DNA from: an uncultured Candidatus Saccharimonadales bacterium
GTDB lineage: Bacteria; Patescibacteriota; Saccharimonadia; UBA4664
Direction of reading: 5' to 3'
Length of the DNA: 33,294 nucleotides
Assembly (NCBI GenBank): GCA_964405545.1
Contig: CAYOOH010000001.1
Span: 1 to 33,294, forward strand
Positions 1 through 33,294 of this stretch are shown in pieces; positions within the stretch are counted from its first letter, which is position 1, and every line of letters starts with the position of its first letter. The position numbers and the translations under genes were made by a program. The notes under the pieces were generated by a model. It did not search any database and had not been told where the DNA came from. It saw only the letters and a list, made by a program, of their open reading frames with translations.

Positions 1-220
1 GGCTCCAAAGTGCAAATGTAAGAAGTAGGCGTTTTGCTCTGGCTCGGAACACTGGATCAGCTCGGAAGCCTTGTTCGCAAGCTGTAACAGGTAGGAAGCC
101 AGCCCTTCGGCGCGTTGCTAACCACAAACGGGTCAGGTAGATGACCTTCTTTTGAGCTTCGGCAGCGCAAACCTGGTCGTAAAAAGCAGTCCCTGTATCG
201 CCGAACGTAGCTTTGGTCAT
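1..220 (-). CDS. partial hypothetical ORF running off the left edge
   Basis: Complement ATG at 220, open to position 1 (MTKATFGDTGTAFYDQVCAAEAQKKVIYLTRLW...). No SD and no recognisable motif. The second half is Arg-rich and looks poor. Confidence 0.2.
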   Translation of the reverse strand, partial: MTKATFGDTGTAFYDQVCAAEAQKKVIYLTRLWLATRRRAGFLPVTACEQGFRADPVFRARAKRLLLTFALWS

Positions 221-377
221 TTATCATTAGCACGCCAAATTCTTGCTTGCGGCATTTGGGGCATTGGATGTATGGCCCGCTTATAACATGCGAGGGTCGA
301 TTCGTATTACTTTCTCTTTGCCTTCCATGAGCTAATTATAAAGCCGCTTGATATGATGGGAGCGGAAGGATGAAGTA

Positions 378-662
378 ATGACAGAGCCACAAATTATGAA
401 GAAGGGTGTGCGAGCCATAACCAACGGGCATGTTATCCAGCTCGGCCCGCTGGAGCGGGAAAAAGATCTTGAGCATGAGCTGATCCATGTAGAGCAAGCG
501 GAACGGGAGCCCTTTATTCACCCACTGCTGTACCTTGTAGAATCTCGCAAGCACGGATACCGTCAAAACAAATACGAGGACGAGGCCTACACAAGGGCGA
601 GTAACGAATATAAGAGCACCAAGCCTACTAAAGCCTTTATTCCGCCTGTTCGCGAAGAATAG
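378..662 (+). CDS. small stand-alone DUF4157-like HExxH (putative Zn-metallopeptidase-like) protein, 94 aa
   Basis: GGAAGGA SD about 8 nt upstream of the ATG. The motif RAITNGHVIQLGP...EHELIHVEQ matches the DUF4157 signature (AfTxGxxIxfg ... HELxHVxQ). The 3' end overlaps the convergent STAS-like gene by 26 nt. Confidence 0.6.
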   Translation: MTEPQIMKKGVRAITNGHVIQLGPLEREKDLEHELIHVEQAEREPFIHPLLYLVESRKHGYRQNKYEDEAYTRASNEYKSTKPTKAFIPPVREE

Positions 663-903
663 CTATCGTGGCTTTTACCGACGGGTTGTCGCTTGGCATA
701 TAAGTAACCCGATCGCCATAGATCTCTTCTAGCGCCCTAAAGAATTCATCGGCCCAAGAGGGCGCAAGCGAAATAACGCCACTGAAATCGATTTCTATAT
801 GGGTTTCAGTAGGGCTTAGGGTTGGGCGTATTGCCGCAAAGGCTTCCCTGCCGGCTGGGCGGGAGGTAAGAACGTCTCCGAATTTTTTTAATTCGATTAT
901 CAT
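637..903 (-). CDS. STAS-like DUF4325 domain protein (anti-sigma-antagonist fold), 88 aa
   Basis: The whole length fits the DUF4325 pattern: LTSRPAGREAF...HIEIDFSGVISLAPSWADEFFRAL. The start lies 2 nt after the stop of the upstream GHKL gene, so the two look operonic. Confidence 0.8.
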   Translation of the reverse strand: MIIELKKFGDVLTSRPAGREAFAAIRPTLSPTETHIEIDFSGVISLAPSWADEFFRALEEIYGDRVTYMPSDNPSVKATIAILREQAE

Positions 904-905
904 AA

Positions 906-1637
906 TTAATACTCAATCCTAGCTAATGTACCGCGAATGAAATGGTCTGCGAGCCTTACCTTTAGTTCTTTGGGACCTTCTTTTTCAATTGTGGCGATTG
1001 CTACCCCTGATTGCAAAGCAATCCCTATTGGATTCTGCATTGCTACCGTTCGCACAAACTTTAGGCCGTTTCCTCTTTGCTCAGGAGTTCTGCCTGATAC
1101 AAACTCTGTCATAGCGATGGTTAGTGCCTCGATGTCGTCTTTCATTTCCGGACGCACTCTTAGTAATGTGGTCTTGATCCCCACCCCTCGATCAGCCAGG
1201 ACAACGATGCGCTTATTTAAATCATAACTGAAGAATAGGCCTGGTGTGTCGGGCCAATTCCCTAAGTTATGATCAAATGAATTGTTGCCAATTTCTCCCG
1301 CCACGGCTGTGACTAGTGAGGCCGCCTCAAAGTTCTGAGGACTTTGGTTTATCAAGCTAGCCATTCGGTCCAGTCTAGCCCTAAATCTATCCTGTGTATC
1401 GGAGTAATCCGTAGAAGGGAGGTCAGGCGCTACTTCACTCGCCGCCCATACTTGTGCCAGTCTAAAAAGCTCGGTGTTATAACGTTCGAGCGCATCCCTG
1501 TGATAGTACCGATGTCCACCAGGGCTTTTTAGCGCGGGTAATTTTCCCGACTCGTCCCACCGACGCAAGGTCATTACTGTGACGCCTAGATACTTTGCGG
1601 CTTCACTTATTGGCACTAAGTTGTTGTGTCTGGGCAT
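906..1637 (-). CDS. MerR/excisionase-type HTH fused to an RsbW/SpoIIAB-like GHKL (HATPase_c) ATPase/kinase domain, 243 aa
   Basis: N-terminal HTH: VPISEAAKYLGVTVMTLRRWDESGKLPALKSPGGHRYY. N-box GEIGNNSFDHN, G1 DRGVGI, G2 GNGLKF. Start moved to the ATG at 1637 (MPRHNN...), because the track ORF start at 1685 adds an implausible hydrophobic leader. Confidence 0.8.
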   Translation of the reverse strand: MPRHNNLVPISEAAKYLGVTVMTLRRWDESGKLPALKSPGGHRYYHRDALERYNTELFRLAQVWAASEVAPDLPSTDYSDTQDRFRARLDRMASLINQSPQNFEAASLVTAVAGEIGNNSFDHNLGNWPDTPGLFFSYDLNKRIVVLADRGVGIKTTLLRVRPEMKDDIEALTIAMTEFVSGRTPEQRGNGLKFVRTVAMQNPIGIALQSGVAIATIEKEGPKELKVRLADHFIRGTLARIEY

Positions 1638-1718
1638 GTATAGATTTTGCATCAAAACTATACAAAATGTCAAATATCTATACATTTTTGGGTTTTGAGG
1701 CTGCTTTTGTATAGTTTT
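1638..1718. promoter_or_regulatory. cluster of four AAAA(C/T)CTATAC sites, including a perfect 14-bp inverted repeat; candidate operator array for the MerR-HTH protein
   Basis: AAAACTATACAAAA lies at 1654-1667 (+) and its exact reverse complement at 1705-1718. Related copies sit at 1638-1648 (complement, abutting the start codon) and 1673-1688 (+). A TTGACA on the minus strand lies at 1668-1673. Confidence 0.5.
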
Positions 1719-1754
1719 AAGCGCGGAATTGGTCCATGATCGTAGTGATAAGAT

Positions 1755-1784
1755 GGTTCTAACTTCCGATACGATCCGGAGCCA
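1755..1784 (+). repeat. intergenic motif copy A (GGTTCTAACTT-CCGATACGAT-CCGGAGCCA)
   Basis: 1755-1773 is identical (19/19) to 5014-5032. 1756-1784 matches 2689-2717 at 22/29 positions with no gaps. It contains a small TCCG...CGGA hairpin. Confidence 0.8.
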
Positions 1785-1798
1785 AGGACTTATGCTTA

Positions 1799-1827
1799 AC
1801 GAGGCTTGTTGAGGCCTCGTTTTTGTT
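1799..1827 (+). terminator. rho-independent terminator-like hairpin with no + strand gene upstream
   Basis: ACGAGGC-ttgttgag-GCCTCGT, a 7-bp stem, followed by TTTTGTT. It lies directly after motif copy A. Confidence 0.55.
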
Positions 1828-1842
1828 ACACTCTAGGAATGG

Positions 1843-2034
1843 ATGGTTCTCAGAATAAATAGCCAGGGGTTGGCGGTACAAGAAACAACGAGTTTAGGGT
1901 GGCAAAAAACGTATGCAGAACTTTCGGTTGACGCTGAGCAAGCGACTGAAGGGCCGACTAAAATCGACAAGGGCGGCATCCGCGCGCATGCCCGGAGTAG
2001 AATTGAAACCACTATTACAACATTTCGGATATAA
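1843..2034 (+). CDS. possible small ORF (63 aa) immediately upstream of the HEPN gene
   Basis: AGGA lies 4 nt upstream of the ATG. The stop is 8 nt before the HEPN ATG, which has no SD of its own, so translational coupling is possible. No motif was found, and a 92-aa antisense ORF is also open here. Confidence 0.3.
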   Translation: MVLRINSQGLAVQETTSLGWQKTYAELSVDAEQATEGPTKIDKGGIRAHARSRIETTITTFRI

Positions 2035-2041
2035 TTAGAAT

Positions 2042-2668
2042 ATGACAGGTAGTCAAAGTAAAGACTTAACCAACTACATAGAAAGTGTACGCGAGTGGTA
2101 CCACACGGCACTTACGAGCTTTACTTTATACCAAGGATTAATGATCAAGAAGGCTCCTAATCAAGTCGGCGTGGAAGCGGCACGAAAAAACGTAGGTACT
2201 TGGAATGAGTACAATGGTGTTTTCACGGTTGCACTCAACACAGCAAGGTACTCATCAATCATGAGCCTAGCTGTTTTGTTTATAGACGGGAAAGATAAAG
2301 AAGGAAATCCTTCTATGTCTCTTGCTAATTTACTCGAAGAGGTAGCCGAAAATTATACAGTAGATGGAGTAGAGCTTGAGACCATACGAGAAAAGTTGAG
2401 TAGTAATGAGACAATTGATACCCTAAAGATTCTTCGCAATCAGTACTTGGCACACGCAGATAAGAACCCTGACGAAATCCAGATCAGTGACTCCATGTTC
2501 GAAGGTCTCCTTGCCCTAACGAAACATATTGTGGCTTTCGCAGAGAGGTACATACTTCATTACGATATAGACGATGCCCAGTATAGGCACAATACGACGT
2601 CAGGCAGTAATGTTCAAAATGATGTTTCATTTAGTCTAGATAAACTATTTACCAGACTGCAATCCTGA
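2042..2668 (+). CDS. HEPN-domain protein, AbiU2-like (abortive-infection-type putative RNase), 208 aa
   Basis: C-terminal Rx4-6H HEPN motif in LKILRNQYLAHADKN. The protein is all-helical and of AbiU2-like size. GC is visibly lower than in the flanking genes. Confidence 0.6.
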   Translation: MTGSQSKDLTNYIESVREWYHTALTSFTLYQGLMIKKAPNQVGVEAARKNVGTWNEYNGVFTVALNTARYSSIMSLAVLFIDGKDKEGNPSMSLANLLEEVAENYTVDGVELETIREKLSSNETIDTLKILRNQYLAHADKNPDEIQISDSMFEGLLALTKHIVAFAERYILHYDIDDAQYRHNTTSGSNVQNDVSFSLDKLFTRLQS

Positions 2669-2688
2669 CCAATCCCCCCTTAATTGCA

Positions 2689-2717
2689 GTTCTAACTTTG
2701 TCCGCGACCCGGAGCCA
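2689..2717 (+). repeat. intergenic motif copy B (GTTCTAACTT-TGTCCGCGAC-CCGGAGCCA)
   Basis: It starts 21 nt after the HEPN stop and matches copy A at 22/29 positions in register. It is followed by a weak hairpin plus T-run (AAGCC-13 nt-GGCTT-TTTTT, about 2738-2765). Confidence 0.7.
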
Positions 2718-2806
2718 GTCATTATTTTTACGCAGCAAGCCATCAAAATCGAACGGCTTTTTTTGCTTTGGTTCGGAAAATGCTGGATTAGCTTAAGTAG
2801 TCTTCA

Positions 2807-2835
2807 TTGGAATGTGCAAGAAAAAAGCTTATGCT
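2807..2835 (+). promoter_or_regulatory. sigma70-like promoter for the ABC exporter operon
   Basis: TTGGAA-N17-TATGCT. The CTTATGCTTA string at 2828-2837 also occurs in copy A (1789-1798). Confidence 0.45.
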
Positions 2836-2856
2836 TAGAAAAATTATGAGAGTGTC

Positions 2857-3543
2857 ATGCAAACAGCAGTTGAATTAAAAAACGTGACCCGTATATATAA
2901 ACTGGGCGATGAGGTCTTAAAGGCCCTAGATAGTGTGACATTGACGATTGCGCCGGGCGAGTTTGTAGCGATTACCGGTCCAAGCGGGTCAGGCAAATCA
3001 ACGCTAGCCAATATTATCGGCGGCTTGGACGAGCCGGACGGCGGCAGCGTGACAGTGGCGGGCATGGAGCTAGCCAAGGCGCGCGACAAAGAGCTGTCGA
3101 GCTATCGCAACCACACGATAGGATTTGTGTTTCAGAGCTTTAACTTGCAGGCCACGGCCACAGCGCTGGAGAATGTGATGCTGCCGCTTACCCTTGGTCG
3201 CATGCACAAAAAGGAACGGGTAGCGCGGGCAGAGGAGTGTTTGAAGGCAGTAGGCCTGGGCGACCGTCTGCGGCATAAGCCCACGGAGCTCTCGGGCGGG
3301 CAGCGGCAGCGGGTGGCAATAGCGCGGGCGCTCGCTAATAAGCCCAGCATTATTATTGCCGACGAGCCCACGGGCAACCTAGACAGCGAGCGAGGCAAGG
3401 AGATTATGGCAGTGTTGCGTGACCTGAACCAATCGGGGATTACGCTCATTATTATTACTCACGATGTGGAGGTGGCGAAGATGGCCGGGCGGACGCTATT
3501 TATTAAGGACGGCCATGTGACCGAGAGCGGGAGGGGCAAATAA
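2857..3543 (+). CDS. ABC transporter ATP-binding protein, MacB/LolD/FtsE-like subfamily
   Basis: Walker [10 protein letters not shown], signature [15 protein letters not shown], Walker [14 protein letters not shown]-loop ITHD. Confidence 0.95.
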
Positions 3544-4979
3544 TGCGCAGCATTGATCTAGTGACCACGGCACTGCGGAACCTGCGGCGGCAAAAGCTGC
3601 GGTCGGCGCTGACAATTTTTGCGGTGGTGATTGGGGCTACGAGCGTGACAATCATGCTAGCTTTGGTGACTGGAGTGAAGGGTTTCTTTGTGAACCAGTT
3701 TTCGGCCAATGGCACGCTACAGCAAATTGCTATTTCGTCGCAAACGGACTTGTCGAAGTTTGACGACGGGAATAATGGCGGCAATAACTGCGATAGCTGC
3801 GTCAAGCTAACGGATGAGCTGTGGGGTAAGATCGGGAAGATTCCGCATATAACCGGCGCGGCCCGGCGACTGAGTGGCGGGTCATTTGAGGCCATTACCT
3901 ATAACGGCCAGAAACTGCGGCTGAATCAGGTGGAGGGCTATGACGCCAATGGGGTGGTAACGAACACGATGCTAGCTGGCCGTGATATCCGAGATACCGA
4001 CCTTCAGGGCGTGGTGACGGTGACGTCAGACTATGCCGATAAATGGGGTTTTAAGGGCCGCTATGGGGACCTGGTGGGTAAGTCTGTGAATCTGACATCG
4101 CGGACGTGGTACCAGGGCGTGGGCTATACGCCGGAGCCGCCTCAGATGGGGTCAAATGGTGGTGGCGATAACCGCCCAGAGCAAAAGGCGACCATCCTAG
4201 AGGCAGAGATAGTGGGCGTGGTGGACGGCGGTGATCGTGGCGAAACGGTGCGCGCTCCCCTGCCCTGGGTTATTGGTATGAACTCACAGCAGATGTACCA
4301 AGAAACCGAGGCCGATCGTAAGGCGCGCGAGGACGCCCAGCGGGCCTGCCAGAATCGGCCGGGGGTGTCGTGCCAGGGCGTGCCGCCGCACTTTACGCTG
4401 GTGGTGACAAACTTTGTGACGCAAAACGGCTATAGCGCTTTTACGGCCAAGGTGGATGACCCGGCCAACGCGGCGGCGGCCACGGCGGAGATTAAGAAGC
4501 TGGGAGTAGGAGCGGCCGATGCCCAGAGCCTGATTAAAGCCCAACTGCAGATTTTCAACATTATTAGCTATGTGTTGGGCGGCATTGGCGGAATCGCGCT
4601 GGCGGTGGCGGCCATTGGAGTAATAAACACTATGGTAATGGCCATTTTGGAGCGCACGCGCGAGATCGGCGTAATGCGGGCCTGCGGCGCCACCCGGGTA
4701 ACCATCCGACGGCTGTTTACTATAGAGGCCGGAATGCTGGGCTTTTGGGGTGGCGTGTTTGGCGTGGCGGTGGGCTATGGGCTGACGTTTGTGGCCAATA
4801 TTCTGATTAATCGGCAGCTGTCTTCGGGAGGAGTGCAGGCACATAACATTATTGGTCTGCCGCTCTGGCTGATAGTGGCGGTCATTGGCACTACCACGCT
4901 TATTGGCATGCTCAGTGGTCTGTACCCGGCCTTCCGGGCGGCACGGCTGAACCCCGTGGAAGCACTGCGCTACGAATAG
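3543..4979 (+). CDS. ABC transporter permease, MacB_PCD + FtsX family
   Basis: The ATG overlaps the stop of the ATPase gene (TAATG). The protein has an N-terminal TM segment, a large extracytoplasmic domain and a C-terminal FtsX-type 3-TM bundle (REIGVMRACGATR...LNPVEALRYE). Confidence 0.9.
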   Translation: MRSIDLVTTALRNLRRQKLRSALTIFAVVIGATSVTIMLALVTGVKGFFVNQFSANGTLQQIAISSQTDLSKFDDGNNGGNNCDSCVKLTDELWGKIGKIPHITGAARRLSGGSFEAITYNGQKLRLNQVEGYDANGVVTNTMLAGRDIRDTDLQGVVTVTSDYADKWGFKGRYGDLVGKSVNLTSRTWYQGVGYTPEPPQMGSNGGGDNRPEQKATILEAEIVGVVDGGDRGETVRAPLPWVIGMNSQQMYQETEADRKAREDAQRACQNRPGVSCQGVPPHFTLVVTNFVTQNGYSAFTAKVDDPANAAAATAEIKKLGVGAADAQSLIKAQLQIFNIISYVLGGIGGIALAVAAIGVINTMVMAILERTREIGVMRACGATRVTIRRLFTIEAGMLGFWGGVFGVAVGYGLTFVANILINRQLSSGGVQAHNIIGLPLWLIVAVIGTTTLIGMLSGLYPAFRAARLNPVEALRYE

Positions 4980-4986
4980 CTTTTGG

Positions 4987-5010
4987 GCGGGGTGCGAGAT
5001 GCGGGGTGCG
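4987..5010 (+). repeat. G-rich direct repeat (GCGGGGTGCG x2) / potential G-quadruplex tract
   Basis: GCGGGGTGCG occurs at 4987-4996 and 5001-5010. Together with flanking Gs this gives GGG-C-GGGG-N10-GGGG-TGC-GGG (4985-5012). Confidence 0.5.
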
Positions 5011-5013
5011 GGC

Positions 5014-5032
5014 GGTTCTAACTTCCGATACG
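5014..5032 (+). repeat. intergenic motif copy C (GGTTCTAACTTCCGATACG)
   Basis: Perfect 19-nt direct repeat of 1755-1773, starting 35 nt after the permease stop. Confidence 0.8.
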
Positions 5033-5183
5033 GGACTAAGCTAGGAATTGATCTGCTAAAGCCTTTGGGTGGCCAGCCGCGATGAGATTTTCGCCAGTGG
5101 CGGGATGACCAGATGGTTATTTCTGAAATATACTGGATTAATTTTATTTTTGTGGTATTATTGCCCTGAATTACCGAACTCCT

Positions 5184-5597
5184 TTGAGAAAGGAAATTCT
5201 GGTAGCAGAGATCATCTTCCCTTACCGCCCAAATTCTGACCGGGTTAGTGTGGGCGGGCAGCTTTGCTTGGTGCGGCGGGGACGGTTTGCTATGCACCAT
5301 GAGTTCAGGGTTACGCCCGTTATTTACGCCGGCCGAACCGCGCTGGAATGGCAAGTGAGCTTCATGGTGGAGATACTGACCCTTCCAGATGGAAGGACCG
5401 GTAAAGGTCTGGGTCGGTCTCGTATTACCTTGGCGACTATCAAAGCGGTGGTAGAGGTTTTCATCAACCTGGAACTCTATTTGACGCACGGGAGCCCTGT
5501 TGACCTGATCTTCAATCGACCCGATGAGCCGGACCTTCTGGCTCTGGGTAACCCCGATAATGGTTTGGCGGTGGCATTCCGCGACCACCAGCGGTAG
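5184..5597 (+). CDS. hypothetical protein (137 aa from TTG 5184; 101 aa if it starts at ATG 5292)
   Basis: The frame is open with G-rich first codon positions (RNY-like periodicity). An extended -10 (TGgTATTAT, 5153-5161) lies upstream. No family was recognised and the start is uncertain. The aligned antisense frame is also open but would overlap the permease gene by 0.7 kb. Confidence 0.45.
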   Translation: MRKEILVAEIIFPYRPNSDRVSVGGQLCLVRRGRFAMHHEFRVTPVIYAGRTALEWQVSFMVEILTLPDGRTGKGLGRSRITLATIKAVVEVFINLELYLTHGSPVDLIFNRPDEPDLLALGNPDNGLAVAFRDHQR

Positions 5598-5647
5598 TGA
5601 TGTGCTTTTGCGTACGCCTCAACGGTCACCGTTGGAGCAGCCGGTAC

Positions 5648-5716
5648 GATAACCCGGCGCAGTAACTAGATGTATAGCTAGTCTGATGAGTCTAAAAAGA
5701 CGAAACTGCAGGGATC
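5648..5716 (+). ncRNA. type III hammerhead self-cleaving ribozyme (predicted cleavage between A5664 and A5665)
   Basis: GCAGUA|ACUAG-AUGUAUAG-CUAGU-CUGAUGA-GUC-UAAAAA-GAC-GAAA-CUGC. All core residues are present: C3-A9 at 5683-5689, G12-A14 at 5702-5704, the A15.1-U16.1 pair and the GUA cleavage triplet. Stem I has 5 bp closed by an 8-nt loop. Stem II has 3 bp starting with G10.1-C11.1 and a 6-nt loop. Stem III is open, with 5 bp, and can be extended by CCC/GGG and GAU/AUC pairs. Confidence 0.85.
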
Positions 5717-5799
5717 ACGGAGACCAGACTTACGTCATATCGGATCCTGGAGCCCAAGATAATGCCCAAGCATAGTAGCCAGGGCAGCTCGGCTGGAGG

Positions 5800-6621
5800 C
5801 TAAATGTGTCGGCGATGAACTGAGCCGAATAGTCGAGCTGCGATATAAATAGCAAAGCTAATGGAGGTAACAAGAACGCTGGGCTTGATCGTGCCAAAGG
5901 CGAGGCTGGAGACCAGGCCACCGACGCTTGCGGTGAGGGCAAAGAGAATGGACAGGCCAAGCACCGCCAGGGGTTTGGCCGACAAACGCACGGCGGCTGC
6001 GGCCGGGGTGATTGCTAGGCTCAGGACTAAGAGCGTACCCACGACCTGGGCGACGGCGGTAACGGTAAGCGCCAGAATGAATAGGAATATAATGCCGATG
6101 GCCCTAACATTCACGCCCCGAGCCTCTGCCACATCGGGATCGGTGGATGCGAACAGGAGGGGCCGGTAGATGATGGCCATTGCGACCATCACGCCGGCCG
6201 CAATGATAATGAGGATAACTAGCTGACCAGTCGAGACGCCAAAGATGTTGCCAAAGAGGATGTTGGTGGCCTGGGTAGCAAAGCCGTGGTAAAAGCTCAG
6301 AAGGAGCACGCCGATACCGAGGCCAAAGGCCAAGATGACGCCAATAGACGAGTCGCGTTCGTGCTCGCGGACACCGAGCGTGCCAATGATGCCGGCGACG
6401 ATGAGGGCTCCAACCAGGGCGCCGGCAATGGGGTTGCCGTTGATGAGTAGGCCGGCGGCGGCGCCGGTGAAGGCTAGTTCGCTGGTGCCATGAACGGCAA
6501 AGGACATGCCCCGCGTTATTACAAAGGGACCGATAATGCCGGCAATGATAGCAACAAGGGTAGCGGCGAGAAGGGCGTGCAGAGCAAAAGGCTGGGTAAG
6601 ATAGAAGCCGAGTTCAGTCAT
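5800..6621 (-). CDS. znuB: metal (Zn/Mn) ABC importer permease, ABC-3/ZnuB family
   Basis: Polytopic membrane protein with typical ABC-3 sequence (FALHALLAATLVAI..., TSELAFTGAAAG). Start moved to the ATG at 6621, giving an ATGACTGA overlap with the upstream ATPase stop. Confidence 0.85.
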   Translation of the reverse strand: MTELGFYLTQPFALHALLAATLVAIIAGIIGPFVITRGMSFAVHGTSELAFTGAAAGLLINGNPIAGALVGALIVAGIIGTLGVREHERDSSIGVILAFGLGIGVLLLSFYHGFATQATNILFGNIFGVSTGQLVILIIIAAGVMVAMAIIYRPLLFASTDPDVAEARGVNVRAIGIIFLFILALTVTAVAQVVGTLLVLSLAITPAAAAVRLSAKPLAVLGLSILFALTASVGGLVSSLAFGTIKPSVLVTSISFAIYIAARLFGSVHRRHI

Positions 6622-7450
6622 GTCTACTCTCGCGGGAATTATGGACATGGTGTCCGCCAGCCTCGGCCATGTTATCACCGGAACCCACCACGATCACGCG
6701 GCCATGAACGTTCAATACTTCGATGGGTGTGCCGTATAGTTGGCTAAGCCGTTCGGAGGTGAGGACCTCGCTGGGCTTACCCATGGCGAACTTGCCGCCG
6801 ACGAGGTAGAGTATGCGATCGACCATGGGCAGCACTGGGTTGATCTCGTGAGTGATGAACATAACGGCCATGTTGCTCGCACGGCGCTGCTTGTCGATGA
6901 GGTCGCTGACGGCCTGCTGATGCGAGAGGTCGAGCGAGAGTAGCGGCTCATCGCAGAGCAATACCCGAGGCTCCCCCACCAGGGCCTGGGCAATTCGTAG
7001 ACGTTGCTGTTCGCCACCGGAGAGTTGGCCAATGGGGGCGTCGGCATACGCCTCGGCACCTACGGCCCGGATGGCTCGTTCAACACGCTTGGCGGTGGCG
7101 CGAGCCTCGAAGGCGATGCCCAGCTGATGGCCGTCGAGGCCAAGGTGTACGAGATCACGGCCGCGCAAAGGTAGGTCCGGGTCAAAGCTTTGACGCTGGG
7201 GAACATAGCCAATGTGGTTTGAGCCCCGCTTGGGTGGTTGGCCCGCTACTTCTACGAGGCCGCTCGTGAGCGGAATAATACCCAATAGAACCCGCAACAG
7301 GCTGGTCTTGCCCGAGCCGTTCGGGCCAAGGACGGCGATAAACTCACCGGGTTGGACTTCGAGATTGAGGCCACTCCAGAGATGCCTCCCGCCGAGGCTC
7401 AGCTCGGCGGACTGGAGGCGAAGGGCAGGTGAGGTTTGAGCTTGTGTCAT
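6614..7450 (-). CDS. znuC: metal ABC importer ATP-binding protein, ZnuC-like
   Basis: Walker A GPNGSGKTS, signature LSGGEQQRLRIAQAL, Walker B LLCDEPLLSLD, H-loop ITHE. Confidence 0.9.
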   Translation of the reverse strand: MTQAQTSPALRLQSAELSLGGRHLWSGLNLEVQPGEFIAVLGPNGSGKTSLLRVLLGIIPLTSGLVEVAGQPPKRGSNHIGYVPQRQSFDPDLPLRGRDLVHLGLDGHQLGIAFEARATAKRVERAIRAVGAEAYADAPIGQLSGGEQQRLRIAQALVGEPRVLLCDEPLLSLDLSHQQAVSDLIDKQRRASNMAVMFITHEINPVLPMVDRILYLVGGKFAMGKPSEVLTSERLSQLYGTPIEVLNVHGRVIVVGSGDNMAEAGGHHVHNSRESRHD

Positions 7451-7462
7451 CGACCTGATTAT

Positions 7463-8398
7463 CTACTGACCAAGAGCGCCAAGCAAGGCATTGGCTTGGG
7501 CGAGTTGCCAGTCTTGATAGTGGTTATAGTTTTTGGGCAGGGTTTCGGTGACGCCAATGATGGGGATGCCGGCCGAGCGAGCGAGATCGCGGACATGCTG
7601 GGTGACGGGGCTGGTGGCCTGCGAGTTGTAGAGCAAGACTTTGATGTTGCGGCGCGTCATGAGGTTGTTCATGGCGGTGGTGTCGGCGGGGCTGGGGTCA
7701 TTGCCGTCTTCGATGGCCTTGGCAAAGCCTTGGGGGGTTTGGATGTTAAGGCCGGCATTGGCAAGCAGATAACCCGGGACAGGTTCGGTATAGGCAACGG
7801 GCGCGCCGGCATACTGGGCTTTGATTTGGTTGATGGTGTCTAGAATGGGCTTGAGGGAGTGGTTGAAGGTAGCGAGATTTTTTTCGAACTCGGCTTGGTG
7901 GGCGGGGTCCTTGGCGGCGAGGGCGGATTCGATTTGGGCTGCGACCTGGGAGACCTTGGTGGTGTCATACCAAAGGTGCGGGTTGGCGCCATTGTTGGTG
8001 ATGCCCGTGATTTTTTGAGCCGAGAGGACTTGGCGAGCATTATTTTTGGAGGCACTTAGCAACTTGTTCATAAAGTCGTCGTAGCCCAAGCCGTTGGTAA
8101 TGACGATGTCGGCCGAGGCGATAGCGGCAGCATCGCGGGCATCGGATTCGTAAAGATGCGGATCGGCAGTGGGGTCAGTGATGACGGCGGTCACTTGAAC
8201 GTGGCTGCCACCAAGTTGCGAGGCGATGTCCCCCCAAACGTTTTCGGCGGCCACGATTTTAACGGCACTGCCTTGGTGGGGGCCAGCATTCCTCGAAACG
8301 ATGAGCCAGCCGCCAATTACGAGAACGGCCACAACGACGATACCGATGAGGATGGGGCGGTTACTTTTTGACTGGGTTCGAGTTACAGAATTACTCAT
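7463..8398 (-). CDS. znuA: metal ABC importer substrate-binding protein, ZnuA/TroA (cluster 9) family
   Basis: N-terminal TM/signal anchor, then VITNGLGYDDFMNKLL, NPHLWYD and GVTETLP, typical of the ZnuA/TroA family. First gene of the znuACB-like operon. Confidence 0.85.
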   Translation of the reverse strand: MSNSVTRTQSKSNRPILIGIVVVAVLVIGGWLIVSRNAGPHQGSAVKIVAAENVWGDIASQLGGSHVQVTAVITDPTADPHLYESDARDAAAIASADIVITNGLGYDDFMNKLLSASKNNARQVLSAQKITGITNNGANPHLWYDTTKVSQVAAQIESALAAKDPAHQAEFEKNLATFNHSLKPILDTINQIKAQYAGAPVAYTEPVPGYLLANAGLNIQTPQGFAKAIEDGNDPSPADTTAMNNLMTRRNIKVLLYNSQATSPVTQHVRDLARSAGIPIIGVTETLPKNYNHYQDWQLAQANALLGALGQ

Positions 8399-8441
8399 AG
8401 ATGGTCTTAATGTACCAGACTATACGCTGGTGGTTAACAAT

Positions 8442-8466
8442 TTTGCAAATAACTTGCATTTGCAAA
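8442..8466. promoter_or_regulatory. 9-7-9 palindrome, candidate Zur/Fur box in the divergent znuA/zur promoter region
   Basis: TTTGCAAAT-aacttgc-ATTTGCAAA, with perfect 9-bp arms. It overlaps TTGCAA -35-like hexamers on both strands (minus strand: TTGCAA-N18-TATAGT toward znuA). Confidence 0.6.
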
Positions 8467-8490
8467 CTATCATGCAATAATGTCTCTTAC

Positions 8491-8919
8491 ATGAATGACG
8501 AACTGAAATTTAAAGACCATTTGCGCAGGACGGGTGAGCGCGTCACGACCCCGCGCCTGGGGATTTTTCGGATTATGTTGCGTAACGGCCCCATTAGCAT
8601 GAATAAGCTGATCGCTAAAGGCCAGGAGGATGGTATTGACCCGGTAACTACTTATCGGACGATGGATTTGTTTCGGAAACTGGGCCTCATCCAGGAGCTG
8701 GGGCTGGGGCGCAACCGGTTGCTTGAGCTAAGCGATAACTATCAGGTACACCACCATCATTTTTCGTGCCTAGCCTGCGGGAAGATTGATGATTTTGATA
8801 GCCAGGCGATTGAGGCAGAATTGCGCCAGGTGGGAGCCGCAACGGGATTTGACATTCGGTCGCATCAGCTGGAGGTAACGGGGATCTGCGCGGCGTGTCA
8901 ATCTAAGCCGCTCGCTTAA
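8491..8919 (+). CDS. zur: Fur-family metalloregulator, probably Zur
   Basis: RRTGERVTTPRLGIFRIM winged-helix region, HHHHFSC..C and C..C metal-binding motifs. It lies divergent from the znu operon. Start moved to ATG 8491 (MNDELKF...). Confidence 0.8.
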   Translation: MNDELKFKDHLRRTGERVTTPRLGIFRIMLRNGPISMNKLIAKGQEDGIDPVTTYRTMDLFRKLGLIQELGLGRNRLLELSDNYQVHHHHFSCLACGKIDDFDSQAIEAELRQVGAATGFDIRSHQLEVTGICAACQSKPLA

Positions 8920-8995
8920 ATTAGGAAGACATGGCGAAAAAGTGGCCATGACCAGGAGGCTGATGATGTTGCATTTATCGGATTATTGGCGGCGC

Positions 8996-9739
8996 CTATT
9001 TGAGGGTAAATCCAGCATCTACGACTAGATTCTCGCCCGTTACAGCCTCGGCGGTCGCCAGATACAAGAAGGCTTGGGCGATTTCTTCTGGCTGGATCCA
9101 GCGCTTAATTAGGGTGCTGTCGATGAACTGGTCTTTGACTCCTTGTGGGGTGTTGTCGTAGTTGGGGGTAATAACAAAACCGGGGGCGACGGCGTTGACG
9201 CGGATTCTGGGCGCCAATTCTTTGGCCAGGGTTTTGGTAAAGCTGATAGCGGCAGCTTTGGCGGCTGAATAGGCCATAATACCTTCGCGGCCCGCATGCT
9301 CGACGCCGCGAATGGAGGTGGTGTTGAGAATCACGCCGCTGCCTTTTTGGAGCATAATTTTGGCAGCCTCTTGGGAACAGAGAACCATATTAAAGAGGTT
9401 GTTATCGAAATCCGACAGCCAATCAGCCTTGGTGGTCTCGAGGAATGGTTTGCTTGCGGCAACGCCGGCGTTGTTTATCAGAATATCAACCGTTCCGAAC
9501 TTCTGGATGGTGGCCTCAAAGAGCCTCTTGACTTGGTTGGGCTGGGCAAGATCGGCTTGGACAAATAACGCTTGGCCGCCAGCTTTGGTAATTTCAGTGG
9601 TTACGGCCTGGCCGCCTGATGCGTTATTCTTGGCATTTATGACCACTTTGGCGCCTTGTTCGGCAAAGAGCAGGGCCGTGGCTCGGCCGATGTTAGCGGC
9701 CGAGCCGGTAATGATTGCGACTTTCCCGGCTAATTTCAT
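8996..9739 (-). CDS. SDR-family oxidoreductase (FabG-like)
   Basis: TGSAANIG cofactor motif, NNAG, catalytic YSAAKAA (YxxxK). Confidence 0.9.
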   Translation of the reverse strand: MKLAGKVAIITGSAANIGRATALLFAEQGAKVVINAKNNASGGQAVTTEITKAGGQALFVQADLAQPNQVKRLFEATIQKFGTVDILINNAGVAASKPFLETTKADWLSDFDNNLFNMVLCSQEAAKIMLQKGSGVILNTTSIRGVEHAGREGIMAYSAAKAAAISFTKTLAKELAPRIRVNAVAPGFVITPNYDNTPQGVKDQFIDSTLIKRWIQPEEIAQAFLYLATAEAVTGENLVVDAGFTLK

Positions 9740-9919
9740 GACAGCTTCCTTGATTAGTGCCAGCCTTAACAGTAGAAGAAATGTCTTTTCTGAGCAAATT
9801 AATGGTTGAGGACAGCGATTTTAAATCTTGGTTGCGGGAAGATCTGTGGGGTTTTTGGGGACACGAGGAGCGACGAAGCCCCCAACAGAGTCAGGGACTT
9901 CGTCGGGGGCATGGAGCGG

Positions 9920-10375
9920 CTATTCGGGTTGACTGCGCTGCATCTGCTGGTAGGCTTCCAGCATTTGCGGCGTCGGTTCCGTGAGGGTCTTGCAGCTAAT
10001 CAGATGGACCTCCAGAGCTTGGTACCTTGAGCGTACCCACTCTTCGACGGCTCGAAGATGGGCGAGGGTACAGATCGGGCCGCGGCGCAAGACGGTTGTG
10101 GCGCCAAACCCCGTCCCCTGTGCCGAAGCAAAGAAGTAGGCGGCGAAGTAGTAAGAGATGCTCCCATCAGAGGAGCTGGGACTGTCGGGTAGGAAGTCCC
10201 AGTTGAGGATGGCGGCAACGTGAACGCCATACTCCATAGCTAGGCTGGCCTGTAGGTCCCAGATGGACTGCTCGCTTGAAGGTGCTCCTGGCAGTTCGAT
10301 GACAGACGAACCATACGCCAGTTTCAGCCCGAACCGATCGTCCGGGATGGTGAAGGAGACGAGATAGGACGGCAT
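9920..10375 (-). CDS. hypothetical protein, 151 aa
   Basis: Complete ORF served by a consensus promoter (see 10429-10458). No motif recognised. Confidence 0.55.
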   Translation of the reverse strand: MPSYLVSFTIPDDRFGLKLAYGSSVIELPGAPSSEQSIWDLQASLAMEYGVHVAAILNWDFLPDSPSSSDGSISYYFAAYFFASAQGTGFGATTVLRRGPICTLAHLRAVEEWVRSRYQALEVHLISCKTLTEPTPQMLEAYQQMQRSQPE

Positions 10376-10428
10376 GTTGGCCTCTATTTCTGTCTTAGCC
10401 CGAAAATACCTAGGTTGACTGTTTTGCT

Positions 10429-10458
10429 ATTATATATGTATTTGCTACTTTTTGTCAA
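10429..10458 (-). promoter_or_regulatory. consensus sigma70 promoter for the 151-aa orphan gene
   Basis: On the complement strand, TTGACA-N18-TATAAT. Confidence 0.6.
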
Positions 10459-10571
10459 TGCTTAGGCGGATATGCGACCTCGTCTCACGTGCCGAGCCGG
10501 ATCGTTTGACGAGAGTACGAGGCTCTTATTACAATAGTGACTTGAGGGCAGGACTCCGGAGCAGGGTCGAG

Positions 10572-10600
10572 TTGACGGCCTGGGATTTTGAAGCTATTAT
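10572..10600 (+). promoter_or_regulatory. sigma70-like promoter for the 76-aa orphan gene
   Basis: TTGACG-N17-TATTAT, followed by a GGAAGGA SD and ATG 10646. Confidence 0.55.
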
Positions 10601-10645
10601 TGGTAACGCTTGACGTCAGCTCCATCACCTGGAAGGAATGGCATT

Positions 10646-10876
10646 ATGTCTGCACGACGAGGGATACGCCGCTGCATCGAGCCGGGCTGCGACCTACAGG
10701 TAGTAACGGCAACGATTTCCGACAACTGCTGGGTTTGGGAGATTAGCCGACACCCCAGCGTGACCGAGGATTCTGCCCTTACCAACGGCATGGGCATCGG
10801 CTATTTCTACGGTGCCATTGTGAGACACAAGGTGAGCGCCGATGGTACTGTGGAGCACTCGATTACGAGAAAGTAG
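10646..10876 (+). CDS. hypothetical small Cys-containing protein, 76 aa
   Basis: ATG 10646 has a GGAAGGA SD (the track ORF starts at an upstream TTG). A hairpin plus T-run, CAGCggggtttttGCTG, lies at about 10950-10966. No motif recognised. Confidence 0.5.
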   Translation: MSARRGIRRCIEPGCDLQVVTATISDNCWVWEISRHPSVTEDSALTNGMGIGYFYGAIVRHKVSADGTVEHSITRK

Positions 10877-11068
10877 GCGAGGGCTTAAGATGAACTCTGC
10901 TTAACCTCGTACCAACCCCCGCTGGACATACCGTTAGATTCGGGTGTTGTCAGCGGGGTTTTTGCTGCTCGAAAAGGCTTTGGCCGCAGGAGGCAGTGCC
11001 GGTTTGAGCCATCTGGTATGATTGCGGCATGGTAATCGACTTGCGACCAACCGTACTGTGAAGCATGA

Positions 11069-11692
11069 ATGAATAGGATAATTCTGCTGGATGTTGATGG
11101 CGTATTGATTGTGCCGCCAAAGTCATTTTCTGAGCAGTATTGTGAGCGGTACGGAGTTGATCCAAGCGTGCAGGCCAGGTTCTATGCAACCCAGGAGTTT
11201 CGACAGGCGTCGCTTGGCAGTTTTGATCTTAAGGAGGCGATCCGCATACATAGGGATTTGTGGCAATGGAGCGGCTCCCCGGATGAGCTGATGGCCTTGT
11301 GGTTTGAGGGGGAGAACTATCCCAATACCGAGCTACTGGAGCTGGTGGCGGCTTTTCGAGACAGAGGGATTGGGGTTTACTTAGCTACCCAGCAGGAACG
11401 GTACCGGAAGCAGTGGCTGGAGTCAGTTGTGTTCAAGGATAGGCTGGACGGTATTTTTTGCTCTTGCGACCTGGGGTGCGACAAACAAGAGGACGGTTTT
11501 TGGCAAGGAGTTTTGGGGCGACTAGGCGAGATTTATCCGGATATGGCGCCGCAGAGCATTGCTTATTTTGATGACAGACAGAGGCTGGTTGAGAAGGCTC
11601 GGGAGTTTGGAATTGACGCCAACTTGTACGTAAATGCGCAAGAGGTGGGGCGTATCTTGACCGACAAGTTTGGTTTGGCTTACAAGTCCTAA
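11069..11692 (+). CDS. HAD-superfamily hydrolase
   Basis: Motif I LLDVDGVLI at the N-terminus and a C-terminal FDD motif. Confidence 0.8.
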   Translation: MNRIILLDVDGVLIVPPKSFSEQYCERYGVDPSVQARFYATQEFRQASLGSFDLKEAIRIHRDLWQWSGSPDELMALWFEGENYPNTELLELVAAFRDRGIGVYLATQQERYRKQWLESVVFKDRLDGIFCSCDLGCDKQEDGFWQGVLGRLGEIYPDMAPQSIAYFDDRQRLVEKAREFGIDANLYVNAQEVGRILTDKFGLAYKS

Positions 11693-11843
11693 ACTGGTAC
11701 CAGAGGGGACGGATAGATGATGGCGATGCGTGGGTACGGTACAGATCTTTTGAGAGAGGGTGGTTGGGTAATCTAAAAGGGTAAGACCTGAGCTGTGAGG
11801 TGGCAAAAGGTGGTACGATGGCTTTATAGATAGGAGCGGCAGC

Positions 11844-12746
11844 GTGGGACAGAAGATTACACCCAATTTGTGGTTTGATGGCAAGGCGAAGGAGGCAGCG
11901 GAGTTTTATGTCGGGGCGTTCCCGGACAGCAGGGTCGTATCGACGGTTAATTATCCAAACAGTGCCGAGGAGGGGTTGGCTGATTTCCAGCTGGAGATGG
12001 CTGGCAAGGTACTGATGGTAGAGTTCGAACTGGGGGGTTTGGGGTTTATGGCTATTAACGCCGGGCCGGAGTTTAGGCCTAATGCGTCGGTTTCGTTTAT
12101 GGTTAACTTTGATCCGTCGCGGGATGAGCAGGCCGAAGCGCATTTGGATGCCTTGTGGGCCAAGCTAGTTGAGGGCGGCGAGGTGATGATGGCGCTGGAC
12201 GCGTATCCTTTTAGTAAGCGTTATGGATGGGTAAAAGATCGTTATGGACTGACATGGCAGTTGATTTTGACTAATCCCAAGGGTGAGCCGCGGCCGTTTA
12301 TTATTCCGTCCCTAATGTTTGGTCAGAAGCAGGTCAATCGGGCCGAGGAGGCGACTAAGTTTTATGTGTCGGTTTTTAAGGATGCGAAGATAGGAACGAT
12401 GGCACGGTATGCCAAGCAGACGGGGCCGGCCAAGGAAGGATCGGTGATGTTTGGCGACTTTGCTCTAGCTGGGCAGTGGTTTGCGGCGATGGATGCAGGG
12501 GTTGACCAGGATTTTAGTTTTAACGAGGCGGTGTCGCTGGCGGTGAGCTGTCGTGATCAGGCCGAAATCGATTACTTTTGGGAGAAGTTGTCGAGCGTGC
12601 CGGAGGCCGAACAGTGCGGCTGGTGCAAGGATAAATACGGGGTGAGTTGGCAGATTGTGCCGGAGAACATGGGTGAGCTAATGAAGCGTCCGGGGGCGTA
12701 TGCGCACATGATGCAGATGAAGAAACTGGTGATCGAGGAGTTCTAG
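11844..12746 (+). CDS. VOC/glyoxalase-fold protein with two tandem PhnB / 3-demethylubiquinone-9 3-methyltransferase-like domains
   Basis: KITPNLWFDGKAKEAAEFY, RYGWVKDRYGLTWQL and, in the second repeat, GWCKDKYGVSWQIVP. GTG start. Confidence 0.75.
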   Translation: MGQKITPNLWFDGKAKEAAEFYVGAFPDSRVVSTVNYPNSAEEGLADFQLEMAGKVLMVEFELGGLGFMAINAGPEFRPNASVSFMVNFDPSRDEQAEAHLDALWAKLVEGGEVMMALDAYPFSKRYGWVKDRYGLTWQLILTNPKGEPRPFIIPSLMFGQKQVNRAEEATKFYVSVFKDAKIGTMARYAKQTGPAKEGSVMFGDFALAGQWFAAMDAGVDQDFSFNEAVSLAVSCRDQAEIDYFWEKLSSVPEAEQCGWCKDKYGVSWQIVPENMGELMKRPGAYAHMMQMKKLVIEEF

Positions 12747-12819
12747 GCGACTGAGCGGTTAGCGGAGGAGGGCTCGGCTACAAAAGGAGTCCGCCCGCAG
12801 GGTACGCGAGCGGACTGGG

Positions 12820-13344
12820 TTAGTGGTACCTTGGACTCTCGAGGTCCTCTATGATGTGGGCGGGATATTGGGTACCGGACCAAAAATCGAGGCCGAGAGC
12901 GGCAGCGCCTTGCTCGGCGACGCGGATGTAACTGCGCAGAACGGGCAGAGCCTGGCAGGTCTGGGGCGGACGAATAAAGGCCCAGTGGTCGGGCAGGATC
13001 TCGACTAGCTGATAGCCTATCTCCCGGTCCCTGAGTGATCCGAGGGCCGTATCGGGGAGCTCGAAGCAGGCAGCCTGGACTAGGCTGCCTGCTTGGGGCT
13101 GGAGGTTGCCATAGGCATATTGACCGACGGGAGCATTAAAGACTCGTTGAAAGCCTGGAATGTCTAGACGAGTAAGGATCGCGGGCCAACCAAGCGTGCG
13201 TTCTAAGCTAGCTTGGTTGAGAAGCGACGTATGGGCGATGAGTCGCACGACGCCTCCTATTTCTGTAAAGGGTACGTTTGTTTTGTTATGCTTCTCGGAG
13301 AAGAGAAGAATGGATATAGTATTGCTTTTTCGTAGGGTTGTCAA
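12820..13344 (-). CDS. hypothetical protein, tentatively gamma-glutamylcyclotransferase/ChaC-like fold
   Basis: Weak resemblance only: GFQRVFN and LRDREIGYQLVEI resemble GGCT/ChaC motifs. Confidence 0.35.
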   Translation of the reverse strand: MTTLRKSNTISILLFSEKHNKTNVPFTEIGGVVRLIAHTSLLNQASLERTLGWPAILTRLDIPGFQRVFNAPVGQYAYGNLQPQAGSLVQAACFELPDTALGSLRDREIGYQLVEILPDHWAFIRPPQTCQALPVLRSYIRVAEQGAAALGLDFWSGTQYPAHIIEDLESPRYH

Positions 13345-13409
13345 CTAATTTCGGCGATGAAATGTTGGGTCTGGGAGTGACTCGGGTCCCTGCTTGGACT
13401 CTGTGGCAG

Positions 13410-13438
13410 TTGGCAACCGTACCGGCAGGGGTTATGAT
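13410..13438 (+). promoter_or_regulatory. sigma70-like promoter for the Xre/DUF2384 operon
   Basis: TTGGCA-N17-TATGAT. Confidence 0.5.
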
Positions 13439-13485
13439 GGCCGAGTTCTAAGGTTACATTGAAACGACCGAAAGGATGTACCACG

Positions 13486-13938
13486 ATGGGTCGTGATGCG
13501 CCGACAGACGGCGTGACGGGTCTGTTGCGGGTGTTGATCAATGAGCGCGGGATGAGCTGGGCTGATGTGGCTCGGATTGCCGGGCTATCAGTGACTGTCT
13601 TACGTCAACTCAAGCCGGGAGAGATGGTCTCTCCTGAGGGAACGAAAGCTCTGGTGGCTCTGGTGGCTTTTCTTAGCAGCCTGGAGCAGGAATGCGGAGT
13701 GACGGATCCGGCCAGCTGGCTGGAGACTTGGCAGGATATGGCCGGAGGGTACCGGATGCGGCCGCTCGAACTGTATGCGGCGGATAGAATTGGTGAGTTG
13801 CAGGAGCTAGCCCGAGGCCAATTGACTTGGGAGGCCCTGCTAGATCGCCTGGAGCCTAACTGGCGGGTCAGTACTTTTCGCCGGTTTAGGGTTGTGATGG
13901 GGCCGGATGGCCATCCGGCTCTGGTACAGCGTCGATAA
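13486..13938 (+). CDS. Xre-type HTH + DUF2384-like (MbcA/ParS/Xre antitoxin family) protein, 150 aa
   Basis: HTH MSWADVARIAGLSVTVLRQL. C-terminal ASWLETWQDMAGGYRMRPLELYAADRIGELQELARGQL fits the DUF2384 toxin-binding domain pattern (Wl...lgG.rPldl....g...v...L). ATG 13486 has an AAAGGA SD. Confidence 0.6.
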   Translation: MGRDAPTDGVTGLLRVLINERGMSWADVARIAGLSVTVLRQLKPGEMVSPEGTKALVALVAFLSSLEQECGVTDPASWLETWQDMAGGYRMRPLELYAADRIGELQELARGQLTWEALLDRLEPNWRVSTFRRFRVVMGPDGHPALVQRR

Positions 13939-13966
13939 TACACGGCTAGGCGAGAGGATTGTTGCA

Positions 13967-14212
13967 ATGGACCAGCGAGAGATCGAGCAAGTGCTAAGTG
14001 GTAGTCCGATTGGGGCTAGATTCCAGGTCGAGGACTGTGATGCCGATGGTGACGCGGCTCTTGAGCTGGCGCATGTGAACGGTATTGTTGGCAAGCCACT
14101 CCGTCAGCGGGGCAACCCTGAACGGATACGGTTTACGGTGGTGGCGCCGGAGAGGCTGGCGTGGCTGGCTGAGCGATTGGCGGGCCACATTAGCTTGATT
14201 ACGCGGCTGTAA
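13967..14212 (+). CDS. hypothetical acidic protein, 81 aa, downstream partner of the antitoxin-like gene
   Basis: GAGAGGA SD upstream of ATG 13967. No RES or other toxin motif is visible. Confidence 0.45.
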   Translation: MDQREIEQVLSGSPIGARFQVEDCDADGDAALELAHVNGIVGKPLRQRGNPERIRFTVVAPERLAWLAERLAGHISLITRL

Positions 14213-14324
14213 CGTGTGTTGGCGTCCTCACGGGCCGGGGAATTGTCCTCGGGTCGTGGGGGCGGTTCTTTTTTTGTGGGAGATTGGGGTTCGGGGTGAG
14301 CCGGGTGGTGTAATAAAAATGGTT

Positions 14325-14355
14325 GAGGCCGCCCCGGTGGTGCTGGGGCGGCCTC
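14325..14355 (-). terminator. rho-independent terminator for the 96-aa membrane protein gene
   Basis: Perfect 11-bp GC-rich stem GAGGCCGCCCC/GGGGCGGCCTC, followed on the complement strand by AACCAUUUUUAUUA. Confidence 0.7.
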
Positions 14356-14367
14356 GGTAGTGGGTGC

Positions 14368-14658
14368 CTAGGTGATCTTGCGATACCTGATGACGCCCTT
14401 GATGATGGGAATTGCCGCCGCCAGGAGAGCCAGCAGCGGCTCGTCGAGGAGCGGGAGTGGTCCGGATATGAGGATCAGCACATCATCCAGCCCGGCCAAG
14501 GCCCCGATTGCGACCAGGACAGCCAACAGGACTCGCCCGAAGCTGACCAGGTCTACGTGACCACCGTTGCTAAAATAGAGCTTGAGAGCCTCTCTCCATC
14601 GGCGCTTGGGAGTGCGAGAACGCCTGGTGGGCGTCAGCGCTGCTTCCATGAGCATCAC
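14368..14658 (-). CDS. small membrane protein (possibly DUF1232/YkvA-like)
   Basis: Basic N-terminus plus two hydrophobic segments. It has its own consensus promoter and terminator. Confidence 0.5.
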   Translation of the reverse strand: MMLMEAALTPTRRSRTPKRRWREALKLYFSNGGHVDLVSFGRVLLAVLVAIGALAGLDDVLILISGPLPLLDEPLLALLAAAIPIIKGVIRYRKIT

Positions 14659-14707
14659 CTTCCTTGTGTAGGTGAGGATAGTCCACTAGGTACAGCGAAC
14701 TATATTG

Positions 14708-14736
14708 ATTATACCATTAATGTAATAATTAATCAA
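14708..14736 (-). promoter_or_regulatory. consensus sigma70 promoter
   Basis: On the complement strand, TTGATT-N17-TATAAT, followed by an AAGGAAGG SD. Confidence 0.6.
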
Positions 14737-14756
14737 CAGCTTGAGTGATTAGCTGA

Positions 14757-14921
14757 TTAGCGCGTAAGGCGATGGGCGAGCAAAAGGCCGGCGATGCCGC
14801 CTATCATCCCCAAGAAGACGCTCCAGCCCGATAGGGCGCCCGCGCCCCACAGACTGGGCAGATAGCCGCCGATAAGGCCGCCGACAGTCGCGCCGAGGTA
14901 GAGAATGGTTTTGGATGGCAT
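14757..14921 (-). CDS. 54-aa glycine-zipper small membrane protein (below the ORF-track size cutoff)
   Basis: Hand translation: MPSKTILYLGATVGGLIGGYLPSLWGAGALSGWSVFLGMIGGIAGLLLAHRLTR. It has two Gly-rich TM helices, an ATG start and a TAA stop. Confidence 0.45.
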   Translation of the reverse strand: MPSKTILYLGATVGGLIGGYLPSLWGAGALSGWSVFLGMIGGIAGLLLAHRLTR

Positions 14922-15068
14922 GTTAGTTTTATAATAGCGCTAATCGCGGTCATATGGGGATTTTAAGTAAAATTGGGATGACAACGAGAGACGAGGGTTG
15001 CGGGTCGGAGCTGGACTACAGCAGGTTGGAGGCGGCATGGTGAGTGGCTGGCTGGGCGGATATAGATT

Positions 15069-15857
15069 ATGGGAGCTAGGCGGATGCTAATGGTTTTGCT
15101 GTTGACGGTCGTAAACGGCGGGGTGTCGTATGCCGGCGGCGCCATCGCATTACTGCGCAAGGGCGGTAAGGAGGGCAGGTTCTTTGTGCCTTTTACGGCT
15201 GGGGTGCTGCTTGCGATGGTGTTTTTTGACATGCTGCCCGAAGCTTTGCCTTATATTTACACGCGGGCTTTGGTGTGGATGTTTGTTGGAGTAGCGGGTT
15301 TTTTCTTTTTAGAGAGCCTTATAGAAAGACTGGAGCGACGAGCCGAGCAGAACCCGAGCGGTAGTCGGCGGGCGATGGTAGGGTCGCTGGTGGCGTCGGG
15401 AATTGTACATAATGTGTTGTTTGGAGCTGTGATTGCGCTGTTTGCTACCCGGGCTTCGAGCGGACTCTTGGTAGCTCTTGCGCTGGCATTGAGCGATGTG
15501 CCGCACGAGATAGGGGTGTTCTCGGTTCTGAGGCAACAGGGCTTGAGCAAGCGGCGGGTGCTCGTGCTACAGGCCTGGGTGACGGCGGCGACGATGGTGG
15601 GCGGAGTGGTTGGCTATGGGTATCGGAACCAGTTGTTGGGTGTGTTGCCGGCCATGTTGGCGGTGGTGGCGGGGTGGTTTGCGCTGATTGTGGTGCGCGA
15701 CTTGTTTGGGACGATGAGGCAGCAGATGATGGAGGGGTCTTGGTGGCGGCAGGTGATGGCGTTTTGCCTAGGATCGGGGGTGGTTTGGTGGATTTTATGG
15801 CATTTTGGCTATTTGTTACTGGGAGCTCATAACGTATTTGTAGATCATCCGATGTAA
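15069..15857 (+). CDS. ZIP-family divalent metal permease (ZupT-like)
   Basis: Polytopic membrane protein with the signature LALSDVPHEIGVFSVL and HNVLFG. Confidence 0.8.
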   Translation: MGARRMLMVLLLTVVNGGVSYAGGAIALLRKGGKEGRFFVPFTAGVLLAMVFFDMLPEALPYIYTRALVWMFVGVAGFFFLESLIERLERRAEQNPSGSRRAMVGSLVASGIVHNVLFGAVIALFATRASSGLLVALALALSDVPHEIGVFSVLRQQGLSKRRVLVLQAWVTAATMVGGVVGYGYRNQLLGVLPAMLAVVAGWFALIVVRDLFGTMRQQMMEGSWWRQVMAFCLGSGVVWWILWHFGYLLLGAHNVFVDHPM

Positions 15858-15866
15858 GGAGGGAAT

Positions 15867-16376
15867 ATGGTTGATATAAAGAAAAAGGCGCTGGTAGTGG
15901 TGATGGTAATCGGTTTGATTGCGATAGTTAAAACGGTCAGCGCAGATCAGGAGGCGCGATCCAGGCAAGGGCTGAGCGAGGCAACCCCAGCCCGGGAGTC
16001 ACCAAGGGCCAGCTCTAGGCCCAGATCCACGTCAAATACTCAGGGGAGCGTGGTGGCAACTGAGGCGCCGACAGCAAGTGGCTACAAGGACGGTATTTAC
16101 GCGGCAACTGGCCGATATGAGACGCCGGAGGAAACAGAGGCGATTGGGGTAAGGTTAACGTTGGCGAATGGGCTGGTGACGGTGGCCGAAGTGACAAGTC
16201 TAGCACGGACTCCGGAGTCAAAGGAGTACCAAGGCATGTTTACGAGCGGTTATAGGCCGTATGTAGTGGGAAAATCAATTAGTGATTTGAAGTTAACACG
16301 GGTAGCGGGTTCGTCGTTGACGCCGAAGGGATTTAACGCAGCGGTAGAGCAGATCCGAGCCCAGGCTAAGGCGTGA
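15867..16376 (+). CDS. membrane-anchored extracytosolic FMN-binding (FMN_bind) domain protein
   Basis: N-terminal TM anchor and a low-complexity linker. YKDGIYAATGRYETPEE..IGVRLTLANGLVTVAEV and a C-terminal VAGSSLTPKGFNAAVEQI resemble the [S/T]GA[S/T] flavinylation motif region. Confidence 0.7.
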   Translation: MVDIKKKALVVVMVIGLIAIVKTVSADQEARSRQGLSEATPARESPRASSRPRSTSNTQGSVVATEAPTASGYKDGIYAATGRYETPEETEAIGVRLTLANGLVTVAEVTSLARTPESKEYQGMFTSGYRPYVVGKSISDLKLTRVAGSSLTPKGFNAAVEQIRAQAKA

Positions 16377-17263
16377 CGATTCGACTGGAAGCGATCGGGA
16401 CGGACTGGACGATTGAAGTGGTGGGGGTGGAAGGGGATGTGGATGTGGGTGTGGATGTGGGGGACTTAGAAAGCCGGATCCGGGAGCGCATCGAGCAGTT
16501 TGATGCGGTGTATTCGCGATTTCGGGCCGACTCGGTGGTGAGCAAGATGGGACGGCAAGCGGGGCGGTACGAGTTGCCGGACGCCGGGCCGATGCTAGCT
16601 TTGTACCGTCAGCTGTACGAGCTAACGGATGGCCGGATGACACCTTTGATCGGACAGAGCCTGGTGGATGCCGGCTACGATGCGGAGTATTCGTTGCGGC
16701 CAAAAGGGGCGGTGGCAACGCCACCAGCCTGGGAGGCGGCGCTCGAGTGGCAGGAGCCGTGGCTGGTGGCGCAGCGGCCGGTGGTACTGGACGTGGGGGC
16801 GGCGGGCAAAGGGTATTTGGTGGACCTCGTGGCCGAGGTGATTGAACGAGCGGGGGTTGATTCGTACATGATTGACGCCGGCGGAGATATGCTGCATAGG
16901 AGTGCGGCAGGGCAGTGGCTGGTGGTAGGGTTGGAGCAGCCGAATGATACGAGTCAGGTGATTGGGACGATTGGGCTGGGTAACGCTAGCTTGTGCGGGT
17001 CGGCGGTGAATCGACGGCGGTGGCGGGGATGGCATCATATTGTAGATCCGAACCGGGGCCGGCCGGTCGAGGGGGTGCAGGCGACTTGGGTGATGGCCGA
17101 ACAAGCGCTGGTAGCGGACGGGCTGTCGACGGCATTGTTCTTTGTCCCGCCGGAGCGGTTGTTGGAGCGATTTGATTTTGATTATTTGGTGATGGCGGAT
17201 GATGGGTCGGTGCGGTTTTCGCCGGCGTTTGGGAAAGGTCTGTTTGGGTCGGAAGGCGTGTAA
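16373..17263 (+). CDS. apbE: FAD:protein FMN transferase (ApbE/Ftp)
   Basis: SRFRADSVVSKM, DVGAAGKGYLVD, IDAGGDM and HHIVDPNRGRP are all ApbE hallmarks. The start overlaps the upstream stop by 4 nt. Confidence 0.9.
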   Translation: MTIRLEAIGTDWTIEVVGVEGDVDVGVDVGDLESRIRERIEQFDAVYSRFRADSVVSKMGRQAGRYELPDAGPMLALYRQLYELTDGRMTPLIGQSLVDAGYDAEYSLRPKGAVATPPAWEAALEWQEPWLVAQRPVVLDVGAAGKGYLVDLVAEVIERAGVDSYMIDAGGDMLHRSAAGQWLVVGLEQPNDTSQVIGTIGLGNASLCGSAVNRRRWRGWHHIVDPNRGRPVEGVQATWVMAEQALVADGLSTALFFVPPERLLERFDFDYLVMADDGSVRFSPAFGKGLFGSEGV

Positions 17264-17264
17264 T

Positions 17265-18776
17265 ATGAAGGTAATGGGCATGGTTGATAGATGGTTGAAT
17301 TCGGTGACGATGTACTGGCTGATGCACTGGGGTCTGCGGGTTGTGGCAGCCTGGGCGGTAGTGGCTAGCTGGCTGGGCTTGCTAGGGTTTGATTTTTGGC
17401 CGGTGGTGGGGTCGCTAACAGCAATAACGTTGACGGCGTTTGGGGTAAACCGGTTGTTGGCCTGGTGGTTTAAGGCCGGGGCAACGGTCGAGTCGGAGAT
17501 TATCACCGGCCTGATTTTGTTTTTGGTGCTCAAGCCGGCGACGTCGGTGGCTGAATACGGCTGGGTAATGACGGCGGCCGCGGTGGCGATGGCGTCAAAG
17601 TATGTGGTGACGTGGCGACGGAGACATTTGTTTAATCCGGCGGCGTTTGGGCTGGTGGTGGTGGGGTTGTTTGGTCAGGGGCTGTCGTTTTGGTGGGTGG
17701 GGGGACGGGTGATGCTACCGGTGGTGGTTGTGCTGGGGCTGCTGGTGGTGCGCAAGCTACGGCGATTCCAGATGGTGGGAATGTTTGTGGCGAGTGTGGT
17801 GGTGACAGCTTTGATTATGCAGGGTCGGGATGTACTGGCGGTGACAACGAGTGTGGTGGTGTCGGGTCCACTGCTGTTTTTTGGCATGATCATGCTGACG
17901 GAGCCGGCAACGACACCGGCTACCGGCGAGTGGCGGTTGTTGTATGGACTGGTGGCGGGGGTGCTGTATGGCTTGCATTTTCGGATCGGGCCGGTGGGGT
18001 CAAGCCCGGAATTGGCGCTCTTAGGGGCTAATGTGCTGGCGTTTGCCGTGAGTCCGAAGGGGCGGTGGCGGATGACGGTGAGGGAGCGGCGGATGCTGTC
18101 GCCCACGATTTTGGAATTGGGGCTGGCGCCGGACGAGCCGCTGCGGTTTGAGGCGGGCCAGTATTTGGAGTGGACGCTCCCCCACTCTGGCGCTGACAGT
18201 CGGGGGCGGCGGCGATATTTTACGATCGCGTCGGCGCCGAGCGAGGAGGTGGTGCGGTTGGGGGTGCGGATCGACCCAAAACGATCGAGCAGCTTTAAGA
18301 CGGCGCTGACGGAATTGCGGGCCGGTGACAGGTTGTGGGCGGCGAACTTGGCTGGCGATTTTGTGCTAGAGCCGGATGCGGATCGGCCGATGGTATTGGT
18401 GGCAGGCGGTGTGGGGATTACGCCGTTTCGGAGTATGGTTGAGCAGCTGGTGAAGACGGGGCAGCGGCGAGAGGTATGGCTGTTTTATATGGCGATGGCG
18501 CCGAGCGATTTTGTGTACCGGGAGGTGTTTGAGGCAGGGAAGGCGGTGGGGGTGACGACGCATTATGTGGTAACGGCCGACCCAGTGCCGGCGGGTTGGC
18601 AGGGCGAGACGGGACACCTGACGGGAGAGGTGATCCGGGCCAGGGTGCCACGTTGGCAGGAGGCAGTGTATTATCTGTCGGGGCCGGAGGGATTGGTGCG
18701 GTCGTATCGGGGGGTGCTGCGGGAGCTGGGAGTGAACGGACGGCGAGTGCGGACGGATTATTTCCCGGGGTACTGA
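17265..18776 (+). CDS. fusion of an RnfD/NqrB-like membrane domain with an FNR-like (FAD/NAD(P)H-binding) oxidoreductase domain
   Basis: HLFNPAAFG and MLTEPATTP (RnfD/NqrB family). RRYFTIASAP (RxYS FAD motif) and LVAGGVGITPFRSM (NAD-binding). ATG 17265 lies 2 nt after the apbE stop. Confidence 0.8.
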   Translation: MKVMGMVDRWLNSVTMYWLMHWGLRVVAAWAVVASWLGLLGFDFWPVVGSLTAITLTAFGVNRLLAWWFKAGATVESEIITGLILFLVLKPATSVAEYGWVMTAAAVAMASKYVVTWRRRHLFNPAAFGLVVVGLFGQGLSFWWVGGRVMLPVVVVLGLLVVRKLRRFQMVGMFVASVVVTALIMQGRDVLAVTTSVVVSGPLLFFGMIMLTEPATTPATGEWRLLYGLVAGVLYGLHFRIGPVGSSPELALLGANVLAFAVSPKGRWRMTVRERRMLSPTILELGLAPDEPLRFEAGQYLEWTLPHSGADSRGRRRYFTIASAPSEEVVRLGVRIDPKRSSSFKTALTELRAGDRLWAANLAGDFVLEPDADRPMVLVAGGVGITPFRSMVEQLVKTGQRREVWLFYMAMAPSDFVYREVFEAGKAVGVTTHYVVTADPVPAGWQGETGHLTGEVIRARVPRWQEAVYYLSGPEGLVRSYRGVLRELGVNGRRVRTDYFPGY

Positions 18777-18777
18777 A

Positions 18778-18805
18778 TTGACTTTTATGCTTTTTGTTCT
18801 ATAAT
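18778..18805 (+). promoter_or_regulatory. consensus sigma70 promoter
   Basis: TTGACT-N16-TATAAT. Confidence 0.6.
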
Positions 18806-18848
18806 TTGAATGTAATCCTGTGTCGATGATCACTCTAAGGGGTGTGCA

Positions 18849-19280
18849 ATGGGTTACGATATGTACGTCCACATCGAGCGGCGCGCGGGAGCTGGCTGGG
18901 AGCATGTTCCGAGTGTCCCTTACGAGGGGCGGCGGTCTGTGGTTTTTGCTCAGCTGGCGGGGGTTTCGAACAATGAGGACCTGACGCCTTTGGCCGAGCC
19001 GCGCGGTCTGCCGAGGGACTTGTCGTACGGGGTCTACTGTTTCCGGTACGTGCCGTCGGACCAGCTGCCGGACCGACGGGTCACCTCGTGGCTGACGCTG
19101 GCCGAGCTGGAGCAGTTCGACTGGGCGGCGTTTGGCGCCGAATGGGAGGAAACCGACTTCTCAGTTGGTGTCATGAACCGGCTGCGCGAGCTGGCTGCTG
19201 AGGGGTACGCCCCCGAGGACATCCGGATCGTGTTCTGGTTTGACGTCGAGTACGACAGCGGGGTTTCGATTCCCGTCTGA
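18849..19280 (+). CDS. hypothetical cytoplasmic protein, 143 aa
   Basis: Complete ORF with an AAGGGG SD, its own promoter and a strong terminator. No motif recognised. Confidence 0.6.
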   Translation: MGYDMYVHIERRAGAGWEHVPSVPYEGRRSVVFAQLAGVSNNEDLTPLAEPRGLPRDLSYGVYCFRYVPSDQLPDRRVTSWLTLAELEQFDWAAFGAEWEETDFSVGVMNRLRELAAEGYAPEDIRIVFWFDVEYDSGVSIPV

Positions 19281-19298
19281 TCAAGCTGTTGTTTTAGG

Positions 19299-19346
19299 AC
19301 CGCTCTCGCGCATTGGGTTAGCCTGATGCGTGAGAGCGGTTTTTTG
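19299..19346 (+). terminator. rho-independent terminator
   Basis: 15-bp stem ACCGCTCTCGCGCAT/ATGCGTGAGAGCGGT (one G-U pair) followed by TTTTTT. Confidence 0.85.
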
Positions 19347-19405
19347 CGTGTTTTTAAGGGAAAGATGGGATGGAGTAACCTTGACGAGTAGATTAGACTA
19401 GAGTT

Positions 19406-20767
19406 ATGAGTGAAACACAACATCGATTGGTTTTGATTGTTAGTATTTTGGCGGCTTTTGTGGCGTTCTTGGATAGTTCGGTGGTAAATGTGGCGCTGCC
19501 GGCGGTGGTGCGCGAGCTGGGCGGTGGGCTGGCGACCCAGCAGTGGGTGGTGGATGCTTATTTGCTGAGTCTGGGGTCGCTGATTTTGATCGCCGGGTCG
19601 CTGTCGGACTTGTTTGGTCGGAAGCGGATTTTGGTGGCTGGGCTGGTGGGATTTGGGGTGGCATCGCTGTTGTGCGCGCTGGCGCCAACAGCCGAGGCAT
19701 TGATTGCGGCCCGGGCGCTACAAGGGGTGGCTGGGGCGCTGTTGGTGCCGAGCTCGCTGGCGCTGATTATCGCGTCGTTTAAAGGTGCGGAGCAGGGCAA
19801 GGCGATCGGGACATGGACGGCTTGGACGGGTATATCGTTTATTGTCGGTCCGCTGGTAGGGGGATTGTTGGTGGATAGCGCTTCGTGGCGATGGGTGTTT
19901 GCGATTAATGTGGCGCCGATCGCGCTAACGTTGTGGCTGATGTCTCGACTGGAGCTGGCCGAAATCGTGCGGGAGCGGACGCGGGTGGATGTGTGGGGAG
20001 CGGTCCTGTGTACCTTGGGGCTAGCGGGGCCGGTGTTTGGGTTGATTGAGCAGCCGCATCTGGGCTGGACCGATTGGAGAGTGATGGGGCCGGCAGTGGT
20101 GGGGCTGGCGCTATTGGGGCTATTTGTTTGGTACGAGCGGCGAACCAAGCAGCCGATGCTACCGCTTGAGCTGTTCGCGGTACGAAATTTTAGCGTGGGC
20201 AATGTGGCGACGTTGGCGATTTACGCCGGGCTGGCGATTGCGACGTTTGTGGTAGTGATTTTCTTGCAGCAGGTGGCGGGGTACTCGGCGCTGGCGGCGG
20301 GCCTGGCGCTCCTGCCGGTGACTTTAATTATGTTTGTACTGTCGCCACGGATTGGGGCGGCGGCTGGGCGGCTGGGGCCGCGATGGTTTATGGCCGGCGG
20401 GCCAGTAATTGCTGGCCTTGGATTGCTGTGGCTGCTGCGATCGGGACCGACTGCGAGCTACTGGACCGAAGTGTTGCCGGCGGTGGTGGGGCTGGGGGTA
20501 GGGCTGGCGGTGACAGTGGCGCCGTTGACAGCGGCGATTTTGGGTGGGATTGACGCGAAACATGCCGGGGTTGGGTCGGCCATCAATAACGCTGTGGCCC
20601 GGATTGCGGGGCTGGTGGCGACGGCCGGGATTGGCGTAGTGGTAGGGGGACAGTTGACCATGACGACGTTCCGGTACGGTGTAGTGGTGATGGCCGGCTT
20701 GCTCTTGGTGGGGGGAGTGATATCGGCGATGGGGATCGAGAATCGGCCAGTACCGACCGGCGGCTAG
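19406..20767 (+). CDS. MFS transporter, DHA2 (EmrB/QacA-like, 14-TMS) drug:H+ antiporter family
   Basis: FVAFLDSSVVNVALP and GSLSDLFGRKR motifs, with about 14 hydrophobic segments. Confidence 0.85.
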   Translation: MSETQHRLVLIVSILAAFVAFLDSSVVNVALPAVVRELGGGLATQQWVVDAYLLSLGSLILIAGSLSDLFGRKRILVAGLVGFGVASLLCALAPTAEALIAARALQGVAGALLVPSSLALIIASFKGAEQGKAIGTWTAWTGISFIVGPLVGGLLVDSASWRWVFAINVAPIALTLWLMSRLELAEIVRERTRVDVWGAVLCTLGLAGPVFGLIEQPHLGWTDWRVMGPAVVGLALLGLFVWYERRTKQPMLPLELFAVRNFSVGNVATLAIYAGLAIATFVVVIFLQQVAGYSALAAGLALLPVTLIMFVLSPRIGAAAGRLGPRWFMAGGPVIAGLGLLWLLRSGPTASYWTEVLPAVVGLGVGLAVTVAPLTAAILGGIDAKHAGVGSAINNAVARIAGLVATAGIGVVVGGQLTMTTFRYGVVVMAGLLLVGGVISAMGIENRPVPTGG

Positions 20768-20769
20768 AG

Positions 20770-22218
20770 CTAAAGGGGTAGCGTCAGGGTGACGGTGGTG
20801 CCATGGTCTGGGCGCGAGCTGAGATCCAGGGTGCCGCGATGTAGCTTGACTATGTTTTTGGCGAGGTAGAGGCCGAGCCCGGAGCCACCAGCTGGGATTG
20901 AGTTGGGATTGGCAAAGCGGGCGAATTTGGTGAAGAGGTTTTTTTGGTCGGATAAACTGATGCCGTAGCCGTTGTCCTGGAGCTGTATAACAGCGGCGTC
21001 CGGATGGCCAGGCTTGGCGGAACGGCCGGAGAGAGTGAGATTTATTTTGGCTCCCTCGGGAGAATATTTGATGGCGTTATCGATCAGACTACTCAGGACG
21101 ATGGCTAGTTTTTCGGCGTCGGCGGTGACGGCCAGCGGCTGCTTGGGTTGATGGACGGTTAGGGTTTGGTGGCGAGCCTTGAGGCCTGCGGCATGATGGC
21201 GGGCGACTTGGGCCAGGAGCGAGCCTAGGTTGACGGTTGAGGAGTGGAGCAGGTTTTGGCCGCTGTCGGCTTTAACTACTTCCAGGATTTGTTCGATGAC
21301 GCGCAGCTGAGTCTCGTTCTCGGCGTAGGCGGCGGCGATTTGCTCAGCTTGTTGAGGCCGGAGCCTACCGCTATAGCCCTGAAGCAGGAGACTAAGGAAA
21401 CCTTTGACAGCCGTGGCTGGAGTGCGGAGCTGATGGGAGGCCAGCATGGTGAATTCGGTCTTAATGGTCTCGGTCTGTTCGAGATGAGCGGCCATGGCAT
21501 TGAAGGCGGTGGCGAGGCGCTTAAACTCGTCGTTGGTGCGCATGGACGGAAGGCGATAGTCGAGGTGACCGCCAGAAATGGTTTCGGCACCGAGCTGGAG
21601 GATGGCCAAGGCTCGGCTGATGGTGGCGGCAATACGGATCGAGCTCAGGACGGTGACCAAGGCCATAAGGGCAATGGCGATTCCGACAATTAGGCTGGAC
21701 TGCAGGCGCTGGTTGTTGAGCTCCTGGCGGTTGAGGGTGGAGAGCTCGGCCAGATCTGAGACTTGGGTCTGTTGTTTAACCAGGAGCTGGCCTGCCAGGC
21801 GCTCTTGGAAATCGCGTAGGACGGTAGTAGGCAGAGTTGTGGGAGTCGAGGTAGTGGGCGTCGGATCGTAGCTGGCGATAAGCCGATCAAACAGCGGCCG
21901 GATGGCTTGGTGCTGGGCTAATATGTCGGCCAGGATGCGCCGCTCGGTTGGGGTATGGAGTGGCAGGGGCTGGAGCAGGATGGAGAGATCGGCGTATTTG
22001 GCCTGCCATTGTTCGAGCGAACGGGCATCGTAGTGGAGGAGGTTTTCGAAGGTGACGAAACGGATTTGGGTGAGATCTTCGTTAATGGCGGCAATACGGG
22101 TGGCTTTGGTATTAGAGCGGTCGTTGCTGTAGTAGGCCGCAACAAGGGCGGCGGCAACGACGCCGACGAGGAGGATTTGGACGATGGTGTTGAGCTGGAG
22201 CTTGGCGCGTATGGTCAT
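20770..22218 (-). CDS. sensor histidine kinase (2 TM, periplasmic domain, HAMP, HisKA, HATPase_c)
   Basis: HAMP FKRLATAFNAMAAHL, H-box ASHQLRTPATAVKG, N-box IDNAIKYS, G-boxes DNGYGIS and GGSGLGLYLAK. Confidence 0.9.
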   Translation of the reverse strand: MTIRAKLQLNTIVQILLVGVVAAALVAAYYSNDRSNTKATRIAAINEDLTQIRFVTFENLLHYDARSLEQWQAKYADLSILLQPLPLHTPTERRILADILAQHQAIRPLFDRLIASYDPTPTTSTPTTLPTTVLRDFQERLAGQLLVKQQTQVSDLAELSTLNRQELNNQRLQSSLIVGIAIALMALVTVLSSIRIAATISRALAILQLGAETISGGHLDYRLPSMRTNDEFKRLATAFNAMAAHLEQTETIKTEFTMLASHQLRTPATAVKGFLSLLLQGYSGRLRPQQAEQIAAAYAENETQLRVIEQILEVVKADSGQNLLHSSTVNLGSLLAQVARHHAAGLKARHQTLTVHQPKQPLAVTADAEKLAIVLSSLIDNAIKYSPEGAKINLTLSGRSAKPGHPDAAVIQLQDNGYGISLSDQKNLFTKFARFANPNSIPAGGSGLGLYLAKNIVKLHRGTLDLSSRPDHGTTVTLTLPL

Positions 22219-22221
22219 GGG

Positions 22222-23286
22222 CTAGCGGATGATGGTTATACGTCGAGGGTCAAGGGTGTTGAGGGGCTCGAGATCGATCAGGCGGAGGTAGTTGGGAACT
22301 TGGGTGCTGGTCGTGAGATGATTCTCGATGGCCCAGCGAGCCTCATCATCCATATTAATGAGTAGTTCTTGATCGAGCGAAATGTCGAACTGGAACTTGG
22401 GCCACATGTAGCTGATGTAGGCGTTGTCGTAATGTAAGCGGCGAGCGATGATGGCGCGAGCGGAGGTGGCATGGTCTTGGAGGTATTGTTCGGCCTGGAT
22501 GAGGGCGGCCAAGTAGCGCTTGGAGATGTTGGGGTGAGCCTGGACGAAGGCGCCCGTAGTGTAGAGGAGCGAGTAGATGCTCTGGCCGCTCTGGATGGCC
22601 CAGGCGGCACCCTGAGCCCCCAAGCGATTACGCGCCTGATAGGCGCTGGGCTCGAAGAGGACGGCGGCATCAATGGTGCCGGCCGCGACGCTAGCCCGCA
22701 GGGTGGCCTGGGGCTGGTCCACGATGGTAATGTCACTGAGCTTGAGATTGTTAAAGGTAAGGTATTGACCAAGATAGAATTCGCCGACGGTTTTGCGAGT
22801 GACGCCGATTTTTTTCCCTTTGAGGTCGGCGGCCTGGTGGAGGCCGTGATCGGTACGGACGATGAGAGAAAAGGCATCGGACTTGGACATGGTGGCAAGG
22901 ATTTTGAGGTCCTCGCCGTTAAAGCTGTTTCGAACGCCAGCGAAATCGGCAGCCATGGCGGTATCGAGTTTGCCGCTGAGGAGGTCAGCCAAGGCCGGCG
23001 GACCGGAGTCGTAGTTGGTCACCGTGACATCGAGACCATGAGTACGGAAGAAGCCTTGATCCTGGGCAATAAAGAGCAGACTGGCATGCGCGCCGCCGCC
23101 CCCGGAAGCTACATGCTCGACTGGACCGAGGTACGTGGGCGTGGTGGATTGGGGGCGAAGGCGCCAGAGGATAAAGGCTAGTATGGTGATGAGGAGGCCG
23201 AGAGCAAGCGCAGCCAGAAGCGGGCGGAGGCGCGGTTGACGCTGGCTGGAGCGGGCTGGGCGGCGAGATTGGGTTGTGATAGCCAT
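22222..23286 (-). CDS. NMT1/SsuA/TauA-like periplasmic substrate-binding protein
   Basis: N-terminal anchor. The length and sequence are typical of nitrate/sulfonate/bicarbonate-type binding proteins. The stop lies 3 nt upstream of the kinase start. Confidence 0.65.
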   Translation of the reverse strand: MAITTQSRRPARSSQRQPRLRPLLAALALGLLITILAFILWRLRPQSTTPTYLGPVEHVASGGGGAHASLLFIAQDQGFFRTHGLDVTVTNYDSGPPALADLLSGKLDTAMAADFAGVRNSFNGEDLKILATMSKSDAFSLIVRTDHGLHQAADLKGKKIGVTRKTVGEFYLGQYLTFNNLKLSDITIVDQPQATLRASVAAGTIDAAVLFEPSAYQARNRLGAQGAAWAIQSGQSIYSLLYTTGAFVQAHPNISKRYLAALIQAEQYLQDHATSARAIIARRLHYDNAYISYMWPKFQFDISLDQELLINMDDEARWAIENHLTTSTQVPNYLRLIDLEPLNTLDPRRITIIR

Positions 23287-23400
23287 TGGTTATAGCATAA
23301 GAGGTTTGACGATAATTGTGTAGAAGAGGATGAGCGGGGTCAGCGAAGGGGTGTGATCTGTTACACTCGAGGAATGGGTATACGAAGGAGGATTCATCAG

Positions 23401-24042
23401 ATGCCTGCACTGGACCGGCCGCGCGAGAAATTGCAGCGGAAGGGAGCGGCGGCCTTGTCCGATTTTGAGCTGCTGGAGGTGCTGATTGGGAGCGGGAGCT
23501 CCGGAGCAGACGTGGGGCAGGTGGCGCGGCAGGTTCAGAAACTGCTGCGTAAGGGTATGCCGGCGGTGACGTTTGAGGCGCTGGTGGAGCTGCATGGAGT
23601 GAGCACGGCCGGGGCAGGCAGGATTTTGGCGGCGCTGGAGCTGGCGAAACGGCATTTGGTTAAGGATGTGGAGCCACTGCGGACGATGAGTGATATTGTG
23701 GCACGGTTGGATGATATCCGGACGAAGCAGCAGGAGTATTTGGTGGCGATGGCGTTGGATGGCGGCCAGCGATTGATTGCGACCCGGACTGTTACGATCG
23801 GGACGCTGGATGTGGTGCTGGCTCATCCGCGCGAAGTGTTTGCCGATGCGCTTATGGATCGTGCGGCAACCGTGGTGATAGCGCACAATCACCCATCGGG
23901 GGAGCCGCAGCCGAGTCAGCAGGATATTACCTTAACGCAACAGCTGGTGGCGGCGGGGCAACTGTTGGGGGTAACGCTGCGGGATCATATTATTATTACC
24001 AAGACCGACTATTTTAGTTTTCGGCAGCACCACTTACTATAG
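23401..24042 (+). CDS. radC: RadC-family JAB/MPN domain protein (UPF0758)
   Basis: RPREKL...SDFELLEVLIGSG N-terminal region and the JAMM motif HNHPSGEPQPSQQD. GAAGGAGGA SD before ATG 23401. Confidence 0.9.
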   Translation: MPALDRPREKLQRKGAAALSDFELLEVLIGSGSSGADVGQVARQVQKLLRKGMPAVTFEALVELHGVSTAGAGRILAALELAKRHLVKDVEPLRTMSDIVARLDDIRTKQQEYLVAMALDGGQRLIATRTVTIGTLDVVLAHPREVFADALMDRAATVVIAHNHPSGEPQPSQQDITLTQQLVAAGQLLGVTLRDHIIITKTDYFSFRQHHLL

Positions 24043-24046
24043 CTTT

Positions 24047-25054
24047 ATGACTATAAGATATCTTGAAGGACGTGGTAGGGTTTCGGCGGCAGTAACGAAC
24101 GTGATGGCTGATGTGATGCGGCATTTTCATGCGCGGCAGCATTTGGGAAAAGCTATAGTGGTATGTGATGATCCGGCTATGATGGCCCAAGTGGCCCGCA
24201 GGCAGTGGATGAAGTTGGCGCGGGTGTTGCAACGGCGGCGCGGGGCAGCGTCGAACGCTGTTGAGATTCTTAAGTATACTTATACGATTACCCAAATGCA
24301 GCACTTGGAGCTTGCAGTAGCCAGTCCGCGTGACGCACCGGAGGCAGCAATGTATTTTGTGCGGTCGGCAGAGCTGCGGCAGGTACCGGCTAATTGTTTG
24401 ACACTCTATTTGACCGGGACGGCCGCGGAGGCGGCAGTGCATAGGATTGTAGCCGAACTGCCGGCACGGAGCTTGGTAGTAGATTATTGCGGCCAGCTAG
24501 AGGTGGGCGACTTTGGTCTGCAGCCCAAGTTGGCGATCGAGCGAGAGGTATTGGAGAGTTGGCGGCTAATCGAGGCTTTTTTGGCGGCTCAGAGCATTGA
24601 TGTGCGACTGTTGGCGGTGACGGCCGGGGCGACAGAAGCTTTTGATGACGCTTTAGATGTATTGATGGGAGTGGAGGCGGAGTTCTTGGCGCTGGCAGGA
24701 GTGTTTCAGCGAGTGCTAGACTTGGCTCGGCCTCTTAAGACTATTCCCAAGCTGGCTCGAGATGAGTACGAGATCTTGTTAATGCTGGCGCACCGCGTAC
24801 AGACCTTTTCTTCGAATGGGTTCTCGCCTCATTTCTTGAGTACTTATGCGGATGATGCCTTCTTCTTGAGCGACAAGCTGCGGGCGGCCGAATCCGTGGC
24901 GGAGGCGATTGTGCGTCACGAACAGGCCGGCCGCTGGCGGCTCGTTCGAATACTGATGGCCCAGACGGGAGAGGCGGTGCCGGGGGTAGATGGACGGCGG
25001 GTGTACCGTGGCTGGCCGCAACAGCCGGCTAAGTGGTTGGCGATGGCCGGGTAG
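24047..25054 (+). CDS. hypothetical helical protein, 335 aa, co-transcribed with radC
   Basis: The start lies 4 nt after the radC stop. No motif recognised. Confidence 0.6.
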   Translation: MTIRYLEGRGRVSAAVTNVMADVMRHFHARQHLGKAIVVCDDPAMMAQVARRQWMKLARVLQRRRGAASNAVEILKYTYTITQMQHLELAVASPRDAPEAAMYFVRSAELRQVPANCLTLYLTGTAAEAAVHRIVAELPARSLVVDYCGQLEVGDFGLQPKLAIEREVLESWRLIEAFLAAQSIDVRLLAVTAGATEAFDDALDVLMGVEAEFLALAGVFQRVLDLARPLKTIPKLARDEYEILLMLAHRVQTFSSNGFSPHFLSTYADDAFFLSDKLRAAESVAEAIVRHEQAGRWRLVRILMAQTGEAVPGVDGRRVYRGWPQQPAKWLAMAG

Positions 25055-25060
25055 CCAGCC

Positions 25061-26176
25061 ATGCTAGGAGCGGAGTCGTGGGCTAGGATTAGTGAGCTGT
25101 GTGAGCAGGCTATTCGGGACAATTTTACACCCGGCTGCTGTGTGGGTGTGGCGACTAGCGAGGCTGGAGCAACATCGCGAAAGGCCGGGGGCGACGGTGT
25201 GGGCGGGCAGTGGTTTGGATCGTACGGCCGGTTGACCTACGAGGCTGAGGCGCCGGCCGTGGCGGAGCGGACGGTTTATGATTTGGCCTCGATTACGAAG
25301 TGTGTACCGACGGCCCTGGTGATCATGCGTCTGGCCGAAGACGGTGCGTTATCTCTGGATGATAAGGTGGTTCATTTTATACCAGAGTTGGCGAATCAGT
25401 ATCGAGATGAGCTATTGATCCGCCACTTGCTTACGTATACGGCGGTGTTTGATTTGCCACAGCGGATGGCCGAGATAGCGATGGCGGCGCCGGATCGAGT
25501 TGTGGAGACGATCTTAGAGGCGCCGCTCAAGGCAGCACCCGGTAAGGAGTTTGTTTACACGAATGGGCCGTTTTTGGTGCTGGGGCTGATAGCGGAGCGA
25601 ATCCGGGGTAAACCGCTGGACGAAATTGCTTATGAGTTGTTTTTTGGTCCGCTCAAGATGCATCAGACGGCTTTTCGGGCGGAGCTATTGGCCCGTGAGG
25701 TTATAGCACCGACTGAGATTGATTGGCGGGGCGAAGTCTGGAGCGGACCGCATGACGAAACGGCCTGGATTATGCGACAGACGGGCAAGATTCCGGGGTT
25801 CGCGGGACTGTTTTCGTCGGCCAGCGATCTCTTGAATATGAGCCAGATGCTGATGGGTGATGGCACGTTTGGAGGGCATCATTATTTTAAGCCCGAGACG
25901 ATGAAGCTGATGCGTACCCAAGCCCTCCCGGCACTTAATGCACACGTTGGTATGGGCTGGCGGGTGGCTTGGCCGGCAATCATGGGGACGCAAGGCAGCG
26001 ACCAGATATTTGGTAAGAGCGGTTTTAGTGGTTGCATGCTGCTGGTTGATCCCGTGAAGCAGCGATCGCTAGTGGTGATGGCGAACCGGACGTATCCTCA
26101 CCGACCGGCAGACGGGGATCGGCAAAAGCTGTTTGGCTTTTGGCGCAGCTTGGCTGATGTGGTGTTCGCCGACTAG
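25061..26176 (+). CDS. serine hydrolase, beta-lactamase/PBP4*-type (class C-like) family
   Basis: SxxK (ASITK), YxN (YTNGP) and a KSG-type third motif (GKSGFSG). Confidence 0.85.
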   Translation: MLGAESWARISELCEQAIRDNFTPGCCVGVATSEAGATSRKAGGDGVGGQWFGSYGRLTYEAEAPAVAERTVYDLASITKCVPTALVIMRLAEDGALSLDDKVVHFIPELANQYRDELLIRHLLTYTAVFDLPQRMAEIAMAAPDRVVETILEAPLKAAPGKEFVYTNGPFLVLGLIAERIRGKPLDEIAYELFFGPLKMHQTAFRAELLAREVIAPTEIDWRGEVWSGPHDETAWIMRQTGKIPGFAGLFSSASDLLNMSQMLMGDGTFGGHHYFKPETMKLMRTQALPALNAHVGMGWRVAWPAIMGTQGSDQIFGKSGFSGCMLLVDPVKQRSLVVMANRTYPHRPADGDRQKLFGFWRSLADVVFAD

Positions 26177-26182
26177 GTCGCT

Positions 26183-26395
26183 CTAGACCTGCACAATGGG
26201 GAGCGACTGAGGCAATGACTCGAAGGCTGCAATGAGGCGACGGAAGGCGGGGTCGATCAGAGTATCGTAGTCGAGTGGTGTTAGGCGCGAGACACGGACG
26301 GGTCCGGACTCGGATGGCAGACGAAAGGCCATATGACCGCGGTATGGTACATAGAGCTGACAGTCAAAGCGCTGGATAGGCATAGCGGTGGTCAT
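26183..26395 (-). CDS. hypothetical 70-aa protein co-transcribed downstream of lexA
   Basis: There is a 16-nt gap after the lexA stop, with a GGGGAG SD. No TM segment and no motif. Confidence 0.5.
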   Translation of the reverse strand: MTTAMPIQRFDCQLYVPYRGHMAFRLPSESGPVRVSRLTPLDYDTLIDPAFRRLIAAFESLPQSLPIVQV

Positions 26396-26411
26396 GGCTG
26401 ACTCCCCTATC

Positions 26412-27029
26412 CTAGTATTTTCGAATCAGGCCGATCACAACCCCTTGGATTTCGATGGGCGTGCCGGGCTTGATGATAATGGGATCCATGGCGGCGTTGG
26501 AGGGCTGGAGGCGAATGTGATCGTTTTCTTTGTAGTAGCGCTTGAGAGTGGCCTCTCCCCCGTTAATGAGGGCGATGATCATCTCGCCATTTGAAGGAAC
26601 GGGCTTCTCGGTAACAACTACGTAGTCGCCAGTATGAATGCCCTCGTCAATCATGGAGTCGCCTTTGACCTGGAGAACATAGGAGTTTTTACGACCGACC
26701 ATAAAGGGCGGAACCTCGAGGGTTTCGGGATGGGCAGCCAGGGTCTCGATGGGTTGGCCGGCAGCGACGAGGCCGAGTATGGGCAGACCGATGGAAGGAG
26801 TGGCGTCAACGGTGGTTTCCACTAGTTGGATGGACCGGGCCTCGTTGTCGCCTTTTTGGAGCATGCCTTTGCCTACGAGCGATTCGATGTGTTCGGCAAC
26901 GGTGGCGACGGAGCCGTACTTGAAGTAGGCTGCAATCTCGCGATAGCTAGGGGCATAGCCGTGGAGTTCGATGAATTGGGTGACGTAGTCTAGGACTTCT
27001 TTTTGACGTTTAGTAAGTGGTGCTGGCAT
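26412..27029 (-). CDS. lexA: LexA repressor
   Basis: N-terminal wHTH (LTKRQKEVLDYV...APSYREIA), VAAGQP cleavage site, GDSM catalytic Ser and LKRYY Lys. Confidence 0.95.
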   Translation of the reverse strand: MPAPLTKRQKEVLDYVTQFIELHGYAPSYREIAAYFKYGSVATVAEHIESLVGKGMLQKGDNEARSIQLVETTVDATPSIGLPILGLVAAGQPIETLAAHPETLEVPPFMVGRKNSYVLQVKGDSMIDEGIHTGDYVVVTEKPVPSNGEMIIALINGGEATLKRYYKENDHIRLQPSNAAMDPIIIKPGTPIEIQGVVIGLIRKY

Positions 27030-27057
27030 AGAACCCTCCCGAGGTTAACTTGTCTTG

Positions 27058-27086
27058 ATCTTACCGAACAAAGTCCGAAGTGTCAA
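27058..27086 (-). promoter_or_regulatory. lexA promoter with an embedded candidate LexA operator
   Basis: On the complement strand, TTGACA-N17-TAAGAT. The 17-nt spacer (+ strand CCGAACAAAGTCCGAAG) contains GAAC-N7-GAAG, i.e. CCGAA repeated with an 11-nt period. Confidence 0.6.
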
Positions 27087-27091
27087 GCAAA

Positions 27092-29005
27092 TTAGTTAAA
27101 CTGCTGGGTAACGGGGAAGTCGGTCGAGGGCTTGTATGTGGTATAGAAGGTGTCGGTCTTGGTGACGTTGCCGGCTAGATCGAGGATGTCGCGGGTAAAG
27201 ACGGTTTTGGACGGCTTGGTGGCGTCGTTGGAGCCGGAAATGAAGGTGGGCGGGTTGATGCGGCCGGATTTGGTCTTGGTGCCGAAGAAATCGAACTTGA
27301 GATCGGTACCTTTCATGGTGGTTTGAATGAGCAGGTAATGACCTGTGTCGTTAACGAACTTGAAATCGAGTGCAGGGTAGTAAATGGTGGCATCGACGCC
27401 AGGCGCGGCATAGGGCCAAGTGTAGTAGCTAATGGCAAATGAGTGGTTGTGGCGTTCGGTGATGGGCAGGCCGGCGCCCAGGGCAGCCCGGAAGGCAGTG
27501 GATGAGACTTGGCACAATCCCCCACCATATTGTTTTTCTTCGTGGTCGGCCAGGATGACGAGCTCGGGAACGTAGCCGGTCTCGGGGCCAACGTCGCCCA
27601 GGAGCTTGCCGAACGAGAATTCTTCGCCAGGCTTGAGGAGGACGCCATTAAAACGGCGAGCGCCGGCCCGGACGTTGGTTAGGCGGGCGGAGGTGGAGCC
27701 AGGAAAGTAGGTTTCGCCTTCGGAGATCTGGTCTTTGATGCCAAGCGAATCGAGGGTGGCCTCGTTGACGTCGGCTGGAGCAGTATCGAGCTTGAGGTCG
27801 ATGGTGCGCTGATCAGCTGGCTTGGACAGTGCGGCGGTGATGGCAGTGACGGTGTCGGCCTGGTTGAGTTTGATGCCGCTACGAGATGGCTCGACAATGG
27901 CAAGCTGGCCGTCTTGCATGGCTAGACTGGCGTTCTGGGGCGTTTGATCAAGGTCGGCCGCAAGCCGGGCGGCATAGGTTTTGACGGCGGCCGGGTCCAG
28001 GCCGAGTTTAACCGCCGGTGGAGGTGGATAAAGGTCGGGCAGGCTGAGGCTGTTGAGGAAGTCGTGTGATGGTTTGGTGCCGATTTGCATCCAAGAGATG
28101 ATGACCGACTGATCGATGGTTTTTTGGCCAGTTGAGCTGTTGAGGGTGATGGGGCCGGCAATGTAGGTGTTGATTTGACCAATGGCGGCCTGAAGCGGGT
28201 CGGTGGCCAGGTCGGGCTGAAGCTGGTAGACGGGGGCCGCGATGGGGTCGGTTGAGGTATGGTCGAGGCCCGCCACAACCAGCTGAATGAGGCGGCCGAG
28301 ATCGAGCCTGGTGCCAGAAGCGGCCGGGGTGACACTGGCATGGTTGTCATCGAAGCTGAGCGTGGCGTTTTGGACAGGGGTGATAAGATCGTCGGCTAGC
28401 TGGTTAACGTAGGGGGTCAGCCGGTTGGAGTCAAAAGTGAGCGAAGAGAAGGCGGTATGACGACCAAAGAGAGCGCGGGCTTGCTGGATGGCCTGACTCC
28501 AGAAATCCCCCTGACGGCCATAGGTAAAGGCCTGCTGGGCGGCAGTAGCAGGATCGTATTTGACTTGAAGGGTTGAGATGGGGACGCGTAGATTGGTGTC
28601 GTTGTAACTAATGGTAACTACGCTGCCGGCAAAGGTAGTAGTCTTGTCGGTGATGCGTTTGGCGGCCTCGGCCCGGGACAGCCCGCCAATGTAAACGCCG
28701 TTGGCGGTGATGCCCGGGAATATACGGTCGGCGTAGACAAACTCGAAGCTGGCGGCAAATAAGGCGCCTACCACGATGAGTCCGCCCACGAAACGGGCCA
28801 CCGGCGCCAAACGACGGCGAGGGGCTGGGCCGTCGGCGAAGGGCTCGGTGGTTGGATCGGGCTGCTCCCAGAACTCGGGCTCTGGTGCCGAAGCCGGGAC
28901 CGGAAGGTCAATGTCCGGGGAGTTAGAAGCCATAGCGGAAACGGACAGCTTGGTGCCGGTCTTGGGGCCGATGTCATTTATGAGGGTGGGTTTTGATCGG
29001 GGCAT
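27092..29005 (-). CDS. VanW-family (YoaR-like) membrane-anchored cell-wall protein
   Basis: N-terminal TM segment, and the VanW core YGGGLCQVSSTAFRAALGAGLPITERHNHSF. Confidence 0.85.
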   Translation of the reverse strand: MPRSKPTLINDIGPKTGTKLSVSAMASNSPDIDLPVPASAPEPEFWEQPDPTTEPFADGPAPRRRLAPVARFVGGLIVVGALFAASFEFVYADRIFPGITANGVYIGGLSRAEAAKRITDKTTTFAGSVVTISYNDTNLRVPISTLQVKYDPATAAQQAFTYGRQGDFWSQAIQQARALFGRHTAFSSLTFDSNRLTPYVNQLADDLITPVQNATLSFDDNHASVTPAASGTRLDLGRLIQLVVAGLDHTSTDPIAAPVYQLQPDLATDPLQAAIGQINTYIAGPITLNSSTGQKTIDQSVIISWMQIGTKPSHDFLNSLSLPDLYPPPPAVKLGLDPAAVKTYAARLAADLDQTPQNASLAMQDGQLAIVEPSRSGIKLNQADTVTAITAALSKPADQRTIDLKLDTAPADVNEATLDSLGIKDQISEGETYFPGSTSARLTNVRAGARRFNGVLLKPGEEFSFGKLLGDVGPETGYVPELVILADHEEKQYGGGLCQVSSTAFRAALGAGLPITERHNHSFAISYYTWPYAAPGVDATIYYPALDFKFVNDTGHYLLIQTTMKGTDLKFDFFGTKTKSGRINPPTFISGSNDATKPSKTVFTRDILDLAGNVTKTDTFYTTYKPSTDFPVTQQFN

Positions 29006-29022
29006 GTATTGGTATTATGCCA

Positions 29023-30981
29023 TTATTGGCGAATGAGATCGAGGGCATTTCCTTGGACGACCAGGTCGGAGAGGCGTATGCGATTGTAGGCTCGGTCGTA
29101 GAGGGAGCGGCATTGATCGAGGCTGACTCGGGTGGGCGGGGCCGATAAGTTGGCACCAGCATAGCAGGTGCCAGCCGCATACTGGCTGGAGCTTGCGGCA
29201 CCCAGGTAGGTGTGCTGGCGATCCATGGCAAATTCGAGGTCGATGCCACTGCCGCGGCGACGGCGAGCGACAAGCGGGTCGGGGTCGTTGAGGAGATCTT
29301 GGCCCAGAGCGGAGGCGGGGGCTTTGAGGCCCATGAGATTCATAAGGGTGGGATAGATATCCGTTTGAGAGGCAGGACCATCGAGCTGAGTGGCGGGCAG
29401 GCCGGAATTGTAGACGAGAAAGGGAACTTGACGGCTCTGAAGATAGGTGAGGTCGTTAAAGCCGCCAGGGTAGCCGAGGGCCTGGGCAAAGGTTTTGTCG
29501 GCGGGGCCTTGGATGAAAGCTTCGTGGTCGCCGACGATGGCAATGGTAGTATTGGCTAGCTGACCGCTGGACTGGAGATTGGTGATGAAGTCGCCCAGGG
29601 CCGAGTCGGTGTAATGAGCGGCTTCGAGGTAGTTTTGCTGGATCCAGGCTAGATTGGTTTTGCCCAGATCAAGGGTTTTGTATTGATCGGGGATGCTAAA
29701 AGGGGTGTGCGAGCTAAAGGTGATGAGGTGGGCGTAATAAGGGGTTTTGAGGCCCTGGAGCTTGGGTAGGGCTTGGGTAAAGAGATCTTGATCGGACAGG
29801 CCCCAGGCCAGGCCTTGCTGCTTGATCTGAAAGGTAGAAACGTCGTCGAAACGGTCGTAGCCAAAGCTGGGAAAGGTGTTGGCGCGGTTCCAGAAGTTTC
29901 TGCTGTCGCCGTGCATGGCGATGGTGTAGTAACCGTTGTCGCGGAGGGTTTTGGGCATGGCTTGGTAGTTATTGTGGGGATACTCAAAGGCAACGGCCCG
30001 GTCGCCAAGGTAATAGAGTGAATTGAGGGCGGTGAACTCGGCGTCGGAGGAGGTGCCGGGGCCGACCATGTAATGGAAGTTAGTGAAATCGAGGCTCTCG
30101 GAAGCAAGCTTATTGAGGTTGGGGGTAACTTCGTGGCCATTAATTTTGAGTCCGATGAGGAAGGCCTGAAAGGATTCGAGCTGAATGTAGATGAGGTTAC
30201 GACCTTTGTCGGTAGCGAAGGCTTGGGTGCCGGTGGGTTTGTATTGATAGGCGGACTTGTGGTCGGTCACAAAGGCGCGCTCCTGGGTACTGAGGCCGTG
30301 TTTGCGGAGGATGTACTTGAGGGTATCGTAAACGGTGTAGTTGACGATACCGATTTTGCGAACGAGTTCGTCGGAGTTGTAGGGTTGGTTGATAATGCGG
30401 TCAAGACTGCCGTGCTGCTCGATGGCTTCGGCCGTGAAAAGCCAGGCCAGGGAGAGGACGATGGTGAGAGCGAGAGAGAGCTTGGTCCAGCGGCGGGTGC
30501 GGGGGCTGAGTGGCGGCTCGGATGGACGGCGGAGAGCGGCTAGGGCCAGCGCGCCGAGGGCCAGGGGCGGAACAAGGTAGGCCCAAACTTTTGGCCCGGC
30601 GATGGCGGTGATGCTGCTGCCCAGGACGCCGATTTGACCAAAGTATTTGAGAGCTGAGATGGACAGGAAACCGCCAGCGTAATGGGCGTAGATGGTGTGG
30701 GCGATAAAAAGGAGGCTTATAAAGAGGCTTGTGCCGGCCAGATAGAGATAGCGAGGACGGCGGCGCATAAGGATGGCTGGCCCGTAGAGCAACACTCCAA
30801 AACCGAGCGTAGAAACTGAGCGGCGGACCCACCAAAATTGGGTCAGAGCCGCCCATTGGTTGTAGAGGCTGACGCAGATTTCGAGGAACAGTATTAAGAG
30901 TAGCGACGGCAGGAGGCGCCAGAGCCAGGCGGTGAGGCTGGGTTGGTGGCGACTGAGGAAGCGGCGGAATCGTGCGAGCAT
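29023..30981 (-). CDS. LTA synthase-family sulfatase (LtaS/phosphoglycerol transferase-like)
   Basis: Five N-terminal TM segments plus an extracellular sulfatase domain (NLIYIQLESFQAF, GTSSDAEFTALNSLY, SSHTPF). Confidence 0.85.
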   Translation of the reverse strand: MLARFRRFLSRHQPSLTAWLWRLLPSLLLILFLEICVSLYNQWAALTQFWWVRRSVSTLGFGVLLYGPAILMRRRPRYLYLAGTSLFISLLFIAHTIYAHYAGGFLSISALKYFGQIGVLGSSITAIAGPKVWAYLVPPLALGALALAALRRPSEPPLSPRTRRWTKLSLALTIVLSLAWLFTAEAIEQHGSLDRIINQPYNSDELVRKIGIVNYTVYDTLKYILRKHGLSTQERAFVTDHKSAYQYKPTGTQAFATDKGRNLIYIQLESFQAFLIGLKINGHEVTPNLNKLASESLDFTNFHYMVGPGTSSDAEFTALNSLYYLGDRAVAFEYPHNNYQAMPKTLRDNGYYTIAMHGDSRNFWNRANTFPSFGYDRFDDVSTFQIKQQGLAWGLSDQDLFTQALPKLQGLKTPYYAHLITFSSHTPFSIPDQYKTLDLGKTNLAWIQQNYLEAAHYTDSALGDFITNLQSSGQLANTTIAIVGDHEAFIQGPADKTFAQALGYPGGFNDLTYLQSRQVPFLVYNSGLPATQLDGPASQTDIYPTLMNLMGLKAPASALGQDLLNDPDPLVARRRRGSGIDLEFAMDRQHTYLGAASSSQYAAGTCYAGANLSAPPTRVSLDQCRSLYDRAYNRIRLSDLVVQGNALDLIRQ

Positions 30982-31047
30982 GTTGTTAGTTTAGCGGGTG
31001 TTTTTCAGATGGGGAACCCCCGAACAGAGTCTGAGAAATAGCTGCGT

Positions 31048-32133
31048 CTAGAGGTAGGTTCGGCCGTGGTCGTCTTTGATGAGCTTTTGGATGTCTTTGA
31101 TTTTCTCGATCTTGGTCTTGGGAATGATCAGGAGAGCGTCATCGGTGTCGACTACGACGAGGTTATCTACACCGGCTATGGCGACGAGCTTATTGGAGTT
31201 GCTGACTTTTACCAAGGAGTCGGCGGCATCGACAGCTACAACGCGGCCGCCCTTGTAGACTTCACCCGGTTCGCTGGTGAAGAATTCGTAAACAGAGCTC
31301 CAGGTACCAATATCGGTCCAGCGAAAAGGCAGCAAAATGATATAGCCGTTGGTGTGGAGAACGTGCCGAGTAACTTCTTCGGTCGGACCCTTGTCCATAT
31401 CGCTATAGATTCGCTCGATTTCGGCGTCTTCGCCGGGATGGCCAAAGGCGTCGCGCATAGCCATCAAGCTCTTGTACCAGTCAGGACGGTGGATCTTGTA
31501 AGCCTCGAGCGCTAGTTCGGGGTACCAGCAATAGTGGTTAGAATGGAAAACGACGTTGAAATTCTCGATGAGGTGCTTGGTTTCTTGGTAGTTGTTACCG
31601 CGATAGAGGAACTCGTTGACAGCATAAACCTCTTGACTGGTACCTTCGTTCAGACGTTCGCCTAACTTGAGGTAGTCGACGCCCATGTTGGGTTCGGTAG
31701 CTTTGATGCCGCCGCTGATGAGTTTCTTATCCCGCGCAACGATCTTGGCAGCGTCCTCGATCATTTGCAGGAAGGCCTCTTCGGGCTGGCGGATACAGTC
31801 GGCCTGGATGAGCATGAACGGCTCGCCTGGAGCGATTTCGGCTAGACGCAAACAGGCAAAACCAAAGGCCGGACCAGTATCCTTGGCAATATTTGGTTCG
31901 ATGATGTAGTTGCGAAGCGGAATCTGGGGGGCTTGTTCGGAGGCATATTTAATGAATTTTTGCTTGGTAGAAATAAAGATATCTTCTGACGGAAAGCGTT
32001 TCAGGAGTGTTTCGATAGTGGCCGTAAATAGGGATTTGTCCCCGAAGATGGGCTGGAACTGTTTGGGTTGATGTTCGCGGGAAAAGGGCCAAAGCTTGGT
32101 CCCTTGGCCGCCAGCGATAACGAGTAGTTTCAT
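31048..32133 (-). CDS. sugar-1-phosphate nucleotidyltransferase (mannose-1-phosphate guanylyltransferase-like)
   Basis: N-terminal IAGGQGTKLWPFS(R) motif and GMP-type length. Confidence 0.8.
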   Translation of the reverse strand: MKLLVIAGGQGTKLWPFSREHQPKQFQPIFGDKSLFTATIETLLKRFPSEDIFISTKQKFIKYASEQAPQIPLRNYIIEPNIAKDTGPAFGFACLRLAEIAPGEPFMLIQADCIRQPEEAFLQMIEDAAKIVARDKKLISGGIKATEPNMGVDYLKLGERLNEGTSQEVYAVNEFLYRGNNYQETKHLIENFNVVFHSNHYCWYPELALEAYKIHRPDWYKSLMAMRDAFGHPGEDAEIERIYSDMDKGPTEEVTRHVLHTNGYIILLPFRWTDIGTWSSVYEFFTSEPGEVYKGGRVVAVDAADSLVKVSNSNKLVAIAGVDNLVVVDTDDALLIIPKTKIEKIKDIQKLIKDDHGRTYL

Positions 32134-32216
32134 AGCGGGATTTATTGTAGCAGTAAGAGAGTGATTTGATAATATGCTGATTTGATAATGGGTGGATCGC
32201 TGCTATAGTGAGGCTC

Positions 32217-33224
32217 ATGAAGATACTGGTAGCTGGCGGAGCAGGATATATTGGTAGCCACACGGTGGTGGAGCTGCTGGCGGCCGGTCATGGAGTGGTG
32301 GCTGTGGATAATTTTAGCAACTCGAGTCCGGCGGTGCTGGAGCGGCTAGAGAAGATTACCGGATCGAAGATTGCTTTTTATAAGGTCGATTTGCGTGATC
32401 GGGTAGCATTGGAGAAGGTTTTTGAGGAGCAGGCGTTTGATGCCGTGATTCATTTTGCCGGACTGAAGGCGGTGGGTGAGTCGGTGGAGCAGCCGTTGGC
32501 GTATTATCGGAATAATCTGGATTCGACGCTGACGCTGTTGGAGGTGATGGCGGCCAAGGGCGTGAAGCAGCTGGTGTTTAGTTCGTCGGCGACGGTGTAT
32601 GGGGATCCGGAACGGGTACCGATTGATGAGAAGGCGTCGGTGCATGCGACCAATCCGTACGGCCAGACGAAGGTGATGATTGAACAAATTTTGCGGGATG
32701 TGGCCGTGGCTGATCCGGCCTGGCGAATTACGATCTTGCGCTACTTTAATCCGGTGGGGGCGCATGAGAGCGGGCTGATTGGTGAGGATCCGCGGGGACG
32801 GCCAAACAATTTGGTGCCGTATATCGCCCAGGTAGCGGTGGGTCGGCGCGAGAGGTTGGCGGTGTATGGCGGGGATTGGGATACGCCGGATGGGACGGGC
32901 GTGCGGGATTATTTGCATGTGGTGGATCTGGCGCGCGGGCATGTGGCGGCTCTGGAGCGGGGGGAGTCGGGAGTGGCGGTTTATAATCTGGGGACGGGCC
33001 GGGGCGTGTCGGTGCTGGAGATGGTGAAGGCGTTCGAGAAGGCCTGCGGACATAGAATCGCGTATGAGATAGTGGCGCGGCGGCCGGGCGATATTGCGGT
33101 CTGTTATGCCGATGCTAGCTTGGCGCGGCGGGAGCTGGGCTGGAAGGCCGAGAAGTCGCTGGAGGATATGTGCGCCGATACGTGGCGGTGGCAAAGCCGG
33201 AATCCGCGAGGGTATGCGGGGTAG
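32217..33224 (+). CDS. galE: UDP-glucose 4-epimerase
   Basis: [15 protein letters not shown] Rossmann motif, catalytic YGQTK, and [14 protein letters not shown] 32217 is preferred over the track GTG at 32208. Confidence 0.9.
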
Positions 33225-33232
33225 AAATGGAA

Positions 33233-33262
33233 ACGGCGGCGAAGTTTGAGGCTTCGCCGCCG
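33233..33262 (+). terminator. GC-rich hairpin downstream of galE
   Basis: GGCGGCGAAG-tttgag-GCTTCGCCGCC, 10-11 bp. There is no clear U-run. Confidence 0.4.
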
Positions 33263-33294
33263 GAGGTTGGGTAGTGAAGATCACCGCACGGTCC

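Follow-up and report, generated by a model that had tools for sequence, protein, structure and literature searches.

The closest described relatives of the locus treated here are CapK/CapS and VapK/VapS/VapC (Chambers et al., EMBO J 2026, PMC13373217), in which a GHKL kinase acts on a STAS substrate and no sigma factor takes part. CapK, a protein of 368 aa with the domain order HTH-STAS-GHKL, an ssDNA groove between its STAS and GHKL domains and an HTH of unknown function, phosphorylates CapS and in this way controls transcription without a sigma factor. CapS combines a STAS domain with a proven phospho-site (Ser54) and an operator-binding wHTH, and acts as a repressor that binds palindromes. 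VapK has no HTH and binds ssDNA through an N-terminal STAS sensor domain, and the C-terminal helix of VapS inhibits the PIN toxin VapC. Both VapKSC and CapKS ('controller of adjacent pathways'), the latter found upstream of immune operons in 348 of 443 cases, function in phage defence (all PMC13373217). A further protein to be compared is BldC, which has 68 residues, stands alone and binds head-to-tail on direct repeats (AATT-N4-C repeat; Schumacher et al. 2018, PMC5859096).

The locus that we describe (Table 1) is a pair of genes within a 33,294-nt stretch of DNA from an uncultured Candidatus Saccharimonadales bacterium, henceforth the window. As far as sequence comparison can tell, the pair is a remote relative of CapK/CapS and VapK/VapS in which it is the kinase that has the DNA-binding domain. 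The original prediction knew of no functional description of such a pair, a statement overtaken by these characterised remote homologues; what is new here are the operator boxes and the residue-22 code of the Patescibacteria pair (see below). Members of the CPR/Patescibacteria cannot be grown alone and have genomes with few recognisable regulators, and to our knowledge almost nothing is known about their gene regulation. The pair would give them a conserved regulator with a defined (predicted) operator, and with it the principle of CapK/CapS and VapK/VapS would reach a third wiring, in which the DNA-binding domain belongs to the kinase, and a very distant region of the bacterial tree.

Table 1. 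Features of the gene pair and its predicted control region, in window coordinates.
Feature	Position	Strand	Details
Gene 1	906..1637	minus	243 aa; stop codon 906-908; HTH + helical linker + GHKL kinase-like domain
Gene 2	637..903	minus	88 aa; stop codon 637-639; single-domain DUF4325 STAS-like protein
MerR/excisionase/BldC-type winged HTH	1473..1616	minus	gene 1 residues 8-55
Helical linker of gene 1	1338..1472	minus	residues 56-100
GHKL (Bergerat-fold) domain, VapK/CapK / anti-sigma-kinase type	909..1337	minus	residues 101-243
GHKL motifs of gene 1	1266-1298; 1176-1193; 1056-1073	minus	N-box GEIGNNSFDHN; G1 DRGVGI; G2 GNGLKF
Sigma-70-type promoter (predicted)	1644..1673	minus	TTGACA 1673-1668, 18-nt spacer, CAAAAT 1649-1644
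Operator (predicted), four TGTATAG boxes	1637..1714	minus	covers promoter and gene 1 start
Codon of gene 1 Met22	1572-1574	minus	specificity residue (predicted)
Codon of gene 2 Ser49	757-759	minus	invariant

Like VapK-VapS, the pair consists of a GHKL kinase gene followed by a small DUF4325 STAS gene, and the gene 1 family has in common with VapK the N-box E-I-x-x-N-S-F-[DE]-H. Unlike VapKSC, it has no third gene and no C-terminal extension on the STAS protein (a VapC-like PIN toxin is not conserved downstream); the internal STAS sensor domain of VapK and CapK, their ssDNA-binding site, is missing from gene 1, whose N-terminal HTH, in contrast to VapK, is predicted to read an operator in the pair's own promoter. 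With CapK-CapS the pair shares the order of kinase and STAS gene, an autoregulated promoter (predicted in our case) and an N-terminal HTH on the kinase, but its STAS protein is without a DNA-binding domain, the operator being matched by the HTH of the kinase; its boxes are mainly direct repeats, no conserved operon follows and the hosts are CPR bacteria. SpoIIAB-SpoIIAA and RsbW-RsbV resemble it in the GHKL Ser-kinase-type domain (E-x3-N-x3-H, DxGxG, G-x-G lid) and in the single-domain STAS partner with a Ser at the N-terminus of helix 2, whereas the absence of a linked sigma factor or PP2C, the marginal sequence similarity and the DNA-binding domain on the kinase set the pair apart. Lastly, the gene 1 HTH resembles BldC and Xis-type proteins in lacking the MerR coiled-coil, and BldC also in its predicted direct-repeat sites, which vary in number and recur at intervals of about one or two turns of the helix; unlike BldC it is fused to a GHKL domain, has TG(T/C)ATAG boxes and, in the window's clade, inverted boxes too.

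Domains of the two proteins

Both ORFs of the original prediction are present on the minus strand, with the ATG of gene 2 located 2 nt past the gene 1 stop. An alignment with 25 homologues indicates that gene 1 starts at the ATG at 1637 and not with the listed ORF (906-1685), and its sequence is likewise called as a gene in the contig's NCBI record. Relatives of gene 1 number 4552 at E<=1e-3. Among the domains called earlier, the HTH, DUF4325 and the GHKL domain held, but the HEPN-like and HExxH calls for the neighbouring genes turned out weaker than claimed.

Residues 10-53 of gene 1 match Pfam MerR (43.8 bits), HTH_17 (44 bits) and MerR_1 (37.8 bits), all above their cut-offs, and the NCBIfam model 'excise' also matches above its own, in agreement with the MerR/excisionase-type HTH first proposed; HTH_BldC and IS607 stay below theirs. 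The closest PDB sequences (6amk and 6ama, E 2.5e-5) are labelled 'Putative DNA-binding protein', and we take them to be BldC-DNA complexes. In the AlphaFold2 model of gene 1 (pLDDT 79.6) the HTH helices span residues 10-17 and 21-30, the recognition helix beginning at residue 21. The coiled-coil/effector domain of the MerR family is missing from gene 1, where the HTH is followed by the GHKL domain instead. The linker between them, modelled with helices 47-66 and 82-97, has the invariant residues W64, T81, D83, F85 and R88 (alignment A1) and the motif Y-C-x-T-[QR]-D-x-F, and is retained in forms of gene 1 that have no HTH.

The N-box, G1 and G2 motifs are intact, as predicted. E115, N119, H123, D149, G151, G153, G189 and N190 never vary across 26 close homologues, and G191 hardly does; among 79 diverse representatives G153 and G189 remain invariant, with E115, N119, H123, D149, G151, N190 and G191 nearly invariant. 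When the GHKL call was checked with HMMs, the Pfam models (HATPase_c, HATPase_c_2 and HATPase_c_3) were silent on the gene 1 protein of the window (no match at E<=1); we nevertheless make the call, besides the invariant motifs, because of the Foldseek matches of the AlphaFold2 model, weak HATPase matches within the family and profile matches to VapK and CapK. All of the top 50 Foldseek PDB matches are GHKL proteins (ATPase domains of Hsp90/TRAP1, Topo VI-B, GyrB or Topo II) with E-values of 9e-5 to 2e-3, a moderate significance, and sub-threshold matches to HATPase_c_2 and HATPase_c are found in 23 and 12 of the 79 representatives (best E about 6e-4). In hhalign comparisons, for which VapK and CapK served as single-sequence templates, the GHKL profile of the gene 1 family aligned to VapK over 147 columns (E 6.8e-6, probability 85%) and the family to CapK with E 1.2e-4 (probability 55%), the GHKL part alone aligning. 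SpoIIAB gave E 0.036 (probability 1.4%) and has the N-box E-x3-N-x3-H in common with gene 1, CapK and VapK. The domain appears to be a divergent GHKL domain of the VapK/CapK (anti-sigma-factor Ser-kinase) lineage, presumably with kinase activity, as part of an explanation (see below) whose chances as a whole we put slightly above even.

Gene 2 is the 88-aa STAS-like DUF4325 protein that had been proposed (Pfam 26.8 bits against a 23-bit cut-off, E 4.2e-6), and a precomputed PF14213 annotation exists for most of its homologues. It consists of the STAS-like domain alone and ends right behind it, with no C-terminal extension. Its AlphaFold2 model (pLDDT 92) has the order beta-alpha-beta-alpha-beta-alpha; Foldseek returned nothing significant for this model (best E 0.46), with STAS proteins such as RsbS (TM 0.58), a stressosome chain (0.57) and RsfB (0.49) standing among unrelated folds. 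No exception to Ser49 was found in 22 homologues (alignment A2); the residue sits where helix 48-65 begins. hhalign matches gene 2 to CapS with E 9.8e-5, which places both components of the pair at about 1e-4 from their CapKS counterparts, and aligns S49 with CapS S54. In VapS, itself a Pfam DUF4325 member (62.7 bits), S48 is at most one position away from Ser49 of gene 2, in the shared context D-F-S-x-V...A-[SP]-[PS]-[FW], and its counterpart across the VapS family is Ser or Thr. The DUF4325 family of gene 2 is now tied to an experimentally characterised member, VapS.

Promoter, operator boxes and residue 22

A promoter scan ahead of gene 1 found the pair of hexamers TTGACA/CAAAAT, which match the sigma-70 type at 10 of 12 positions. 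Of 55 homologous promoters that score well, 36 have a -10 hexamer whose end is 6-12 nt ahead of the ATG, and a Shine-Dalgarno-like motif is present in just 2 of 81 homologous promoters. Transcription probably starts at or beside the ATG at 1637, and the mRNA would be leaderless. The promoter spacer is 17-18 bp, as against the 19-20 bp and palindromic operator of classical MerR regulators.

Four of the five TGTATAG copies in the 33-kb window fall in the operator. Two of the boxes (1678-1684 and 1658-1664), at a distance of 20 bp, have the orientation of the gene and form direct repeats, one flanking the -35 and the other within the spacer; those at 1708-1714 and 1637-1643, the latter overlapping the start codon, are inverted (inverted-repeat pairs I1 and I2). 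With such a mixture of direct and inverted boxes, the binding geometry at the window's putative operator is uncertain. Homologous promoters (73 of 81) carry a heptamer with TAG in it, usually TG(T/C)ATAG (consensus TG(T/C)ATAGATTT, from 181 boxes), in two or three identical copies, mainly direct repeats that cover the -35, spacer and start codon and are spaced by 20-21 bp (62 times) or 10 bp (14 times). As the boxes occupy the -35, the spacer and the place where a probably leaderless transcript begins, binding to them should repress the operon. Only one other phased cluster was detected in 1.13 Mb of flanking sequence, in which single boxes are no commoner than a Markov model predicts, and a scan of the window found no operator boxes near the HEPN-like or HExxH gene. 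The pair's own promoter appears to be its sole detectable target, and a switch of this kind has no obvious output. At one locus (L165) a second operator, further downstream, precedes an ORF resembling an NYN/PIN-like nuclease (judged by eye from sequence), and at another (L202) there is an orphan DUF4325 gene with the pair's operator.

Residue 22 of the HTH predicts base 3 of the boxes in 61/61 loci, with a mutual information of 1.0 bit. Asp22 goes together with TGCATAG (30/30 loci), Met, Ala, Gln or Thr22 with TGTATAG (27/27 loci; 26/26 on the tree subset) and Asn22 with (G/A)GTAG (5/5 loci). On a tree built from the gene 1 protein without its HTH part, the residue-22 class has changed at least ten times independently, and the concordance is still complete. 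This covariation argues that the gene 1 product binds and represses its own promoter, and that its HTH recognises the TG(T/C)ATAGATTT boxes with residue 22 reading base 3. The earlier idea of a GHKL/STAS pair wired to DNA binding and not to a sigma factor gains from the perfect covariation between operator boxes and a recognition-helix residue. The predicted specificity residue is directly testable with one point mutation and two oligonucleotides.

Conservation and genomic context of the pair

In 87/87 loci the gene that comes right after gene 1, on its strand, is a DUF4325 gene, with gaps of -29 to +41 nt. Sequence conservation across CPR classes is very high (about 60% identity); the pair is present in only some CPR genomes, and protein identity does not follow the taxon labels given in the records, many of them unreliable labels of MAGs. 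On this comparative evidence the pair is a stand-alone operon, wide across Patescibacteria (CPR). Besides gene 2 no conserved neighbour was found in 83 non-redundant loci, nor a conserved sigma factor gene beside the pair in these 83, and a PP2C phosphatase appears once among 76 downstream genes, with none conserved nearby. The next downstream gene is co-directional in 43 of 77 cases and convergent, as in the window, in 34 of 77. Downstream products are mixed, mostly housekeeping with a minority of defence type: housekeeping neighbours of the pair include the def-fmt, L10/L12 and dnaK operons, and at some loci AbiE, restriction-modification, integrase or transposase genes adjoin it. Even relatives with a DUF4325 protein 83-88% identical, or a gene 1 protein 82% identical, have quite different neighbours.

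The partners of the GHKL domain vary on its N-terminal side, where the HTH can be of MerR, MarR/HTH_24, HTH_11, ArsR or Xre type; the domain also occurs without any HTH, and DUF4325 is then still next in 3/3 examined genes. The sigma-independent wiring that the original prediction deduced from the DNA-binding domain on the kinase is further supported by this association of the GHKL domain with at least five HTH types, by the HTH-less genes followed by DUF4325 and by a fused HTH-GHKL-DUF4325 paralogue (see below).

In the window the pair lies in a lower-GC stretch (0.41-0.49 vs 0.52-0.62), and the 26-nt convergent overlap with the HExxH ORF is real (637-662), both as first described. The divergent 208-aa protein that was called AbiU2-like HEPN has an R-x5-H motif and a HEPN_AbiU2 match of 25.5 bits, which is under the 26.8-bit cut-off. 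The convergent 94-aa ORF, called a DUF4157 HExxH mini-protein, is present, but matches eCIS_core only at E 0.13 and forms a singleton cluster without a significant family match. PADLOC-DB searches matched gene 1 only to a generic HTH model (mad1, E 6e-14, residues 7-52), and gave no match to gene 2, the HExxH ORF or the HEPN-like ORF. Neither neighbour recurs in the other 82 non-redundant loci. This result gives no support to the proposed link of the pair to these two genes, and the inferred defence neighbourhood finds no echo in the comparison of 83 loci, with no conserved neighbour and mostly housekeeping genes downstream.

A proposed switch, its alternatives and a fused paralogue

We favour, with moderate confidence, the reading of positions 637-1714 as a self-contained autoregulated two-gene switch, formed by a repressor-kinase and its DUF4325 STAS partner. 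Gene 2, starting 2 nt downstream of gene 1, would be translationally coupled to it. The gene 1 protein may multimerise head-to-tail on the repeats, like BldC, and its GHKL domain would bind ATP and bind and/or phosphorylate the STAS partner on Ser49, which corresponds to CapS Ser54. Depending on this partner's state, the kinase-repressor would then flip between DNA-bound and released forms, in effect a partner switch with DNA in the sigma factor's place. Several findings weigh against this explanation: the silence of the Pfam GHKL models on the window's gene 1 protein, the single-sequence templates behind the VapK and CapK matches, the lack of a significant Foldseek match for gene 2, the absence of a conserved PP2C gene and of the internal STAS sensor domain, the Ala that the fused paralogue apparently has at the S49 position, the mixed box orientations in the window and the want of an obvious output.

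A GHKL domain could also operate here without phosphotransfer. The GHKL domains of Hsp90, MutL and GyrB dimerise on ATP binding, and gene 1 might be an ATP-driven DNA clamp or ATPase switch in which GHKL dimerisation controls HTH multimerisation and the STAS protein modulates nucleotide binding or hydrolysis. The best Foldseek matches are indeed Hsp90/TRAP1, Topo VI-B and GyrB and not SpoIIAB or RsbW, the fused paralogue apparently has Ala at the S49 position and no phosphatase is conserved nearby. We nevertheless consider this unlikely: the long N-terminal helices influence the Foldseek ranking, the profiles favour the kinase lineage (VapK 6.8e-6, CapK 1.2e-4, HATPase_c_2 as the commonest weak Pfam match), the G1-G2 lid is short like that of anti-sigma kinases and Ser49 is invariant at the phospho-acceptor position. 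The prevalence of HATPase_c_2 among the weak matches would also suit a conventional anti-sigma/anti-anti-sigma pair (RsbW-RsbV or SpoIIAB-SpoIIAA type), in which an unlinked sigma factor is sequestered and the HTH serves feedback only, as would the alignment of N-box, G1 and G2 with SpoIIAB and the JGI label 'anti-sigma regulatory factor (Ser/Thr protein kinase)' on fused paralogues. Such a pair is very improbable in our judgement, given that neither a sigma factor nor a PP2C gene is conserved nearby, that the SpoIIAB match (E 0.036) is far worse than those to VapK and CapK, which work without sigma factors, and that the varied HTH fusions point to DNA as the partner.

The genomic context bears on the remaining readings. 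That the pair makes up one defence island system with its two neighbours, the AbiU2-like HEPN gene on the divergent and the HExxH mini-protein on the convergent side, hardly seems credible: the genes do adjoin one another at the end of the contig, in a patch of lower GC, and the 208-aa protein has its sub-threshold HEPN_AbiU2 match and R-x5-H motif, but the two neighbours are absent from the other 82 loci and from the surroundings of the pair in relatives with a DUF4325 protein 83-88% identical or a gene 1 protein 82% identical, and the island reading is therefore unsupported; the 94-aa ORF is moreover a singleton, and neither gene has an operator box nearby. A broader conflict role would not depend on these genes. 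The pair could be a toxin-antitoxin or abortive-infection module related to VapKSC, which controls an unlinked or unrecognised effector, or whose kinase is growth-inhibitory and neutralised by the STAS protein, the HTH providing only TA-style autoregulation. In favour of this, the two genes form a closely linked unit whose promoter is, by prediction, under strong autoregulation and which seems to have no further regulon, the pair's occurrence in CPR genomes is patchy and its context varies even among close relatives, with AbiE, restriction-modification, integrase or transposase genes adjacent at some loci; the copy in the window sits in a low-GC patch beside a HEPN-like gene, the nuclease-like ORF behind a second operator (L165) and the orphan DUF4325 gene with operator (L202) would fit, and the homologous VapKSC and CapKS act in phage defence. 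Against this, no effector or toxin gene is conserved beside the pair in 83 loci, the neighbours are mostly housekeeping, PADLOC matches a generic HTH (mad1) only, and an identity of about 60% across CPR classes is unusual for arms-race genes, so that we regard a conflict module as distinctly unlikely; if true, it would be one of few CPR-specific defence-type systems.

The self-contained switch that we favour has a counterpart in a single polypeptide. A close relative's genome encodes, 3 kb from the pair, a fused paralogue of 344 aa (wHTH + HATPase_c_2 + DUF4325), and such proteins (about 344 aa) are widespread across Patescibacteria at about 60% identity, annotated as 'DUF4325 domain-containing protein' or 'anti-sigma regulatory factor', to which JGI adds '(Ser/Thr protein kinase)'. 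They have the same three domain types as gene 1 and gene 2 together, but differ in being one chain, in the type of HTH and in a GHKL domain above the Pfam cut-off, and are distant from the pair (E 1.8e-4 to gene 1, E 6e-3 to gene 2); the residue aligned with S49 is Ala, in a low-confidence alignment. Quite tentatively, split pair and fused paralogue might together represent a major undescribed signalling system of Patescibacteria, built on a DNA-bound Ser kinase/ATPase repressor, a STAS switch, a one-residue-one-base code at residue 22 and leaderless autoregulated transcripts, without sigma factors, phosphatases or two-component partners. The promoter of the fused paralogue is also packed with direct repeats (CTAACATAGA, five copies in L214).

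Domain make-up of the pair and its characterised homologues

ORF calls confirmed the two-gene arrangement of the original prediction, with a 2-nt gap on the minus strand between gene 1, whose product carries a helix-turn-helix (HTH), a helical linker and a GHKL domain, and gene 2, which encodes a STAS-like DUF4325 protein. The MerR/excisionase-type HTH is borne out by the Pfam models MerR, HTH_17 and MerR_1 and by NCBIfam 'excise', all of them matching gene 1 residues 10–53 above their cut-offs, while HTH_BldC and IS607 scored below theirs. PDB sequence and profile searches returned HTH proteins alone for gene 1, the best sequence matches of its HTH being entries 6amk and 6ama, which we take to be BldC-DNA complexes, and returned nothing for gene 2. 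The 88-aa gene 2 product is indeed a DUF4325 protein (26.8 bits vs a Pfam cut-off of 23 bits), and Foldseek gave no significant match to its model. As for the GHKL domain, no Pfam GHKL model matched the C-terminal half of gene 1, so that this part of the prediction stands on other evidence: the motifs quoted for it are present, their key residues do not vary among close homologues and most are nearly invariant in 79 diverse representatives, and the top 50 PDB matches of an AlphaFold2 model (pLDDT 79.6) are all GHKL proteins (E ~1e-4). Weak Pfam matches occur across the family, HATPase_c_2 being the commonest (23 of 79 members).

Coordinates of the pair, its promoter, its neighbours and related loci (window positions unless a contig stretch, L, is named)
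Feature	Position	Strand	Basis or remark
Gene 1, 243 aa	listed ORF 906-1685, start revised to ATG at 1637	minus	alignment with 25 homologues
Gene 2, 88 aa	637-903, ATG 2 nt past gene 1 stop codon	minus	ORF call
Gene 1 promoter: TTGACA, 18-nt spacer, CAAAAT	1673-1644	minus	promoter scan
HExxH ORF, 94 aa, motif HELIH	378-662	plus	singleton at 90% identity, no significant family match
HEPN-like ORF, 208 aa, R-x5-H motif RNQYLAH	2042-2668	plus	sub-threshold HEPN_AbiU2
Fused paralogue, 344 aa, wHTH + HATPase_c_2 + DUF4325 (Saccharimonadia contig DATKIP010000064.1)	L214 9356-10390; promoter L214 9255-9350		Pfam
L165 ORFs	1562-1984, 2084-2629, 2708-3754		on reverse-complemented copy; translations read

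The statement that no functional description of such a pair exists is outdated, as remote homologues have been characterised (PMC13373217). [quoted passage not shown] VapK (STAS-GHKL) was proposed to phosphorylate the STAS antitoxin VapS at Ser48 and so free the PIN toxin VapC, on the basis of phosphomimetic and alanine mutants and an AlphaFold 3 model, the authors having been unable to assay VapK directly (PMC13373217). Using the sequences in the supplementary files of that paper, we aligned the gene 1 family profile with the VapK GHKL domain (hhalign, E 6.8e-6, probability 85%, 147 columns) and with CapK (E 1.2e-4); against a SpoIIAB sequence, the motifs align, but at no better than E 0.036. 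VapS is a clear DUF4325 member (62.7 bits). The gene 2 family aligns with the STAS domain of CapS (E 9.8e-5), its invariant Ser49 standing opposite CapS Ser54. On these profile comparisons the pair belongs, remotely, to the lineage of VapK/CapK and VapS/CapS. It nevertheless fails the architectural definitions of both CapKS and VapKSC: gene 1 is devoid of the internal STAS sensor domain found in both kinases, gene 2 lacks the wHTH of CapS as well as the C-terminal helix of VapS, and neither an immune operon like that downstream of CapKS nor a PIN toxin like that of VapKSC was found with the pair.

Promoter boxes and the gene 1 recognition helix

From the position of the TTGACA and CAAAAT hexamers, transcription should begin at the gene 1 ATG or right beside it. 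Four of the five copies of the heptamer TGTATAG in the 33-kb window fall within 1637–1714. Two boxes are direct repeats 20 bp apart, one flanking the -35 and the other within the spacer, and two are inverted, one of these overlapping the gene 1 start codon. The same operator design is present upstream of 81 homologous loci: 73 of these promoters have a TAG-containing heptamer in two or more exact copies, most often TGTATAG (26 promoters) or TGCATAG (23). Start-to-start spacing was 20–21 bp in 62 instances and 10 bp in 14, and the consensus of 181 boxes is wT-TG(T/C)ATAG(A/T)TTT. Given that 36 of 55 well-scoring homologous promoters have a -10 hexamer ending 6–12 nt ahead of the ATG, and that a Shine-Dalgarno-like motif appears in only 2 of 81 gene 1 upstream regions, the gene 1 mRNA is probably leaderless. 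Rfam and tRNA scans of window 1–3000 returned nothing.

Residue 22 of the gene 1 protein, located at the start of the recognition helix directly before T-L-R-R-W, predicts base 3 of the box with no exceptions (mutual information 1.0 bit). Asp22 goes with TGCATAG (30/30 loci), Met, Ala, Gln or Thr22 with TGTATAG (27/27) and Asn22 with (G/A)GTAG boxes (5/5). When a tree was drawn by neighbour joining from the protein without its HTH, at least 10 changes of residue class and at least 12 of box class were counted, with concordance still at 61/61. This pattern looks like a direct amino acid-base contact, and we regard the covariation as the strongest evidence that the boxes are read by gene 1's own HTH. 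The MerR-like protein BldC forms head-to-tail multimers on direct repeats, the number of which varies (PMC5859096). With a normal 17–18-bp spacer in the promoter, and with boxes lying over the -35, the spacer and the start site, binding should repress, unlike the activation typical of MerR. The comparative evidence shows, in sum, an autoregulated bicistronic unit whose phased promoter boxes are read by the gene 1 HTH.

Genomic context and the search for further targets

In 87 of 87 loci the gene next after gene 1, on the same strand, encodes a DUF4325 protein (gaps -29 to +41 nt), and a DUF4325 gene also follows all three HTH-less genes examined. When all flanking ORFs of 83 non-redundant loci were clustered, no other conserved neighbour emerged. 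The next downstream gene ran the same way as the pair in 43 loci and was convergent with it in 34, with products as mixed as GMP synthase, YchF, RuvC, Fpg, Mur ligase, methyltransferases, DpnI, AbiEii and nSTAND3 (two each), an integrase and a PP2C (one each). Even relatives with an 83–88% identical DUF4325 protein or an 82% identical gene 1 protein have entirely different neighbours, with no HEPN-like or HExxH gene beside the pair. From this linkage to DUF4325 alone, and the changing surroundings in close relatives, it follows that the pair is a stand-alone module.

The rest of the window contains ordinary transport and zinc-uptake genes. Both ORFs that had been named as an AbiU2-like HEPN and a DUF4157 HExxH neighbour are present, as are the 26-nt overlap of gene 2 with the latter and the lower GC content at the pair, but the family matches fall short (HEPN_AbiU2 25.5 bits, under the 26.8-bit Pfam cut-off; eCIS_core as best match of the HExxH ORF, E 0.13). 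Neither ORF recurs beside the pair in any other locus; a defence-island link through them was rejected, and the inference of a defence neighbourhood does not generalise. Two other candidates were discarded. An HspR-like heat-shock regulator had been suggested by ClpB or HrcA-GrpE-DnaK-DnaJ genes beside the pair in the first two long contigs and by a weak HspR match of the HTH; heat-shock genes adjoin only 3 of 83 loci, about chance for a ~1-Mb genome, and no operator lies near the ClpB or HrcA-GrpE-DnaK-DnaJ genes that do. For a metal-responsive MerR, what had looked like a recurring cluster of neighbours (11 loci) proved to consist of generic ABC ATPases.

Exact and degenerate phased-box searches of the locus flanks (1.13 Mb) yielded one extra cluster only, in stretch L072, upstream of an ORF with a sequence resembling an AAA ATPase; single boxes there were no commoner than predicted by a Markov model. 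A metagenome-wide scan for two-box operators (ATAGATTT-N9-10-TGYATAGATTT) gave at least 120 matches. Among those listed, the pair's own promoters account for 45, another 8 lay too near a contig end to classify, and most of the remainder are attributable to chance (AT-rich tandem repeats, coding sequence or phage-like contigs). Plausible non-self sites among the matches listed were singletons only, before rpoB, radC, a NYN/PIN-like nuclease and an orphan DUF4325 gene, the last backed by a DUF4325-family profile match and the others identified by reading translated ORFs; no target beyond the pair promoter recurred among them. Three to five phased TGCATAG boxes lie ~250 nt upstream of an ORF reading as rpoB (L146 and L175 1–382) and upstream of one reading as radC (L157 230–531), these arrays being at contig ends; the radC-reading ORF of the window (complement of 9253–9921 in the reversed copy) is without boxes. 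Since the plausible non-self sites are singletons, the regulon is predicted to be very small or private to each lineage.

Two individual loci deserve description. In L165, a second two-box operator (1745–1773, locus coordinates) lies ~570 nt downstream of the pair, past an ORF like an IS200/RAYT-type transposase and directly before ORFs whose translations read as a putative NYN/PIN-like nuclease and PD-(D/E)XK-like, a layout that recalls VapKSC. In L202 (1668–2791), an orphan DUF4325 gene (96 aa) carries a three-box TGCATAG operator, with no GHKL gene in the 12 kb of contig covered; by sequence, AbiEi/AbiEii-like genes seem to precede it and a PD-(D/E)XK-like gene to follow.

Distribution, domain fusions and a possible mechanism

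The contig itself is that of a Saccharimonadia-like metagenome-assembled genome, its nearest named relative being a Candidatus Saccharimonadia bacterium. Relatives of gene 1 number 4552 at E<=1e-3. The closest ones listed are ~242 aa long and 56–93% identical, those with names coming from many Patescibacteria lineages. GTDB species-representative genomes contain 563 stretches with a gene 1 relative, the best 80 of which look CPR (Patescibacteria). Among 1.84 billion representatives, the C-terminal domain by itself accounts for just 293 clusters (50% identity), which include HTH-less forms of 190–200 aa. N-terminal partners of the GHKL domain are MerR, MarR/HTH_24, HTH_11, ArsR or Xre-type HTHs, or none. 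Single relatives include P0267, an ArsR-like wHTH fused to the GHKL domain, P0270, with an N-terminal cytidylyltransferase-like domain, and P0331, in which an unassigned ~100-aa extension with an F-I-D-P-W-G motif could be a STAS-like domain.

All three domain types meet in the fused paralogue of L214, the gene for which lies 3 kb from that genome's own copy of the pair, a close relative of the one in the window. Its HATPase_c_2 (30.7 bits) and DUF4325 (46.9 bits) scores both pass the Pfam cut-offs, and its family exceeds 5700 relatives, the closest 120 being 56–96% identical and, where named, Patescibacteria/CPR. About five direct repeats of CTAACATAGA span the TTGACA and -10 of its promoter, and this packing makes it look like an autoregulated system in parallel to the pair. 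Judged from sequence, the varied HTH fusions and this three-domain protein support a functional link between HTH, GHKL and STAS.

In the mechanism that we propose, the gene 1 protein would multimerise on the repeats in the manner of BldC, its GHKL domain would bind ATP, and the STAS partner would be bound and/or phosphorylated at Ser49, its state switching the repressor on or off the DNA. This would be a partner switch with DNA in place of a sigma factor. The direct wiring to DNA originally predicted holds, and the linkage to defence islands does not. A regulon that is very small or lineage-private leaves room both for a toxin-antitoxin or defence-like module and for a GHKL ATPase clamp working without phosphotransfer. 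We see in the pair the CapK/VapK-type kinase-STAS module wired in a third way; it is widespread in Patescibacteria, its operator is defined, and its single-residue recognition code can be tested.

Two further features of the window were recorded. From 11000 to 33294 there is an unusually strong and sustained GC skew (+0.2 to +0.4 per 1-kb window) irrespective of gene strand, which is missing from the low-GC patch at 1–3000. A repeat of ~35 nt, ATTCCTGGCTCCGnnTCGTATCGGAAGTTAGAAC, is present at two places in the window (1745–1830 and about 5005–5050) and at one in L214 (9130–9190), without a match to Rfam or tRNA models. A GC-rich hairpin with compensatory changes precedes two of the copies (window 1745–1830 and L214), and the hairpin at 1798–1821 on the plus strand reads as an intrinsic terminator; the repeat may represent a small RNA or an element of the REP/MITE kind.

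Follow-up and report, generated by a model that had tools for sequence, protein, structure and literature searches.

Is a short stretch of bacterial DNA that carries one open reading frame (ORF) and a self-cleaving ribozyme a mobile unit inserted into a repeated intergenic motif, or a gene with a ribozyme in its own messenger tail? This question is raised by positions 5014-5772 of a 33,294-nt stretch of DNA (contig CAYOOH010000001.1, assembly GCA_964405545.1) from an uncultured Candidatus Saccharimonadales bacterium, the whole of which is referred to below as the window. A first-pass annotation had described the interval as a discrete module of a promoter, an ORF, a hairpin and a hammerhead ribozyme, apparently bounded by two parts of a split motif copy. 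Bacterial hammerheads near integrase genes are known to flank single genes and have been read as mRNA processing sites (PMC3088659). From 5' to 3', the interval consists of a promoter box, the ORF, a CGUACG box, two hairpins (P-a and P-b) and a type III hammerhead. The relevant features of the window are:

1755-1795, + strand: motif copy A (profile E-value 6e-11), followed by an intrinsic terminator at 1798-1825
2688-2725, + strand: motif copy B (profile E-value 4e-8), directly after an AbiU2-like HEPN gene
5014-5032, + strand: motif copy C, whose 19 nt match the left part of copy A exactly, with divergent sequence on the right
5153-5161, + strand: probable extended -10 box TGgTATTAT, aligned with TGCTATAAT and TAATATAAT at an equal distance upstream of the ribosome-binding site in L023, L024 and L025
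5184-5597, + strand: ORF of an orphan protein family, 137 codons from TTG at 5184; the gene caller starts at ATG 5292 (101 aa)
5187-5195, + strand: conserved ribosome-binding region AGAAAGGAA, from alignment with L023, L024 and L025
5611-5616, + strand: CGUACG box, with which the 3'UTR element begins; all five aligned copies share CGTA and the final G
5616-5638, + strand: hairpin P-a, 10 pairs, 4 with compensatory changes on both sides, 94% of cells paired
5640-5658, + strand: hairpin P-b with conserved loop UACGAUAAC, 5 pairs, 100% paired
5659-5709, + strand: type III hammerhead (RF00008 match 5657-5711, 41.6 bits, E-value 6e-6 window-wide)
5659-5663 with 5705-5709, + strand: stem III of the hammerhead
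5665-5669 with 5678-5682, + strand: stem I
5690-5693 with 5698-5701, + strand: stem II
5683-5689 and 5702-5704, + strand: core CUGAUGA and GAA
5712-5772, + strand: post-ribozyme stretch, in which weak motif-like matches at 5713-5732 and 5728-5765 overlap

A Small Gene of an Orphan Family

An exhaustive HMMER search with the ORF product identified only two homologous proteins, P0002 (E-value 4e-25) and P0003 (E-value 2e-17); three further long matches (P0004-P0006) were repeat-protein artefacts and were rejected, and a word-index search returned only the ORF itself. The fourth known family member is a paralogue at L024 52-441, located on the contig of one of the two homologues. All four members, from three lineages, have so far been found in Saccharimonadia only. 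Homology to the family begins at approximately codon 9-11 of the 137-codon form, and the in-frame codon score of 0.16-0.21 is host-like (0.18-0.39 for host genes). By this codon usage, by the 43 invariant columns of the family alignment and by its homologous promoter and ribosome-binding site, the ORF is a real gene, as had been supposed for the 101-137 aa frame. Since a generic promoter scan passed over the box at 5153-5161, its assignment rests on homology, and the alignment with the -10 boxes of the homologues' promoters bears out the proposed role. At the ribosome-binding region, AGAAAGGA is kept in L024 and L025 and AAAAGAAG in L023, in each case 6-9 nt before the ATG; the aligned start position in the window is CTG (5199).

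The product is a small beta-rich protein of about 125-137 aa, for which no sequence match was found in Pfam, PHROG, PADLOC or PDB, nor in NCBIfam (recombinase fragments only), and no phage match was detected. AlphaFold gave an unusable model for the window protein (pLDDT 54) and a better one for P0002 (pLDDT 85), and a Foldseek search with the latter returned no match below an E-value of 0.001. The only likeness seen in that search, weak and non-significant, was to OB-fold nucleic-acid binders.

Structure of the 3' Untranslated Region

The ORF is followed by a structured RNA of approximately 100 nt, comprising the CGUACG box, P-a, P-b and a canonical type III hammerhead. What had been described as a single hairpin at 5611-5648 is indeed a conserved structure, but it consists of two hairpins, P-a (5616-5638) and P-b (5640-5658), the former of which was present in both the minimum free energy (MFE) and the centroid folds. 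Overall, 97% of cells were paired, compared with 27-47% when the partners were slid, and compensatory changes were observed at five pairs, all within P-a and P-b; the one in P-b replaces A-U by G-C in the window copy. The six copies scored 130-138 bits with a covariance model of the 124-nt RNA, which found nothing beyond them in 774 kb of Patescibacteria DNA. Pseudoknots between loop I and either the CGUACG box or the P-b loop were considered by eye and rejected, being inconsistent across copies.

The hammerhead is the sole Rfam match in the window and appears only at the E-value threshold, as the gathering score for RF00008 is 48.5 bits and a scan of the window at that score gave no match. 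Its identification in the first-pass annotation was nevertheless correct: the core is canonical (CUGAUGA, GAAA and a GUA cleavage triplet), with the conserved C3-U4-G5-A6-N7-G8-A9 and G12-A13-A14 present, A15.1-U16.1 corresponding to A5705-U5663 and H17 to A5664, after which the cleavage site is predicted. Both the cmscan alignment and the MFE and centroid folds give a three-way junction with loops capping stems I and II and with an open stem III. Related hammerheads were located at L023 98-153 and 781-836, L024 498-553 and 1181-1236, and L025 1893-1948 (41.3-46.8 bits, E-values 1e-6 to 3e-8). All six copies thus score 41-47 bits, below the Rfam threshold, and therefore escape standard annotation. 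Among five copies, 13 of the 14 pairs in stems I-III are invariant, and the only deviation at the other pair is a mismatch in L024; as the three stems do not vary, covariation is uninformative on them.

Conservation and Distribution of the Unit

The ORF and the same 3' RNA (CGUACG box, covarying hairpin, second hairpin and hammerhead) occur together in all four known family members, as revealed by the HMMER search combined with the RF00008 scan, which answers the earlier question whether homologues of the ORF are recurrently followed by hammerheads and supports the view of a discrete unit. The hammerhead of the window is 88-96% identical in nucleotides to those after the three other family ORFs, whereas the ORFs themselves are only 56-63% identical in nucleotides (79% for one closer pair) and 35-48% in amino acids (67% for the same pair); as read from these sequences, constraint is stronger on the RNA than on the protein. 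Because a hammerhead lies in the tail of every known copy, gene and 3'UTR ribozyme probably form one conserved unit, a single transcription unit of Candidatus Saccharimonadia.

This unit belongs to the accessory DNA and has a patchy occurrence among relatives. It is duplicated in tandem in L023, adjoins an IS30 transposase in L025, and is always found among short repeats that represent tail fragments of serine-recombinase genes. This setting is in keeping with the suspected link to mobile DNA and with the published catalogue (PMC3088659); the unit belongs with the known class of bacterial hammerheads beside single genes in integrase-linked DNA. Neither the DNA, the hammerhead, the motif nor the protein had a match in phage, plasmid and IMG/VR data, INPHARED also gave none, and no phage genes are present. 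A full-text search of a literature collection found no report of hammerheads in Saccharibacteria or other CPR bacteria.

The tandem arrangement raises another explanation, namely that paired hammerheads release a unit-length RNA which is then circularised, as a retrozyme- or viroid-like circular RNA encoded in DNA. Hammerhead cleavage yields 5'-OH and 2',3'-cyclic phosphate ends, which are joined by RtcB-type ligases, and both L023 and L024 do have two hammerheads on the same strand, 683 nt apart, around one ORF. However, only one hammerhead occurs in the window, the two ribozymes of L023 are separated by a strong intrinsic terminator and a promoter, and the tandem units, at 38% aa identity, are paralogues that have diverged rather than repeats, which makes a circular product extremely improbable.

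The Repeated Motif and the Insertion Hypothesis

The 19-mer GGTTCTAACTTCCGATACG is present in exact form at 1755-1773 and 5014-5032, with 0 such matches expected by chance, which confirms that copy C, starting 35 nt after the stop codon of the exporter gene, reproduces the left 19 nt of copy A. A profile built from non-window copies only recovered copies A and B as well as the left 20 nt of copy C (5013-5032, E-value 0.004), and found nothing after the hammerhead. The identity of copies A and C includes a core that differs in copy B, and would suit a 0.7-kb ORF-hammerhead element integrated site-specifically into an A-type motif, whose left half would remain at 5014-5032 and whose right half would follow the ribozyme. 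The length of 5033-5713, at about 680 nt nearly that of the L023 repeat unit (683 nt), and the recombinase-derived, att-scar-like nature of the motif at other places are also consistent with such an event.

The right half is the weak point of this hypothesis. It had been placed at 5746-5772, which gave no profile match, and the best match to the right part alone lies elsewhere, at 5713-5732 (17 matched positions with indels, p ~0.004-0.02); a second weak match spans 5728-5765 (p ~0.003-0.012). In Smith-Waterman comparisons against shuffled sequences, the post-hammerhead stretch resembled copy A at p ~0.003-0.02, whereas its comparison with the homologous stretch of relatives was non-significant (p 0.03-0.36), and 5712-5772 is possibly a decayed motif copy. 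The near-inverted 9-mers once taken as boundaries are at chance level, as 38 comparable pairs with 8 of 9 positions inverted exist within the interval (P ~0.07 for the two boundary regions).

Comparison with relatives points in the same direction. A complete motif plus a terminator begins 6-7 nt after the hammerhead at L023 161-199 and L025 1955-1990, and no motif follows the hammerhead of the second L023 unit; related units are flanked on both sides by complete motifs, or by none, and not by halves. The motif also ends unrelated genes, as in copy B behind the AbiU2-like gene, at L025 139-170 and in L033. Since complete motifs follow both the relatives' hammerheads and unrelated genes, the motif is usually a repeat that closes a transcription unit on its 3' side, rather than a target split in two. 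An empty site was looked for and none was found: eight related exporter loci lack znuB or the motif downstream, and exact-protein look-ups of the window neighbours, made for strain variants, hit no other contig. Neither a target duplication nor a recombinase was found in the window itself. Insertion into a split copy of the motif is therefore judged unlikely, with no right half in the profile search, shuffle tests marginal at best and the inverted 9-mers due to chance; copy C and, if real, the post-ribozyme copy D are best read as the 3' repeat of each unit rather than as halves of an interrupted site.

Origin of the Motif in Serine-Recombinase Genes

At least 120 copies of the motif were found in metagenomes. 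On the minus strand, it encodes the recombinase tail WLRIVxxVRT, of which copy C is the ..VRT end, and the variable sites of this tail (WLR[IV]V..VRT) fall at third codon positions. The frame extends into ORFs of 90-150 aa at five loci, and a profile of these ORFs matches 105 Patescibacteria proteins, which include carriers of PF13408 and proteins named recombinase. By its reading frame, the motif represents, on the minus strand, the end of the coding sequence of large serine recombinases from Patescibacteria. At L147, a full recombinase domain set adjoins the C-terminal piece, the same recombinase family terminates on the strand opposite the 3' end of tRNA-Gln, and a breakpoint lies inside the recombinase ORF, next to the tRNA. 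The motif pieces, which are short and left after accessory genes, are probably att-type scars, and copies A and C, being exactly alike over 19 nt with the variable core included, do point to recombination at the motif.

Other identities for the motif were tried and rejected. No Rfam match to it was obtained in the window or in five motif-rich loci; ARAGORN reported no tRNA or tmRNA at any copy, and neither a tRNA 3' half, a minihelix nor a tmRNA end fitted when examined by hand. An attC site or a MITE was rejected for the lack of symmetry and of terminal inverted repeats. RNAalifold on 125 motif copies gave no consensus structure on either strand.

The recombinase origin opens the possibility that the hammerhead serves an integrative element rather than the ORF, by insulating a convergent recombinase gene or att site, or by replacing the 3' end of a tRNA; once the element is circular, the end of the recombinase gene would lie antisense to the 3' part of the ribozyme. 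In L023 and L025, a frame of the recombinase tail does run from the motif into the hammerhead on the antisense strand (WLRIVSEVRTSVVAVSSF*), as the L147 family does at its tRNA-Gln, and hammerheads near integrases are a known pattern (PMC3088659). However, none of the four units has an intact recombinase linked to it, the motif is missing from the window copy and from the second unit of L023, and a hammerhead is present at none of about 120 other motif loci, so that this role appears very unlikely. A joint reading, to which we give slightly more weight and still consider distinctly doubtful, would regard the motifs as att scars of integrative elements spread throughout Patescibacteria, the ORF-hammerhead as a terminal cargo cassette, and cleavage as part of the working of the element. 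Under such a reading, the crossover may lie inside the 3' end of the element's own large-serine-recombinase gene, right after the codons W-L, the hairpin-rich self-cleaving RNA may take the place that a tRNA 3' end has elsewhere, and this RNA may be a partner or insulator of the recombinase tail. If true, positions 1755-5770 would be an array built up by accretion, its three cassettes being AbiU2, the exporter operon and the ORF-hammerhead.

Predicted Transcript Cleavage and the Downstream Side

With gene and ribozyme considered as one transcription unit, the hammerhead would cut the nascent transcript after A5664, and the mRNA would then terminate in a 2',3'-cyclic phosphate right behind two stable hairpins, which together would shield it from 3' exonucleases. 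RNA transcribed beyond the cut would be detached. In relatives, the detached part would consist of the recombinase-derived repeat and the terminator. In the window, no terminator-like site was found in 4950-5850, including the region between the hammerhead and the stop of the convergent znuB gene at 5800, and the detached part would therefore be antisense RNA to znuB. As the protein family has no sequence or fold match, the biological purpose of the 3' cleavage is a matter of conjecture.

These features also suggest that the window copy may be decaying, since it is without the homologues' ATG, a terminator and an intact downstream motif. Under this explanation, the copy is a remnant whose ribozyme is a relic, and the family unit functions elsewhere. 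In the window, CTG at 5199 replaces the homologues' ATG, the upstream TTG precedes the ribosome-binding site, and nothing significant is shared with relatives 3' of the hammerhead. On the other hand, all 137 codons are open, conserved residues occur also in the N-terminal 36, the codon usage is host-like, and the hammerhead core and both hairpins are intact, the compensatory change in P-b being specific to this copy. Decay is accordingly an improbable explanation.

Comparison with Known Systems

The bacterial hammerheads catalogued by Perreault et al. 2011 (PMC3088659) are similar to the present unit in several respects: the ribozyme lies beside a single small gene, with recombinase remnants and IS nearby, tandem arrangement occurs (L023), and the proposed role is the cutting of transcripts to gene length. 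In that catalogue the flanked genes were 'not constant', whereas in the present unit the ribozyme accompanies a single protein family in four of four cases. In addition, the host is a CPR bacterium, and neither phage genes nor IMG/VR or INPHARED matches accompany the unit.

Compared with type III members of RF00008, the present copies have the same catalytic core, A15.1-U16.1, GUH triplet, closed stems I and II and open stem III, but differ by a short stem II (4 bp with a tetraloop) and by two extra conserved hairpins and the CGUACG box directly 5' of stem III. Mammalian CLEC2 mRNAs, as Martick et al. are said to have described in 2008, carry a discontinuous 3'UTR hammerhead that reportedly lowers expression by removal of poly(A). 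The present ribozyme is likewise placed in the 3'UTR of a protein-coding mRNA, where cleavage takes off the normal 3' end; it is, however, compact and bacterial, with putative protective hairpins upstream of the cut.

Att-site repeats of integrative elements include the SSV1-type partition of the integrase gene. The flanking motif resembles them: it is a short direct repeat whose sequence is that of a recombinase gene's 3' end, it is sharply bounded, and it lies at the ends of accessory gene blocks. Here, however, the enzyme belongs to the large serine recombinases (PF00239/PF07508/PF13408) instead of the tyrosine integrases, and there are arrays of tail-only copies without recombinase bodies. 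As in integron cassettes, small single-gene units of the same orientation are each followed by a repeat (A, B and C in the window; four copies in L142), but the repeat is without the hairpin symmetry of attC, each unit has its own promoter and terminator, and no IntI-type integrase is present.

Significance

The strict pairing of one protein family with one ribozyme, of which the RNA is far better conserved, makes this unit a clean natural test case for the role of a 3'-terminal hammerhead, a question dating from the 2011 catalogue of bacterial hammerheads. Candidate roles for the bacterial mRNA are end definition, message stabilisation and insulation from convergent transcription. For the genome dynamics of CPR bacteria, the motif, a serine-recombinase coding tail found behind accessory genes in at least 120 metagenome copies, may matter even more.

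Genomic setting

The window derives from a Candidatus Saccharimonadia (TM7, Patescibacteria/CPR) genome, and its first 2.85 kb has a GC content of 0.39-0.48, compared with 0.55-0.63 beyond. The features discussed here are as follows.

378-662: 94-aa ORF with an HExxH-like HELIH motif
637-903, minus strand: DUF4325 STAS-like protein, in the low-GC block
906-1685, minus strand: HTH_17/MerR-type protein, C-terminal domain resembling phrog_3364
1755-1795: motif copy A
2042-2668: AbiU2-like HEPN protein (sub-threshold Pfam match)
2688-2725: motif copy B
2857-4979, plus strand: MacB-type exporter (stop at 4979), 5' neighbour of the ORF-hammerhead unit
5014-5032: motif copy C
5153-5709: ORF-hammerhead unit (promoter box, ORF 5184-5597, hairpins P-a and P-b, hammerhead 5659-5709)
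znuB stop at 5800, minus strand: znuBCA operon, convergent with the unit

The low-GC block (1-2850), in which copies A and B bracket the AbiU2-like HEPN gene, is probably an acquired defence-type islet, and the remainder of the window consists of ordinary chromosomal genes; no recombinase was found in a search across the window. Between the MerR-type gene and copy A (1625-1720), four or five TATAC/GTATA-centred box repeats (TATAGATTTTG, CTATACAAAATG, CTATACATTTTTG, TTTGTATAGTTTT) are possibly operator sites, and a promoter-like TTGGGT-16-TATAGT in the same region could drive a short RNA composed of copy A and its terminator. The exporter shares 61-76% identity with proteins in eight Saccharimonadia or Saccharibacteria MAGs. 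Contigs binned as Candidatus Dormiibacterota (L013, JBARRR010000122.1; L009; L010) also carry exporter genes, with 46-73% identity to the Saccharimonadia gene; the 1.7 kb L013 fragment matches that gene as closely as true relatives from Saccharimonadia do and may be mis-binned or horizontally transferred.

A small protein family encoded upstream of hammerheads

The in-frame codon log-odds of the window ORF (0.16-0.21 per codon) lie at the bottom of, or slightly below, the range seen in 19 host genes (0.18-0.39), and well over those of all other frames except the co-phased antisense frame. A word-indexed search of 5.8 billion proteins returned only the window's own 101-aa gene call, whereas an exhaustive HMMER scan of 1.84 billion cluster representatives identified two true homologues, P0002 (127 aa, E 4e-25) and P0003 (125 aa, E 2e-17); three further matches were repeat-protein artefacts. 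The long, 137-codon form of the ORF is the homologous one, because alignment with both homologues begins at its residue 9-11. Their contigs are L023 and L024, which represent a single locus recovered from two samples, and L025. L023 likewise comes from Saccharibacteria, and the exporter in the Saccharibacteria MAG L002 is followed by a membrane protein with 76% identity to the next gene of L023. A fourth, paralogous member was found at L024 52-441, and a profile search added nothing further. The family alignment contains 43 invariant columns, and the promoter and RBS regions can also be aligned between the window and its homologues.

At the aligned start position, three homologues have ATG and the window has CTG (5199). 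The window ORF has only one upstream start, TTG 5184, which precedes the conserved RBS; the start picked by the gene caller was ATG 5292. Either translation begins at a non-canonical codon, or the window copy is N-terminally truncated or decaying.

The protein had no match in Pfam, PHROGs, PADLOC or PDB sequences, and no relatives in the phage, plasmid and viral collections searched. The AlphaFold model of P0002 is confident and beta-rich (pLDDT 85, pTM 0.80). Foldseek searches of PDB and BFVD gave nothing below E 0.001; the weak matches were to cold-shock domains, SSB, gp32 and LEF-3, a hint, rather than evidence, that P0002 may be an OB-like nucleic-acid binder.

The hammerhead and its 3'UTR

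The unit has a defined anatomy, is conserved as a unit, and its RNA is under selection. The hammerhead proposed in the first-pass annotation was confirmed: RF00008 at 5657-5711 is the sole Rfam match in the window (41.6 bits, below the gathering score of 48.5; E 6e-6 window-wide), its core nucleotides are all canonical (CUGAUGA 5683-5689, GAA 5702-5704, A5705 paired with U5663), and the three-way junction is the minimum-energy structure of both the isolated 51-mer and the surrounding 125-nt stretch. The cleavage triplet, read directly from the sequence, is GUA, with a predicted cut after A5664. The same type III hammerhead (41-47 bits) follows every family ORF. The ORF-plus-hammerhead unit also proved real.

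Five distinct RNA copies can be aligned over about 120 nt in a common order of CGUACG box, hairpin P-a (5616-5638), hairpin P-b (5640-5658, with the conserved loop UACGAUAAC) and hammerhead. In this alignment 97% of cells are paired, compared with 27-47% when the partners are slid, and five pairs have changed in both partners: four belong to P-a, and the fifth, in P-b, is changed only in the window copy. The hammerhead stems are invariant save for a stem I mismatch in the first ribozyme of L024. Since hammerheads are 88-96% identical between copies, compared with 35-48% amino acid identity for the ORFs (67% for L024x and L025; nucleotide identity 56-63%, and 79% for that pair), the RNA is more tightly constrained than the protein. 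A covariance model of the RNA scored 130-138 bits on six copies and found no further match in 774 kb of Patescibacteria loci, including eight related exporter loci. Similarly, a type III hammerhead pattern scan of about 120 other motif-bearing loci found none.

The intergenic motif as a recombinase tail

The pattern common to good motif copies had at least 120 exact matches in metagenome contigs (loci L026-L145) and none in IMG/VR. Among 128 distinct copies, a block of about 72 nt is conserved, and its edge after GCCA is sharp; no consensus RNA fold, Rfam family or tRNA match was found. Its variable positions show codon periodicity on the opposite strand, where the frame reads WLR[IV]V[DN][DN]VRT; most copies then continue with IIQRQNEYIYIPDL and a stop. 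Five loci show an upstream extension of this frame into ORFs of 90-150 aa, whose profile matched 105 Patescibacteria proteins, several with the recombinase zinc-ribbon domain PF13408 or named recombinase. In locus L147 the C-terminal piece immediately follows an ORF carrying Resolvase, Recombinase and Zn_ribbon_recom domains, at the edge of a restriction-modification/OLD island. On the basis of frame, ORF extension, profile matches and L147 domains, the motif is the coding tail of a Patescibacteria large-serine-recombinase gene, a repeat widespread in Patescibacteria.

Short tail-only pieces immediately follow the stop codons of a variety of accessory genes and precede terminators, as in L033 and in L142, where 4.5 kb contains four copies. 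Such pieces may be att-type scars or cassette boundaries. After the conserved W-L, C-termini are of two kinds, the genuine tail or the antisense of a tRNA 3' end, and a recombination breakpoint exactly after W-L in the recombinase gene is suggested. In L147 the large serine recombinase was annotated as two ORFs (6993-7991 and 8001-8483); its C-terminus (region 8395-8542) reads NWLPG and a stop, and overlaps tRNA-Gln (8469-8542, minus strand) at the 3' end of the tRNA. The final ~80 nt of the recombinase gene are duplicated in inverted orientation upstream of it (6818-6900), and this duplicate runs into the genuine tail WLSVLNKIRTFFRENPDTEF and a stop. The breakpoint, exactly after TGGCT, resembles an att crossover or inversion point within the recombinase ORF. 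The recombinase-tail repeat merits separate study.

Was the unit inserted into a split motif?

It had been proposed that the unit was inserted into a motif copy, leaving the left half at 5014-5032 and the right half at 5746-5772. The left half holds, as 5014-5032 repeats the 19-mer 1755-1773 without a mismatch, and the variable core shared exactly by copies A and C favours insertion, as does the recombinase origin of the motif. However, the right half is not demonstrable. A profile of twelve non-window copies recovered A (E 6e-11), B (4e-8) and the left 20 nt of C (0.004), and nothing after the ribozyme. Local alignment of copy A with the post-ribozyme region against shuffles gave p about 0.003-0.02, and the best right-half match fell instead at 5713-5732 (GATCACGGAGACCAGACTTA), 2 nt past the Rfam-aligned hammerhead end (5711), resembling the right part of copy A (GATCCGGAGCCAAGGACTTA) with only marginal significance (p about 0.004-0.02). 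Two weak right-half-like matches that abut the ribozyme leave the insertion model some room. The window post-ribozyme stretch compared with the homologous stretch of relatives gave non-significant scores (p 0.03-0.36). The near-inverted 9-mers thought to bound the interval are unremarkable (P about 0.07, with 38 comparable pairs inside it).

Relatives also argue against insertion, since they carry whole motifs rather than halves: a complete motif and intrinsic terminator lie 6-7 nt after the hammerhead in L025 and in the first L023 unit. The second L023 unit has no motif 3' of its hammerhead, and another complete copy in L025 ends an unrelated upstream gene. No empty site was found among eight relatives, in which exporter-znuB synteny is absent; in L002 the spacer is 78 nt and motif-free. 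Insertion into a split copy is not supported.

Several arrangements were noted at these loci. In L023 42-847 (= L024 442-1247), two diverged paralogous units (38% amino acid identity) lie in tandem, their ribozymes spaced 683 nt, with a complete motif, a strong terminator and a promoter between the units. The first ribozyme of L024 carries a G-to-A change that breaks one pair of stem I. In L025, an IS30-family transposase gene (HTH_38 + rve, 292-1275) lies between a motif-plus-terminator copy and the unit's promoter.

Interpretation

Hundreds of hammerheads have been reported in bacteria, many near integrase genes, and some flank single genes, with a proposed role in cutting long transcripts to gene length (Perreault et al., PMC3088659), an arrangement that the present one matches. 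The window copy, which has lost the ATG of its homologues and has no terminator or intact motif, may be decaying. The best reading of the unit is a conserved accessory gene with a 3'UTR ending in a self-cleaving ribozyme. Cleavage after A5664 would leave an mRNA whose 3' end is hairpin-protected and carries a cyclic phosphate, and would detach read-through RNA, which would matter in the window because no terminator lies between the unit and the convergent znuB.

Follow-up and report, generated by a model that had tools for sequence, protein, structure and literature searches.

Type I and type III hammerhead ribozymes in intergenic regions of bacteria and phages were described in 2010-2011 and often lie beside small non-conserved open reading frames (ORFs) (PMC3088659, PMC6155905). 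These hammerheads are persistently phage-linked, and their biological role has been called an open question (PMC6155905). A role in transcript processing was proposed for hammerheads that are clustered in phages (PMC3088659). Changes in the loop sequences can strongly lower hammerhead rates (PMC6155905). The cut made by another self-cleaving RNA, the glmS ribozyme, leaves a 5'-OH product that is degraded by RNase J1 (PMC3328962). The Rfam family Hammerhead_3 (RF00008) includes the hammerheads of viroids, satellite RNAs and plant retrozymes. No report of hammerheads in the Saccharimonadia (CPR) was found in the literature consulted.

The DNA analysed here (the window) is a stretch of 33,294 nt, a complete public contig, from an uncultured Candidatus Saccharimonadales bacterium. 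Positions 5657-5711 of its + strand read GCGCAGUA^ACUAG[AUGUAUAG]CUAGU-CUGAUGA-GUCU[AAAA]AGAC-GAA-ACUGCAG, and the original prediction had interpreted this sequence as a complete canonical type III hammerhead cut at 5664/5665, with every invariant core position, a GUA triplet, stems I and II capped and stem III open. All of these points are borne out. The invariant nucleotides C3 U4 G5 A6 N7 G8 A9 and G12 A13 A14 are complete in the sequence as written, the cleavage triplet GUA (G5662 U5663 A5664) is of the N-U-H type, and both core pairs can form (U5663-A5705 for A15.1-U16.1 and G5690-C5701 for 10.1-11.1). The three-way junction appears in the MFE and centroid folds of 55-nt, 69-nt and 211-nt stretches, and in these folds as well as in a full-length Infernal alignment helices I and II are closed by loops while helix III is open, which is the type III topology. 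A second, independent assembly (Logan L002, run SRR9179560) has an entire spacer identical to that of the window. Because core, topology, covariance models and conservation at sibling loci agree, 5659-5709 is read as encoding a genuine type III hammerhead for which self-cleavage is predicted. One detail of the original prediction needs correction, as stem II consists of 4 bp closed by an AAAA loop rather than of 3 bp with a 6-nt loop. The coordinates are collected in Table 1.

Table 1. Features of the hammerhead-containing unit in the window
Feature	Position	Strand	Details and evidence
Leader segment (GGTTCTAACTTCCGATACG...AGGAATT)	5014-5050	+	Homologous to post-hammerhead sequence of siblings (alignment A8)
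AT-rich promoter-like block	5105-5163	+	Consensus match; GC 0.35 over 5100-5199; aligns with TTGTAT...TATAAT in L185/L186
Small ORF	5184-5597	+	At most 137 codons; stop at 5597; protein end ...AV[AI]FRDH
Shine-Dalgarno-like AGAAAGGA	5187-5194	+	Alignment with siblings
CGTACG motif	5611-5616	+	Conserved, before hairpin 1 (alignments A5, A7)
Hairpin 1	5616-5638	+	Core stem CAACGG 5620-5625 / CCGUUG 5629-5634
Hairpin 2	5640-5658	+	GCCGG/CCGGC, loop UACGAUAAC; directly abuts helix III
Type III hammerhead ribozyme	5659-5709	+	Core, fold, covariance models, sibling conservation
Helix III	5659-5663 (GCAGU) / 5705-5709 (ACUGC)	+	5 bp, open
H17 and predicted scissile bond	A5664; A5664/A5665	+	
Helix I	5665-5669 (ACUAG) / 5678-5682 (CUAGU)	+	5 bp, capped
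Loop 1 (AUGUAUAG)	5670-5677	+	
Core (CUGAUGA + GAA)	5683-5689 + 5702-5704	+	
Helix II	5690-5693 (GUCU) / 5698-5701 (AGAC)	+	4 bp, capped
Loop 2 (AAAA)	5694-5697	+	
Post-ribozyme sequence	5710-5765	+	Partly homologous (...GATCCTGGAGCC...) to sibling leaders; reaches znuB 3' end

The window ribozyme shares its core, pairs, NUH triplet, topology and size (~51 nt) with the hammerheads of RF00008. It differs from them in its loops, which depart from the Rfam consensus, and in its setting, as it is a single copy in bacterial DNA within the 3' UTR of a protein gene and not part of a circular RNA replicon or a tandem retrozyme. The original prediction placed the ribozyme about 50 nt past an ORF without an intrinsic terminator. 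The downstream position stands, and the distance is ~60 nt counted from the stop at 5597. The lack of a terminator also stands, since the + strand, including the sequence after the ribozyme, yielded no terminator-like site.

The small ORF has no match in Pfam, PHROG, PADLOC or NCBIfam, and a word-indexed protein search returned only its own gene call. The resulting view of the ORF as an orphan did not survive an exhaustive comparison by phmmer with 1.84 billion representatives, in which P0004 (127 aa) and P0005 (125 aa) emerged as true homologues with 48% and 42% identity, respectively. Three further long matches (P0006-P0008) were discarded as repeat-protein artefacts of summed scores. A profile search of 5.8 billion proteins gave a family of four members only (the window ORF, P0004, P0005 and P0009), which are 37-67% identical to one another. 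Public gene calls begin the window ORF at ATG 5292 (101 aa). The alignments with P0004 and P0005 begin at residue 9-11 of the 137-aa reading, the Shine-Dalgarno-like sequence is conserved in the siblings, and a start at ATG 5292 would remove the best-modelled N-terminal strands. At the exact position of the sibling ATG the window has GTA (5202-5204), and the only in-frame starts left near the Shine-Dalgarno-like sequence are CTG 5199 and TTG 5184. Codon usage in the ORF is host-like, the frame is still open and the conserved residues are retained.

A protein model from the single sequence was unusable (pLDDT 46), and a 4-sequence AlphaFold (AF2) model reached pLDDT 69 and pTM 0.67 and consists mostly of beta strands plus one helix. 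Searches with the 4-sequence model returned no significant match; the top entries had E = 0.2 in PDB and E = 0.03 in BFVD, the latter an uncharacterised phage protein. The weak matches of this model to OB-fold and SSB proteins are a lead rather than evidence.

The homologues of the small ORF lie on three contigs, of which L185 and L186 come from two Logan runs and L187 comes from a JGI metagenome. All three contigs bear near-identical type III hammerheads, five copies altogether. L185 and L186 represent one locus with the order gene A (P0009, 129 aa), hammerhead, gene B (P0004), hammerhead and other small genes. The two hammerheads of this locus have the same sense and their cleavage sites are 683 nt apart; genes A and B are 38% identical, and the helix III strands of the neighbouring copies are identical. 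On L187 the order is an IS30-like transposase gene, P0005, hammerhead and a NUDIX gene. The hammerhead lies 58-60 nt past the gene stop in 4/4 units. The order of the unit, as given by alignments A5, A7 and A8, is leader, AT-rich promoter-like block, AGAAAGGA, gene, CGUACG, hairpin 1, hairpin 2, hammerhead and leader. Two units, that of L187 included, have a terminator-like hairpin after the ribozyme. The promoter-like match in the window is weak, and chance alone would produce one of this kind.

Conservation within the four units is highest in the hammerhead, which has a mean pairwise identity of 0.93 (92-93%), followed by hairpin 2 (0.86) and hairpin 1 (0.54); the flanks are 32-44% identical, with segment means of 0.39-0.44. 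Overall, 96.4% of cells are paired in the four-unit alignment vs 28-44% in slid controls. The two accessory hairpins covary, with compensatory changes at four pairs of hairpin 1 across the four units and one compensatory change in hairpin 2, where pair 5643:5655 is G-C in the window and A-U in the siblings. Part of the motif that precedes hairpin 1, GUACG, comes back in the hairpin 2 loop (5644-5648). The original prediction extended stem III through CCC/GGG and GAU/AUC pairs to 5648/5716. This extension is unsupported because its bases (5654-5658) form part of the conserved hairpin 2, which shows compensatory change in the siblings. The helices of the ribozyme itself are invariant within this gene-linked subfamily. 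The high identity, judged from four units only, might in part stem from gene conversion or recent spread. From its position and its conservation, the ribozyme is the conserved 3' component of a rare unit that is built around the small gene.

The search for covarying homologues, which the original prediction had proposed, led to covariation of the ribozyme itself in a wider family. A 24-mer made up of core, helix II and loop 2 has exact matches in two IMG/VR contigs, both of which bear further type III hammerheads. A looser pattern, CTGATGAGNNNAAAANNNCGAAAC, matches more than 120 viral contigs, which is a lower bound. Among 131 listed matches of this pattern, 118 are type III hammerheads and ~10 are type I. 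Helix II is complementary in 127/130 listed matches although it was left free in the search pattern, and an 18-nt stem-loop I is present in 112/118 type III copies among the matches listed. In 90 distinct phage copies, 97.9% of cells are paired vs 32-43% with slid partners, and compensatory changes occur at 12/15 pairs. The same 90 copies, with the window left out, were used to train a covariance model (R1). Phage members score 40-80 bits on R1, and many contigs carry 4-6 copies per 10 kb. Phage hammerheads of this family are intercistronic, with a median of 31 nt from the stop codon to the start of the ribozyme and 26 nt from its end to the next ORF. A GC-rich hairpin is set against the 5' strand of helix III in 88/100 phage copies vs 19-32/100 in three controls, and the 45 nt upstream of the phage copies fold with a mean of -14.4 kcal/mol vs -7.3 for shuffles.

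The window copy scores 55.2 bits on R1 (E = 1.2e-15), and the second-best R1 match in the window is 8.5 bits, which leaves a single ribozyme in 33 kb. CTGATGA...CGAAA occurs once in the window vs 0.1 expected. Together with the phage alignments, the R1 score indicates that the window ribozyme belongs to a large, strongly covarying phage-borne type III family. Members of this family have a 6-bp helix I with loop UGWGUR, a 4-bp helix II and an A-rich tetraloop. The window copy shares the 18-nt stem-loop I, its helix II and loop are identical to those of the L039 and L040 copies, and its hairpin at 5640-5658, which ends one base ahead of helix III, abuts this helix as in the phage copies. The differences lie in stem-loop I and in the arrangement of genes. 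Helix I of the window copy has 5 bp with loop AUGUAUAG, and the siblings have AUGYAYAAG. The original prediction suggested that loops 1 and 2 could supply the tertiary contact of fast-cleaving hammerheads, a contact that supports fast cleavage at physiological Mg2+; the window copy has both of these loops. In relation to the phage consensus, the window loop keeps U15, G16, U17 and U19; pair 14:21, which is kept in all of ~150 phage copies, is replaced by A.G in the window and siblings, and G18 is replaced by A18 in the window. All six copies of the gene-linked subfamily have helix I ACUAG/CUAGU and loop 1 AUGYAYA(A)G, and the departures at G18 and pair 14:21 are common to the siblings. The idea that loop 1 (A14.G21, A18) had decayed privately in the window was therefore dropped in favour of a subfamily trait. 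Phage copies lie between two same-strand ORFs and usually occur several together, whereas the window has a single copy and no downstream ORF on the + strand.

The window variant of loop 1 is absent from the viral type III copies scanned; one viral match to it proved to be a type I hammerhead and a coincidental match. The exact gene-linked subfamily was not found in IMG/VR, blastn of the window ribozyme against GenBank phages gave no match, and these sequences are not in the supplements of Perreault et al. that were consulted. A recurrent protein of 310-370 aa is encoded upstream of many phage copies, and other upstream genes vary. This protein was considered as a capsid and rejected; PHROG, Pfam and PDB gave no name for it. 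The GenBank phage MW202828 has a homologue of it and no ribozyme in the 17 kb examined.

The likeness to the intergenic hammerheads of prokaryotes and phages (de la Pena & Garcia-Robles 2010; PMC3088659; PMC6155905) lies in the canonical motif and in the adjacent small non-conserved ORF. The phage relatives flank single genes and are proposed transcript processors. The window copy differs from the described examples in its link with one very rare protein family and with two conserved hairpins, and in that no phage, prophage or integrase genes were found around it or elsewhere in the window with Pfam, PHROGs, PADLOC or NCBIfam.

The score on the Rfam model needs separate consideration. At gathering thresholds, Rfam gave no match anywhere in the window. 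With permissive filters, RF00008 aligned over model positions 1-54 of 54 with 41.6 bits and E = 4.5e-8 for a 241-nt stretch, which is ~6e-6 when scaled to the whole window. The original prediction had proposed this Infernal scan and had named a score under the gathering threshold as grounds for rejection. The full-length match was obtained, and the score is below the gathering score of 48.5. This shortfall is uninformative and reflects a property of the Rfam model, because the covarying phage family (34-42 bits in the copies of the same build that were tested, including those of the two contigs with the exact 24-mer) and all five siblings (41.3-46.8 bits) also fall below the threshold. A deliberately loose, hand-written type III descriptor occurred 1 time per 1000 dinucleotide shuffles of the window, which, like the E-value on RF00008, speaks for more than chance. 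At that rate some false positives would still arise in a very large scan, and this point and the score below the gathering threshold are what could be said for a chance match to the hammerhead consensus without biological meaning. This reading is given next to no credence and is effectively refuted by the R1 score, which comes from an independent family model, and by the five near-identical copies behind homologous genes on three other contigs, where the accessory hairpins are also conserved.

The strand of the unit is given by its surroundings in the siblings. In the window, the ribozyme faces a convergent znuACB operon, as originally described and as confirmed with Pfam. The znuB gene (5800-6678, minus strand) is 88 nt from the ribozyme and has no recognisable terminator of its own, and the reverse complement also folds well (-17.2 kcal/mol, z = -2.4). 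From these features one might suppose that the minus strand is the functional one and serves znuB as a terminator or 3' UTR element, and that the hammerhead reading is incidental. The reverse complement lacks a U tract, however, nothing similar lies downstream of the znuB relatives in Saccharimonadia, and the sibling module follows the small gene on the strand of that gene with no znu genes nearby. The minus-strand reading is thus already contradicted by the sibling loci, and its probability is negligible.

We regard as likely the reading in which the + strand hammerhead, with self-cleavage predicted, forms the conserved 3' terminus of a rare expression unit. According to this proposal, the unit would be transcribed from its own promoter (5105-5163), and the emerging ribozyme would fold and cut between A5664 and A5665. 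Hairpin 2 may also help the short, open helix III to form by stacking on it. The coding RNA would be left with two hairpins and a 2',3'-cyclic phosphate at its 3' end, and such a hairpin-capped end is expected to withstand 3' exonucleases and tailing. The downstream RNA would begin with a 5'-OH; in tandem arrays it would consist of the next unit or a terminator, and in the window it would be antisense to znuB. Detached from the gene in this way, the downstream RNA may, like the glmS product, be open to RNase J-type decay. The analogy with glmS concerns only the way of working, as a self-cleaving RNA inside a bacterial mRNA and a model for the fate of the RNA past 5665. The glmS ribozyme has another fold, depends on a ligand, is located in a 5' UTR and has no homology to the window ribozyme.

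Cleavage of the mRNA to give a hairpin-capped end with a 2',3'-cyclic phosphate is thus the most likely function suggested by the conserved layout of the unit. Such processing of mRNA would agree with the role suggested for clustered phage hammerheads (PMC3088659). The original prediction had offered two roles, one in which the ribozyme makes the 3' end of the ORF transcript and limits antisense RNA and one in which it belongs to a mobile or processed RNA. Both appear to fit the data, because the ribozyme is tied to the 3' end of the gene in 4/4 units and because tandem repeats and an IS30-like transposase neighbour occur among the siblings.

It is also conceivable, and in our estimate rather unlikely, that the window holds a solo decaying unit in which an intact ribozyme is the remnant of a tandem or mobile array, cleaves weakly or is unexpressed, and performs no service for the host. 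The leader homologue at 5014-5050 has no ribozyme upstream of it, GTA stands in place of the sibling ATG, and the terminator that follows the ribozyme on L187 is missing in the window. Within the ribozyme, H17 is A vs C in all five siblings, and loop 1 is one nucleotide shorter. None of the FtsX and ZnuB relatives examined has the unit. Because of these differences from the siblings in H17, loop 1, upstream ribozyme, terminator and ATG, the window copy may be losing function. The arguments for an active unit are that all core nucleotides and all helix pairs of the ribozyme and hairpins are intact amid flanks of low identity, that GUA is an allowed triplet that is found in 19/90 phage copies, and that the open 137-codon frame has conserved residues and host-like codon usage and could start at the in-frame CTG 5199 or TTG 5184.

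The comparison with relatives of the neighbouring genes covered those of ZnuB from GTDB genomes and those of FtsX from metagenomes, and no ribozyme and no similar spacer were found in either set. The closest ZnuB relatives are Candidatus Saccharimonadia MAGs with 66-75% identity and Fur-znuACB synteny. The relatives have in common with the window only the Fur-znuACB or the ABC-FtsX blocks. In relation to the FtsX and ZnuB relatives examined, the gene-ribozyme unit seems to be private to the window genome.

Retrozymes and viroid-like circular RNAs also use type III hammerheads, and the two same-sense copies that bracket the 683-nt unit in the L185/L186 locus resemble their arrangement. The sibling units differ from retrozymes and viroid-like RNAs in that they are protein-coding, have promoter-like blocks of their own and are non-identical paralogues. 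The window has one copy and so lacks the pair of same-sense hammerheads that brackets a retrozyme unit. The arrangement in the siblings raises the question of an element that forms RNA circles or is mobilised as RNA, in which the two mutually compatible hammerheads would free the RNA of the 683-nt unit from read-through transcripts, with 5'-OH and 2',3'-cyclic-phosphate ends, and these ends would rebuild a ribozyme across the junction and ligate. The system would then be a bacterial, DNA-encoded counterpart of retrozymes, with protein-coding circular RNAs made from tandem units and with the window as a solo unit. Both the element and this retrozyme parallel are considered improbable. If the proposal were correct, the mutual compatibility required of the ribozymes would explain why their helices are invariant while the proteins are only 38% identical.

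The tandem order gene A, hammerhead, gene B, hammerhead, together with its spacing, the identical helix III strands and the invariance of the ribozyme helices amid diverged surroundings, is in keeping with such RNA circles, as is the IS30-like transposase that adjoins the unit on L187. Circular products were considered possible by Perreault et al., who detected no circular or spliced products (PMC3088659). A promoter-like block seems to be present in each unit between the upstream ribozyme and the gene, and a terminator-like hairpin stands behind the ribozyme in some units; these suggest monocistronic transcripts with a single ribozyme. The extent of divergence between the neighbouring genes also means that they are not identical repeats, no reverse transcriptase came to light, and only one ribozyme is present in the window.

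The window ribozyme thus adds to an already known kind of element and is not a new kind, and it adds little to the hammerhead catalogue as such. What is modestly new is how strictly it is coupled to a single, very rare protein family, along with the pair of conserved accessory hairpins, the probable CPR host and the observation that the Rfam threshold misses this lineage together with an abundant phage family. The strict 4/4 coupling to a gene and the covarying hairpins offer a clean handle on the role of bacterial and phage hammerheads, and they make testable the hypothesis of mRNA 3' ends that are made by a ribozyme, capped by hairpins and terminated by a cyclic phosphate. For annotation, the window lineage and the phage family (more than 100 copies), with scores of 34-47 bits, are overlooked at the RF00008 threshold and would be recovered by a dedicated covariance model.

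The contig that bears the unit is an ordinary bacterial chromosome, with genes for a MacB-type ABC transporter, ZnuACB, Zur, ZIP, ApbE, an MFS protein, a histidine kinase, LexA, VanW and others. An Obelisk-like or viroid-like RNA as the source of the sequence was ruled out on this ground, as the contig is ordinary bacterial DNA. The sole exception to its ordinary character is a low-GC island at 637-2668, which is 2.5 kb away and unrelated.

Of 100 type III hammerheads in the IMG/VR viral contigs (L039-L159), 88 have a GC-rich hairpin adjoining the helix III 5' strand, versus 19-32 of 100 in controls, and the abutting hairpin and the phage ribozyme together look like a composite module. In many independent phage copies, U10.1/U11.1 sits beside the core (CUGAUGA-UU..AU-GAAAC), position N7 varies, or the cleavage triplet is AUA, combined with GAAAU; these core-adjacent variants are expected to be rejected by classical filters. 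Type I hammerheads whose helix II and A-rich loop are the same also turn up in viral contigs. One of them, in viral contig L184, matches the window's loop-1 string only by coincidence.

Many phage hammerheads lie immediately 3' of the gene for a recurrent protein of ~300-330 aa whose members share 41-64% identity. This protein has no match in Pfam, PHROG or PDB, and a homologue is contained within a 574-aa hypothetical protein of the GenBank phage MW202828.

The 3' module of the window unit contains two copies of the pentamer GUACG, one before hairpin 1 and the other within the hairpin 2 loop. The copies occupy the same alignment columns in the sibling units, and both are kept in three of the four units (window, L185-L187). 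The pentamer could be a binding site.

Terminator-like hairpins are found ~50 nt 3' of the hammerhead in two units (that of L185/L186 was read by eye in alignment A8 of the window with its siblings), where hammerhead cleavage would trim away the terminator hairpin and U tail. Both sibling loci have a NUDIX-family gene 3' of their gene-ribozyme units, and the surroundings of the window unit contain none.

In public gene calls, the small ORF of the window unit starts at ATG 5292 (101 aa). The alignment of its homologues begins at residue 9-11 of the 137-aa frame, and the window has GTA (5202-5204) at the position of their conserved ATG. Further upstream, GCGGGGTGCG occurs twice in tandem immediately 3' of the FtsX stop codon; in the alignment, this repeat occupies the site of an upstream hammerhead in the sibling units.

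GC skew on the + strand is very strong across the window (1-33294; mean +0.24), reaches 0.3-0.4 across about 11-31 kb and does not depend on gene orientation. The closest relatives (contigs L003, +0.13, and L161, +0.19) also show this skew, though less strongly. A low-GC3 island (GC3 0.41-0.47 versus 0.6-0.73 elsewhere) includes an excisionase-type HTH protein that also has a C-terminal domain without assignment; the island possibly serves defence or is mobile.

Features in the window, sibling units and viral contigs
Feature	Location	Strand	Remark
GUACG copies	window 5612-5616, 5644-5648
Tandem repeat	window 4987-5010
Low-GC3 island	window 637-2668
88-aa ORF	window 637-903	minus	in island
Excisionase-type HTH protein	window 906-1685	minus	PADLOC mad1 HTH 7e-14, TIGR01764
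HEPN_AbiU2	window 2042-2668		weak match, 25.5 bits vs cut-off 26.8
NUDIX-family genes	L187:2050-2349; L185:1351-1704		3.4e-15; 0.003 (weak)
Terminator-like hairpins	L187:2003-2024; L185 about 205-240 / L186 about 605-640
Recurrent protein genes	L039:778-1707; L042:12325-13305; L084:2437-3348		and about 25 others
Core-adjacent variants (examples)	L070:8488-8543; L113:7640-7695; L053:1822-1877
Type I hammerheads, viral	L184:66-125; L076, L077, L102, L118, L131, L133
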